IMG/VR virus record: IMGVR_UViG_643348545_000005
Strand: one strand, 5' to 3'
From: a virus
Taxonomy: Duplodnaviria; Heunggongvirae; Uroviricota; Caudoviricetes
Length of the DNA: 40,336 nt
The notes beneath the pieces were generated by a model. That model saw only the letters and a list, made by a program, of their open reading frames with translations, ran no database searches and was not told the origin of the DNA. Within the stretch, counting starts at the first letter, position 1. Each line of letters begins with the position of its first letter. Made by a program: the position numbers and the translations under genes. Of this stretch, positions 1 through 40,336 are shown piece after piece.

Positions 1-1293
<1,293 letters not shown>

Positions 1294-1317
1294 TACCCAA
1301 TTTTTCTGAATCTAAAA

Positions 1318-1337
1318 AGCGCCTGCGGGCGCTTTTC
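1318..1337 (+). terminator. Rho-independent terminator after serS
   Basis: GC-rich hairpin agcgcc-loop-ggcgct followed by a T-run, 25 nt after the serS stop. Confidence 0.6.
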
Positions 1338-1415
1338 GCATGAGGTTAATTAACTGAAAATAAAAGGGATTTATTTTCAGGTGTCCATATAATGCCCATC
1401 TTTGAAACAAAAAAA

Positions 1416-1448
1416 GCCCGCAGTTTTTACGCTGCGGGCTTTATTTTT
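1416..1448. terminator. Bidirectional hairpin terminator
   Basis: 8-bp stem gcccgcag/ctgcgggc flanked by an A-run upstream and a T-run downstream. Confidence 0.45.
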
Positions 1449-1840
1449 CTTTGTGACTTGCGTGTGAGGGTGCTACTTTCGGCCTTACCCTGACAACCGA
1501 TTGACGGGGGATTACTCCCCCGTCGCGGTTTCCTTACTGCTTACACTGTAAGAACGCCGCAAACTCCGCTCCCCAGATGTTCATCCGTATTTCACACAGC
1601 GAACCATGTAACATCCAGATGATGAGGATTGCCGTCACGCAGAACGTGATGGCCATAAGCGATTTTTGCGACATAGCGCTTGCTCCTTTGTTGGAGAGGC
1701 GCTAACCTGTCACTTGCTAAGGTTAGATGGTTAGGGCCTCGGGTTAACGTTTAAGTTGACTCGGGGCCTTTCCACATCCGGCCTTCAGGTAATCCTTCCA
1801 GCCGTCAGCCGAAAGGCACCCACGTGTAATCTACTGATTT
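1440..1840. repeat. hok/sok-like type I toxin-antitoxin locus, copy A (tandem with 1920-2320)
   Basis: About 400 bp segment that is roughly 80 percent identical by eye to 1920-2320; contains a small Hok-family ORF on the minus strand and a strong 3-prime hairpin (cgggggattactcccccg). Confidence 0.6.
1534..1674 (-). CDS. Hok/Gef-family small membrane toxin (46 aa), HokA-like
   Basis: My translation MSQKSLMAITFCVTAILIIWMLHGSLCEIRMNIWGAEFAAFLQCKQ has an N-terminal TM helix, the conserved SLCE-R cysteine motif and a C-terminal AAFL-C-K tail as in HokA. Below the ORF-track size cut-off. Confidence 0.6.
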   Translation of the reverse strand: MSQKSLMAITFCVTAILIIWMLHGSLCEIRMNIWGAEFAAFLQCKQ

Positions 1841-1919
1841 CCCTTTGTGCGCGCAATGCTCAGTGTTGAAACTGTTTAGGGGGAGGGCGGCAAAAAAGCC
1901 CGCATATTGCGGGCAAATA

Positions 1920-2320
1920 CGTCTGTAATCCAATGGAGAAAGGGGTGCCATATCGACTGCACCCGACAACCGGATAGCGGGGGCTTTCACCCCCGCTGCG
2001 GTTTCTTACTGTTTACACTGCAAGAACGCCGCAAATTCTGACCACATGATGTTAAGTCTGAACTCACACGGCGAACGGTGTATCATCCAGATGGCCAACA
2101 ACATGGTTAAGCATAAAATGCTCACGATGATCGTTTTTTGCGGCATAGCGCTTGACTCCTTTTACAGGGAGGCGCTAACCTTCCACTTGTCTAGGGTAGG
2201 AATGGTTAGGGCCTCGGGTTAAACAATATGTTTGACTCGGGGCCTTTCCACATCCGGCCTTCAGGTTTTCCTTCCAGCCGTCAGCCGAAAGGCACCCGCG
2301 CGTAATGTACTGGTTTTGAG
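1920..2320. repeat. hok/sok-like type I toxin-antitoxin locus, copy B
   Basis: Diverged tandem copy of 1440-1840 with its own Hok-like ORF and 3-prime hairpin (cgggggctttcacccccg); its right end lies inside the 3-prime end of the ogr ORF. Confidence 0.6.
2006..2146 (-). CDS. Hok/Gef-family small membrane toxin (46 aa), second copy
   Basis: My translation MPQKTIIVSILCLTMLLAIWMIHRSPCEFRLNIMWSEFAAFLQCKQ; same architecture as the copy A toxin. Confidence 0.55.
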   Translation of the reverse strand: MPQKTIIVSILCLTMLLAIWMIHRSPCEFRLNIMWSEFAAFLQCKQ

Positions 2321-2583
2321 GATATGCCGCAATCCTCCAGTTGTAGCGTTAACTGACTGCGTCCCTGATGGGATTTGCGCATTGTCTCCCGTGGAATATC
2401 TTTATCATGGAAGAGCAACTGAGGCTGGCCAATAATTCTGTGCACACTTTCCATTGTTGAAAATGTGGCGCTGCACTCAAGGTTATTGCACTGATAGTAT
2501 TTGTAGCGGATGGTGCCGGTATCATTGGCGGCTTTACTGGTACGGATCCGGGCAGATGCGCCGCAGAATGGACAATGAAACAT
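2281..2583 (-). CDS. ogr: Ogr/Delta late-gene transcriptional activator (zinc finger), with a C-terminal extension
   Basis: N-terminus MFHCPFCG...YYQCNNLECSATF carries the C4 zinc-finger of P2 Ogr; 100 aa versus about 72 aa for P2 Ogr because the ORF runs into the flanking repeat. Confidence 0.85.
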   Translation of the reverse strand: MFHCPFCGASARIRTSKAANDTGTIRYKYYQCNNLECSATFSTMESVHRIIGQPQLLFHDKDIPRETMRKSHQGRSQLTLQLEDCGISSKPVHYARVPFG

Positions 2584-2627
2584 TGATATACCCCCCTGGC
2601 TGAACTGGGGTTGAACTCGTCGCCATT

Positions 2628-3752
2628 CTAACCATTGCTTTCCTTTTCAGCTATCCACTCGGGTATTCTTGCCTCCAGTTCAAGCCTTGTGGTGAAGCCG
2701 CTTCCGTCGATATTGTGTTCCACTTTTGCAATGAGCCAGTCCTGATTGTCTATCTCGGTTTTAAAGCCGGTTACCGTGCCATGCATTTCCGGGTAAAGCT
2801 CCGCTCTGCCCCGGGCCAGCGTGATGGAGAATTCAGCCGCACCGCGCTGTAATTGCTGCCACCTGGCGGCAGCTGCGCGCTGTGCAGCAATTTCATTTGG
2901 GTAGGTTTTTCTCAGAACGAACACGTTACCTTCTGCCCCCTCCATGTAGCTGCCTTCCCGGCTGCTGCTCTTTTCAGCGTGAGTTTTTCGTTTTTTTATG
3001 TTGACGGCTTTCTTTTTGCCATGATTCAAATCCAGCCAGTACGCCTTCACCCCTGTGTATGCCTGGCGATCGGCTATTCTGAACTGGTGACTGTCTCCGT
3101 CACTGCGTGCCAGTGCAAATGAGGGGAGTGGGCGCCCGTCAGCTGTCACGCCGCCACCCGGCAGAATGAACAGCAGACAGCCATTTTTGACGGTAGTGAT
3201 GGCTCCCAGCATATCAGCCATGCGGGTAAGGAATGACATGTCGCTTTCTTCCGTCTGGTCGGCATGATCGATTTCAATATCCATAAGCATATCGCTTATC
3301 TGGGCTTTCAGTCCGTAACGGTGGGCAATAGCGGAAACCACGCGTTCAACAGTCACGCCGTGCCAGGATACTTCCCGTTTGACGTTAAATTCCTCCCTGA
3401 AGTCTGCGCTGTTTGCACTCAGTGTCAGCCGATCCGGAGGTCCTTCATGAGCGACCTCATCAACAATGTAGGTGCCTTTATCAACCAGAGGCTCTCCCTT
3501 CCATCCCAGCATGACTCTGATGTGTGTTCCCCGCCCGGGGAGAGCCAGCTGCCCGTCGGCATCATCCAGCACAAGAGTGACCCTGTCTGCTTCAAACCCC
3601 CGGTTGTCTGTCATGGAAAGCGATATCACCCGGTTATTCAGTTCCTGAAGAGTGTTTTTATCCTGCTCCCTGTCCAGTGAAACGCTGAAATCAGGCATTT
3701 TCACCAGTTCTTTCAGGGGGGAATAAACCGTGTTACCGTTCAGCAATACCAT
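2628..3752 (-). CDS. D: Tail protein D (late control gene D family)
   Basis: Translation from MVLLNGNTV matches P2 gpD along its length (TDNRGFEAD, SADFR, FLTRMA, GGMTS motifs). Start moved to the ATG at 3752, which has a GGAGG RBS; the track ORF extends further upstream. Confidence 0.85.
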   Translation of the reverse strand: MVLLNGNTVYSPLKELVKMPDFSVSLDREQDKNTLQELNNRVISLSMTDNRGFEADRVTLVLDDADGQLALPGRGTHIRVMLGWKGEPLVDKGTYIVDEVAHEGPPDRLTLSANSADFREEFNVKREVSWHGVTVERVVSAIAHRYGLKAQISDMLMDIEIDHADQTEESDMSFLTRMADMLGAITTVKNGCLLFILPGGGVTADGRPLPSFALARSDGDSHQFRIADRQAYTGVKAYWLDLNHGKKKAVNIKKRKTHAEKSSSREGSYMEGAEGNVFVLRKTYPNEIAAQRAAAARWQQLQRGAAEFSITLARGRAELYPEMHGTVTGFKTEIDNQDWLIAKVEHNIDGSGFTTRLELEARIPEWIAEKESNG

Positions 3753-3906
3753 AATTCCTCCGTTTTTCCCGCCACAGTTGCATACCAGAAACACCACCGG
3801 AATGAGTTTGGGTTGTATGTGTATTGCGAGAAACCGCAGTTCGTGAAAAAGCTCCCCGTGTTCGTAAAGATCTCTGCTGAACTCACACGAATGCAGGGTG
3901 AATAAT

Positions 3907-5094
3907 ATGGCTGAAACCCGTTTCCATGGCGTGCGGGTCCGGGAGAATGCGGATCTGGTCACGGCCATTAATGATATTGACTCCAGTGTGATTGGTATCG
4001 TGGCTGTTGCTGATGATGCTGATGCAAAAACATTTCCGCTGGATAAGCCGGTGCTCCTGACGCGCGTTATGGATGTGCTGGGTAAGGCCGGGAAAACCGG
4101 CACGCTGTACAAAAGTCTGAAAGCTATTGCCGATCAGGTCAGCACCAGAGTTGTTGTGGTGCGGGTTGCTGCTGCGAAGGAGGGGGATGGTCAGCCGACA
4201 CAAACGCAGCTTGTTATTGGTGAGGTCAAAAATGACGGAACCTATACAGGCATGCAGGCGCTCCTGGTGGCTGAACAGAATGAGGCTGTTGGTGTTCGTC
4301 CCAGGATCCTGGCCGTGCCATCGCTTGACACCAAAGAGGTGGTGGCGGCACTGGTAACCGTCGCGAAAAAGCTGCGTGCCTTTGTGTATGCGGGCTGTCC
4401 CGGCTGTAATACCGTGCAGGAGGCTGTTACCTGGCGCGCCGATCTTGCTCACCGTGAAGTTATGCTGATCTGGCCTGATTTTATCGCGTACAACCCTAAC
4501 AGTGGCCAGAATGAGGCTTTTCCTGCATCTGCGTATGCGTGCGGGTTGCGTGCGAAGATTGACCACGAGCAGGGCTGGCATAAATCCCTGTCCAATGTGG
4601 CAGTGAATAATGTCCTGGGTATTTCTGTGCCGGTGTTCTGGTCGCTCCAGGCAGAGGACAGTGACGCGGAAACCCTCAATGACAAGGAGATCACCACACT
4701 CATTAAACGTAACGGCTTCCGTTTCTGGGGTAACCGGACTCTCGACACCACTACCTACACCTTTGAGACCTACACGCGTACGGCGCAGTCGCTGGCGGAT
4801 ACCATCGCCGAATCGCAGTTTGAAACCGTGGACAAGCCGCTGACGCCGTCGAACGTGAAGGATGTGTTAAGCGATATCCGGGCAAAACTGAGTGCCCTTG
4901 TGACAGCGGGTAAACTTATCGGGGCAGAGTGCTGGTATGACGTGGTGGATAACGGCACAACGGATCTGCGTCAGGGGATTGTGCGGATCCGCTACAGATA
5001 TACGCCGGTACCACCGCTTGAAGATCTGGAGCTTCACCAGACGTTTACTGATGAGTTCTTTGACGGTGCATTTGCATCACTGGGAGGTGAGTAA
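3907..5094 (+). CDS. FI: Contractile tail sheath protein
   Basis: Strong similarity to P2 FI (KPVL, DTKEV, KLRAF, WPDF, IDHEQGWHK, GFRFWGNRT, YTPVPPLE). ATG at 3907 has an AGGGTG RBS; the track start at 3898 is a GTG. Confidence 0.9.
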   Translation: MAETRFHGVRVRENADLVTAINDIDSSVIGIVAVADDADAKTFPLDKPVLLTRVMDVLGKAGKTGTLYKSLKAIADQVSTRVVVVRVAAAKEGDGQPTQTQLVIGEVKNDGTYTGMQALLVAEQNEAVGVRPRILAVPSLDTKEVVAALVTVAKKLRAFVYAGCPGCNTVQEAVTWRADLAHREVMLIWPDFIAYNPNSGQNEAFPASAYACGLRAKIDHEQGWHKSLSNVAVNNVLGISVPVFWSLQAEDSDAETLNDKEITTLIKRNGFRFWGNRTLDTTTYTFETYTRTAQSLADTIAESQFETVDKPLTPSNVKDVLSDIRAKLSALVTAGKLIGAECWYDVVDNGTTDLRQGIVRIRYRYTPVPPLEDLELHQTFTDEFFDGAFASLGGE

Positions 5095-5603
5095 TGGCGG
5101 TACCAAACAAACTTCGCGTTTTCACGGTGTACATCGATGGCGAAAACAAGCTGGGGCGGGTGACGTCCTTCACGCCGCCTAAACTGACCCGAAAAACGGA
5201 GTCCTTCCGTGGTGCCGGGATGCCCGGCAGTGTTTCCGTCGACTTTGGTCTTGATGATGGTGCACTGGATCTCTCTTTTGCGGTAGGCGGCGCAGATGCC
5301 CACCTTTTCTCCCGTTATGCCGGGTCACTTGATGAAGTCCGTCTTCGCTTTTCCGGTGAGTACTATTCGGATGCGGATATCAGATATGTGGATATTGAGG
5401 TCCGCGGGCGCATCACTGAAATCGATATGGGGGAGGCGAAGCAGGGTGAAGACACTGAGCACAGTTATTCGATGAAAAACACCTGGTACAGACTGAGTGT
5501 GGACGATCTGGAAAAAATCGAATTTGATGTGCTGAATTTTATCTGGCGCATTGACGGTAAGGATGTGCTGCCGGATCGCACCCGCTCGATGCTGGGCTTC
5601 TGA
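5094..5603 (+). CDS. FII: Tail tube protein
   Basis: FTPPKLTRK...FRGAGM motif of P2 FII; ATG overlaps the sheath stop; GGGAGG RBS. Confidence 0.9.
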   Translation: MAVPNKLRVFTVYIDGENKLGRVTSFTPPKLTRKTESFRGAGMPGSVSVDFGLDDGALDLSFAVGGADAHLFSRYAGSLDEVRLRFSGEYYSDADIRYVDIEVRGRITEIDMGEAKQGEDTEHSYSMKNTWYRLSVDDLEKIEFDVLNFIWRIDGKDVLPDRTRSMLGF

Positions 5604-5650
5604 TGATGGTTTAACAGAGAACGGCGGGGATCCCGCCGTGGAGACTGAAA

Positions 5651-6040
5651 ATGGATAAAGAAACGGAAATGGCCACTGGCACTGCCGTCAGTAACGGGGA
5701 GGCTTCCGCGGTGGCAGTTGCCGCTACGGCTGCACCTAAGAACGTGGTGAAGCTGACGGTGCCTGTTGTGCGCGGAGATGTGTCGTACAGTGAAATTAAA
5801 ATCGGACCGCTGGCGAATCAGGCCGGATCGCTGCGTGGGCTGTCTTTGCTTGCGCTTTACAACATGAACTGTGATGCCATGGTCACCTGGCTTGCGCGTG
5901 TGACAGAGCCAAAACTCAAGGAGGCCGAAATGTATGCCATGAATACGGCGGATTTTACGGCGCTGAGCTCGGCGGCGGTTAATTTTTTCGCACCCTCGGG
6001 GTCGAATGCACCGGCACCGGAGAACACGGCAGAGCCGTAA
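5651..6040 (+). CDS. E: Tail assembly chaperone E
   Basis: Position between tube and tape measure; GGAG RBS; contains a slippery heptamer near its 3-prime end. Confidence 0.7.
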   Translation: MDKETEMATGTAVSNGEASAVAVAATAAPKNVVKLTVPVVRGDVSYSEIKIGPLANQAGSLRGLSLLALYNMNCDAMVTWLARVTEPKLKEAEMYAMNTADFTALSSAAVNFFAPSGSNAPAPENTAEP

Positions 6041-6198
6041 CCTGTCTTTGCTTTGACTGCATTGAAGATCCCGTTGCGGATATTGCTGTTATTTTTAACT
6101 GGCCGCCCGCAGAGATATTTGCAATGACGCCTGCAGAGGTGGTCGCCTGGCGTGAGCGGGCGGCTGCCAGAAGCGGAAGTCACAATCATGATGAATAA
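5651..6198 (+). CDS. Tail assembly chaperone E+E-prime (frameshift product)
   Basis: E frame to 5989, then the -1 frame to the TAA at 6196-6198, overlapping the start of T; analogous to P2 E/E-prime and lambda G/GT. Confidence 0.5.
5983..5989 (+). other. Programmed -1 ribosomal frameshift site (T TTT TTC) for E/E-prime
   Basis: Heptamer TTTTTTC in the E frame; the -1 frame continues to 6198 and encodes ...NWPPAEIFAMTPAEVVAWRERAAARSG. Confidence 0.55.
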
Positions 6199-8980
6199 TC
6201 TGCATATCAGGGTTGCTCTGGCGGCGGCAGACACCCTGACACAACCTCTCAGGCGCGCCCGCGAAACCGTGGGCGCGCTTTCTGATTCCCTCCGTGAAAC
6301 TCAGGACTCCATCCGCTCGCTTGAACGGCAGAGTGAAGCCTTTGCTGCGGCACAGACTAAATTTGACGAAGCCACCCGGAAAATTGCCGCTGTTCAGCAG
6401 CAACTGAACCGTCTGCAGCAGGCGGAGCGTGAGGGTACCGTGCTCAGTGAACGGCAGCGTGAAATGATGGCTTCGCTGACCACCCGGCTTGAACGTCTGA
6501 ACCGGGTGAGGGATGTACATCAGCGACGCCTGGAGGATTCTCGCCGGGAGCTGGAGAGACACGGTATTGCCGCAGAGGGCAGCAGTCAGACCATACAGGC
6601 AGCCATTCGCCGGACGGCAGAGTATAACGAAGCGCTGGCGCGACAGCGGCAGGCACTCGCACAGGTGACCCGTGCACAGCAACGCTATGAACAGGCGCAG
6701 GAGCGACTCGGGCGGATACGTAATGCCGGTGCGGCGGCACTGGCTGCCGGTGCAGCAGGACTTTACGCTGGCGGGCGTGCCGTTGCGCCGGTGATGGATC
6801 TCCAGCGTCATGGTGCCGTCATTGCGGCTCAGGCAGGAGAGGGCGCGTCAGATGCCGTGGGGTATACCGGGGTTATAAACCACATGGTTCATACCGGTAT
6901 CACACCGGATGCACAACTGGCGGCTGAAGCTGTGGGTGCTGTCCGCTCCACGCTGGGTGGGCTGGGGGCGGTTAGTGAGAATGAACTGACCCGAATCACC
7001 CGAAAAATGCTGGATATGCAGGCCGTGATGGGGGGCGATATCCCGCAGCACATTCAGGCGGCTGCCATCATGATCAAAAACGGTCTTGCACGCAGCAGTG
7101 ACGAGGCGGTTGATCTGATGGTGGCGGGCATGCAGCGCATGGGGCCGGTTATGCGCGATGAGCTGCCTGAGATCCTTCACGAATATTCGACCCATTTTCG
7201 TAACATGGGGCTGACAGGGTCGGAAACCATGACGCTCCTTGCGGATATGGCGCAGCAGGGGAAGTTTGCGCTGGATAAAACCGGCGATGCCATCAAGGAG
7301 TTCAGTATTCGCGGCTCCGATATGTCAAAGGCGAGTGCTGAAGCGTATGCGCTTATCGGGCTGGATGCAGCCAGGATGTCATCGGCTGTAGCCAGTGGTG
7401 GAACGGCTGCACGGGCTGCGCTGCAGAAAACAGCCTCGGGTCTGTTGCAGATCGTCGATCCGGCTGAGCGGGCCAATGCGGCCATCGCACTTTTTGGTAC
7501 ACCGGTTGAAGATCTGTCTGTCGATCAAATCCCTGCCTTTCTTGGCGCGCTGGCGCGGGTGTCTGACCGTATGGCTGACGTGTCTGGTGTGGCGGACCGG
7601 ATGGGGCAAACCCTGCGTGACAATCTGAGTGGTGATGTGGCGCGGCTTACCGGGACGTTCAGCGCGCTGAGAAGTGGGATTATCGGGGAGATTACGGACG
7701 ATCTGCGTGGGCTTGTCCGGATGGCCACAGCGTGGGGTGAGCGTCTGCAGGCGTGGGTGAATGCGCATCCGGAACTGGTGCGAATGATTGCGCTGACGAC
7801 GGGAGCGGTGCTGGCGTTAACCACAGCGATGGGGGCGTTGTCCGTTGCGGCCTGGATGGTTGTCGCACCGTTACTGAAACTGCGTCTGGGGCTTGCCCTG
7901 CTTCGCGCGATCCCGGCCGGACTCTCCGTTGCCGGTACGCTGTTTGGCGGACTGACGGGTGTGATTTCAGCCGTGGGGGCTGCGCTTGGGGCGCTGACCT
8001 GGCCGGTTGTGGTGGCGGTGGGAGCCCTGGTCGGTGGTGCTCTGCTGGTCTGGCGCTACTGGGATCGGGTCAGGGCGTTTGTGAGCGGATTTATTGAAGG
8101 GGTACAGTCAGCACTGGCGCCCTTCATGGCGACAGCCTCCCGTTTTGCGCCGCTGCTGGATCTGGTTTCAGGGGCACTGTCCCGTATTCTGGGATGGTTT
8201 AAATCCCTGTTAACGCCGGTCTCCTCCACGCGTGATTTGCTTGAGCAGTGCACCTCTGCCGGGCAGATGTTCGGGAGTACTCTGGCCGGTGCGTTAGCCA
8301 CGGTTTTTTCGCCCCTGAAAGCTCTGATTGACGGTCTGGCGTGGGTGCTGGAAAAACTCGGTGTTCTGCCCGGTGAAGCTGAGCGGGTTAAGCGAAAACT
8401 GGATGAGGCCCGTAAAACGCCGGTGGCGTGGGAGTGGGATCCGGAACAGAAAAAAATGGTTCAGAAGGCGTGGCACTGGTCGCCTCCTGGTGGGGCCAGT
8501 GTGCCTTCCGGCGCCTCCGGTACACAGCCTCCGCCGGTGGCGCTCCCTGCGGGGATAGCGCCGGACGGTAACCGTAACGTTCTCCGTCACCTGAAAGGCA
8601 TTGAGGGGAATACCGGTGGTCTGCTGGCTGAAAACCGTAAACGTATCGGACCCGGAGATATTGTGTTTAAACATCTTCCACGGGCGCTGGCGGTCCGGGG
8701 GCAGTGGCATGAACCTGTCGTTGCGCCGTCTTCCGGCGGAATGCGCGCGCTGCCACAGGAGGAGATTCAGGTGCAGCAATGGCCGACGGCACGCCCGGCG
8801 CCACGAATGCACCAGCAGGAAACCTTCGCCAGCGCCTTTCAGGGGGAGATACATGTGCATCTTCACGGGGTGAGTTCGCATAATCCCCGGGAACTGGCGC
8901 GCATGGTTGGTGACGCTGTCAGGGCGGAAATGAACAGAATGGCACGTGCCGGAACCGGCAGCTTCCGCGATCGCGACTGA
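6188..8980 (+). CDS. T: Tail tape measure protein
   Basis: About 930 aa, coiled-coil rich N-terminus and hydrophobic Gly/Ala-rich middle, typical of tape measure; sits between E and U. Start set at the ATGATG at 6188. Confidence 0.85.
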   Translation: MMNNLHIRVALAAADTLTQPLRRARETVGALSDSLRETQDSIRSLERQSEAFAAAQTKFDEATRKIAAVQQQLNRLQQAEREGTVLSERQREMMASLTTRLERLNRVRDVHQRRLEDSRRELERHGIAAEGSSQTIQAAIRRTAEYNEALARQRQALAQVTRAQQRYEQAQERLGRIRNAGAAALAAGAAGLYAGGRAVAPVMDLQRHGAVIAAQAGEGASDAVGYTGVINHMVHTGITPDAQLAAEAVGAVRSTLGGLGAVSENELTRITRKMLDMQAVMGGDIPQHIQAAAIMIKNGLARSSDEAVDLMVAGMQRMGPVMRDELPEILHEYSTHFRNMGLTGSETMTLLADMAQQGKFALDKTGDAIKEFSIRGSDMSKASAEAYALIGLDAARMSSAVASGGTAARAALQKTASGLLQIVDPAERANAAIALFGTPVEDLSVDQIPAFLGALARVSDRMADVSGVADRMGQTLRDNLSGDVARLTGTFSALRSGIIGEITDDLRGLVRMATAWGERLQAWVNAHPELVRMIALTTGAVLALTTAMGALSVAAWMVVAPLLKLRLGLALLRAIPAGLSVAGTLFGGLTGVISAVGAALGALTWPVVVAVGALVGGALLVWRYWDRVRAFVSGFIEGVQSALAPFMATASRFAPLLDLVSGALSRILGWFKSLLTPVSSTRDLLEQCTSAGQMFGSTLAGALATVFSPLKALIDGLAWVLEKLGVLPGEAERVKRKLDEARKTPVAWEWDPEQKKMVQKAWHWSPPGGASVPSGASGTQPPPVALPAGIAPDGNRNVLRHLKGIEGNTGGLLAENRKRIGPGDIVFKHLPRALAVRGQWHEPVVAPSSGGMRALPQEEIQVQQWPTARPAPRMHQQETFASAFQGEIHVHLHGVSSHNPRELARMVGDAVRAEMNRMARAGTGSFRDRD

Positions 8981-8990
8981 GGTGAAAAAG

Positions 8991-9482
8991 ATGATGATGA
9001 TTTATGGGATGTTTGTGTTTCAGTTAAGTACCCTGCCGCATCAGCAGGTGGAACAGAGTAAACGCTGGCGACACGTCAGTAATGAACGGGTTAACCGTTC
9101 ATCCTCCTGGCAGTATATTGGCTCTGGTGAAGATCACATCACGATGTCCGGTGTGCTCTGTCCGGAAATCACCGGCGGGGAGGTGTCACTGACTGCCCTG
9201 AACACCCTGGCCTACACAGGATTACCCTGGCCACTGATTGATGGTGTCGGACAGATTTACGGGATGTATGTCATTACGGAAATCAGGACCACCCGTCAGG
9301 AGCTGGATCGCTATGGCATGGCCCGCAAAATTGAGTTCACTGTCAGCTTTCAGCGATGCAATGAAGATCTGCGTGAGCGTCTTCAGTCGGGCTCGGTGGG
9401 TGATCTGATGGCAGGATTAAAAAACAGCGCGTCGTCGGCCCTGTCGTCGGCGTCCTCTGCGCTGTCTGGTCTCATGTTGTGA
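8991..9482 (+). CDS. U: Tail protein U
   Basis: MMMIYGMFVFQLSTLP...WRH...GPGED...LTGG matches the P2 gpU N-terminus; GAGGTG RBS. Confidence 0.85.
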   Translation: MMMIYGMFVFQLSTLPHQQVEQSKRWRHVSNERVNRSSSWQYIGSGEDHITMSGVLCPEITGGEVSLTALNTLAYTGLPWPLIDGVGQIYGMYVITEIRTTRQELDRYGMARKIEFTVSFQRCNEDLRERLQSGSVGDLMAGLKNSASSALSSASSALSGLML

Positions 9483-9492
9483 AGGTCACTGT

Positions 9493-10080
9493 TCAGGCTT
9501 CGGCTTCTTTTCCCCAGCCAACCTTATAGTCCAGAATCGCCGCCGTATCGTTCAGGGCGGCGATCTCTTTTTTCATGTTACGCTGGCGAATGTGAATTTC
9601 CATCCCTTTGGCAAACAGGGCTTTTGCGGCTGCATCGCTGAGGGCAATCAGCTCATCAGCAGAAACAGGAACATCGTTGTTCTGTGCATCAGTCCAGAAA
9701 AAATCCAGCGGCAGGATCCCCGCTTTTGCGGCAGCAACGGAAGGCTCAAGGCGGGCCTGCGTTGACTTCCCGTAGTCCCATTTCCGGCCGTTATGTTCAA
9801 AGGTGTAACTCGCCGCTTCCATCGCATTACGCCAGGTGTTGATTTCGTCGTTTTTCAGGCGTCTGGCGTTTTCCCTGTCAGTGTCGTTTTCCTGGTATTC
9901 AGATACAGGGCCGTGATTTCCTGCTTTCAGTTCGCCCCAGAGTTTTTTGCCGTGTGGCGAGTTGTCATATTCGGTTGCCGTATAGGGCAGCCAGCTCTCC
10001 TCCCCTTCAAACTGGATCTCACAGTCGATAGTGCCGTCACGGTTATAAGCGGCATTTCTTGCTGATTTGATTGTGTGCAT
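9493..10080 (-). CDS. G: Tail fibre assembly protein
   Basis: Tfa-like protein immediately downstream of the tail fibre gene; stop codon only 10 bp from the U stop (convergent). Confidence 0.8.
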   Translation of the reverse strand: MHTIKSARNAAYNRDGTIDCEIQFEGEESWLPYTATEYDNSPHGKKLWGELKAGNHGPVSEYQENDTDRENARRLKNDEINTWRNAMEAASYTFEHNGRKWDYGKSTQARLEPSVAAAKAGILPLDFFWTDAQNNDVPVSADELIALSDAAAKALFAKGMEIHIRQRNMKKEIAALNDTAAILDYKVGWGKEAEA

Positions 10081-10091
10081 GAGTCTCTCCG

Positions 10092-11432
10092 TCAGGCAAT
10101 GCGCTCAAATATTCCGATTCCTGCGCCTGCATAAATGTCAGCGCAGGCCCGCCACGTGCCCGGTGGCCTGCGGTTTGTGTTCCAGTTTTGCATGGATTCA
10201 CGGGGGCCGAAGTTGCCTTCGGAATGAGTCAGGCTTATCAGTCTGAGTTTACTGCCCGGGCGGGTGTTTCCGGCCGTTATATCAATTTTGGCTGGCCACT
10301 CCCCTTCGGCATCCGTTGCCGCCAGAATAAAGCTGCCCACATCCCAGAGTGTCCGCTGTGTTTTTGCCTGTGCAGCCTCCAGTGCTTGCCGTGCTTTCTG
10401 CCCGGCGTTTTCTGCTGCCGTCATGGCCGTCTTCACAGCTTTTGGTGTGGCAGCCAGCACTTCACTGTCACTGTCCGTTGCGCTGCTTAGCTGAACAATA
10501 CCTCGCTCTGTCAGGGAGGCATCGCCGGTCTGCGTGATGGGGAGTATGGCAACCTCCTTCCATTCAGACCACGGCCCGTTGCCGGTGAAGTTACCTGTCA
10601 CTGTCCGGATAAATTTCCGTGGTGGATTCCAGGCGGTGTATTCCTGCTGGCAGAATCCCCATGCGCCCATCCTGATGGATAATGATCCGGCTGATGTTAC
10701 CGGGTAGTGATGTGCTGTAGTGGCGCCGTTGTTGTTGGGCTGATAGTAGTCACCATGATGTTCAGGTCTCCCCAGTGTATTCAGATCCACGGCGAGGGGG
10801 GCTGTTGGTCTTGTTACTGTCAGCGCCTTAAGTGCTTTTATTGCTTTGGGTGTGGCTGCCCGGGTTTCATCATCACTGTCGGTTTCACTACTGAGCTGAG
10901 TAAATCCTTTACTGGTGGTTGTGGCATCCGGGTGTTTACCGTTTTGTTCATGCTGCTTTATCATTTCTGCCACGCCAGCCTGTGTTGCCATGGTGGTTGA
11001 TGAGTCGGCTGTCAGATTTACAGAGGCTTCGTTGCTCAGCAGAATCACCATGCGGAATACCTGTTCTCTGCCTGAGCCCTCATCAAGCTGCGGTTTGTAA
11101 CCTTCCGCAACATTACCCACGGCGATGAGTGTGCCTTTGCTGTCAAACAGACCGATTTCGCGGATCCAGAATCCTCCTTCATTCGCAGGAATGATCACTT
11201 CGGCGGTTAAAAAACTGGTGTTTTCCGCGTCACGGCTGACCCTGCTGACCTCGCCCCGCCAGACCTCTTTAACGAGAGCGGTTTGCGTGGCCAGTGGTTC
11301 TGTGGGTTTACCGTTACCGTCTCCGACGGCGATATGTGTCAGCGTGATCTTTTCTCCATCCGGTAACACCGCAGCTGCGAGGGCTGCTGTGCCGGCATTT
11401 GTGATAATGGTTTTGTATTTTGCGGCCATCAT
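10092..11432 (-). CDS. H: Tail fibre protein
   Basis: N-terminus ...KTIITNAG...KITLTHIAVGDGNG...EVWRGEV...GGFWIREIGL matches the conserved P2 gpH N-terminal domain. Confidence 0.85.
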   Translation of the reverse strand: MMAAKYKTIITNAGTAALAAAVLPDGEKITLTHIAVGDGNGKPTEPLATQTALVKEVWRGEVSRVSRDAENTSFLTAEVIIPANEGGFWIREIGLFDSKGTLIAVGNVAEGYKPQLDEGSGREQVFRMVILLSNEASVNLTADSSTTMATQAGVAEMIKQHEQNGKHPDATTTSKGFTQLSSETDSDDETRAATPKAIKALKALTVTRPTAPLAVDLNTLGRPEHHGDYYQPNNNGATTAHHYPVTSAGSLSIRMGAWGFCQQEYTAWNPPRKFIRTVTGNFTGNGPWSEWKEVAILPITQTGDASLTERGIVQLSSATDSDSEVLAATPKAVKTAMTAAENAGQKARQALEAAQAKTQRTLWDVGSFILAATDAEGEWPAKIDITAGNTRPGSKLRLISLTHSEGNFGPRESMQNWNTNRRPPGTWRACADIYAGAGIGIFERIA

Positions 11433-12064
11433 TACTCCTTGTCCGGTCTGATGGTTACTGTGATGCCTTCATAGGTGACTCCACCCGGGTGGATGTCACC
11501 ACTGACTGACAGCGGGCTTGTCACTTCTGCTGCCGGATATACCACGATGGTTTCCCCGGTCAGCGTGGCCCCGGTTATGCGGGATACACCCCGTGCAACG
11601 TAGGTCATTTTCATGGCGGCAAGGTGTCGGCTTACCGGGCGAACGGTGGTAATCATTCGCTCCATCTCCTGCCGGGTTTCCTCTGTCAGTCCGCGCTCCG
11701 ATATGTCAATATCCAGCCTGAATGACCCCGGCGGATCGTTGTTCTCCCACCATTCTGTAATACTCAGTATCGCGCCGAAGGGCTCCACAGCCCGACGCAT
11801 GGCGCTGATGGTGCCTTTGTGGCGGTGAATATGCCACGAGTCACGGATGATCTGACGACGTGCCTCTTCACTCCATGTTTCATCCCAGCGGTCAACGGAA
11901 AGCGCCCAGGCAAGCCATGGCAGCAGATGGGCTGGGCAGGTGTCGGGGTTCCAGAGGGTGTTGATATGGTTCGGCAGCTCTGACAGGCGCTGAGCGCCCT
12001 GTTCCGAATGATGCAGGAAGGAGGGCGATGATGGCGGCAGCAGTCGGTTATTCATCGGTGCCAC
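11432..12064 (-). CDS. I: Baseplate / tail protein I
   Basis: Position and similarity to P2 gpI (LLPWLAWALSVD...W motifs). Confidence 0.8.
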   Translation of the reverse strand: MAPMNNRLLPPSSPSFLHHSEQGAQRLSELPNHINTLWNPDTCPAHLLPWLAWALSVDRWDETWSEEARRQIIRDSWHIHRHKGTISAMRRAVEPFGAILSITEWWENNDPPGSFRLDIDISERGLTEETRQEMERMITTVRPVSRHLAAMKMTYVARGVSRITGATLTGETIVVYPAAEVTSPLSVSGDIHPGGVTYEGITVTIRPDKE

Positions 12065-12944
12065 CTGCAGAGATGTTCCGGGATGTGCAGCGGGCTGACT
12101 GGGTGTTACTGATCACCACATTCTGCGCTGGTTTCTTCAGCTCGACTCGCTGAACGCCCGGTACGTGTAGCGTTGCCATAATGGCAGAGCGGGCCACATC
12201 ACGCCCTATGGCATTCTGAGTCTTCAGCCATGTGTCAAGTGCATCTCTGGCGGCGGCAAGAATGGGTTCAGATTCCGGGCCAGGATAAAAATAGAGTACG
12301 GCCTCAATATCGTAACTGACGATGGTCGCACTCTGTACCGTGAGTCTGTCGGCCAGGGGGCGCACAGTTTCACCATTGAGAGCCCGGCTGACGGTCGCGA
12401 TTAATTCCGGTGACGCTGTGCCGTCTCCTTCCGTTGAGAGAATGGAGACAATGACCGTCGCAGGTGACGGACTGGTTGCCCGTGCATCGGCAACAAGACC
12501 GCTGGCACTGCGGGCAAAATATTCATATGCAGCAGAGGGGCCGGCGACGCTGAAACCTTCAAATCCGGATTGTGCCCGCAGACGGAACGCGCTGTCGCTC
12601 TCCATGATGGCAGCTTCTGTATCAGTAGCAGGTTTCAGTTCAAGGCGTTTCGCATTCACGATAGCGGCGAGATTATCCAGGTCTGTGGATACGGCATGGC
12701 TGAGCATGCACCCCGCCGCTGCATCGTTGATCCGCTGACGGAGCAGCATTTCGCGAAAGGCGATGGCCTGAGCAATGATGTTGAGTGGCTCTGATTCCAG
12801 CGCAATGGCTGTGCTGACGGCACTGCGCATGTTCTCAGGGAAGGCATCAATCATAAAGGCCTTCACGTCTTTCAGTATGCTCTCATAATCCAGTGATTCA
12901 ATGATCTGCGGACGTGGTAACTGAGACAGGTCAATTGTCGGCAT
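12048..12944 (-). CDS. J: Baseplate assembly protein J
   Basis: Similarity to P2 gpJ; overlaps the neighbouring genes as in the P2 operon. Confidence 0.85.
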   Translation of the reverse strand: MPTIDLSQLPRPQIIESLDYESILKDVKAFMIDAFPENMRSAVSTAIALESEPLNIIAQAIAFREMLLRQRINDAAAGCMLSHAVSTDLDNLAAIVNAKRLELKPATDTEAAIMESDSAFRLRAQSGFEGFSVAGPSAAYEYFARSASGLVADARATSPSPATVIVSILSTEGDGTASPELIATVSRALNGETVRPLADRLTVQSATIVSYDIEAVLYFYPGPESEPILAAARDALDTWLKTQNAIGRDVARSAIMATLHVPGVQRVELKKPAQNVVISNTQSARCTSRNISAGGTDE

Positions 12945-13296
12945 TACTCCCCCTCAGCGGAATGCTCATCTGTACGGGCTGCATTGTGCGGGTGAGCACG
13001 CCTGAGATGGCCAGCAGAGCGCGTCCGTCAGGCAGCCAGGTGATATCCACCCGGTTAATGGCGATCCGGGGCTCCCACTGTGCGAGCGCCATAACCACCG
13101 CGCTCATGCACTGCAGACGTGTCACGTCGTTTTGTGGCGCATCGAGCAGTTCAGGCAACAGGCTGCCATACTCTCTTCGCATGATGCGACTGCCGCGCGG
13201 GGTGGTCAGAATATTGTTTACAGAGTGGCGGAGGTGTTCTGTGTCACTGATGCATCCGCTACCATGCGGGTTCATGCCTGTGCATACCGGTGTCAT
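12931..13296 (-). CDS. W: Baseplate protein W (gp25-like)
   Basis: Similarity to P2 gpW (DTEHLRHSV..ILTTP.GSR.MRREYGS). Confidence 0.85.
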   Translation of the reverse strand: MTPVCTGMNPHGSGCISDTEHLRHSVNNILTTPRGSRIMRREYGSLLPELLDAPQNDVTRLQCMSAVVMALAQWEPRIAINRVDITWLPDGRALLAISGVLTRTMQPVQMSIPLRGSNADN

Positions 13297-13889
13297 TTCG
13301 GCCCCCCTGTCATGCTTCCGCCGGACTGAACACCGTTATGAACGTGCGTATGCACGGTAACACCATTTGAGCGTAAGTTTCCGTTACTGTGTGTGATATC
13401 CCCTTTCATGGTGCCACCGTCAGTCAGTTCAAACGTCCTGGCCTTCAGATGTTTTGTGCACTCTACGGCCGGTGTGTCCAGGGTAATACGTGTTTCCGCA
13501 GAGATCTCTGCGGTTTTGATTCCTTTCACCGTCAGCGCGCCTTTTTCTGCGTCATAGCGTATCTCGGCACCGTCAGGTGCAAGGAGTATCACTTCATTCT
13601 GTTTTGTGCCGGGCGCCGGGTGTTCTTCGCTGTAGAGACTGCCAGCCACAACGGCCATTTCAGGACTGCCGCCCGGGCAGAGCAACAGCACCTGTTCACC
13701 GGGGGAGGGGGGCAGCCAGATTTTAAACGCCCCGGCGCGTGTGCAGTTCCAGCGGAGCCAGTCCGTTGTCAGTCCGCCGCTGGTAGCGCGAATGCGCCAG
13801 TTTTTCAGATCCACCTCCGAAACGACGCCGGTGCGGACCATGTTTTCCAGCAGTCGCATGATTTCAGCATTCAACGGGTGTTTCTCCAC
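13293..13889 (-). CDS. V: Baseplate spike / assembly protein V
   Basis: Similarity to P2 gpV (TGG..TDWL.W...AG, SPGEQVL). Confidence 0.85.
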   Translation of the reverse strand: MEKHPLNAEIMRLLENMVRTGVVSEVDLKNWRIRATSGGLTTDWLRWNCTRAGAFKIWLPPSPGEQVLLLCPGGSPEMAVVAGSLYSEEHPAPGTKQNEVILLAPDGAEIRYDAEKGALTVKGIKTAEISAETRITLDTPAVECTKHLKARTFELTDGGTMKGDITHSNGNLRSNGVTVHTHVHNGVQSGGSMTGGPK

Positions 13890-14515
13890 AGGTTGTTGAT
13901 AATGATTTCCGTCACTTTCTGTCTGTCGGCTTCACTGAATCCCAGCAGTTCGCGTTGCGGATAGCGGACGGCATTACCGGCAGAGACCAGTGACACTTCG
14001 CCGAACTGATGAACGCGGGCAATGCGGGCTGCGCGGCCTTCAAATCCCACGCTGACGCCGCCGGGATCGGTTTTTACCTTCAGAAAGCGGTTTGTCCGAA
14101 GCTGCTCAAACATGGGTGGACGCTTAATGGCGCTCTGCGTTCGCCTGCGGGTGTCAATTTCCAGGTATTCTTCAATATCGGCTTTGTGGAACGAGCGTAT
14201 TCCCCGGCGCTCCGTGTCGTAACCGGTGATCATGGGGCCGTACCGGCCGGTTGTTGTCCGCCAGTTTTTCAGTCGTCTCACCTGAGTGCCGTTCCAGATG
14301 AACACCACACCTGCCTGGACACGGAATACACGTTTTTTACGGGCGGGCCACCGGTTACCGTCCGGTGATTGTTGCGAACGTATACGCTTTTGTTGCGCGG
14401 CGCGGACAGCCTGACCGACAGCACGGGCTGTTTTGTTTATACCGGCAGCGGACAAACCACTGAGGATCTCCTGAAAGAGACCGTCCAGTCTGTGCAGGTC
14501 ATCCGGAGCCATCAT
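13871..14515 (-). CDS. S: Phage virion morphogenesis / tail completion protein S family
   Basis: Position between R and V; start set at the ATGATG at 14515 just after the R stop; the track ORF extends upstream. Confidence 0.6.
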   Translation of the reverse strand: MMAPDDLHRLDGLFQEILSGLSAAGINKTARAVGQAVRAAQQKRIRSQQSPDGNRWPARKKRVFRVQAGVVFIWNGTQVRRLKNWRTTTGRYGPMITGYDTERRGIRSFHKADIEEYLEIDTRRRTQSAIKRPPMFEQLRTNRFLKVKTDPGGVSVGFEGRAARIARVHQFGEVSLVSAGNAVRYPQRELLGFSEADRQKVTEIIINNLWRNTR

Positions 14516-14966
14516 TCTGACCCCATGTGACATCTTCGAGGGTGACGCGCCATGCTTCCAGGGCCCGGCTGACAGGCGGCTCTCCGATGTGTTCTGCGTG
14601 AACAGTGCCATCATCATTACGGCGGATAATCACCCGCTCCCATACCGGGATTTCCAGCAGGATATCGGTGCTGTCGTCGTCATTGATGGCAACAGAAAAT
14701 TTGATATCCCTGTTTTTCTCCGGATTAAGCAGGAGATCAGGCTGATTGCGGTACAGCCAGCGCATCAGCGGCACCATCAGTTCATCGAGATCCTGCGTGA
14801 AGTCCATGACAAAGATCCCAAGCGTGTAACGGTAAAGATATGAGGGGGATTCGCCGGTCGTCTCAATGCCTCCGTTATTCACATACACAGTGAATTTCTC
14901 CGGGTTGGCGCGACACCATGGGCAGGCGTCAGTCATGGCGTCGCGCAGGGTGTTAATTTTCAGCAT
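14499..14966 (-). CDS. R: Tail completion protein R
   Basis: Similarity to P2 gpR; conserved position upstream of S. Confidence 0.8.
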   Translation of the reverse strand: MLKINTLRDAMTDACPWCRANPEKFTVYVNNGGIETTGESPSYLYRYTLGIFVMDFTQDLDELMVPLMRWLYRNQPDLLLNPEKNRDIKFSVAINDDDSTDILLEIPVWERVIIRRNDDGTVHAEHIGEPPVSRALEAWRVTLEDVTWGQNDGSG

Positions 14967-14981
14967 GCCCCCTCCTGTGTG

Positions 14982-15155
14982 TTATGGCATGTTCTGGTTG
15001 TTCTGTTGTGCAGACTTCTGACTGATTTTTTCAGCGGCGCGCTCGTCAATTTTTCGCTGAAAATAATTTCTGATAACACTGTAACCGCCGCTGATCAGAT
15101 ACAGCGCGCAGACGGCAGTACAGAAATACAGCATGATCTGATGAATGAATAACAT
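14982..15155 (-). CDS. Small hydrophobic protein (about 57 aa), function unknown
   Basis: ORF with a GAGGTG RBS and one predicted TM helix (MLFIHQIMLYFCTAVCALYLISGG), between the esterase gene and R. Confidence 0.3.
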   Translation of the reverse strand: MLFIHQIMLYFCTAVCALYLISGGYSVIRNYFQRKIDERAAEKISQKSAQQNNQNMP

Positions 15156-15301
15156 AATCACCTCACACAAATGATTGACATAACGATGTCTGGCGTTTTA
15201 AAAAAAATGAATAACAATAATAAACACTCTCCATAATTCCTCTTGCGCTCCCGTCAGGTATCTTTTCCTCTCAGTCTTGCCTGCCGGGAGCCTCTTTTTT
15301 C

Positions 15302-17347
15302 TTATGCGGCGTTGCTGTTATTGATATCCACCGTCACATACTCAATCAGCACGGGGTAGGTGTCCTGGTTACTGGTGATATCCGTGATCAGCAGTTTGTC
15401 GTTATCCAGTCCTGCCGCCGGGCATTTCGCCAGATTAAAGGCCGCCTGGGTCTGACCGTTGATGACCGGTGTCACGCTGATGCTGTTATTTCCGGCAAAC
15501 CGGAACACCACGTTGTGCCAGTTATGATTAAATGCCCCGAAGGTTCCCAGTTTTGCATTCTGTTGTTTGTGCTGCATCAGATTCAGGTTTGCGCTGTCGC
15601 TCTGGATGAAGAAGGCGGCCAGCATATCGTTTCCTGCGCTGCCTTCCAGAACAACGTTTTCAGGTAGCTGAGAAACCGGCCAGTGCAGAGCCATGGCGAA
15701 GCGGTTTTCTGCCAGCTGAACACCTTCCGGGATTTTGAAACGAAAGGCAATTTCCCCGCCTTTCTGAAGTAATTCAGCTGCTTTACTTGCAGGCACATCG
15801 TGGGCGATTTTCCAGGCTGTTTGTTGCCCCTGGACTTTTTCCACTCGCATGGCTTTACCGCTCTCAGCAGCAGAGTCATTTACGACGGAGGCTTTTCCAT
15901 CTGCCCCTGTCCAGCCCTGTTCTTTCAGTTTCCCTTCCTGTGCGTCTGCGCGATAAGCGACGGCCGTTGTTCTTGCCGGTGATGACTGCGTACCTGCGCC
16001 CGGCTGAGGTGCAGGTGTGGAGGGCTGCGGGCTTTCCGTGGTGGTGCTGTCTGAACCGGCCGTGGCGGGAGGTATTGCGAGCACGCTGAACGGTGCGGGT
16101 GCACCTTTCAGGAAGGCGACGGTCTTCCCGGCATGCATCAGGATCGCCGTTGCCAGGCGGTCAGAAATAATGCCGCGGCGGGCCCATGAACTGAAATGCG
16201 TGGCGCGATCTGAAGAGGTCCAGTTTCCGTTACTACGGGATGCAGCACCGTAATAACCGGCTTCTGCCAGGTCAGGATCTTCGGCAGGCAGGTTTGTTGG
16301 CGTGTTAGCACCTTTCTCATCGGTCATCAGGGGCACAAAATAAATTTTTTGCGCTTCTTTGTTCTGATATGCACCGTAAACCACCGGGTACTGAGAGGTA
16401 TATTGTTGTTTCCAGATATAGGTGGTATCGCCGCAAATCCAGGGAACAAGTGATGCGTTGCCTCCGGTGCACTGTGCAGCATATGCGCTGAGATCTGCGC
16501 GGAACTGATTCACCATGTTCAGGAATAATTGCGGGTACTGTGCGTATGTTGCTGATTTCAGATCAAACTCTCCCAGCATCCAGACCACGGATAACAGGAC
16601 GTTTTTGGGGTTTTTATCCAGCGCGGCTTTTGTACGGGTAAGCAGATCGTTATACAGCGGTTTGCCGACGCCCCACAGGGATGATTCGGCCGTTGCTCCT
16701 GAAGATTCACTGAATGCCCCCTCTGCGCCGGAAGTAAACGCTGACCCTCCACGACAGCAAGGTACCAGGAGGATCCCTGCATTTTTCGGGATAAACGCCA
16801 GTAATTTTTTGGCAATATGTAAACCCTGTCCGACGCAGCCATACTGACCTTTTGACAGATCGGCGTTCGGATGATTAAGGCTGCTCATATCCTGTACATC
16901 ATGGAGACAGTGATCTGCCGGAATAATATCGTTATAGGTACATGCAGCGCCGCCCGGTGTCACCGTACTGCGACGCGCTAACTGTTTAATTCGTGGATCA
17001 GGACTGTCGAATGTATCCGGTAATGGCAGCCCCTCACCGTATGCCATGCCATTGGACTGACCAGCCAGTGGCACCACATAATAAAACTCTGGCTCAGTTG
17101 TGTGTCCAGTGTTGTATCCGTCGGTAGTGCCCGGTACGGGTTTTTCCTCGCCTTCTGGTACCGGAATGGCTGATGGCAGGTCTCTGTCAGTGACCAGTGC
17201 CTGCATCAGGTAAAATGGTGCTCCCGGCTCTGATGCTGAGACAGGTCCCCCAAGAAGTCCCCATCCTTCCCTGAGCATGGGCGCAAGTTTTTCGGCAAGT
17301 TCCTTGTTCGTCATTGCCGTCACAAGCTGATAATGTTTCGGTACCAT
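15302..17347 (-). CDS. NanS-p-like putative sialate O-acetylesterase (N-terminal DUF1737-like region, SGNH/GQSN esterase domain, Ser/Thr/Pro linker, C-terminal lectin-like domain)
   Basis: GQSN block (VVPLAGQSNGMAYGEG) and domain order resemble prophage NanS-p/YjhS esterases. Start moved to the ATG at 17347, which has a GGAG RBS. Confidence 0.55.
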   Translation of the reverse strand: MVPKHYQLVTAMTNKELAEKLAPMLREGWGLLGGPVSASEPGAPFYLMQALVTDRDLPSAIPVPEGEEKPVPGTTDGYNTGHTTEPEFYYVVPLAGQSNGMAYGEGLPLPDTFDSPDPRIKQLARRSTVTPGGAACTYNDIIPADHCLHDVQDMSSLNHPNADLSKGQYGCVGQGLHIAKKLLAFIPKNAGILLVPCCRGGSAFTSGAEGAFSESSGATAESSLWGVGKPLYNDLLTRTKAALDKNPKNVLLSVVWMLGEFDLKSATYAQYPQLFLNMVNQFRADLSAYAAQCTGGNASLVPWICGDTTYIWKQQYTSQYPVVYGAYQNKEAQKIYFVPLMTDEKGANTPTNLPAEDPDLAEAGYYGAASRSNGNWTSSDRATHFSSWARRGIISDRLATAILMHAGKTVAFLKGAPAPFSVLAIPPATAGSDSTTTESPQPSTPAPQPGAGTQSSPARTTAVAYRADAQEGKLKEQGWTGADGKASVVNDSAAESGKAMRVEKVQGQQTAWKIAHDVPASKAAELLQKGGEIAFRFKIPEGVQLAENRFAMALHWPVSQLPENVVLEGSAGNDMLAAFFIQSDSANLNLMQHKQQNAKLGTFGAFNHNWHNVVFRFAGNNSISVTPVINGQTQAAFNLAKCPAAGLDNDKLLITDITSNQDTYPVLIEYVTVDINNSNAA

Positions 17348-17357
17348 AGTGACTCCG

Positions 17358-17633
17358 TTATTTTTCATGAGTGTTCATTCGTGCTGTCCGCTGCCGCTCC
17401 AGCCCGGCAATGGCGGCTTTATCGGCATTACAACTGTCCAGGGCATCTACCAGTCGGTCTCCCCAGTCAGCCACATCAGCCCATATCATGTGTTGCGGCA
17501 GCACCGGTACCGGCGTCTGTCTGGTCAGACTTTCCGGCACGCTCCCGCAAATGACGCCGGTTTTCAGCGGCGCTGGCGTGTTGTTGCAGGCTGTCAGCAA
17601 CATCAGCAGGGGGAGAAGTGCGTGCGCACTCAT
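17358..17633 (-). CDS. lysC: o-spanin (Rz1/LysC-like outer-membrane lipoprotein)
   Basis: Signal peptide with lipobox (LLMLLTAC) when started at MSAHALL; embedded in the 3-prime part of the i-spanin gene in another frame. Confidence 0.55.
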   Translation of the reverse strand: MSAHALLPLLMLLTACNNTPAPLKTGVICGSVPESLTRQTPVPVLPQHMIWADVADWGDRLVDALDSCNADKAAIAGLERQRTARMNTHEK

Positions 17634-17901
17634 CCGCCTGTAAGTTTTTCCGCATCGTTTCACGTCGTTCTTCCCCTCTGGCTGCACGCTCCTGATCTTC
17701 GCGCCGGATAGCGGCCAGCGCTGACTGTGTCTCCGCCGTGGCCTTAAGCAACTCCCGGACGGTCGTATTGCTCTCTTTCACGGCTTTTTCCAGCGCTTCA
17801 TAACGGGTGCTCTCCTGACCTGAGCGATAGGCCCGGATGACCACCATTGCCTGCAGCGAAATGGTCAGCAGCAGCGCACAAAGGATAATGTTCAGTTTCA
17901 T
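17476..17901 (-). CDS. lysB: i-spanin (Rz/LysB-like)
   Basis: N-terminal TM helix (MKLNIILCALLLTISLQAMVV) followed by a charged coiled-coil region; ATGA overlap with the endolysin stop. Confidence 0.6.
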   Translation of the reverse strand: MKLNIILCALLLTISLQAMVVIRAYRSGQESTRYEALEKAVKESNTTVRELLKATAETQSALAAIRREDQERAARGEERRETMRKNLQADECARTSPPADVADSLQQHASAAENRRHLRERAGKSDQTDAGTGAAATHDMG

Positions 17902-18449
17902 GGCTGCGCTCCCGCGTCTTTCAGGCACCAGTTCTTAAAATCATTCCGGCGGTTAACCAGTCCCTGCGTGCGCGTTCCGCCACTGTTCACAAAATCTGTC
18001 AGCCGGTAACACATGAGGCGCCATTGCCGTGTCTGCGCGTGTTTCCAGATGGTGGTGCGTTGCGGCGTGCCGTTTTTGTTTTTAAACCACATCAGATTCC
18101 GGCAGCCCAGGTTAAAGGCGGCGTCCGTCATGGCTTCGAATGCAGACTGCGGCATCTGCTGCCCCCTGAAATTCTGTGTGATGCAGTTCTCAGCGCGGCG
18201 CATATCGTTGATCCACCGCCCGGCCACTTCCTCCTGTGTGTACAGGCGGTTTTCCACGTTACCGGTGGATCCGCATCCGACCGTACCGACCCCCACCAGA
18301 TCACGGTAGGGTCGGGCCCGGCACTCCTCCCATGTGGCAATTTTGATTTGTGCCTCGCGGGAGGTTCTCAGTTCTCCGGGAGCCAGGGAGATCCCCAGCG
18401 CCACAATGGCGGCCACGGCGTAACGCTTAGGTCCGGCCATCGTGCTCAT
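17898..18449 (-). CDS. K: SAR endolysin (lysozyme, GH24-like)
   Basis: N-terminal signal-anchor-release region (AVAAIVALGISLA) and E...D...T catalytic region (EECRARPYRDLVGVGTVGCG) as in P21 R-type lysozymes. Confidence 0.8.
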   Translation of the reverse strand: MSTMAGPKRYAVAAIVALGISLAPGELRTSREAQIKIATWEECRARPYRDLVGVGTVGCGSTGNVENRLYTQEEVAGRWINDMRRAENCITQNFRGQQMPQSAFEAMTDAAFNLGCRNLMWFKNKNGTPQRTTIWKHAQTRQWRLMCYRLTDFVNSGGTRTQGLVNRRNDFKNWCLKDAGAQP

Positions 18450-18723
18450 CCTGCTTCAGAAGCATCATTGCCCGGCGCTCTGCGTCGTTCAGCTCCCTTC
18501 CTTCTGACTGCATAAGGATTTTTTCAATCAGTTCGTTGCGCCTTGCCTGGGCGATCTCCATCCTGCGGCGGTGAAGCCAGGCACGAAGCAGTGACAGCGT
18601 TCCCAGCACAAAACCGGCCACGGCAATTTTTTCGCTCAGCGTCATCACGCCGATACCGGCTGTCGTCACTGACGCCCAGAACGTGATGTGATCACAAAGC
18701 CGCTGAAACATTCTCACCCCCAC
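18427..18723 (-). CDS. Y: Holin
   Basis: Small protein with predicted TM helices immediately upstream of the endolysin gene. Confidence 0.6.
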   Translation of the reverse strand: MGVRMFQRLCDHITFWASVTTAGIGVMTLSEKIAVAGFVLGTLSLLRAWLHRRRMEIAQARRNELIEKILMQSEGRELNDAERRAMMLLKQDEHDGRT

Positions 18724-18914
18724 AACTGGATCATTTCACGCCGGGTCTGCCCCTGCAGCTCCGGCAGCTCCACTTCCTGTCCGGCATGCAGAAACATGAC
18801 GGCTGAAATCCCCGGATTGGCGGCCAGTACCGCCTCAGTCACCCCCTGCGTGGTGCCGTAATGGCGCTGACAGAGTAAATCGACGGTGTCACCGTCCAGA
18901 GCCATTACTTTCAT
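18714..18914 (-). CDS. X: Tail protein X
   Basis: MKVMALDGDTVDLLCQRHYG...VLAANPG matches P2 gpX; start at MKVM overlaps the L stop. Confidence 0.7.
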   Translation of the reverse strand: MKVMALDGDTVDLLCQRHYGTTQGVTEAVLAANPGISAVMFLHAGQEVELPELQGQTRREMIQLWG

Positions 18915-19408
18915 CAGACCAGCTCCGCATAAATGCGGGTGACACCGCGTATGTCTGATATTGCCCAGCGGGCATCCCGCCACAAATCCTCAACCTGCAT
19001 GTCCAGCGCGTCAGCCCTGCGGTCGCCTTTATCGGTGGTATCCACATCCCGGGTGCGCTCCAGTACAAACGCGCGGGTGAGTGCGAAAACGGCCCTGCGG
19101 TAGCGGTGGACGTGTACACTCTCTCCGTTCACCTGCGTGGCCGGAACGTCAGCCAGTGAGGCCGCGCCTTCAGCCATCCGCTCACGTTTCCAGAGCTCCA
19201 GTTCGGCGATCACATGGGCGACCGCTTCCGTTGCTGCATGTAACAGACGGGTTGTTGTTGTCCTCCCCGGAATGCGGGAAGCCAGGCGAATTTCATGCAG
19301 TGAGATCGCCGGCCAGAAGTCACCCGCGCTCACCATGGCGTCGCCGTCATCGGTGTCGGTGGTATCTGTGTCAGCGCTGTTCACGCGGGGTCTGGCTATC
19401 AGACTCAT
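18914..19408 (-). CDS. L: Head completion / stabilisation protein L
   Basis: Position downstream of M and similarity to P2 gpL. Confidence 0.8.
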   Translation of the reverse strand: MSLIARPRVNSADTDTTDTDDGDAMVSAGDFWPAISLHEIRLASRIPGRTTTTRLLHAATEAVAHVIAELELWKRERMAEGAASLADVPATQVNGESVHVHRYRRAVFALTRAFVLERTRDVDTTDKGDRRADALDMQVEDLWRDARWAISDIRGVTRIYAELV

Positions 19409-19512
19409 GCCTGTCTCCGTAAAAATCAGGCGGTGGGCAACCGGTAAAAAGAACGCGAAGCCTGTTCAGATCACCGGTTGCGCCGCCTGCCGACGAGGTG
19501 CGGTTCGTTAAA

Positions 19513-20310
19513 TCAGTTTGTTTTGCGCGCGGCTTTTTTCTGGCTGGCAGCGCTTTTCTTTTTTGCGCTGCTCTTTTTCCCGCCGGTGGTGGTTTTCCTG
19601 CCCGTTGTGGATGCAGGCACCACCTGATTTCCGTCTGCCAGTTTCCTGACCGCGCGCTCCAGCGTGGCAATTTCACGCTTCACTCCCGAAGCCGGATTGA
19701 TCCGCATGGCTTCACGTAACAGGCTCAGCGACAGACGCAGATCATCGGGAGAGGAGGAGGCGCGGCGGGAAAATGCGCGTGCCTTGTGCAGTTTTGACCT
19801 GACCTGGTCCGGCATATCCTGCTCACTGACCAGGTGGTTCAGCTCATCAAGCATGGCGGTGTACACAGACAAATCCGCCTCGCTGTCCGTTGTGGCCTGC
19901 GTCAGAACGGCGTCAGTAATCTCTTCAGCCAGTACCGTGGCGGCGTCACGGCCAAAGTTATCCGGCAGCGCCAGACCATGGCGGATCACGTACTCCCCGA
20001 TACGCAGTGCCAGCGGGTAGTCACGGCAGTCAATGGCCCACACCATCATGGTGGTGATGACCTCATCCTGGCGTCCGCTGTCTCCTGCCAGGGTGCCTTC
20101 AATCCACCCTTCAAAGTCAGGCAACAGATGTTTTTTAAGCTCTGCCCTGGCGACGTTTGACTGAATACCCTTCAGCTGCATCTGTGCCAGCCTTAACTGG
20201 TGAAGGACCTGTTCATGTGCGGTTCTTTCCCGTTGTGTTTCCCGGGCGTTCATGGTCACCCGGTTGCGGGCCACCGCCTGTTGCACATAGCGTTGTGCCG
20301 GTGTCAGCAT
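19513..20310 (-). CDS. M: Terminase endonuclease (small) subunit M
   Basis: Similarity to P2 gpM; basic Lys-rich C-terminal tail. Confidence 0.85.
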   Translation of the reverse strand: MLTPAQRYVQQAVARNRVTMNARETQRERTAHEQVLHQLRLAQMQLKGIQSNVARAELKKHLLPDFEGWIEGTLAGDSGRQDEVITTMMVWAIDCRDYPLALRIGEYVIRHGLALPDNFGRDAATVLAEEITDAVLTQATTDSEADLSVYTAMLDELNHLVSEQDMPDQVRSKLHKARAFSRRASSSPDDLRLSLSLLREAMRINPASGVKREIATLERAVRKLADGNQVVPASTTGRKTTTGGKKSSAKKKSAASQKKAARKTN

Positions 20311-20350
20311 TTCTCAGCTCCTGTTAACGGGCGCGGCGCGCCCGTCCGGG

Positions 20351-21451
20351 TTATGCTTCGGGTTGCGGCTGTCCGCTTTCGGCGTTGTTGTCCGGATCTT
20401 CACCTGCGAAGGTGATCCCCTCAATCAGCGCGCATTTTCCGTAGTCTTCCACCACGTAGCAGTCATTCATGGACTGGTAAGTCGCGATACGGTTGTATTC
20501 CGGCTCCTCGCGAATGAAACGGCGCAGTGAGCCTTTCTGGAAGTAGATCGACAGGTTTTTCAGCGACGTGATGAGCATGGCGTCTTTCGGGAAGTACGGC
20601 GCAAGATACGTCTGAAGACCACCGACGGTACGGGACGCCACAATCAGCTGCCCGGCAACAAGCTCAGTGTTCGGGTTGGTGGTGCTGATGGCGTTAATCA
20701 TGGGAAGACGCAGTGTATTGAACAGATCCCGCCCCATCAGTACGACCAGATCCGGTGCGTCCTTATGCCATTCATCCAGCACGGATGAGCGGATGTCGTG
20801 CACCATGGCATCCGGGTTACCATAGTCACCTTTTGCCACCAGTTTGTTTTCATCATCGCGACGGGTCAGGGTCATCCCTTTAACCACGCGGGTGGCAGCC
20901 TTGTCGCGGATGTGTTTCAGCCAGCCCGGGTTGACGTCCTGCAGGAGAGGGTTGGTGGCACGATCGGAAATCAGCGCGTGTGACTCCCCGTTGAAACCAA
21001 TCATGATTCGATCCAGGGCTACCTGGCGGGTGATTTGCGCGCTCAGCAGTTGCTGAAAGTTTTTCTGGCTGCTCCATGCGTCAATCTGTGCGTAGCTGAT
21101 GAAGGTATCGTAGTTCACCTGCTCGCAGCGGTAACGGCGTGCATCCAGATCAGCAACTGATGCAGGATTGCGGCGTTTCACTCCGTCGCTCGTTGCGTTC
21201 GTGCTGGCAATGGGGCCGCTGGTGTCAATCAGGACTTTTTCACCTTCCTGGTCATCCACACCGATAAAATTGATTTCCTGTAACAGTCCGGCGCTTTCCT
21301 TGATGGCGTTCTCCATCTTCTGCTGAATGGATGGATCCACGCTGAAGGTTTTACCCAGGCGCTCTGTTGTGATACCAGCCAGCGATGCCTGCTGAATCAT
21401 ATAGCGTTCCAGACTGTCACGTCCTTCACGGGAAAGGGATAAACGGGCCAT
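20351..21451 (-). CDS. N: Major capsid protein N
   Basis: Similarity to P2 gpN throughout (MLQDV..GWL, DPDLVV, NLSIY, YVVEDY). Confidence 0.9.
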   Translation of the reverse strand: MARLSLSREGRDSLERYMIQQASLAGITTERLGKTFSVDPSIQQKMENAIKESAGLLQEINFIGVDDQEGEKVLIDTSGPIASTNATSDGVKRRNPASVADLDARRYRCEQVNYDTFISYAQIDAWSSQKNFQQLLSAQITRQVALDRIMIGFNGESHALISDRATNPLLQDVNPGWLKHIRDKAATRVVKGMTLTRRDDENKLVAKGDYGNPDAMVHDIRSSVLDEWHKDAPDLVVLMGRDLFNTLRLPMINAISTTNPNTELVAGQLIVASRTVGGLQTYLAPYFPKDAMLITSLKNLSIYFQKGSLRRFIREEPEYNRIATYQSMNDCYVVEDYGKCALIEGITFAGEDPDNNAESGQPQPEA

Positions 21452-21468
21452 AAATTACTCTTCTCCTG

Positions 21469-22305
21469 TCAGAATTCAGCCAGTGTCTGGTCAGTGCCGC
21501 CAGCGGAAGTAAAACGCTGCTGTGGATCGGCATCCTGGTTTCTCAGTTGCGCTTTCAGTGCTGCAAGCTCGAGACTGAGCTCATCCAGCGCCGTTTTGTC
21601 GAGGGCATGTTTCTGCTCCAGAGTGCTGAAACGGTCGATAAGATCTGCATGATCGGATGCGATGTTTTCCACAACGTCGCGCAGCTGGCTGAACTGCTCG
21701 CCATCCGCTGTGCGTGTTTTGCTGATGAGTGCCATGACGCGGCTGAACCACTGACGGCTCTCTTCCGTTCGCTGTTCTGTGGTGGTAAGCATCTCTGCTT
21801 CCATGGCGACGGTGAACATGGAGGGTTCTGTTGTGCACTTACTGAACTGCATGATGCTGGCGCGTTGCTGTGCGGCAAACTTCAGGCGTTCAGTGCCCAG
21901 ACTTGCTGGCGTGTCGGTCATTGCCAGACCCACAATGTAAGGCCCCTTGACGGCGTCCAGCTCAGGCAACACCTCAATGCTCGAATACACTTTTTTCCCG
22001 TCAGCAATCATGTTTTTCATGCGGTCGGTGGGTTCAATTTCGGCATATAACGCTGTACGCCCTGCCAGTTTCCCTTCGGTGATTTCATCAGTTGACAGAG
22101 CGATCAGATCACCCACTGCGCAGAGTTCACTGGATGGCCACATCGAAAGGACGTGCTCAATGTTCACCCGGGAGGCGTAAACGGACGGGTCATAGTTTTC
22201 TGCGGCCTGACGCAGCATTTCACCAGAAATTTCACGTCCGTCGATGGTTGAACCGGAAACGGCAACGCGAAATTTTTTGCGCTCTGGCGTGTTTTTGCTT
22301 CCCAT
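21469..22305 (-). CDS. O: Capsid scaffolding protein O
   Basis: Similarity to P2 gpO (FRVAVSG...DGR.IS). Start set at the ATG at 22305 with a GGAG RBS; the track ORF starts slightly upstream. Confidence 0.85.
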   Translation of the reverse strand: MGSKNTPERKKFRVAVSGSTIDGREISGEMLRQAAENYDPSVYASRVNIEHVLSMWPSSELCAVGDLIALSTDEITEGKLAGRTALYAEIEPTDRMKNMIADGKKVYSSIEVLPELDAVKGPYIVGLAMTDTPASLGTERLKFAAQQRASIMQFSKCTTEPSMFTVAMEAEMLTTTEQRTEESRQWFSRVMALISKTRTADGEQFSQLRDVVENIASDHADLIDRFSTLEQKHALDKTALDELSLELAALKAQLRNQDADPQQRFTSAGGTDQTLAEF

Positions 22306-22377
22306 GGAAATTCTCCATAACCTGGTCGTTTTTCCCATGATGGCGGTAGAGAACGGTGTGTCTCAAGGTGCTTAAGT

Positions 22378-22395
22378 TGTATGGCGACGGGGACA
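22378..22395. promoter_or_regulatory. Candidate Ogr-type late promoter element (TGT-N12-ACA) in the divergent O/P intergenic region
   Basis: TGTatggcgacggggACA about 65 bp upstream of the P start; P2 late promoters carry a TGT-N12-ACA dyad near -55. Confidence 0.35.
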
Positions 22396-22460
22396 ACGCG
22401 GGCAGGTATCAGGCGGTATTGCTGAGGCTTAATCTTGCCCTGTTAATGTCAGGGGGTGCA

Positions 22461-24194
22461 ATGATCCAGGATGTCTTTATTCGTATGCGGGCGAAACAGC
22501 TTTACTGGCAGGGGTATACCCCGGCGGATATCGCTCAGCTGATGGGAATAAACCAGAACACGGTTTATTCGTGGAAAAAACGCGATGAGTGGGATGCAAC
22601 TCCCCCGATCCAGCGGGTCACCCAGTCCATTGATGCACGCCTGATACAGCTCACCGCCAAACCGGATAAAAGCGGCGGTGACTTTAAGGAAATTGACCTG
22701 CTGACGCGCCAGCTGAAAAAACTGAATGACGGTCAGGGAGAACAGGCTGTTTCCGGTAAGAAGCCCCGCAGGCGCAAACTGAAAAATCACTTCACCGAAG
22801 AGCAGATTGTCGCACTCAGGGAAAAAATCCTGCCGTCACTGGCCTGGCATCAGCGCGAATGGTACGACAACCGCCATCACCGCAACCGCATGATCCTGAA
22901 GTCGCGTCAGATTGGTGCGACCTGGTATTTTGCGCGCGAAGCACTCCTTGATGCACTGCGTGATGATGTCTCCGCCGGGTACCAGCGCAACCAGATATTT
23001 TTGTCCGCATCCCGTCGCCAGGCATATCAGTTCAAACACTTTATTCAGCAGGCGGCGCTGGAAGTTGATGTCGAACTGAAAGGGGGGGACAAGATTGTTT
23101 TGTCTAACGGTGCAGAGCTTCACTTCCTTGGCACATCGGCAGCAACCGCTCAGTCGTATACCGGACACCTTAAATTTGATGAATTTTTTTGGGTCAGTAA
23201 CTTTGTGGAACTCAGGAAGGTTGCTGGGGCAATGGCGACACTGGAAGGGCTTACGCGAACCTACTTTTCAACACCGTCAGGTGAAACACATGAGGCGTAT
23301 CAGTTCTGGACGGGGGACCGCTGGAACAGCGAACAGCCACGCTCAAAACGCAGTGAGTTTGATGTTTCACATGCGCATCTGAAGGGGGGCGTGCTCTTTC
23401 CTGACGAAACATGGCGGCAGATTGTCACTATTGAGGATGCTGTCGCTAACGGATGGCGGTACACCAATATTGGTGTTATTCGCAGCGAAAATACAGAAAG
23501 TGAATTTCGTAATCTGTACATGTGCGAATTTGTCCGTGATGGTGAGGCAGCCTTCAGCCTGAGTGCGCTCACCGGCTGCGGTGTTGACGGCTATGACGAA
23601 TGGCCTGACTGGAAACCTTTTGCTGCCCGCCCTATGGGGGTGAGGGAGGTCTGGCTTGGGTATGACGCCAACGGCAGCAGCGGGAAGGGGGACTGCGGGG
23701 CACTGTCGGTGTGCGTGCCGCCCCTTGTTGCCGGTGGGCGTTTTCGCACGGTGGAAACTGTCAGGGTTCAGGGGATGGAGTTTGAACAGCAGGCCGCACT
23801 GATTGAGGAATACACCCAAAAATATAACGTGAAACATATCGGCATTGATGTGACCGGCGGGAACGGGGAGGGGGTTTATCAGATTGTGAAAAAGTTTTTC
23901 CCGATGGCCGTACCGTACAACTTCAATATCGCCTCCAAGCGGGCACTGGTCATGAAAATGCTTCAGGTGGTGCGTGCCGGACGCTGGGAGTATGACCGCA
24001 GTGAACGTGACCTGATCCAGGCATTCGCATCGGTGCGAAAAATACAGACACCCGGCGGCTATATCACCTACGACACCGACCGCTCCCGTGGCGTCAGCCA
24101 TGGTGACCTCGCCTGGGCAACCATGCTTGCTGTTATCAATGAGCCAATTGGTGCGGAGCGTGAGGATAATCGCGGCTTTGCAATGGAGTTCTGA
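22461..24194 (+). CDS. P: Terminase ATPase (large) subunit P
   Basis: Similarity to P2 gpP. Start set at the ATG at 22461 preceded by a GGGGG RBS. Confidence 0.9.
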   Translation: MIQDVFIRMRAKQLYWQGYTPADIAQLMGINQNTVYSWKKRDEWDATPPIQRVTQSIDARLIQLTAKPDKSGGDFKEIDLLTRQLKKLNDGQGEQAVSGKKPRRRKLKNHFTEEQIVALREKILPSLAWHQREWYDNRHHRNRMILKSRQIGATWYFAREALLDALRDDVSAGYQRNQIFLSASRRQAYQFKHFIQQAALEVDVELKGGDKIVLSNGAELHFLGTSAATAQSYTGHLKFDEFFWVSNFVELRKVAGAMATLEGLTRTYFSTPSGETHEAYQFWTGDRWNSEQPRSKRSEFDVSHAHLKGGVLFPDETWRQIVTIEDAVANGWRYTNIGVIRSENTESEFRNLYMCEFVRDGEAAFSLSALTGCGVDGYDEWPDWKPFAARPMGVREVWLGYDANGSSGKGDCGALSVCVPPLVAGGRFRTVETVRVQGMEFEQQAALIEEYTQKYNVKHIGIDVTGGNGEGVYQIVKKFFPMAVPYNFNIASKRALVMKMLQVVRAGRWEYDRSERDLIQAFASVRKIQTPGGYITYDTDRSRGVSHGDLAWATMLAVINEPIGAEREDNRGFAMEF

Positions 24195-24199
24195 ACACA

Positions 24200-25242
24200 A
24201 TGAGTAAACGCAAAAATACACCGGAAAGCGGGGGCAGGATTCGCTACACGATGCACTGAAATCAACGCCTGCACTCAGCGCATTCACCTTTGATGGGCCC
24301 TATGAAGTCAGCCGCATGGATCTCCTGGATAACATGTCATGTGCAGATAACGGGCGCTACTTTGATACCCCCATGGACTGGAACGCTATCGCCCGTGCAT
24401 CCCGTCGTGCGTCCTGGCATCAGTCGGCTTTGTACTTCAAGCGCAACGCCCTGAACGGGTGCTTTGTTCCTCACCCTCTGCTGTCCCGCCAGGCGTTTTC
24501 AGCGTTTGCGCTCGACTGGTTTGTGTTTGGTAATGCCTATCTTGAAGTGCGGCGTAACAGGCTGGGGGAACCACTCCTGCTTCGCCCGGCACTGGCAAAA
24601 TATACACGCAGGGGAAGTGACCTGGATACCTACTGGTATCTCAACGACGACGGTACGGAGTTCAGTTTCAGGAAAGGGACTGTGTGCCACGTGCTTAATC
24701 CTGATATTAATCAGGAGATCTACGGGATGCCGGAATATATCGGCGGGTTGCTGTCTGTCAGCCTGTCAAACTCAGCGGATACATTCCGCAAACTCTACTA
24801 CGATAACGGCTCGCATGCCGGGTGTATTATCTATGTAGGCACATCTCAGGCGAATGCGGAAAGTGTCGAGGCCATTAAAAAAACGCTTACGGATTCCCGT
24901 GGTCGCGGGGCGTTTAAAAACCTGTTTCTACATGCACCGGGTGGTGGCAAGGATGGTGTGCAAATACTGCCGTTCCAGCAGATAACCGCAAAGGATGAAT
25001 TCCTGAACATCAAGGGGAGCGCCCGCGACGATATCCTTGCTGCCCATCGTGTACCACCTCAACTGATGGGGGCAATGCCTGACGGGAATGCGGCGTTTGG
25101 TGACGTTGAAAAAGCGGCGAGAGTGTTTTTCATCAACGAGTTGCAACCTGTCATGGAGGCCATGAAGCATGTCAATGAATGGCTTGGCGTTGAGGTGATG
25201 CGCTTTAACCCCTATGCCCTGCTTCTGGATAACGCCAGCTGA
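24200..25242 (+). CDS. Q: Portal protein Q; apparent frameshift near the 5-prime end (possible pseudogene or sequencing error)
   Basis: ATG at 24200 (5 nt after the P stop) encodes MSKRKNTPESGG... and hits a stop at 24257-24259; the portal-like remainder is in another frame that is open from 24208 (first in-frame ATG at 24316). The frames meet at a G5 run at 24230-24235. Confidence 0.6.
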
Positions 25243-25269
25243 CGCGCTTCGCTTGTCTGCTGCTTCGCC

Positions 25270-25292
25270 GGGGCATAAAAAATTTATGCCCC
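25270..25292. terminator. Bidirectional hairpin terminator between convergent Q and the 167-aa gene
   Basis: Perfect 10-bp stem ggggcataaa/tttatgcccc with a 3-nt loop. Confidence 0.5.
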
Positions 25293-25307
25293 GACTCTCC
25301 AGCTCTC

Positions 25308-25811
25308 TTAACGGAATGCGGATGGCGTTCTTCTTTGCAGCTTGCTGATAATATGCATCTTCATACTGTTTACTATCGGCAGCCATTCCCTGTCACCGTC
25401 TCCGTTGATGACCACGCGAATGGAGGTATCATCTTCCACGCGAACCCGAAGAGATACACCGTCTTTTCCGACGGAATGTAACTCCATTGCCAGGACTATG
25501 TTTACCGACTCTCCTTCATCGTGTGAGTCAACCCATGTTCTTACAGCCATCCGGAATATGTTATCTGTGTCGGTTGCAATCATATTTACCGGAAATGGCC
25601 TGAAGTCCCGATCGTTTCTGCACGGAAACCCCGTATCAACGTAACGATGATGCTCGCCGTCTTTGTCTTCCCATGTCTCTGAAGGCAATTCCAGCCACTG
25701 CTCATAAAAAGCAACCAGCTTTTCAGCCTGATTGCGCAGAATCCCTGTAACCTCCCGCCTCGCGTCCCGGCTCTTTTTGTTTGCCAGGTACAAATCGCGA
25801 AAATGGCTCAT
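25308..25811 (-). CDS. Hypothetical protein (167 aa), cargo gene at the portal/cos side
   Basis: Clean ORF with ordinary codon composition; no family I can recognise; lies in the variable region of P2-like phages. Confidence 0.5.
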   Translation of the reverse strand: MSHFRDLYLANKKSRDARREVTGILRNQAEKLVAFYEQWLELPSETWEDKDGEHHRYVDTGFPCRNDRDFRPFPVNMIATDTDNIFRMAVRTWVDSHDEGESVNIVLAMELHSVGKDGVSLRVRVEDDTSIRVVINGDGDREWLPIVNSMKMHIISKLQRRTPSAFR

Positions 25812-26356
25812 GTCGCTCTCCTTTGGTCTGTTTATGCCAGCCTGTATTCTGCGCTCACCTCATATTGTGCGCAAGTTTTCACCCGTGAATGACTGATACT
25901 TTAAATTCTATTAACTTTATGATTTCAGTGATTTTTGTCTCTCTTTTTTATCCCGTTCGTCACGTCCGTTTCCCTCCCGATCTCCGACCTCGCCAGACGC
26001 AATCAGACGCATTCTGACGGCCTGTTTCCCTGACCATGTTTTGATGTGGTTTTTCAAAACTGACTTTACTGCGTGCGTATCACGCGCCATACGACCCCAA
26101 ATAAAGCAACCCGCCTTCCATCCCTCAATTCGGGCGCCCTTCCCTCGTCGCCTGCGCGCTGCAATTGCCTCGTTTTTCGTGCACCGTGCAAACCGGCCTC
26201 AGCCAGCGCCGTTACTGGGCTGAATGGGGATGAAACACATAAGAAAAATTGTGCAATTTCGTGCGCTTTTGTGCATTTTTTATCTTGCGATTTTTGGGGG
26301 TGGGTGGTGATGATAATCATCTGTCTGAATCAGTGGTGTATTGCCGGGTGAGAACT

Positions 26357-26893
26357 GTGAAAAATTACTCATATCCTTATTTAACTTTTGTCACGCTTTC
26401 TGTTTTGGGGGGGATTTTTCTTTTTATTTGGTGGCGAAACGATGTTTACAGAATTACCTACCTTTATTCGTTCACGACAAACTGCCTTGTTTCAGTGTCT
26501 GTGGTGCTTTCGGTTTTTGTCTCACTGTGCCTGTTGAAAAAGAACCTGGTTGATCGGTCTAAATTTACCGGGGTTACATCGTATCTTAAGTTTTTTTCGG
26601 GTATGTGCCTTCTTACCTGGATGATTCTGTTTACCCTCCTGGTTACGCTGATATATTTTCTTCCGGGTGAAGATTCATTCTATTCCGCTCCCTATGAGTA
26701 CAGTCGCGGTAGCTCAAAAAGTTGTTCAGGGGCATTTGTTGATGATCCTGATTTGCAAAAAACAATCTTTATTTGCTACCCATACGGTGACTATCAGGAT
26801 GGTAATGTGATTTATGTGAAGAAGCGTGTGAATGCGCTGGGTGCGGTGGTCACCTATGCATACGCGACAAGCGGCCGATTTCGGTTTGACTGA
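26357..26893 (+). CDS. Hypothetical AT-rich membrane protein (about 3 TM helices plus a roughly 85-aa soluble C-terminal domain)
   Basis: ORF in an AT-rich island; hydrophobic segments; start uncertain (GTG at 26357 with a GGGTGAG RBS, or the internal ATG near 26599). Confidence 0.35.
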   Translation: MKNYSYPYLTFVTLSVLGGIFLFIWWRNDVYRITYLYSFTTNCLVSVSVVLSVFVSLCLLKKNLVDRSKFTGVTSYLKFFSGMCLLTWMILFTLLVTLIYFLPGEDSFYSAPYEYSRGSSKSCSGAFVDDPDLQKTIFICYPYGDYQDGNVIYVKKRVNALGAVVTYAYATSGRFRFD

Positions 26894-26942
26894 AAAAAGA
26901 AATCCTGTGTTACCCTCGCTGCTGAGGGTAACATGCGTGAAG

Positions 26943-27198
26943 TCATCGCCCGGTTCTTGAGCTGATAATGCTTTGCGTCAGCAGCTGCCAGCCCTCTTTC
27001 TGTTGCCCGTACTTGTCCTGATACCTGTTTACCTGCAAGTTTCCGTGCACCAGAATCAGATCGCCTTTTCTGTGTTTTGCCAGTTCTTCGTGCTGCTTCC
27101 CGAATGAAATAAGGTAAAGCCACATTGTGGTTGGCTGTTCTGCGCCATGGCAGGGTAGTGATACCGCCAGTTGTGCCGTTGTGACGTTTGAGGTAGCC
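26943..27198 (-). pseudogene. SSB-like OB-fold protein gene, 3-prime portion (interrupted by the IS)
   Basis: Translation ...TSNVTTAQLAVSLPCHGAEQPTTMWLYLISFGKQHEELAKHRKGDLILVHGNLQVNRYQDKYGQQKEGW aligns with the SSB core (W..V.LFGK...RKG..V.I.G.L..R.W.D..GQ); the frame runs up to the IS left end. Confidence 0.45.
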
Positions 27199-27252
27199 TG
27201 AGTTTAACGGACACTCCTTCCTGAAATAGAATGGCATCAGAAGGAGCTAATA

Positions 27253-27555
27253 ATGAGCAGAAAAACCCAACGTTACTCTAAAGAGTTCAAAGCCGAAGCT
27301 GTCAGAACGGTTCTTGAAAATCAACTTTCGATCAGTGAAGGCGCTTCCCGATTATCTCTTCCTGAAGGCACTTTAGGACAATGGGTTACCGCCGCCAGAA
27401 AAGGGCTCGGTACTCCTGGTTCCCGCACGGTGGCTGAACTGGAATCTGAAATTCTGCAACTGCGTAAGGCGTTAAATGAAGCTCGCCTTGAGCGAGATAT
27501 ATTAAAAAAAGCAACAGCGTATTTTGCACAGGAGTCGCTGAAAAATACGCGTTAA
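27253..27555 (+). CDS. IS3-family transposase OrfA (HTH)
   Basis: 100-aa ORF with the typical IS3-family OrfA leucine-zipper end (...LERDILKKATAYFAQESLKNTR). Confidence 0.85.
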   Translation: MSRKTQRYSKEFKAEAVRTVLENQLSISEGASRLSLPEGTLGQWVTAARKGLGTPGSRTVAELESEILQLRKALNEARLERDILKKATAYFAQESLKNTR

Positions 27556-28409
27556 TCGAACAATGGCGACAACAATTTCCCATTGAAGCGATGTGTCAGG
27601 TATTTGGTGTATCCAGGAGCGGTTATTACAACTGGGTACAGCATGAACCCTCAGACATAAAACAAAGTGATGAGCGGCTAAAACTGGAGATTAAGGTGGC
27701 ACATATCCGCACTCGCGAAACATATGGAACCCGGCGGCTCCAGACGGAGCTGGCAGAGAATGGCATCATCGTTGGTCGTGACCGACTGGCACGTCTTCGT
27801 AAGGAGCTAAGGCTACGCTGTAAGCAGAAACGCAAGTTCAGAGCGACTACGAACTCGAACCACAATCTGCCAGTTGCGCCAAATCTGCTGAACCAGACGT
27901 TCGCTCCTACAGCACCAAATCAGGTCTGGGTGGCGGACCTGACGTATGTTGCCACACAGGAGGGATGGTTGTACCTCGCTGGCATCAAAGATGTTTATAC
28001 GTGCGAAATTGTCGGCTACGCCATGGGAGAGCGCATGACAAAAGAGCTGACAGGTAAAGCCCTGTTTATGGCGCTCAGGAGCCAGCGCCCACCTGCCGGG
28101 CTAATCCACCACTCTGATCGAGGTTCACAGTACTGCGCATACGATTACCGGGTCATACAGGAGCAGTTTGGTCTGAAAACATCAATGTCGCGTAAAGGTA
28201 ACTGTTACGACAACGCTCCGATGGAAAGCTTCTGGGGAACGCTGAAAAATGAGAGCCTGAGCCACTATCGTTTTAATAACCGGGATGAAGCCATCTCAGT
28301 AATACGGGAATACATTGAGATTTTCTACAATCGTCAGCGTCGTCACTCTCGTCTGGGGAATATCTCCCCGGCAGCCTTCAGGGAAAAATATCATCAGATG
28401 GCTGCTTAA
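27504..28409 (+). CDS. IS3-family transposase OrfB (DDE catalytic domain), expressed as an OrfAB fusion by -1 frameshift at A AAA AAA G (27504-27511)
   Basis: The -1 frame is open from the slippery site and encodes an rve-type integrase core (...VADLTYV...HHSDRGSQY...NAPMESFWGTLKNE...). Confidence 0.8.
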   Translation, partial: KKSNSVFCTGVAEKYALIEQWRQQFPIEAMCQVFGVSRSGYYNWVQHEPSDIKQSDERLKLEIKVAHIRTRETYGTRRLQTELAENGIIVGRDRLARLRKELRLRCKQKRKFRATTNSNHNLPVAPNLLNQTFAPTAPNQVWVADLTYVATQEGWLYLAGIKDVYTCEIVGYAMGERMTKELTGKALFMALRSQRPPAGLIHHSDRGSQYCAYDYRVIQEQFGLKTSMSRKGNCYDNAPMESFWGTLKNESLSHYRFNNRDEAISVIREYIEIFYNRQRRHSRLGNISPAAFREKYHQMAA

Positions 28410-28442
28410 AAAAAGAACAAATGGTAGTGTCCGCTATTGCCA

Positions 28443-28527
28443 GTACACCTCAGTTGGTTCCTTTGGTTGTTCTCCTTGTGTTCGGGTCTGCTGCCAGTCG
28501 TCCCTCTGTTGCAACCTGTGTTGGCAT
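28443..28527 (-). pseudogene. SSB-like gene, 5-prime fragment on the other side of the IS
   Basis: ATG at 28527 with a GGGAGA RBS encodes MPTQVATEGRLAADPNTRRTTKGTN, matching the SSB N-terminal GNLGQDPEVRYMPNG signature; the frame does not join cleanly to the 3-prime part. Confidence 0.35.
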
Positions 28528-28559
28528 ATTTGTCTCCCGTGTTGGTTTTATTGTTGGGG

Positions 28560-28898
28560 TTAGATGACTGGCAGCTCTTCGCCAGCGCCGTAGATAAACA
28601 GAATTCGCTTCATGATTTCGCTTCGCTTGCAGTCCTGGATTACGGACGGCTTTTGTTGCTGTTCAGCCCGCCGCTCCAGCTCCAGTCGTTCCTTTTCCGT
28701 TGGCTTCCGGTAATGCGTTATCTTGTCCGTGTACCCGTCCACAACCAGCAGCCCTTCGCGTACCATCTTTCCGGCGGCCTGATTAATGATGGTCCTTTTC
28801 ACGCCCAGTTTTTCAACCAGCTCTGGCGCGCTGAAGCGTGCGTGCGTTTCCAGGTAGCGTAAAATGATTACCTTTCCGGTCATTCTGGGTGTCTTCAT
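28560..28898 (-). CDS. Hypothetical winged-helix DNA-binding protein (about 112 aa)
   Basis: AGGAG RBS before the ATG at 28898; the FSAPELVEKLGVKRTIINQAAGKMVREGLL segment looks like a winged HTH; ATGA overlap with the upstream gene stop. Confidence 0.45.
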   Translation of the reverse strand: MKTPRMTGKVIILRYLETHARFSAPELVEKLGVKRTIINQAAGKMVREGLLVVDGYTDKITHYRKPTEKERLELERRAEQQQKPSVIQDCKRSEIMKRILFIYGAGEELPVI

Positions 28899-29065
28899 TT
28901 GGCGGCTCCTTCGTTGTTCCGGCGTTCGCGGAGTTCGGTCAGTGCTGCCAGTAAATTTTCCCACCATGTTTCTTCCACAACCGGATTTCGTCGTGAAAGC
29001 AGCTGCTGCGCCGACTCAATCATTTTCGTAAGCTCTTTGTCGCTGATCCTCCTGATGTCGTTCAT
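28895..29065 (-). CDS. Hypothetical small protein (about 56 aa)
   Basis: GGAG RBS 7 nt upstream of the ATG at 29065; translationally coupled to the downstream gene. Confidence 0.4.
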   Translation of the reverse strand: MNDIRRISDKELTKMIESAQQLLSRRNPVVEETWWENLLAALTELRERRNNEGAAK

Positions 29066-29113
29066 GGTGTGCTCCTTCGGTTTGCTGTTTCTGGTCATGT
29101 TCATGGTCTTTTG

Positions 29114-29518
29114 TTACCTGCGTGATTGCCTGCTGGCGGCCGAATGCACATAGCTGACAATTGCCGCTTTTCGGTTAACGACGGCCAGCGTTCTTGCCAG
29201 TTCTTCGTTGAGTTTTCTGGTCTGTTTTTCGTGGTATGCCTGCATGATTTTTCCTACGGGAGTCAGTGGTTCAGGCTCTGATATGGCGCGACGAGGGCGC
29301 ACGGCAACGATGAATGCGCTTCTGTCGGTGTTGGTTCTTGCAGTCAGGATGTCGGTCATGACGGTATCTGTGCTGCGATCGGGGTTTGCGATCGTGATCT
29401 CCAGTTCGTCGCCTGGCTGTGGTCGAACACTGACGCCGCTCAGCGTCAGTGCCGGAATGCGTCCACTCATGATGGCGCTGAAATCATGGTGCTGGAGTAC
29501 ACAATGGAATCGTGTCAT
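29114..29518 (-). CDS. Hypothetical protein (134 aa) translationally coupled to gene A
   Basis: Start overlaps the A stop (ATGA); same position as the small ORF downstream of A in P2. Confidence 0.5.
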   Translation of the reverse strand: MTRFHCVLQHHDFSAIMSGRIPALTLSGVSVRPQPGDELEITIANPDRSTDTVMTDILTARTNTDRSAFIVAVRPRRAISEPEPLTPVGKIMQAYHEKQTRKLNEELARTLAVVNRKAAIVSYVHSAASRQSRR

Positions 29519-32037
29519 GGGTTCACCTCCGGTTGATCTGCTGCCACCAGGCTTCGTGATTTCTCATCCCAGTGCACAATCCGCCCGTCAGGCAGGCGAA
29601 CGCGTGCACCTCTGTGTACGGAAAGTGCTGCGCCACTGTGTAGCTCCTCGCCCGTCGCGCTCAGTGCCGACTTGATTACGGTGGTGGTGACGTCAGTCAG
29701 CGGCAATGCTGTACGCACATGTATGACGTCATCGGGCGTGGTGGGGCCGCCGGTTTTCACGGTTTTTGTGTCAGATGGCGCATCTTTCAGCTGCCTGGTG
29801 AGTTGTTTTCGCTTTGTGGGGGTCAGTGACCTTAACCACTCACCCAAATCACCTCCCGGGACGACCAGTTTTTGTTCTTTCCTGGTTTCCGGTGGTGGGT
29901 TTTTACCCTCTCCGGTGTCTGTTTTTTCATCATGGGGACAGTTATTGCCACGAGTCCAAGGTGCGGCAAAGCCGCACTCAACGTCAAAACCCTCGTCCGT
30001 GCGGTCTTCGTTTTCCGGCTTACGTCTGACCAGTTTCCAGGTGTCCGGGTGGGTGCATATGGTGTGGCGCTCCCCGAGTAACGGGGCGCGGACGCCGTAA
30101 ATGCGCTGCGGGAATTCGCCGTAGTCGTTGGCCTCATCTGCGGTTTCGTATGCGGTGCGGATCAGGTACAGGTTGCGTGGAATGAGCACGCCGCCCTGAC
30201 GGTTGATGTAGGTGGCAAAACACCCCACGTCAGCGGCGGCCAGAATGGCGTCAATGTCGTCATGGTCCAGGCGCTTCGGTGATGCGGGGTTACGCTCCAT
30301 TTGTCCGGCAAGGCGGCGGAGTTCACGCCATACCTGGCGGGGCGGGATACCGAAGAACTGGAACTGCCGGATGCGGTGGAGACTCGCCCAGGCAATGGCG
30401 TTTTCCACGGTTTCCGCCATGGTTTTTCCCGATTCTTTATCGGCGTAAGGTTTGCCGGTTTTCGGGTCATTGTCGTGAAAGGTGCTGGCGTCCAGGTTCT
30501 TGCCAATATAGGTTGCGATGTAGCTTGCCGGTGTGCCTTTTGCCGGGTCGATTTTTTCGCACTTGAAGCGCGGAGAAATATCATTCCCCAGTTCTGCGCG
30601 ATCTGATTTGATTGCTGCGTCACGCATGATTTCAATGATGCGTTCTTCATTGTCCGGGGCGGTGAATACCAGCATGTGCCAGTGCGGTGTGCCGTCATGG
30701 TGTGGCTCAACGGTGCGCACCCCGTACCAGCTCAGGCCTTCTTTGTTGAGTTTTTTTCTTGCAGCTGCAAAGACGTCGTAAACCAGATAATCACTGGCAT
30801 CGCGCACGGTGGCACCGTTGTATTTCGGGTTCAGGCTGCCGTCCTCGTTTACGCTGTGAAAGCGGGAAGGGCAGGTCACTGTCACGAAGAACGCGGAGTC
30901 ACCACGCGATTCGGCGACCTGTTCCATCCCTCTGACGCAGGCCATCATCTCGTTGCGGCGGTTGCGCGGATTCCCCAGCCCTGACCAGTACACGTCCTCC
31001 AGACTCAGGCGTTCACCGTCTTCGTTTTCAATGTCCCAGCTTTTGAGAAAATCACGGGTGCGCTGGCGTTTCTCCCGGAATTCCTGGAGTGACTCATGGC
31101 TGATGTAGGGGGATGCCTTGCGCGATACTCTTCCGGCGGCACGCAGTAATTCCTCCCGCCAGAGATCAGCGAGGTGGCGCAGCTGGTTGTTCCACCAGGT
31201 AGCGCAGGTGATACGCATTACCGCGCCCGGTACCAGTTCAGGGTCTGGTGCCGTGCGGCGGTCACGTCTGATCTCGAGTGACGGCCAGTATGGTGGGTTC
31301 ACGCCCAGTTTTATTGCCATGCGCGCCAGCTGCTGGTAAGTCAGCAACCAGGTAAACAGGTTATCGTCGCCTTTTCCTGTCCGCTCAGTAACTTCATCAC
31401 ATATGCGTTCCAGTTCGGTGGAAAATGCCGCCGCCGTTAGTGTGGCAAGGCGCTGAATTTGATCACGGTTGAGTTGTGGCAGCATGAGTAATTCATCAAG
31501 GCGATGGCGTGCTGCGGTGGCTTTGAATGCCGTCGTGGCGAAGCATTCATTCACCTGTTCGATGCGTTTCAGGCGTGTGCGCAGTCCACGGCGAACAAAG
31601 TTATCAGCCACGTGTGTATTGTTGTTTTTCACGCCTTCATGGCGGGCGCTTTGCTGTTTGCGGTTTAAACGCGTCAGATCACGAATGAGCGCGTTGCCAA
31701 GAAACGAGGGCAGGGCGCGAAGTTCTGCCATGGCTTCCGATACCACCGTGGGCGGATTCTCGCGTTTGTGCCGCGCCAGTTTTTCCAGTCTGATCCGACG
31801 CTCTTCGTTGTGGTGAAGGTGCGAATTAATTCGCTTCCCTTCGTCTGTGGTTGTCAGAAAGGCGACGGTTTCTTCATCCAGTCTGGCATCAATGCGAATG
31901 TCCTCGTTGATGTAGCTCTGAATGGCCTGGCGTAATGCGGTTGGCTGTGCTCTGCCGAACGTTTCAGGATCGATAACCGGTAGCGGGGCGTTCCACGGGT
32001 ACGCCAGTTGTGCGTTATGGTCGCTCATGCGTCGCAC
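29515..32037 (-). CDS. A: Replication initiation endonuclease A (rolling-circle nickase)
   Basis: 840 aa; similarity to the P2 gpA family, including TVTCPSRFH and the active-site tyrosine region YIATYIGKN. Confidence 0.9.
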   Translation of the reverse strand: MRRMSDHNAQLAYPWNAPLPVIDPETFGRAQPTALRQAIQSYINEDIRIDARLDEETVAFLTTTDEGKRINSHLHHNEERRIRLEKLARHKRENPPTVVSEAMAELRALPSFLGNALIRDLTRLNRKQQSARHEGVKNNNTHVADNFVRRGLRTRLKRIEQVNECFATTAFKATAARHRLDELLMLPQLNRDQIQRLATLTAAAFSTELERICDEVTERTGKGDDNLFTWLLTYQQLARMAIKLGVNPPYWPSLEIRRDRRTAPDPELVPGAVMRITCATWWNNQLRHLADLWREELLRAAGRVSRKASPYISHESLQEFREKRQRTRDFLKSWDIENEDGERLSLEDVYWSGLGNPRNRRNEMMACVRGMEQVAESRGDSAFFVTVTCPSRFHSVNEDGSLNPKYNGATVRDASDYLVYDVFAAARKKLNKEGLSWYGVRTVEPHHDGTPHWHMLVFTAPDNEERIIEIMRDAAIKSDRAELGNDISPRFKCEKIDPAKGTPASYIATYIGKNLDASTFHDNDPKTGKPYADKESGKTMAETVENAIAWASLHRIRQFQFFGIPPRQVWRELRRLAGQMERNPASPKRLDHDDIDAILAAADVGCFATYINRQGGVLIPRNLYLIRTAYETADEANDYGEFPQRIYGVRAPLLGERHTICTHPDTWKLVRRKPENEDRTDEGFDVECGFAAPWTRGNNCPHDEKTDTGEGKNPPPETRKEQKLVVPGGDLGEWLRSLTPTKRKQLTRQLKDAPSDTKTVKTGGPTTPDDVIHVRTALPLTDVTTTVIKSALSATGEELHSGAALSVHRGARVRLPDGRIVHWDEKSRSLVAADQPEVNP

Positions 32038-32441
32038 TCCCCGGCAGTTGCCACCTGAAACGCCGCGCGGTACAGCACGAGAAGGCGCTGGTATTCGCCG
32101 ATAAAACCTTCTGCGGTGTATATACCTTTCACGGCCACGCTGTGGGTTGTCATTTCCAGAACCAGCGCCATCTCTGATGACGACCAGCTGATGGCGGTAC
32201 TGTCGGTGCCGTTGATGTGAAATAAACCCAGTCCATCACCATCACCTTTCACGTCCACGCGGTAACGACCGTCCACGGTGAAGGAGAAATCCCCGTATGT
32301 GGTGACGCTGCGGGCAGCCTGTTTACAGGCGCGGCGGTAATAGTCGTGCCAGTTGTTCAGGCGGGAAGCCAGCAGGGGATCCACCGCCCACATCCAGTTA
32401 AAGAAGTCCTGAATATCTGAAAGTCCCTTAACGCTCTTCAT
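32025..32441 (-). CDS. Hypothetical protein (138 aa), overlaps the start of A
   Basis: ORF immediately upstream of A in the same operon. Confidence 0.5.
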   Translation of the reverse strand: MKSVKGLSDIQDFFNWMWAVDPLLASRLNNWHDYYRRACKQAARSVTTYGDFSFTVDGRYRVDVKGDGDGLGLFHINGTDSTAISWSSSEMALVLEMTTHSVAVKGIYTAEGFIGEYQRLLVLYRAAFQVATAGECDA

Positions 32442-32509
32442 GAGAACCTCCGGTAACAGACGTGCGGAAGCCTCCCGCGTGCAGGTGTGGGATAGCTTCC
32501 GGATGTGGT

Positions 32510-32731
32510 TTATCGGTGCTGGTTGATGAGGCTTTGCAGTTCTGCCAGATCTTCGGCGAGATAGCTGAAGACAGCAGCGCAGTAACGGTTTGACAGCGCG
32601 TGCGTGCGCTCATGCAGCATGTTGATATGCATGATTTGTGCGACGCGTGTTGCGCGGAAAAGTCTGCGGTTGATTTCGCTGCGGATGTGAAGACGCTCAG
32701 CGCGGGCGCGCTGTTGCTTGCGGTTTGCCAT
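32510..32731 (-). CDS. Hypothetical protein (73 aa)
   Basis: Small basic ORF upstream of the 138-aa gene. Confidence 0.4.
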   Translation of the reverse strand: MANRKQQRARAERLHIRSEINRRLFRATRVAQIMHINMLHERTHALSNRYCAAVFSYLAEDLAELQSLINQHR

Positions 32732-33069
32732 GGTGTGGCCTCTTTGCTAGTAAGTTGTGAAAACTCACCATCCAGAGCTGCGAAACTGTGGGTGGCGAGA
32801 CGTACGAGGTTCGCAGTACCGGCTAGCAAAGAACCCGGCCCGACCGAAGTCGGCCCCGTACGCCCCGCCATAATTCTGACGCGAAAAAGACGTGGCAATA
32901 CAGTACGCACAAAAAAACCGCTGGCGCGGTTGTGCGCTTTGCTAGTCGGCAGGCTGCGAAACCCGGCACCCGTTTTATGAGGTGCAGCGGAAATGTAACC
33001 CGACACGACGAGCGCTGGCAAGCGGTTTTTGTGTTGCGTGTTGATGTGGTTAGAATGTTGCGAATTAAT

Positions 33070-33089
33070 ATCACCTGGCAACTGGTGAT
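33070..33089. promoter_or_regulatory. Palindromic operator-like site ATCACC-N8-GGTGAT
   Basis: Perfect 6-bp inverted repeat with an 8-bp spacer, 26 bp upstream of the ATG at 33115 and next to -35/-10-like hexamers (TTGATG ... TAATAT). Confidence 0.3.
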
Positions 33090-33114
33090 TGTCTGCATAC
33101 GCGGGGTGTTTCTG

Positions 33115-33579
33115 ATGAGTGATAAGCTCCCTTCTGATTACGAAATTCTTTTTGACCTGTGGTACAGCTACTGGCTTGAACACATGACAAACCTTCTCCA
33201 CCGTCGCGCTTCCTTGGTTCTGAGGATTAGCGCTTTCCTTGCGATTGTTGCCGCATTCATTTTTTGCGACAGCGCAACGTTTGTTTTCGCCAGTGTGGTG
33301 CTCTTTCTGGTGTGGCAGGTCATGGCTGCCTCTCTTTCTATCAGAGCTGAAAAGGCTGAATGGCAGGCGCTTAGCTATCAAAGACTGATTAGCCAGCGCC
33401 ACGTGCTCACCCCGGAATGCATGATTGCGCGCCTCTCCTTTGTTGAGGAAAGTGACAGCCCCGTGATGGAGTGCATGATCAACCTTGCCTGGAATAAAGC
33501 CTGTGAGACGGTTGGTAGCTCTTCGCGCAATCATGTTTCGATCTCCGGTCGGTTACTCAGTCGCCTGTGTGGCTTTTGA
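33115..33579 (+). CDS. Hypothetical 2-TM membrane protein (154 aa), antisense to the early operon
   Basis: ATG at 33115; two hydrophobic helices (LVLRISAFLAIVAAFIFC, FVFASVVLFLVWQVMAASL); its 3-prime end overlaps the convergent DUF4406 gene. Confidence 0.45.
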   Translation: MSDKLPSDYEILFDLWYSYWLEHMTNLLHRRASLVLRISAFLAIVAAFIFCDSATFVFASVVLFLVWQVMAASLSIRAEKAEWQALSYQRLISQRHVLTPECMIARLSFVEESDSPVMECMINLAWNKACETVGSSSRNHVSISGRLLSRLCGF

Positions 33580-33903
33580 TTTGTGAAGCAGCTGCGCGAC
33601 GGTTTCGCCGGCTGCCCGGTTTTCCGGGAATGACACTGGCATGTTCAGTTTGAGTGCCATTACGTACTCCGCCCGCGCGCCAGCTGAATCCACCCAGCCT
33701 TCCAGTAAGTAAATGGCATCGGCACACATGAGCATCGGAATACAAATGCTCATGTACTGCTGCTGGCTTAATCCTTCCGGCAACGTGGCAGGGTTCAGCA
33801 CAACGTGCCCGTCTGCCGCGAGCCTCATCGCCTCTGTGAAAAACGCCGTTCTGTTGTGATCTTTGTATCCGGTCATTGGACCGGCGATATAAATCACTGC
33901 CAT
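33553..33903 (-). CDS. DUF4406 family protein (nucleoside 2-deoxyribosyltransferase-like)
   Basis: IYIAGPMTG N-terminal motif typical of DUF4406 proteins found in P2-like early regions. Confidence 0.55.
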   Translation of the reverse strand: MAVIYIAGPMTGYKDHNRTAFFTEAMRLAADGHVVLNPATLPEGLSQQQYMSICIPMLMCADAIYLLEGWVDSAGARAEYVMALKLNMPVSFPENRAAGETVAQLLHKSKATQATE

Positions 33904-34112
33904 GCTTTACCTCCCGTATTGCGTGTTGCTGTCAGCACGCGTACTTCTTCCATGTTCGTGGCGCAGAAGTGCGAACCGTTGATAAGGCGGATGTGATGCA
34001 TCTCAGAATTGCGTGAGTCCTGGCGTGTCATGCCCTGGTCAATCAGGCTTTCGTCTACCTCGTACTGACGGCCGTTGGCTGTGAACCGGATAACGGTTGA
34101 TTCCTGGATCAT
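33894..34112 (-). CDS. Hypothetical protein (72 aa)
   Basis: ORF overlapping its neighbours within the early operon. Confidence 0.4.
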   Translation of the reverse strand: MIQESTVIRFTANGRQYEVDESLIDQGMTRQDSRNSEMHHIRLINGSHFCATNMEEVRVLTATRNTGGKAWQ

Positions 34113-34345
34113 TGCTGACTCCTTTGCCCGGCAGATTTCTCGTTGAGCTGCTTTTTAAGGGTGGCGATTTCACTTTCCTGATCCTGAATCACCCGGATTG
34201 CTTCCATGGTGATCCTCAGTGAGATTGCTGAAGCGATAACGAGATCTGGTCTTCCAGCAGCTGCGATAACTTTTGCTGCTTCCTCATGTGCACGGGCGAT
34301 GAGACGCAATTCCCGCAAAAGCTCTTTGTTGTTTTCGCTATTCAT
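34109..34345 (-). CDS. Hypothetical protein (78 aa)
   Basis: ORF overlapping its neighbour within the early operon. Confidence 0.4.
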   Translation of the reverse strand: MNSENNKELLRELRLIARAHEEAAKVIAAAGRPDLVIASAISLRITMEAIRVIQDQESEIATLKKQLNEKSAGQRSQQ

Positions 34346-34380
34346 TTCCTGACTCCGGTGTTACTGATTCATCTGTTTAT

Positions 34381-35361
34381 TCACGTACTGGCAGGGGTAA
34401 ACATCACGCTGTAAGTTGCATCTCCCGTTACAGGTCCGCAGTCCGGGCAGTAGCCACCGCCATGGTGACCGCAGGCGTCGCACTGTCTCAGGGTGGCGAT
34501 AACCTCCGGTGCTGATTCCCGGGTTCTTGCGCCAACGCTTCGTGGTGCCTGTATGCAGTTCATCCGGTAACCCCGATAAATGCGTCGTGTTTCCGGTGTG
34601 TCGGAATTGGAGATGGTGATGCTGGTCATGCCGCCCGTTTCCTGTGAAAGGCGGTCAAGCGCTGCCCTCAGACGAACGTGCTCGTCTTCATCGAATGGTT
34701 TTCCGTAGGCGGTAAAATTGTCCCGGCCACTGAATTGCAGGTAAGGGGGATCGCAGTACACGCAAAGCGTGTTGCCCATGCCGAACAGGTGACTGGCAGA
34801 GTTCAGCGTATCCTTAAAATCTGCGTGGATAAGCAGCGTTCGGGTGCTGTTTGCCTTGTCTGCAAATGCGCGGATTTCACGCTCAGGGAAGTAGGGCTTG
34901 CGGTAGCAGCCGAAAGGCACGTTAAAATCGCCTTTTCCGTTCACGCGGAACAAACCGTTAAAGCTGTGCCGGTTCAGGTACAAAAACATGGCGGCCAGTC
35001 GCAGTTCACGGCGGTCGCTTATTCCCGTTCTGCTGTTCAGGAAGGCATGATTCTCTGCGTTAAAGGTTTCGCGAATGATGAGATAGTCACCCCTGTTGTT
35101 GTGGTTCAGGAACAGGGTTTTCGCCTCGTCGATCAGGCTGTCGGTGTTGTCCCTGGCTTGCCGGTAGAAATTAATCAGCGCACCATTGGAATCACCCAGG
35201 ATGTAACGCTTGTAACTGGTGTTCATGAATACCGATGCGCCACCCACAAACGGCTCAACCAGGCAGTCTGCTTCTGGCAGATGCGCCTTCAGTGTGTTCA
35301 TGATGCGACTTTTTCCGCCCACCCATTTAAGCGGCGTGCCGGATAACAGTTCTTTGCTCAT
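34381..35361 (-). CDS. dam: DNA adenine methyltransferase (Dam family, N6-adenine) with a C-terminal Cys4 zinc-ribbon extension
   Basis: LKWVGGK (AdoMet motif I) and DPPY (motif IV) match Dam family signatures; C-terminus CDACGHHGGGYCPDCGP. Confidence 0.8.
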   Translation of the reverse strand: MSKELLSGTPLKWVGGKSRIMNTLKAHLPEADCLVEPFVGGASVFMNTSYKRYILGDSNGALINFYRQARDNTDSLIDEAKTLFLNHNNRGDYLIIRETFNAENHAFLNSRTGISDRRELRLAAMFLYLNRHSFNGLFRVNGKGDFNVPFGCYRKPYFPEREIRAFADKANSTRTLLIHADFKDTLNSASHLFGMGNTLCVYCDPPYLQFSGRDNFTAYGKPFDEDEHVRLRAALDRLSQETGGMTSITISNSDTPETRRIYRGYRMNCIQAPRSVGARTRESAPEVIATLRQCDACGHHGGGYCPDCGPVTGDATYSVMFTPAST

Positions 35362-35585
35362 AACGCGGCCTCTTTGTTATAGGTTTCGTGCGTTAATAAA
35401 TCCCATGACGCCCCGTTGTTTTTGCTCAGCAATCGCCAGCGAAAACCGATTCTTATTACCAGGTAGTCGTGGGGTTTTATGCGTGAAAAATTCCGCACGC
35501 CGTCGCGGAATAAACGCAGCGATGCGCGGGCTTTTCTTTCCACGTTCAGGGGGGGGCAGCAACACACATTCAGGATGGCGACCAT
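35358..35585 (-). CDS. Hypothetical small protein (75 aa)
   Basis: ORF wedged between the exonuclease and dam genes; atypical composition, so low confidence. Confidence 0.25.
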   Translation of the reverse strand: MVAILNVCCCPPLNVERKARASLRLFRDGVRNFSRIKPHDYLVIRIGFRWRLLSKNNGASWDLLTHETYNKEAAL

Positions 35586-35594
35586 GGCTTCACC

Positions 35595-36185
35595 TCATAT
35601 GTTCAGGAATGGTGTTGTGAAGCGCTGCCAGATTTCTGACACGACCTTTGCCTGGTAAACGGCATCGCCCAGTGCAGTGTGAGCAATAGCCTCCTTTCCT
35701 GATCTGCCTGGCATTTTCCATCCAGTTGATTCAGCCATGGCGATAAGCGGGCGCATACAGCGCTCGTTCCAGTAGCACCAGGGGATGCTTTTTTCTCCGG
35801 CTGTGCGTGTTATGGCGGATTTCAGGATCGGGAAATCGAAGGATGCGCCTTTGCACCATATGGTCAGTGAATTGCCCGGGCTTTCGTCATGCATATTGCG
35901 TGAAATGAACGCCAGAAATTCGGTTACTGCCGCAAGCTCTGTTCCCTCTGCGTTGCGCAGGCAGGATCTGGCCTCCACGGATTGTCCGGCCCACCATACA
36001 GCGGTGGCTGCATTGACGGTTCCGCCGTTGCGTTCTGAATCCACCGGGTCGATGAATTTCTCAAACTGCTTGCCCAGCTTTCCGGTGAACGGGTCGAAAA
36101 ACACCGCCCCAATCGCGAATATGGCTGCGCCCGGTCCGTTACCCAGTGTTTCGGTGTCAATCATGAGATGGTTCATTATGCGCAC
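35595..36185 (-). CDS. DEDD-type 3-prime to 5-prime exonuclease (DnaQ-like fold)
   Basis: N-terminal Exo I motif MIDTETLG and overall size typical of phage-encoded DnaQ-like exonucleases. Confidence 0.6.
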   Translation of the reverse strand: MRIMNHLMIDTETLGNGPGAAIFAIGAVFFDPFTGKLGKQFEKFIDPVDSERNGGTVNAATAVWWAGQSVEARSCLRNAEGTELAAVTEFLAFISRNMHDESPGNSLTIWCKGASFDFPILKSAITRTAGEKSIPWCYWNERCMRPLIAMAESTGWKMPGRSGKEAIAHTALGDAVYQAKVVSEIWQRFTTPFLNI

Positions 36186-36406
36186 CCCTTCAGTTCGTCT
36201 GGGTTGGCGAGTATTGCAATCAGTCGTTCAATGGCTGCGCAGGTTTCCTGTGGACAGGTGTGTGTCTCTTTCGCTGTCTCAGTCAGCTCGCGCAGTAATT
36301 CGCAGATATGTGCACGCTCGGCTTTTCTTGCGGCCATGCTGATATGCGCATGATGGTTAGCTGGTCTGGCGGTTATTTCTCTGCCGGGTGATTCGGCTGT
36401 TCTCAT
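36176..36406 (-). CDS. Hypothetical Cys-containing protein (about 76 aa)
   Basis: ATG at 36406 with an AGGAG RBS; the track ORF extends upstream. Confidence 0.4.
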   Translation of the reverse strand: MRTAESPGREITARPANHHAHISMAARKAERAHICELLRELTETAKETHTCPQETCAAIERLIAILANPDELKGCA

Positions 36407-36512
36407 TTGTTGACTCCTGAAAAAAAGACAAAGGGAACCCGAAGGCATGAATGCCTTAATTAATTGCTCGTGTGTTTTCTGGTGTTATTCCGCGCCTGCT
36501 TTCGGCTTCAGG

Positions 36513-36608
36513 TTATTCCCAGATCTTCAGGGCTAACCAGATAAGCGCACTCACCTGAAATATCACCCATACAGTGGCGATGGTGTGTATTGCTTTTACA
36601 TTCTTCAT
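36513..36608 (-). CDS. Candidate small hydrophobic peptide (31 aa)
   Basis: My translation MKNVKAIHTIATVWVIFQVSALIWLALKIWE; below the ORF-track size cut-off. Confidence 0.2.
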   Translation of the reverse strand: MKNVKAIHTIATVWVIFQVSALIWLALKIWE

Positions 36609-36620
36609 AAGGTTTTCGCT

Positions 36621-36746
36621 TTATTTACGGCGTTTATCGCCGGTAAAGAATAATTCGATATCCTTCAGTGTGTAGATAATTCGCATAATGCCGATTGCCA
36701 TAAGCACGGAGATAATCAGAATTACCCATGAAAGAAATATGCTCAT
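36621..36746 (-). CDS. Candidate small membrane peptide (41 aa)
   Basis: My translation MSIFLSWVILIISVLMAIGIMRIIYTLKDIELFFTGDKRRK; start overlaps the stop of the upstream 80-aa ORF. Confidence 0.25.
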   Translation of the reverse strand: MSIFLSWVILIISVLMAIGIMRIIYTLKDIELFFTGDKRRK

Positions 36747-36985
36747 GCGGCTACCCCTGTGAAGTAAGGCTCAACAATTTCACCTTCAAACAGTTCTGTC
36801 ATAATCGACTTTAATTCTTCCAGCGCTTCACGGTCATCGCTGCCCAGTGCGCAGTTGTATAGCCCCATAATTGCGCCGCGCAGTGAGTTACGAAGGCTTT
36901 CATCCTTAGTTACGCCCCGGTTTGCAAGTTCGAAGTGGTAACGCTGCAACGCGTTATTAATAAGTATTTTGTAGGCTTCGATCAT
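36743..36985 (-). CDS. Hypothetical protein (80 aa)
   Basis: ORF in the early operon. Confidence 0.4.
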   Translation of the reverse strand: MIEAYKILINNALQRYHFELANRGVTKDESLRNSLRGAIMGLYNCALGSDDREALEELKSIMTELFEGEIVEPYFTGVAA

Positions 36986-37003
36986 GGCTGAATCCTTTAT
37001 TTA

Positions 37004-37348
37004 TCAGTGCTTGCTTCCCGGATATTGAAAACGCAGGCCGTTGATTAATCTGTCTGCCGTTCTTAAGGCTTCAAAAAATGTGAAATCCTGTCCGAAGTAA
37101 TCATCCCCGCGAGTCAGGGTGAAATTAAATCTGCCAGTAACAGGGCTGCGAAAACTTTTGTGAATAACGATGCCAGTGTCGCCAATCGTCCAGGTGTGCT
37201 TGCCGGTTTGTTTTACCGGGTGACCGTCTGGTGTGGCATGGATTTCAGTGGTTGTGGTCGCACTATTTTTGCGGAAGTGCTGGCGTGCAACGTGGCGTTC
37301 GGCACTTGTTCGAAAATTCTGCTGTGAAAAATTTCCCGGTTTCTTCAT
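37004..37348 (-). CDS. Hypothetical protein (about 114 aa)
   Basis: ATG at 37348 with an AGGGA RBS; the track ORF extends to 37405 without an RBS. Confidence 0.4.
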   Translation of the reverse strand: MKKPGNFSQQNFRTSAERHVARQHFRKNSATTTTEIHATPDGHPVKQTGKHTWTIGDTGIVIHKSFRSPVTGRFNFTLTRGDDYFGQDFTFFEALRTADRLINGLRFQYPGSKH

Positions 37349-37500
37349 AAAAATCCCTACTGCTGCTGTGAATTTGTGCCGGGTTTTTAGCCATGCCCGG
37401 CGCATGGTTTTGTAGTAATTTCGTTACGCCTTGCAATTCTTGCCCGAACTGTTGTAACGATAACCAACCACACAAAGGAGTATTTATGTTTTCTCATAAA

Positions 37501-37764
37501 CTATTTCGGCAATTTGCACTGCATTGAGACTGGTATCGAGTAAACCAGTCGTCGTTTTGGCGGTATTCGCAGTGGAAATGTTTTGTCACGGGAGATGTTG
37601 ATACTCTGCATCTTGACGATGCTGTCTTCCGTTATTTTTTCCTTTATCCACTCAAGTACCGTTACGGCCTCTTCGTAAGAATAATTATTCAGGGCAATCA
37701 ACATTGACTCTGTTGCATCCTGTAATCGTTTCACAAAATAATCCGGAGATTTCTCTTTATTCAT
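37501..37764 (-). CDS. Hypothetical protein (about 87 aa) in an AT-rich island
   Basis: ATG at 37764 with an AGGA RBS; the alternative track start is at 37878. Confidence 0.3.
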   Translation of the reverse strand: MNKEKSPDYFVKRLQDATESMLIALNNYSYEEAVTVLEWIKEKITEDSIVKMQSINISRDKTFPLRIPPKRRLVYSIPVSMQCKLPK

Positions 37765-38220
37765 ATGAAAATTATCCTTACATCCGAATCTGGGCGGTGG
37801 TTTTGGGTTTTGCGTGCTGCCGAACGTGAGCTTGCAAGAAGTGAGGGGTTTCACAGTTTTGTTGATGCCCGTGCTCATGCAGAACTCTTTCGTATTGGCG
37901 CGCGTTCCCCTGTGATTCTTCGCTCTGTAAAAAAATGTGCTCAGTCACTGGTGAATGATAAATATCACCTTGTCTTCTTGGTTACGGAATCTACGTCTGG
38001 TTTTTGCTTGTCACTTTCGTATCCTGAAAACATTCACTTGTATGATGAGGTGTTTGAGTCTTTTGAAGGTGCCGAATCGTTTGCTCAACATCTCTCATAC
38101 GATGTGTTCGAACTGGCTGATATTTATGATTGTTGGGGGTCGCTTATTCATCCCTTGCAACATTCTCGTTTTTACAGAAATGTGTTTGATATTGATGATG
38201 ATCATCCATCAGCCTGGTAG
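37765..38220 (+). CDS. Hypothetical protein (151 aa) in an AT-rich island, antisense to the early operon
   Basis: Long ORF with plausible protein composition; its ATG is back-to-back with the minus-strand ATG (CATATG at 37762-37767). Confidence 0.35.
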   Translation: MKIILTSESGRWFWVLRAAERELARSEGFHSFVDARAHAELFRIGARSPVILRSVKKCAQSLVNDKYHLVFLVTESTSGFCLSLSYPENIHLYDEVFESFEGAESFAQHLSYDVFELADIYDCWGSLIHPLQHSRFYRNVFDIDDDHPSAW

Positions 38221-38304
38221 GCTGCTTGCATAACAACCATTTTCCACAGCATCTGCGGCGAAATCTCATTCCTGGGATTTCGCTGTTGCCGGTTTGTTTT
38301 GATG

Positions 38305-38829
38305 TCACTGGTTGCCTCCACTGTATTGGTGTTGCTCCAGTTTTGACTTTCTTCCTGTGTAAACCCGCTTTCCATTGATGGTCTGGCAGTCTTCTTTGTT
38401 TGCCGGGGAAAACTTTCTTTTCTGTCGGTCGTATGTCCAGTAGCTTTTCCAGTTGTGCCATTCTGGCGGCTCGCATTCTGGTAGTTCGTCAGCCAGCTTG
38501 TCCCACTCTCTGGCGTTAAACCACCACACGCCATCCGAATTTTCATCTTCAGGGTTTGAACGGGTCTTGTGTCCAGGCATCTGATTTCGCTGAAGCGCCA
38601 CGCGCAATGCAGCTTTTGTCAACCCGATATAGGCTGCCCCTTTTTCAAGTGAGCAAAGTCCGGCTACCGGGCCATCCAGTCGCAAGGTTGCCCCTTTTTT
38701 GTAGGTGCGTTTTTTCTTTTCCTCTTGGTGTTCATCGTCGTTTGCCGCGCCAACGGATTCGGTGATGCTGTCGTTTTCCTGAAGGGCTTGTGTGTCAGAT
38801 AACTCTTTATCGGCAATTGACTTCCGCAT
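38305..38829 (-). CDS. First early-operon gene (174 aa); possible Cox/excisionase-like regulator with extensions
   Basis: Divergent from C with a 103-bp intergenic region; AGGA RBS; central segment is HTH-like and has a GVWWFNAREW segment reminiscent of P2 Cox GEYWVYLPAW; larger than Cox or Apl. Confidence 0.35.
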   Translation of the reverse strand: MRKSIADKELSDTQALQENDSITESVGAANDDEHQEEKKKRTYKKGATLRLDGPVAGLCSLEKGAAYIGLTKAALRVALQRNQMPGHKTRSNPEDENSDGVWWFNAREWDKLADELPECEPPEWHNWKSYWTYDRQKRKFSPANKEDCQTINGKRVYTGRKSKLEQHQYSGGNQ

Positions 38830-38891
38830 TTGCTATCCTCTTGCGTTGGTGCGCTTGTCGCGCATCATGAAGGTTTGTTTTGATTTGTTTA

Positions 38892-38909
38892 CTTCACCCT
38901 GTGGTGAAG
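38892..38909. promoter_or_regulatory. Palindromic operator-like site CTTCACC-N4-GGTGAAG in the C/early-operon intergenic region
   Basis: Perfect 7-bp inverted repeat between the divergent starts at 38829 and 38933. Confidence 0.3.
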
Positions 38910-38932
38910 TTCGAATAGAGGATACTCATCGT

Positions 38933-39274
38933 ATGGTGAACATGTCAAGAGATTACGCCAAAAAACTAAAGGCAATCAGAAACGCGGAAAACCTTACACA
39001 ATCTCAGTTTTCGCAAGTAACGGGAGTTTCTGTAGGAACTATAGGAAATTATGAGTCTGGATATAAACCTGCGCGAATTGAGGTTGTAGAAAAAGTAATC
39101 CAAGTCGAGCGATTCGAAAAATACACTATGTGGATACTTCACGACAAAACATTTCCCGCTGCCGGGCAGGTTGCCCCGGCTCTCTCTCTTGATGGCTCCA
39201 TTCAGTCGGAGGGCGATCAGGTTTCAATCGGCATTACCCAAAAATCACCCCGATCTCGTCGCAATGCTGGCTAA
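38933..39274 (+). CDS. C: Immunity repressor C (XRE-family HTH)
   Basis: HTH (LTQSQFSQVTGVSVGTIGNYESG) and C-terminal FEKYTMWIL...GQVAPAL match P2 C. Start set at the ATG at 38933; the track ORF begins upstream. Confidence 0.75.
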   Translation: MVNMSRDYAKKLKAIRNAENLTQSQFSQVTGVSVGTIGNYESGYKPARIEVVEKVIQVERFEKYTMWILHDKTFPAAGQVAPALSLDGSIQSEGDQVSIGITQKSPRSRRNAG

Positions 39275-39343
39275 CGCTGTACATCGAGCGGGTTTCATCC
39301 CGTAGAGAGTGTACGGCTGATTCATCCGTTGGAGGGGCTAATC

Positions 39344-40336
39344 ATGTCGATTAAGCAACTCAAAGACGGGCGTTATAAGGTTGATGTAAGACCGCAAGGG
39401 ACGGAAGGAAAGCGGATCCGTAAGATTTTTACCCTGAAGTCAAAGGCACAGGAGTTTGAAAGGTATGTTTTGCAGAATTTCCACGATAAACCGTGGCAGG
39501 CCAAGCCAGCTGATCAGCGTCGGTTATCCGAACTGATAGATGCCTGGTGGGTGCTTGATGGCCGGAATCAGCCTTACGGGGATACTTACAGGGTCAGGCT
39601 GGAAAAAATAAACCGTGAGATGAGGGACCCCTGCGCCAGTGAGATGACGCGAAAGTTTATGCTCGGGTATCGTTCAGACAAATTACAGGCCGGATTAATG
39701 CCCTCCAGTGTTAATCGTGATTTGTGCGCCTTGTCTGCAATGTTTACCTCGCTGATTGATGCGGAGGTTTTCCATAACGAAAACCCGGTGCGTGGAATAC
39801 GTAAGCTCAAGGTCAGGAATACAGAAATGGCCTTTCTTTCAGATGATGAGATTGATCGGCTGCTTGAACGACTCGAGGGGGATGCGCGTCGTGTTGCTGT
39901 TCTGTGTCTTTCCACTGGCGCAAGGTGGGGGGAAGCAGCTGGCTTACGTGGTGAGCATATCGTTGGTAACCGCGTAATGTTCTTTAACACAAAGAATGGA
40001 AAATCCCGCGCGGTTCCTGTTTCTGATACGGTGCTTTCGTTGATAAAAACCCGAAAAACCGGGCTATTGTACCAGGCTGATTACATCCGTTTTCGGGATA
40101 TCCTTCAGGAGGTGAAACCGGATTTACCCAAAGGTCAGGCGACTCACGTTATGCGTCACACGTTCGCCACGCATTTCATGATGAACGGCGGAAATATCGT
40201 TACGTTACAGCGAATCCTTGGGCACACCACGATTCAACAAACGATGACGTATGCGCATTTTTCACCGGACTTTTTACAGGATGCGATTAGCTTTAATCCG
40301 CTGGCTGATAGTGTCCATAAACTGTCCATTGACTAG
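39344..40336 (+). CDS. int: Tyrosine integrase (P2 Int family)
   Basis: Similarity to P2 Int (MSIKQL.DGRY.VD.RP, LSTGARWGEAA, HxxRHTFATHFMMNGG, ILGHT...YAHF); GGAGGGG RBS; ends exactly at the window end. Confidence 0.9.
   Translation: MSIKQLKDGRYKVDVRPQGTEGKRIRKIFTLKSKAQEFERYVLQNFHDKPWQAKPADQRRLSELIDAWWVLDGRNQPYGDTYRVRLEKINREMRDPCASEMTRKFMLGYRSDKLQAGLMPSSVNRDLCALSAMFTSLIDAEVFHNENPVRGIRKLKVRNTEMAFLSDDEIDRLLERLEGDARRVAVLCLSTGARWGEAAGLRGEHIVGNRVMFFNTKNGKSRAVPVSDTVLSLIKTRKTGLLYQADYIRFRDILQEVKPDLPKGQATHVMRHTFATHFMMNGGNIVTLQRILGHTTIQQTMTYAHFSPDFLQDAISFNPLADSVHKLSID

Follow-up and report, generated by a model that had tools for sequence, protein, structure and literature searches.

The early region of a P2-like prophage (IMG/VR record IMGVR_UViG_643348545_000005; 40,336 bp, the whole of which was analyzed and is called the window here) contains a 383 bp gap rich in repeats and hairpins, and the question is which genes these elements serve. 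The gap lies between a gene for a 73-aa protein (positions 32510–32731, minus strand) and the ATG of a membrane protein ORF (33115, plus strand). A preliminary description of this DNA proposed that the repeats, the hairpins, and a palindrome regulate the membrane gene as parts of a toxin or exclusion cargo module, and offered a structured noncoding RNA as the alternative. All the features that it listed (motifs, hairpin, palindrome, and overlapping genes) are present where it had placed them.

Repeated Motifs Belong to Minus-Strand RNAs

The motif CTTTGCTAG occurs three times in the window, at 32742–32750 and 32937–32945 on the plus strand and at 32823–32831 on the minus strand, where 0.17 copies are expected by chance; three copies were seen in none of 100 shuffled sequences. 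The motif GCTGCGAAAC occurs twice, at 32777–32786 and 32953–32962 (0.15 expected; two copies in none of 100 shuffles). Both motifs are far above the chance level, and neither has a further copy in the 40 kb window. A scan of the window for tRNA and tmRNA genes found none. When the gap was compared with Rfam, its minus strand gave full-length matches to two families, isrK and C4, both well over the family thresholds. The alternative of a structured noncoding RNA was therefore borne out, with two Rfam-defined RNAs rather than one. None of the annotated records that we examined includes either RNA gene, and in three of them protein ORFs are called across the RNA genes.

The repeats are recognition elements of these minus-strand RNAs. 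CTTTGCTAG corresponds to the C4 loop a′ and to its complementary sites, a1 in the IsrK-like RNA and a2 at the Shine-Dalgarno sequence of the 73-aa gene; GCTGCGAAAC corresponds to b1 and b2, the pairing partners of b′. We consider it probable (roughly 80%) that the gap is an RNA immunity module of the kind known from P4 (seqA-CI-seqC) and P1 (immI c4), embedded in a complete P2-like prophage, within its early operon. Its transcription, processing, and repressive action are predicted from homology and covariation.

The IsrK-like RNA and the C4 Antisense RNA

The first RNA is a 75 nt IsrK-like sRNA (32911–32985, minus strand), a homolog of P4 seqA. It matches Rfam RF01394 with 64.3 bits (gathering score 50, E = 6 × 10⁻¹³) over model positions 1–77 of 77. 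A promoter scan found a promoter-like site for it (32992–33021, minus strand; TTGCCA-18 nt-TACATT), whose −10 box ends 6 nt ahead of position 1 of the match. In an alignment with four diverged relatives, both hexamers are invariant and the spacer is variable. The RNA carries two sites complementary to C4. Site b1 (32954–32961, minus strand; UUUCGCAG on the RNA) occupies the loop of hairpin 2, within a GCTGCGAAAC copy (32953–32962), and covaries with its partner b′; site a1 (32937–32945, minus strand; CUAGCAAAG on the RNA) coincides with a CTTTGCTAG copy and is complementary to the a′ loop.

The example hairpin of the preliminary description (cgcac-aaaaa-aaccgc-tggc-gcggtt-gtgcg, 32906–32936) is real, and on the minus strand it reads as an intrinsic terminator, AACCGCGCCAGCGGTT followed by T7. 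A terminator scan placed the Rho-independent terminator of the IsrK-like RNA at 32911–32931 (minus strand; AACCGC-GCCA-GCGGTT, then U7). It corresponds to the terminal hairpin in Rfam's isrK model, and in the alignment described below 99.3% of the cells of its stem are paired. As in other IsrK elements, a predicted promoter and terminator of its own are combined with a position directly upstream of a complementary C4-like RNA. The Rfam family c4-a1b1 (RF03163) describes this upstream region less well: at 32946–32998 it scored 19.9 bits, below its gathering score of 46.7, which P4 itself, at 44.1 bits, does not reach either. The better description is isrK.

The second RNA is a C4 antisense RNA (32788–32875, minus strand), a homolog of P4 CI RNA that lies directly downstream of the IsrK terminator. 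It matches Rfam RF01695 with 82.8 bits (gathering score 45, E = 3 × 10⁻¹⁶) over model positions 1–87 of 87, and the family architecture, a long closing stem around two hairpins, was upheld by comparison. The predicted mature core (about 32793–32870) folds by itself into the model structure at −47.1 kcal/mol. Recognition loop a′ (32823–32833, minus strand; UUCUUUGCUAG, also written CUUUGCUAG) is the loop of hairpin 2 and is complementary to a1 and a2. Recognition stretch b′ (32810–32816, minus strand; CUGCGAA) is single-stranded in the Rfam alignment, between hairpin 2 and the closing stem. A promoter-like site at 32898–32870 was considered as a promoter for C4 and rejected: the start would fall inside the C4 closing stem, and the −35 box is not conserved, reading TCGCCA in most relatives.

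Downstream of C4, the mRNA leader contains b2 (32778–32785, minus strand; UUUCGCAG), within the other GCTGCGAAAC copy (32777–32786), and a2 (32739–32750, minus strand; CUAGCAAAGA). Site a2 overlaps the Shine-Dalgarno sequence AAGAGG (32739–32744), which lies 7 nt upstream of the ATG of the 73-aa gene at 32731. The predicted a′-a2 duplex has 11 bp and a free energy of −15.2 kcal/mol, and covers AAGAG of the Shine-Dalgarno sequence. The downstream target expected of the C4 family, over the ribosome-binding site of the first gene, is thus present at 32741–32750. Complementarity of a′ and b′ is exact within the window, both to the upstream sites (a1 and b1) and to the downstream sites (a2 and b2). 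The leader as a whole folds with z = −3.7, and in this fold a1 and b1 pair in cis with a′ and b′.

Recognition Sites Covary among Relatives

Pairing was followed through 45 distinct relatives. The downstream pairs (a′-a2 and b′-b2) are complementary in 97.6% of cells; shuffled data gave 69.9%, and none of 500 shuffles reached the observed value. Because the covariation counts include related sequences, the real number of independent changes is lower than these cell counts suggest. Sliding the partner reduced pairing to 38–50%. Changes on both sides were found in 10 of the 17 downstream pairs (six of 10 at a2, four of seven at b2). The upstream pairs (a1-a′ and b1-b′) are complementary in 99.3% of cells, with both-sided changes in 11 of 16 pairs (seven of nine at a1). 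For b′ separately, pairing holds in 100% of cells with b2 and 99.4% with b1. The stems of the two RNAs (43 pairs in three C4 and three IsrK helices) are 99.8% paired across the 45 sequences, and slid controls gave 37–49%. Four stem pairs changed on both sides, all within C4 helices.

Variation is concentrated where the RNAs would recognize one another, as the six recognition sites hold 27 of the 30 most variable alignment columns. The relatives comprise 12 types of a′ and six of b′ in 20 combinations, and each a′ type is matched by its a1 and a2; P88 has CUGUAGUUG as a′ and GUGGAAA as b′. These many a/b sequence types would represent immunity specificities. One locus (L011) has an a1 and b1 of another type than its own a′, b′, a2, and b2, which suggests that matching of the upstream sites may not be essential. 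The set provides a clean natural example of three-site RNA coevolution, and its 12 × 6 compensated variants are ready-made orthogonal antisense pairs.

These data bear on the idea that the module is a nonfunctional leftover, brought into a P2-like prophage by recombination with a P4-like satellite. The RNA pair and an epsilon homolog are a hallmark of P4, P2 and 186 lack the module (the comparison that the preliminary description had recommended), and a survey found delta to be the sole P4 gene with clear homologs in P2-like phages (PMC8628076). We nevertheless regard an inert remnant as extremely improbable. The module occupies the same position in all 80 loci with a gene for the 73-aa protein, and active phages, P88 and phiSM for example, have it too; promoter, terminator, and Shine-Dalgarno sequence are all conserved; the stems are almost without mispairs; and three-way compensatory change over 12 × 6 specificity types requires ongoing selection.

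Genes Downstream of the RNAs

The first gene under the proposed control of C4 encodes the 73-aa protein, a remote homolog of the P4 epsilon (E) antirepressor, as judged from sequence comparison. The Pfam match (PF25738, Derepression) is marginal at 28.2 bits, 1.2 bits above the cutoff of 27. A direct comparison with P4 epsilon gave 32% identity over 50 aa by BLASTP (E = 7 × 10⁻⁸) and a probability of 90% by hhalign (E = 1.6 × 10⁻⁶). A tblastn search against all phages returned P88-type phages only and did not reach P4, so that pairwise and profile comparison was needed to detect the relationship. Records of P88 annotate relatives of the protein as a “derepression protein,” and synteny with the RNA pair supports the assignment.

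The next gene (32025–32441, minus strand) encodes a 138-aa protein that matches phrog_3237 (E = 7 × 10⁻⁵²). It showed no similarity to P4 orf151, and a tblastn search against all phages found none either. Its stop codon overlaps the start of replication gene A (ATGA, 32025–32028), an arrangement that indicates translational coupling of the two genes. Gene A (29515–32028, minus strand), of the P2 gpA family (Pfam Phage_GPA, E = 2 × 10⁻¹⁰⁸), is the distal gene of the unit. On the other side, the last early-operon gene before the module encodes a DUF4406 protein (33553–33903, minus strand; Pfam PF14359, E = 1.5 × 10⁻³³). Neither NCBIfam nor PADLOC gave a match for any of four proteins scanned (the 73-aa protein, the 138-aa protein, the membrane protein, and the DUF4406 protein).

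By analogy with P4, P1, and Gifsy-1, read-through of the IsrK terminator would yield a C4 transcript that is processed to mature C4. Pairing of C4 with b2 and a2 would block translation of the 73-aa gene, and polarity or premature termination would then silence the 138-aa gene together with gene A. Lysogens would thereby keep both the antirepressor-like protein and replication off and would be immune to phages with the same a/b specificity. The IsrK-like RNA, with its decoy sites, may modulate C4, either by titrating it, which would activate the genes farther downstream (the Gifsy-1 pattern), or by offering a second target site, the part that seqA plays in P4. One feature counts against this model, which does not account for lytic expression of gene A: the strong IsrK terminator stands in the path of early-operon transcripts toward gene A.

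P2 itself is regarded as non-inducible. In the present prophage, the same parts could mainly form an induction trigger of the Gifsy-1 kind, in which IsrK that accumulates under stress sequesters C4 or remodels the leader, the epsilon-like antirepressor is made, the P2 C-type repressor is turned off, and the prophage is induced. We hold this to be possible, if rather unlikely. In Gifsy-1, providing IsrK in trans increases antirepressor translation about 140-fold, with prophage induction as the result (PMC4825925), and in the RNA analyzed here a1 and b1 are perfect C4 decoys. P88 has a P2 C-type repressor, and its lysogen yielded phage after mitomycin C treatment (PMC5285337). In favor of the immunity module itself, the repressor of the present prophage is of the P2 C family, being 35–42% identical to C proteins of the P88 type, and repressors of this family are known to be bound by P4 epsilon (PMC2995052). 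This family membership is the sole, indirect support for a putative role of the 73-aa protein in binding and inactivating C; its antirepressor activity is likewise putative, which weakens the case for a trigger. Against a trigger also stands P4 seqA, which is needed to establish immunity and not to relieve it (PMC3632133).

Comparison with P4, P1/P7, and Gifsy-1

In P4, the immunity region has the order PLE - seqA - CI RNA - seqC - epsilon - orf151 - alpha, and IsrK has been equated with seqA and C4 with CI RNA (PMC3632133 and PMC4825925). The P4 region matches isrK with 60.8 bits and C4 with 74.9 bits, in the same order and on the same strand as here, upstream of epsilon. Both systems have target sites on either side of the antisense RNA, an epsilon homolog as the next conserved gene, and a distal replication initiator. 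They differ in several respects. P4 is a satellite, whereas the present element is a complete P2-like phage of the helper type; the replication gene of P4 is the alpha primase-helicase and that found here is the gpA nickase; and orf151, the middle gene of P4, is unrelated to the 138-aa gene. The downstream target here lies over the epsilon-like Shine-Dalgarno sequence, 57 nt after C4; P4 has about 245 nt there, with nested small ORFs. No a′ or b′ sequence is common to 83 P88-type and about 80–84 P4-like sequences, and we therefore rejected cross-immunity between these two groups.

The immI region of P1 and P7 consists of c4 RNA, icd, and ant. Its antisense RNA is of the C4 family and has a′ and b′; in P1, a1 and b1 lie upstream, and a2 and b2 lie over the ribosome-binding site of the first gene. 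Differences in specificity define heteroimmunity, and the effector genes come after a small first gene of about 73 aa. The module described here shares with P1/P7 the C4 RNA, the upstream a1 and b1, the downstream a2 and b2, and the small first gene. Unlike in P1, that first gene is epsilon-like, there is no ant homolog, and the upstream element matches isrK and not c4-a1b1. Given the lack of any NCBIfam match, we make no Icd-like assignment for the 73-aa gene.

The Gifsy-1 locus of Salmonella, which consists of IsrK, orf45 (STnc1160), and AnrP, resembles the module in its succession of IsrK, complementary RNA, and antirepressor gene. Gifsy-1 IsrK has its own promoter and a leaky terminator and lies upstream of the complementary region, which gives rise by processing to a stable RNA of about 80 nt; the antirepressor gene comes next (PMC4825925). 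The predicted leader fold described above, in which a1 and b1 pair in cis with a′ and b′, resembles the inactive “structure A” of Gifsy-1. Gifsy-1 differs in being a lambdoid prophage and in its antirepressor, which feeds a Q-like antiterminator; moreover, its IsrK has been shown to activate translation, a role that is putative for the present RNA.

Distribution and Possible Role in P2-like Phages

The window encodes a P2-family capsid, scaffold, terminase, portal, sheath, baseplate, and tail fibers. With structural genes of its own, and with gpA downstream of the module in place of an alpha primase-helicase, the element is not a P4-like satellite. Of the 72 loci with enough downstream sequence, 71 have a gpA homolog after the module. 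Roughly 1,280 E. coli genomes matched the query, about 24% of the complete ones. A scan of genome contigs with P4 epsilon found six loci only and added little.

What had been an unexplained “structured spacer” thus becomes a defined, testable regulatory switch. A cassette of the P4/P1 RNA type, with an epsilon-like gene, lies immediately ahead of the replication gene in a very common group of P2-like prophages, for which the published survey had found no clear epsilon homolog. A broader reading, which we put forward tentatively and consider doubtful, is that a large clade of helper-type P2-like phages (P88/Xuanwuvirus and relatives) carries a second, P4-type layer of immunity, a combinatorially diversified IsrK/C4 switch that gates an epsilon-like antirepressor and gene A. 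If so, an immunity and derepression cassette that is regarded as a hallmark of satellites would be shared with helpers or taken from them. It could act in conflicts between helpers or between helper and satellite, for example in self-induction of otherwise non-inducible C-type prophages or in derepression of rival P2-like prophages.

The Membrane Gene and the Palindrome

The membrane gene (33115–33579, plus strand) encodes 154 aa with two transmembrane helices. It is antisense to the early operon and shares 27 nt with the convergent DUF4406 gene, at the 3′ end of the latter. That it is a real, conserved, and independently placed cargo gene, as the preliminary description had it, was confirmed. 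The plus frame is conserved, with 80.6% amino acid identity to a copy with 82% DNA identity, and matches homologs from a Yersinia phage and Fels-2 with E = 2 × 10⁻²³ and 2 × 10⁻¹³ (best other frame, 4 × 10⁻⁶). The protein matches phrog_6315 (E = 2.5 × 10⁻⁶⁵). Of 54 proteins collected in a profile search, all that are named come from Enterobacterales, and most of the full-length members have 148–161 aa; all homologs begin at the equivalent of the ATG at 33115.

Upstream of this gene lies the perfect palindrome ATCACC-N8-GGTGAT (33070–33089), 26 nt before the ATG. It is unique in the window (0.02 expected), although any 6 bp inverted repeat with a gap of 0–12 nt is expected about 0.2–0.4 times in so short a stretch by our estimate, so that the palindrome by itself is weak evidence. 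Membrane alleles with 98% and 80% identity have the identical palindrome upstream, and a 38% identical allele has another inverted repeat at this place. An RNA hairpin was rejected, since the 5′ UTR of the membrane gene is no more stable than shuffled sequences (z = 0.0). As a repeated operator the palindrome was also rejected; its single near copy (36562–36581, one mismatch) falls within a hydrophobic ORF of 31 aa and could be due to chance.

The proposal that repeats, hairpins, and palindrome together regulate the membrane gene, as a toxin or exclusion protein gene, draws on this conservation of the palindrome at 80% amino acid identity, on the antisense and independent placement of a real gene, and on a TAGAAT box (33051–33056) that aligns with a TATAAT box upstream of the 38% identical allele. 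We consider it very unlikely, and for the repeats, though not for the palindrome taken by itself, it is refuted: the repeats are part of RNAs on the opposite strand that point to the 73-aa gene and gene A, and they form pairs among themselves and with the ribosome-binding site of the 73-aa gene, with which they covary. The 5′ UTR is not unusually structured, and the gene does not keep company with the module. A membrane homolog is present in 16 of the 80 loci, all of which have the RNA module; one membrane allele occurs with three different a′ specificities; the Fels-2 and Yersinia phage homologs have no C4 or IsrK nearby; and P88-type phages without the membrane gene are homologous only as far as about 33042, short of the palindrome. 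The membrane gene and its palindrome are a facultative cargo insertion just upstream of the module promoter, unrelated to the RNA module. A partial match to the target of the C4 loop within the membrane mRNA (GCTATCAAAGA, 33374–33384) was dismissed as a C4 target because of its central mismatch and because the membrane allele does not track a′ type.

An AlphaFold model of the membrane protein shows a long helical hairpin and short helices (pLDDT 86.8). Seven of the 31 top viral fold matches of this model carry a SLATT (SMODS and SLOG-associating 2TM effector) annotation; the best Foldseek E value is 2 × 10⁻³ with TM-scores of 0.2–0.5, and no Pfam SLATT family matched at E ≤ 1. Genome annotation needs correction at two points, the membrane gene start and several “hypothetical proteins” that overlap.

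RNA Genes of the Noncoding Gap

The 383 bp gap between the 73-aa gene (32510–32731, minus strand) and the ATG of the membrane gene (33115, plus strand) encodes a further and so far unannotated phage RNA immunity switch of the known IsrK/C4 class (P4 seqA/CI, P1 c4), in a host element that is unusual for such a switch. Rfam was scanned over 32000–34200, and both matches in the gap were repeated at gathering thresholds on the whole window. They are full-length and on the minus strand: C4 antisense RNA (RF01695; 32788–32875; 82.8 bits versus a gathering score of 45) and isrK (RF01394; 32911–32985; 64.3 bits versus 50). A search of the window for tRNA and tmRNA genes gave no match. Consensus scans placed a sigma-70-like promoter (TTGCCA-18-TACATT; 33021–32992, minus) immediately before the isrK match and an intrinsic terminator (AACCGCGCCAGCGGTT then T7; 32931–32911, minus) at its end; the terminator is the hairpin given as an example in the preliminary description, which we located at 32906–32936. 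The feature can be identified directly with an Rfam scan, to which the data on specificity combinations and the P2-like setting bring some additional value.

RNA gene annotation was absent from the records examined (P88, P88_4B11, and two E. coli RefSeq records), and protein-coding sequences are drawn over the RNA genes in public annotation. In RefSeq, the membrane gene is extended to a GTG, across IsrK (32932–33114). P88_4B11 carries a 205-aa “transcriptional regulator” across the epsilon-like gene, C4, and IsrK (fetched locus L002, 3909–4526, minus), and P88 a 62-aa hypothetical protein over C4 on the opposite strand (L001, 4276–4464, plus).

Recognition Elements

The repeats noticed earlier in the gap are the recognition elements of an antisense system. 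The motif CTTTGCTAG does occur three times, at 32742–32750 and 32937–32945 (plus) and inverted at 32823–32831, with no further copy in the 40-kb window; the chance expectation is 0.17, and three copies were reached in 0 of 100 shuffles. The second motif, GCTGCGAAAC, is found only at 32777–32786 and 32953–32962. Element a' (UUCUUUGCUAG) forms the loop of hairpin 2 of the minus-strand C4 RNA. Its exact complement upstream, a1 (CUAGCAAAG; 32937–32945), lies in the IsrK-like RNA, and its complement downstream, a2 (32741–32750), overlaps the Shine-Dalgarno sequence of the 73-aa gene (AAGAGG), which stands 7 nt ahead of the ATG. Element b' (CUGCGAA) is single-stranded in C4 and is complemented by UUUCGCAG at two sites, b1 in the IsrK hairpin 2 loop and b2 in the leader, which are the GCTGCGAAAC copies. 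The a'-a2 duplex (11 bp, −15.2 kcal/mol) covers AAGAG, and the b'-b2 duplex has 7 bp (−10.5 kcal/mol). When the whole 270-nt leader is folded (−111 kcal/mol, z = −3.7), a1 and b1 pair in cis with a' and b'.

Covariation across Relatives

Megablast matches to the segment 32517–33042 came from P88-type phages (Xuanwuvirus) and from Citrobacter phage phiSM, with homology stopping just upstream of the promoter. In a four-way alignment, a', a1, and a2 vary in concert, as do b', b1, and b2. Eighty IMG/VR loci encoding the 73-aa protein were then fetched; all 80 contain the module (IsrK-like RNA plus C4 RNA). Covariation was scored on 48 sequences (45 distinct) against shuffled and slid controls. For a'-a2 and b'-b2, 97.6% of cells are paired (shuffled 69.9%, with 0 of 500 as high; slid 38%–50%), and for a1-a' and b1-b', 99.3% (shuffled 69.1%; slid 27%–51%), although such cell counts overstate independent events because the aligned sequences are related. 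Both sides have changed in 10 of 17 and 11 of 16 of these pairs, respectively. The internal stems of both RNAs are paired in 99.8% of cells (shuffled 98.9%; slid 37%–49%), with both sides changed in 4 of 43 pairs. Column entropy is 0.75–0.92 bits in the six a/b sites versus 0.185 bits elsewhere, and these sites account for 27 of the 30 columns that vary most. The a' loop comes in 12 types and b' in 6, together giving 20 combinations; judged from the alignment, so many distinct compensated types cannot have arisen without selection for pairing.

Several loci depart from the common pattern. In L011 (219–488), a natural chimera, a1 and b1 (CAAACGAAG, TTTCCAC) mismatch the locus's own a' and b' (CTTTGCTCT, TTGAGAA), which a2 and b2 do match. 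The recombination breakpoint seems, from these matches, to lie between IsrK and C4, making the locus a useful natural test of the need for the upstream sites. Through a tandem duplication, the C4 of L083 (121–390) has two a' loops that differ in sequence (CTTTGCTCT and CTTGTGTAG), and b1 of L024 (3242–3511) carries an internal deletion. Two P88-type elements, L025 and L078, are both listed with IMG/VR UViG 2537561977 as source genome, and their a'/b' types differ (CTGCGTTTG/GTGGAAA versus CTTTGTTGA/CTGCGAA). Heteroimmunity would call for such a difference, seen here in a single case.

Comparison with P4 and Other Systems

With the same models, the P4 immunity region scores 74.9 bits for C4 (CI RNA) and 60.8 bits for isrK (seqA), in the same order and on the same strand as in the window and upstream of epsilon. 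That IsrK is seqA and C4 is CI RNA was stated explicitly by Barquist et al. (PMC3632133), who also pointed to comparable systems in P1, P7, N15, and lambdoid prophages. A comparison with the equivalent region of P2 and 186 had been proposed; in the early regions of both, the C4 and isrK models found nothing even with E relaxed to 0.1, and the module therefore belongs to the P88-type lineage, not to P2-like phages generally. A full-text literature search returned no paper connecting P2-like phages and C4, and a survey of P4-like elements (PMC8628076) reported clear homologues in P2-like phages for delta alone among the P4 genes. Queried with 32400–33950, 1,278 of 5,426 complete E. coli genomes gave matches, mostly at 80%–90% identity, the band in which phage matches span only the module third of the query.

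Shared specificities between helper-type phage and satellite would lead to cross-immunity, and about 80 P4-like loci were compared with the P88-type set. The P4-like loci have at least 10 a' types and 4 or more b' types, none of them common to the two sets, so that cross-immunity finds no support in the sequences sampled. In one P4-like class, b' (AUUUCCACC) is complementary to a b' of the P88 type (UGUGGAAAC) and is also identical to the P88-type b1 and b2 targets. Judged by complementarity, the two antisense RNAs could in principle pair with each other; the motifs are short and constrained, and the match may be due to chance.

Putative Target Genes and Proposed Mechanism

The 73-aa protein resembles P4 epsilon (32% identity over 50 aa, E 7e-8; family profile probability 90%, E 1.6e-6) and scores 28.2 bits with the Pfam family “Derepression” (PF25738; cutoff 27). 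P4 E binds P2 C as an antirepressor (PMC2995052). The 73-aa protein may act on the phage's own C repressor. The 138-aa gene (phrog_3237, no known function) follows after 68 nt and is coupled to gene A, which encodes a P2 gpA-family replication nickase, its stop overlapping the gene A start as ATGA. Of the 72 loci with sequence long enough to tell, 71 have a gpA homologue downstream of the module. The IsrK terminator stands in the transcription path to gene A.

The steps of a mechanism can be inferred from P4, P1, and Gifsy-1. In Gifsy-1, transcripts that read through the IsrK terminator run into a region from which a stable ∼80-nt RNA, STnc1160, is processed, and IsrK in trans activates translation of the downstream antirepressor (Hershko-Shalev et al., PMC4825925). 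In the window, the promoter before IsrK would be active in the lysogen; most transcripts would end at the IsrK terminator, and read-through followed by processing would yield C4. By pairing with b2 and a2, C4 would block ribosome entry and silence the epsilon-like gene, the 138-aa gene, and gene A via polarity or premature termination. It would also work in trans against incoming phages of the same a/b type, type diversity then representing immunity specificity. The IsrK-like RNA may modulate C4 action as a decoy or second target.

Membrane Gene and Palindrome

The preliminary description offered a structured noncoding RNA or a regulator of the adjacent membrane gene; the former is borne out, the latter is not. 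The membrane gene and RNA module do not form one unit: only 16 of 80 loci have a homologue immediately upstream of the module, in antisense orientation (alleles of 98%, 80%, 38%, and 33% identity), and in Fels-2 and Yersinia phage vB_YenM_42.18, where the homologue sits elsewhere in the early operon, there is no C4 nearby. It is therefore facultative cargo, outside the RNA module.

The gene itself is real. Its plus frame is the conserved one, with 80.6% aa identity to a copy of 82% DNA identity (other frames, 59%–73%) and homologues in the Yersinia phage (E 2e-23; best alternative frame, 4e-6) and Fels-2 (E 2e-13). Every homologue has its start codon at the position matching ATG 33115 and carries the motif LWYSYWLE in its N-terminal part; RefSeq, by beginning at GTG 32932 (215 aa), makes the protein too long and crosses the IsrK gene. 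The family is phrog_6315, of no known function. A profile search gave 54 proteins, the source-named ones all from Enterobacterales and the full-length ones mostly 148–161 aa. As described earlier, the frame stops at 33579, overlapping the minus-strand DUF4406 gene (33553–33903) by 27 nt. A terminator-like hairpin and T-rich run (33559–33584, plus) mark the stop, inside the DUF4406 3' end. The antisense homologues in Fels-2 (L005, 3976–4432, plus) and the Yersinia phage (L004, 3997–4462, plus) are unannotated; the depositors placed opposite-strand frames over them, STM2733.1 and part of a Fil-like gene in the former and a 221-aa hypothetical protein in the latter.

The palindrome ATCACC-N8-GGTGAT is at 33070–33089 and unique, as reported. 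It is conserved along with the window-type upstream region, the 38% allele having a different inverted repeat instead, and as RNA its region is not unusually stable. The sole near copy in the window, with one mismatch (ATCACC-N8-GGCGAT; 36562–36581), is compatible with chance; it falls within a 31-aa hydrophobic frame (36513–36608, minus), within 290 bp of the early operon that are poorly annotated.

Prophage Context

The window is a complete P2-like prophage, with P2-family structural genes (capsid, GPO scaffold, terminase, portal, sheath, baseplate, and tail fibres), an integrase, a Cox-like protein, and a P2 C-family repressor that shares 35%–42% identity with the P88 and P88_4B11 C proteins. 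Near the Cox-like gene, a 151-aa frame without Pfam hit (37765–38220, plus; hypothetical protein in RefSeq) runs antisense within the minus-strand early operon and may be another cargo gene in the style of the membrane gene. A 75-aa ParE-like toxin-domain gene (35358–35585, minus; PF24732, E 1e-17), for which no antitoxin partner was identified, lies between 3'-5' exonuclease and Dam methylase genes and overlaps the Dam start by 4 nt. Among the tail genes, a 688-aa protein (15302–17368, minus) with DUF1737, SASA sialate/carbohydrate acetylesterase, and DUF6645 domains may be a receptor-modifying tail enzyme.

Follow-up and report, generated by a model that had tools for sequence, protein, structure and literature searches.

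Can two genes that are read in opposite directions begin at start codons that touch, or must one of the two gene calls be wrong? The question is raised by the hexamer CATATG at positions 37762..37767 of a 40,336-nucleotide stretch of viral DNA (the window, here meaning the whole stretch that was analysed), in which the ATG of a plus-strand open reading frame (ORF; 37765-37767) stands directly against the ATG of a minus-strand ORF (the complement of 37762-37764), so that not a single base separates the two start codons. The window is a P2-like (Peduoviridae) prophage of Escherichia coli, and its integration site adjoins dmsA. The original prediction had described a 151-aa plus-strand ORF at 37765-38220, a minus-strand ORF with its ATG at 37764 and the CATATG that joins them, and all of this agrees with the sequence and with the ORF list. 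It had also held that two divergent genes cannot both use promoters in this manner, and hence that either one call is wrong or the minus-strand gene starts at 37878. The evidence leads to another answer. The gene arrangement is genuine and unusual, and its location is ordinary, namely a prophage accessory locus; opposed genes can begin at touching start codons, and the earlier reading is corrected on this point. The plus-strand gene (151 aa, 37765..38220) is called here the big gene, and the minus-strand gene (87 aa, 37501..37764) the small gene.

Sequence comparison indicates that both ORFs are protein-coding and under purifying selection. Word-index searches recovered few relatives, the informative ones being a Salmonella pair of 154 aa (56% identical to the big protein) and 87 aa (58% identical to the small protein). 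Measured against the Salmonella homologues, the big gene had a dN/dS of 0.17-0.21 and the small gene one of 0.12-0.16, synonymous sites being saturated. When 1.84 billion representative proteins were searched exhaustively with a profile, the big family amounted to only nine clusters, all aligned from residue 1, and homologues of the small gene were found beside every big-gene homologue (a distant family member, L048, is considered below). The case in which neither ORF has homologues or coding signal, named at the outset as decisive, is thus not what was found, since both ORFs have both. The comparison also settles the starts as ATG 37765 on the plus strand and ATG 37764 on the minus strand. 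The longest minus-strand ORF (37501..37878, 125 aa) includes the internal ATG at 37764 that yields 87 aa, and a start at 37878 was rejected on account of four stop codons that interrupt the extension in the Salmonella relatives. For the plus strand, RefSeq/PGAP places the start at TTG 37810 (136 aa); this too was rejected because the Salmonella codon at that position is TTA, because S7 and W14, which lie N-terminal to it, are invariant across seven lineages, and because the homologues align from residue 1. After its first codon, the Salmonella big gene offers no ATG, GTG or TTG before codon 75. Since the start is ATG 37765, the RefSeq model of the big gene is probably 15 codons too short. An annotation artefact, by which one ORF would be no gene or would start at 37878 (minus) or 37810 (plus), can point to the RefSeq/PGAP start and to an ATG at 37878 that is in frame and open in the window; set against the interrupted extension, the Salmonella TTA, the invariant upstream residues and the purifying selection on both genes, it is extremely improbable. 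The choice offered by the original prediction falls with it, given dN/dS values of 0.12-0.21, a broken extension and a conserved junction.

The arrangement is not peculiar to the window. At each cassette locus recovered, the gene caller places an 86-89-aa gene on the strand opposite the big gene at a spacing of zero, and the junction CAT|ATG, read directly, is identical in all eight lineages. The zero-gap loci include those of Salmonella type (L003, L004, L014 and L019, together with L024 and L025, in which the big gene is truncated), those of Trabulsiella odontotermitis (L013, L017 and L020) and further ones (L009 with L010; L011; L015 and L016 with L021; L018; L022). The big proteins are 26-56% identical to that of the window, and the small proteins are mutually homologous at 46-62% identity. 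Orientation is constant, the small gene being co-directional with the early operon and the big gene with C and int, and the pair is confined to the early (cox-side) operon of P2-like prophages, where some lineages have it upstream of cox and others downstream. A putative distant pair (L060, L032) is likewise head to head, with 8 nt shared between its starts; hhalign assigns its 79-aa member to the small family at a probability of 88%, and its 87-aa partner matches the big family only weakly. A tblastn search of INPHARED phage records with the big protein gave no match. Divergent overlaps are the rarest prokaryotic class (331 vs 12,737 codirectional overlaps in 58 genomes), a rarity that was ascribed by the authors of that survey to the need for encoding initiation signals (PMC2174442).

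The promoter objection loses its force when the setting of the pair is considered. The int gene (39344-40336, plus strand) and a C-type HTH repressor gene (38933-39274, plus strand) occupy the right end of the window. The early operon runs on the minus strand, beginning with a 174-aa Cox-like regulator (phrog_23196, 38305..38829) and continuing through a DUF4761-family gene (37004..37348), DUF4754, an exonuclease, a ParE-like protein and a Dam methylase; the first two of these genes form the right and left flanks, respectively, of the slot in which the pair lies. A Pe-like sigma-70 promoter, TTGACA-18-TATCCT, was recognized by consensus match at 38919..38948 on the minus strand. In P2 the promoters Pe and Pc are arranged face to face, and the placement of the Pe-like promoter at the start of the C gene presumably reflects the same layout. 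This promoter, read from 38948 to 38919, is the likely source of an early transcript that covers the small gene. Being inside the Pe operon, the small gene needs no local promoter, and for the big gene a conserved leader with an SD/ATG of its own is present upstream on the plus strand, so that the premise that two such genes could not both be expressed is not upheld.

The pair forms the content of an AT-rich accessory island (37431..38287), a cargo of a variable early-operon slot, and its borders were set by similarity breakpoints. On the left, other P2-like phages and E. coli prophages are similar up to about 37430, and on the right their similarity resumes at 38288-38289. The GC content of the island (857 bp) is 0.422 vs a window mean of 0.537 (sd 0.04), as the original prediction had noticed in calling the stretch AT-rich, and only 0.18% of 857-bp segments are as low. 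The GC3 comparison that it had proposed points in the same direction, the big gene having a GC3 of 0.36 and the small gene one of 0.48, vs 0.60-0.65 in phage core genes. The adjoining early and immunity regions are also somewhat AT-rich (C, 0.45; DUF4754, 0.47; 36400-37000, 0.44); the compositional contrast of the island is real, though blurred on the left side. Island DNA is carried by 6 of 5426 complete E. coli genomes, and in 19 further genomes only one of the two flanks was matched. As is characteristic of morons and other accessory cargo, the island is missing from close relatives that retain the flanking genes, and it differs in base composition from its host phage. For example, in L002, an otherwise comparable dmsA prophage, its place is taken by another gene, of 64 aa. 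The suggestion of a horizontally acquired insert is accordingly sustained, related dmsA-site prophages and many P2-like phages holding other DNA at this position, and the island is, on these comparative grounds, a compositionally foreign, rare and horizontally exchanged two-gene cassette. A 15-bp direct repeat, TTGCCGGTTTGTTTT, at 37200 and 38286 was considered as a target-site duplication and rejected, as both copies (CCGGTTTGTTTT) are present in the island-less L002; the short repeats D6 and D7, common to the island and the 5' end of cox, were taken as chance. No Rfam family was found in 36800-39400.

The slot itself has a constant left edge, a block of about 30 nt at 37378..37407 on the plus strand, GCCGGGTTTTTAGCCATGCCCGGCGCATGG, which contains the palindrome CCATGC-N5-GCATGG and is almost unchanged in very divergent lineages as well as in Salmonella phage SEN5. 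The block's 18-nt core was present in 56 IMG/VR P2-like contigs, at least 42 of which have an SD and a start codon to its right on the same strand; in most of the remaining 14, inspection by eye found SD-like runs that the search pattern had missed. The slot ORFs of the block-bearing contigs belong to at least 13 unrelated families of 27-158 aa. Comparison of these contigs indicates that the P2-like lineage has a hypervariable antisense slot between the first early gene and the conserved block, of which the island is one cargo. No prior description of such an antisense slot was found in the literature.

Comparison with relatives defines a leader at 37408..37474 (plus strand), which follows the block and consists of TTTTGT(A)GTAATTT, an inner stem-loop (37422-37459) and a CA-rich arm, ACCACACAA, whose sequence complements that of the first arm (TTGTGG). 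In the inner hairpin, pairing is kept while the sequence differs among relatives, as judged by eye. A segment of the leader, TTTTGTGGTAATTT, reads like an extended -10 element, with TGgTAnnnT in relatives; the same -10-like motif doubles as one arm of the conserved inverted repeat, and instead of being a promoter it may form a structure in RNA or DNA. In a strand-asymmetry folding test of the leader, the early strand came out slightly ahead (30 of 46, p=0.03). The leader is followed at 37475..37527 by a strong SD, AAGGAG (37475-37480), and an ATG at 37486 that opens a 13-codon ORF, MFSHKLFRQFALH, antisense to the 3' end of the small gene. This SD and ATG are kept in five of the seven cassette lineages examined, with ORFs of 13-21 aa, and are absent from L011 and L022. 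In SEN5 the same leader precedes a 60-aa plus-strand ORF (SEN5_34), again antisense within the early operon, and in L048 a distant homologue of the big family (E=4.8e-10) lies directly at the SD of the slot, without a small gene. Between the short leader ORF and the big gene of the window lie about 240 nt that would be untranslated RNA.

Scans for other signals gave little within the island. Neither a consensus scan nor a purpose-built weight-matrix scan of three lineages detected sigma-70 promoters above shuffled controls, and no strong sigma-70 match was positionally conserved across the three. The best local candidate, TTGCAT-18-AATAAT, ends 23 nt before the big-gene ATG and does not exceed shuffled expectation. 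A leaderless mRNA of the big gene was also considered and set aside, as no -10 element was seen by eye at the right distance. On the plus strand, 38 nt after the big-gene stop, there is a hairpin at 38258..38283 with an 11-bp stem and the loop TTCC, followed by TGTTGCCGGTTTGTTTT; a partial T-run is found on the plus strand only, and the hairpin looks like a weak terminator for that strand, one that falls short in a strict terminator scan. In most relatives a hairpin is also present after the big-gene stop.

Because the start codons abut, each Shine-Dalgarno sequence must lie inside the other gene. In every lineage, the SD-like purine run of each gene is found within the first 5-7 codons of its opposite, with predicted duplex energies with the anti-SD of -3 to -6.6 kcal/mol. 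In the window the small gene has the SD AAGGA at a distance of 9-10 nt from its ATG; the big gene encodes this run through its codons I-I-L, and E. coli and Salmonella do not differ in it. In most lineages the SD of the big gene is GGAG or GGGG, 6-9 nt away, and corresponds to a proline codon of the small gene; the clade of the window has K-E at that proline position, and the sole GGAG of its big gene is 15 nt from the ATG. The window and L001 also have TGTAG where the conserved TGTGG of the leader stands. Because of these two departures, expression of the big gene in the window may be weak. The junction would be frozen because any insertion or deletion in it would displace or damage both ribosome-binding sites at once. 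The frequency of identical codons in the small gene rises mildly towards the junction (0.62 in the first 10 and 0.51 in the first 20 codons vs 0.45 overall). Since the SDs are mutually embedded, a leader-bearing mRNA of one gene would be able to pair with the 5' end of the opposite coding sequence; by geometry, any leader that contains the SD would overlap the opposite ORF, as a cis-antisense switch would require. A junction that is conserved down to 26% identity of the big protein provides a natural case for the study of mutually embedded translation-initiation regions, and the cassette is suited to asking whether such geometry forces either/or expression.

The homology and structure search proposed in the original prediction succeeded in so far as homologues of both proteins were found; no family of known function was matched. 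The big protein (151 aa) is acidic, with a pI of 5.4, and belongs to phrog_28512 (function unknown), which, together with a sub-threshold match to DUF1508, was the only result for it in Pfam, PHROGs, NCBIfam and PADLOC. The AF2 model of the protein, with a pLDDT of 60 on average and of about 87 over residues 1-30, consists of two beta-beta-beta-alpha units and a low-confidence tail. The first unit corresponds to the N-terminal 45 or so residues, with the motif W-x-W-x-L ... S, and the most conserved motif of the family, HPLxxSxxYRxxFxIxDxHPS, lies in the C-terminal tail. Alignment of domain 1 with domain 2 by hhalign gave a probability of 43%, which is suggestive only of an internal repeat. 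DUF1508 (PF07411) was the top Pfam match of the window protein at 13.3 bits and E=0.078, below the gathering score of 22 bits; the best family member reached E=0.0051 with the same model, which matches only two of seven members. YegP (2K8E) was the top PDB sequence match at a non-significant E=0.38, and hhalign with YegP gave a probability of 1%. Among viral structures, Foldseek paired the big protein with a DUF1508 protein of Gordonia phage Horus (probability 1.00, E=0.02, above the limit of E<=0.001) and with several phage proteins of about 50-60 aa at an rmsd of 1-3 A, none at E<=0.001; nor did any PDB structure reach that limit, the best being tandem dsRBDs at E=0.035. The N-terminal domain may be called YegP-like by resemblance, not by membership, and the conserved C-terminal motif has no counterpart in YegP. 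This weak signal was the sole clue to a biochemical function that the searches gave. No established function of DUF1508 was found in the literature. The small protein (87 aa) is basic, with a pI of 9.3 (11 in the tail), and its predicted fold is a helical hairpin that precedes a conserved, probably disordered tail, FPxRxPPxRRxxY. It had no significant match in Pfam, NCBIfam, PADLOC or PDB sequences and no match at all to the PDB by Foldseek, and the defence profiles of PADLOC-DB v2 matched neither protein, nor distant family members.

How might such a pair be expressed? The reading preferred here, on which the evidence is judged to be about evenly balanced, is that of a two-gene accessory cassette in which the abutting genes are both real, the small gene would be expressed from Pe, the big gene would be expressed from a slot transcript, and expression would be reciprocal. 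The small gene would be made from the Pe transcript on prophage induction or phage infection, since it runs with the early operon. The big gene would be made from a plus-strand slot transcript antisense to the whole small gene, since it lies downstream of the conserved leader; the same combination of block, -10-like motif, stem-loop and SD/ATG would drive unrelated cargo genes in other phages. Such a transcript would most plausibly be made in the lysogen, while Pe is repressed. From convergent transcription and the pairing of complementary mRNA 5' ends, reciprocal expression would follow: the lysogen would express the big gene and not the small one, and lytic growth would turn this round. This logic is plausible. 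That the big protein serves as a lysogen-expressed accessory function and the small protein as its lytic-phase partner or antagonist is speculative. Strict dependence of an effector on an antidote is doubtful because L048 has a big-family gene without a small gene. A new kind of toggle, comprising a tandem YegP-like effector restricted to the lysogen (e.g. for superinfection exclusion or defence), a small basic antagonist confined to the early lytic transcript, mutual exclusion through antisense masking of both ribosome-binding sites and a dedicated, regulated slot through which many cargo genes pass, is rather unlikely.

Several other explanations must be weighed against this cassette reading. 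The zero gap could be a frozen compaction, in which both genes are real and expressed, and the junction is kept only by the damage that an indel would do to both ribosome-binding sites, with no regulatory role and with no need for a functional tie of either product to the lysis-lysogeny state. This is a possible, if doubtful, account: mutual embedding of the SDs suffices to explain the conservation of the junction, synonymous constraint is only mildly raised there, and neither promoters nor operators were identified; it sits less easily with an orientation towards the early operon and C/int that is constant, with the use of the same slot in every lineage, and with complementary mRNA 5' ends that are unavoidable if both genes are transcribed with leaders. 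The pair might instead resemble a toxin-antitoxin or addiction module, one product being harmful and the other neutralizing it, as the strict co-occurrence and about equal conservation of the genes, the opposite charge of their conserved tails and the truncated big-gene variants beside an intact small gene could suggest. Other observations speak against it. Type II systems are co-transcribed and these genes are divergent, which places the pair outside that class; the small protein lacks the hydrophobic character of a type I toxin; toxin, antitoxin and defence profiles in Pfam, NCBIfam and PADLOC gave no match; the big-family homologue stands alone in L048; and the truncated variant arose by recombination with a neighbouring module, not by point inactivation. 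A module of this type is thus quite improbable.

The leader could also be a regulated promoter for an establishment transcript, by analogy with pE of phage 186. Transcription would then read through the big gene into DNA antisense to cox and on to C and int. The position of the leader inside the early operon, pointing towards C/int, would suit this role, as would the overlap of the palindrome with the presumed -35 region of the leader and the hairpin after the big gene, which lacks a proper T-run so that readthrough is possible. Given that no CII-like gene was identified, and that a hairpin usually follows the cargo genes, an establishment transcript is regarded as highly unlikely.

Among known systems, the cassette reading invites comparison with switches built on face-to-face or overlapping divergent transcription, such as Pe/Pc of P2, pR/pL of phage 186, RNA-IN/RNA-OUT of IS10 and the excludons of Listeria. 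The cassette differs from these switches in that its protein start codons touch and each SD lies within the other ORF. In the known switches, promoters and overlaps were shown by experiment, whereas the overlap in the cassette would follow from sequence geometry. A conceptual likeness may also be drawn with BstA and its aba element, a prophage defence with built-in self-immunity: both would entail a lysogen function that needs to be switched off in lytic growth, with no relation in sequence or structure. Complementary 5' regions, through which transcriptional interference and antisense pairing could make expression reciprocal, would link the cassette to the switches named above as well as to prgQ/prgX of pCF10 (PMC3181467) and scbA/scbR of Streptomyces (PMC3134472).

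With regard to location, P2-like phages are known to carry accessory and defence genes (old, tin, fun(Z)) at hotspots (Rousset et al. 2022, PMC9122126; PMC13586616). Like these hotspots and morons, the island is low-GC, non-core DNA between conserved phage flanks that is exchanged between relatives, and its cargo is oriented for possible expression while the lytic operon is repressed. Unlike them, it lies outside both classical hotspots, has no match among known defence proteins and holds a head-to-head pair of which one member would be on the lytic transcript. A minor defence hotspot, with 8% of P2 defence systems, is located between integrase and primase (PMC13586616), and the island lies within the same interval. 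The slot, apparently undescribed, has a near-invariant block of about 30 nt and receives cargo without known function from at least 13 families; as a possible source of genes expressed in the lysogen, it would be worth screening for defence or conversion phenotypes.

The early operon of this P2-like lineage carries a conserved antisense slot, which was found at 37378-37527 in the window, at 1806-2100 in Salmonella phage SEN5 (L023) and in the IMG/VR contigs L026-L081. The left edge of the slot is a near-invariant block of about 30 nt that holds the palindrome CCATGC-N5-GCATGG; beyond it come TTTTGTGGTAnnnT, a stem-loop that varies, a CA-rich arm, and a start codon preceded by a strong Shine-Dalgarno sequence (SD). 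The cargo ORFs lying 3' of these elements belong to at least 13 unrelated families and are opposed in strand to the early genes. Within the leader that separates the block from the SD, position 37414 falls in TGTAG in the window and in E. coli STEC17-183 (L001), whereas TGTGG stands in the cassette relative L018, in the contig L067, and in nearly every other leader. The substitution, a single G to A, is located inside the most conserved motif of the leader and breaks the extended -10-like TG as well as the outer helix. A 13-codon plus-strand ORF (MFSHKLFRQFALH; 37486-37527) that has a strong SD overlaps the small gene's 3' end in antisense. In four further cassette lineages, counterparts of 17–21 aa occupy this position; none was found in lineages L011 and L022. 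The ORF may encode a leader peptide, be a remnant of cargo exchange, or represent something else.

In the window, the cargo is a head-to-head pair, the plus-strand big gene and the minus-strand small gene. The big gene (RefSeq WP_225379704.1, NZ_CP075652) is annotated by PGAP as a 136-aa protein starting at TTG 37810. The comparative data disagree and put the start at ATG 37765, which adds the segment 37765-37809 and gives a product of 151 aa. In contig L048 (IMGVR_UViG_645058790_000015), a 155-aa protein distantly homologous to the big family (hmmsearch E=4.8e-10) is encoded 97-564 nt to the right of the block, directly at the SD of the slot, and a small-gene partner is absent beside it. Contigs L060 and L032 harbour a putative, distantly related form of the pair 50-545 nt to the right of the block, in which a 79-aa gene resembling the small gene (hhalign probability 88%) lies in head-to-head arrangement with a plus-strand ORF of 87 aa; the latter has, by eye, one YegP-like domain and the tail ...F-I-K-T-H-P, and the two start codons lie in an 8-nt overlap (ATGTGCAT). 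In the Salmonella relatives L024 and L025 (proteins P0003 and P0004), recombination with the adjacent 93-aa opposite-strand gene and the C/int module has cut the big gene at about residue 113, with loss of the conserved C-terminal motif; the small gene is intact.

The window has two copies of TTGCCGGTTTGTTTT (37200-37214 and 38286-38300), and GGTTTGTTTTGAT recurs at 38872-38884, near the Pe/Pc region. A duplication generated by insertion is excluded for the TTGCCGGTTTGTTTT pair, because both main copies are also present in the similar island-less prophage at dmsA (L002).

On the early transcript, about 540 nt (minus-strand RNA of 37765-38304) are expected to be untranslated, from the stop of the cox-like gene to the start of the small gene. 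C is slightly commoner than G in this RNA (127 versus 110), and the untranslated stretch could subject the early operon to Rho-dependent polarity. Relatives L009, L013, L022, and L023 each have two Cox-type genes with the slot between them: the first early gene, which encodes 158–174 aa, and, on the downstream side, a Cox gene of 93 aa. Elsewhere in the early operon, at about 35359-35586 of the window, the annotation of L001 indicates a minus-strand gene for a ‘ParE family toxin-like protein’, which is flanked by exonuclease and Dam methylase genes, with no adjoining antitoxin annotated. A second low-GC (<45%) stretch of the window, at about 25800-27200, probably corresponds, by its position, to the accessory hotspot that lies between primase and portal in P2-like phages.
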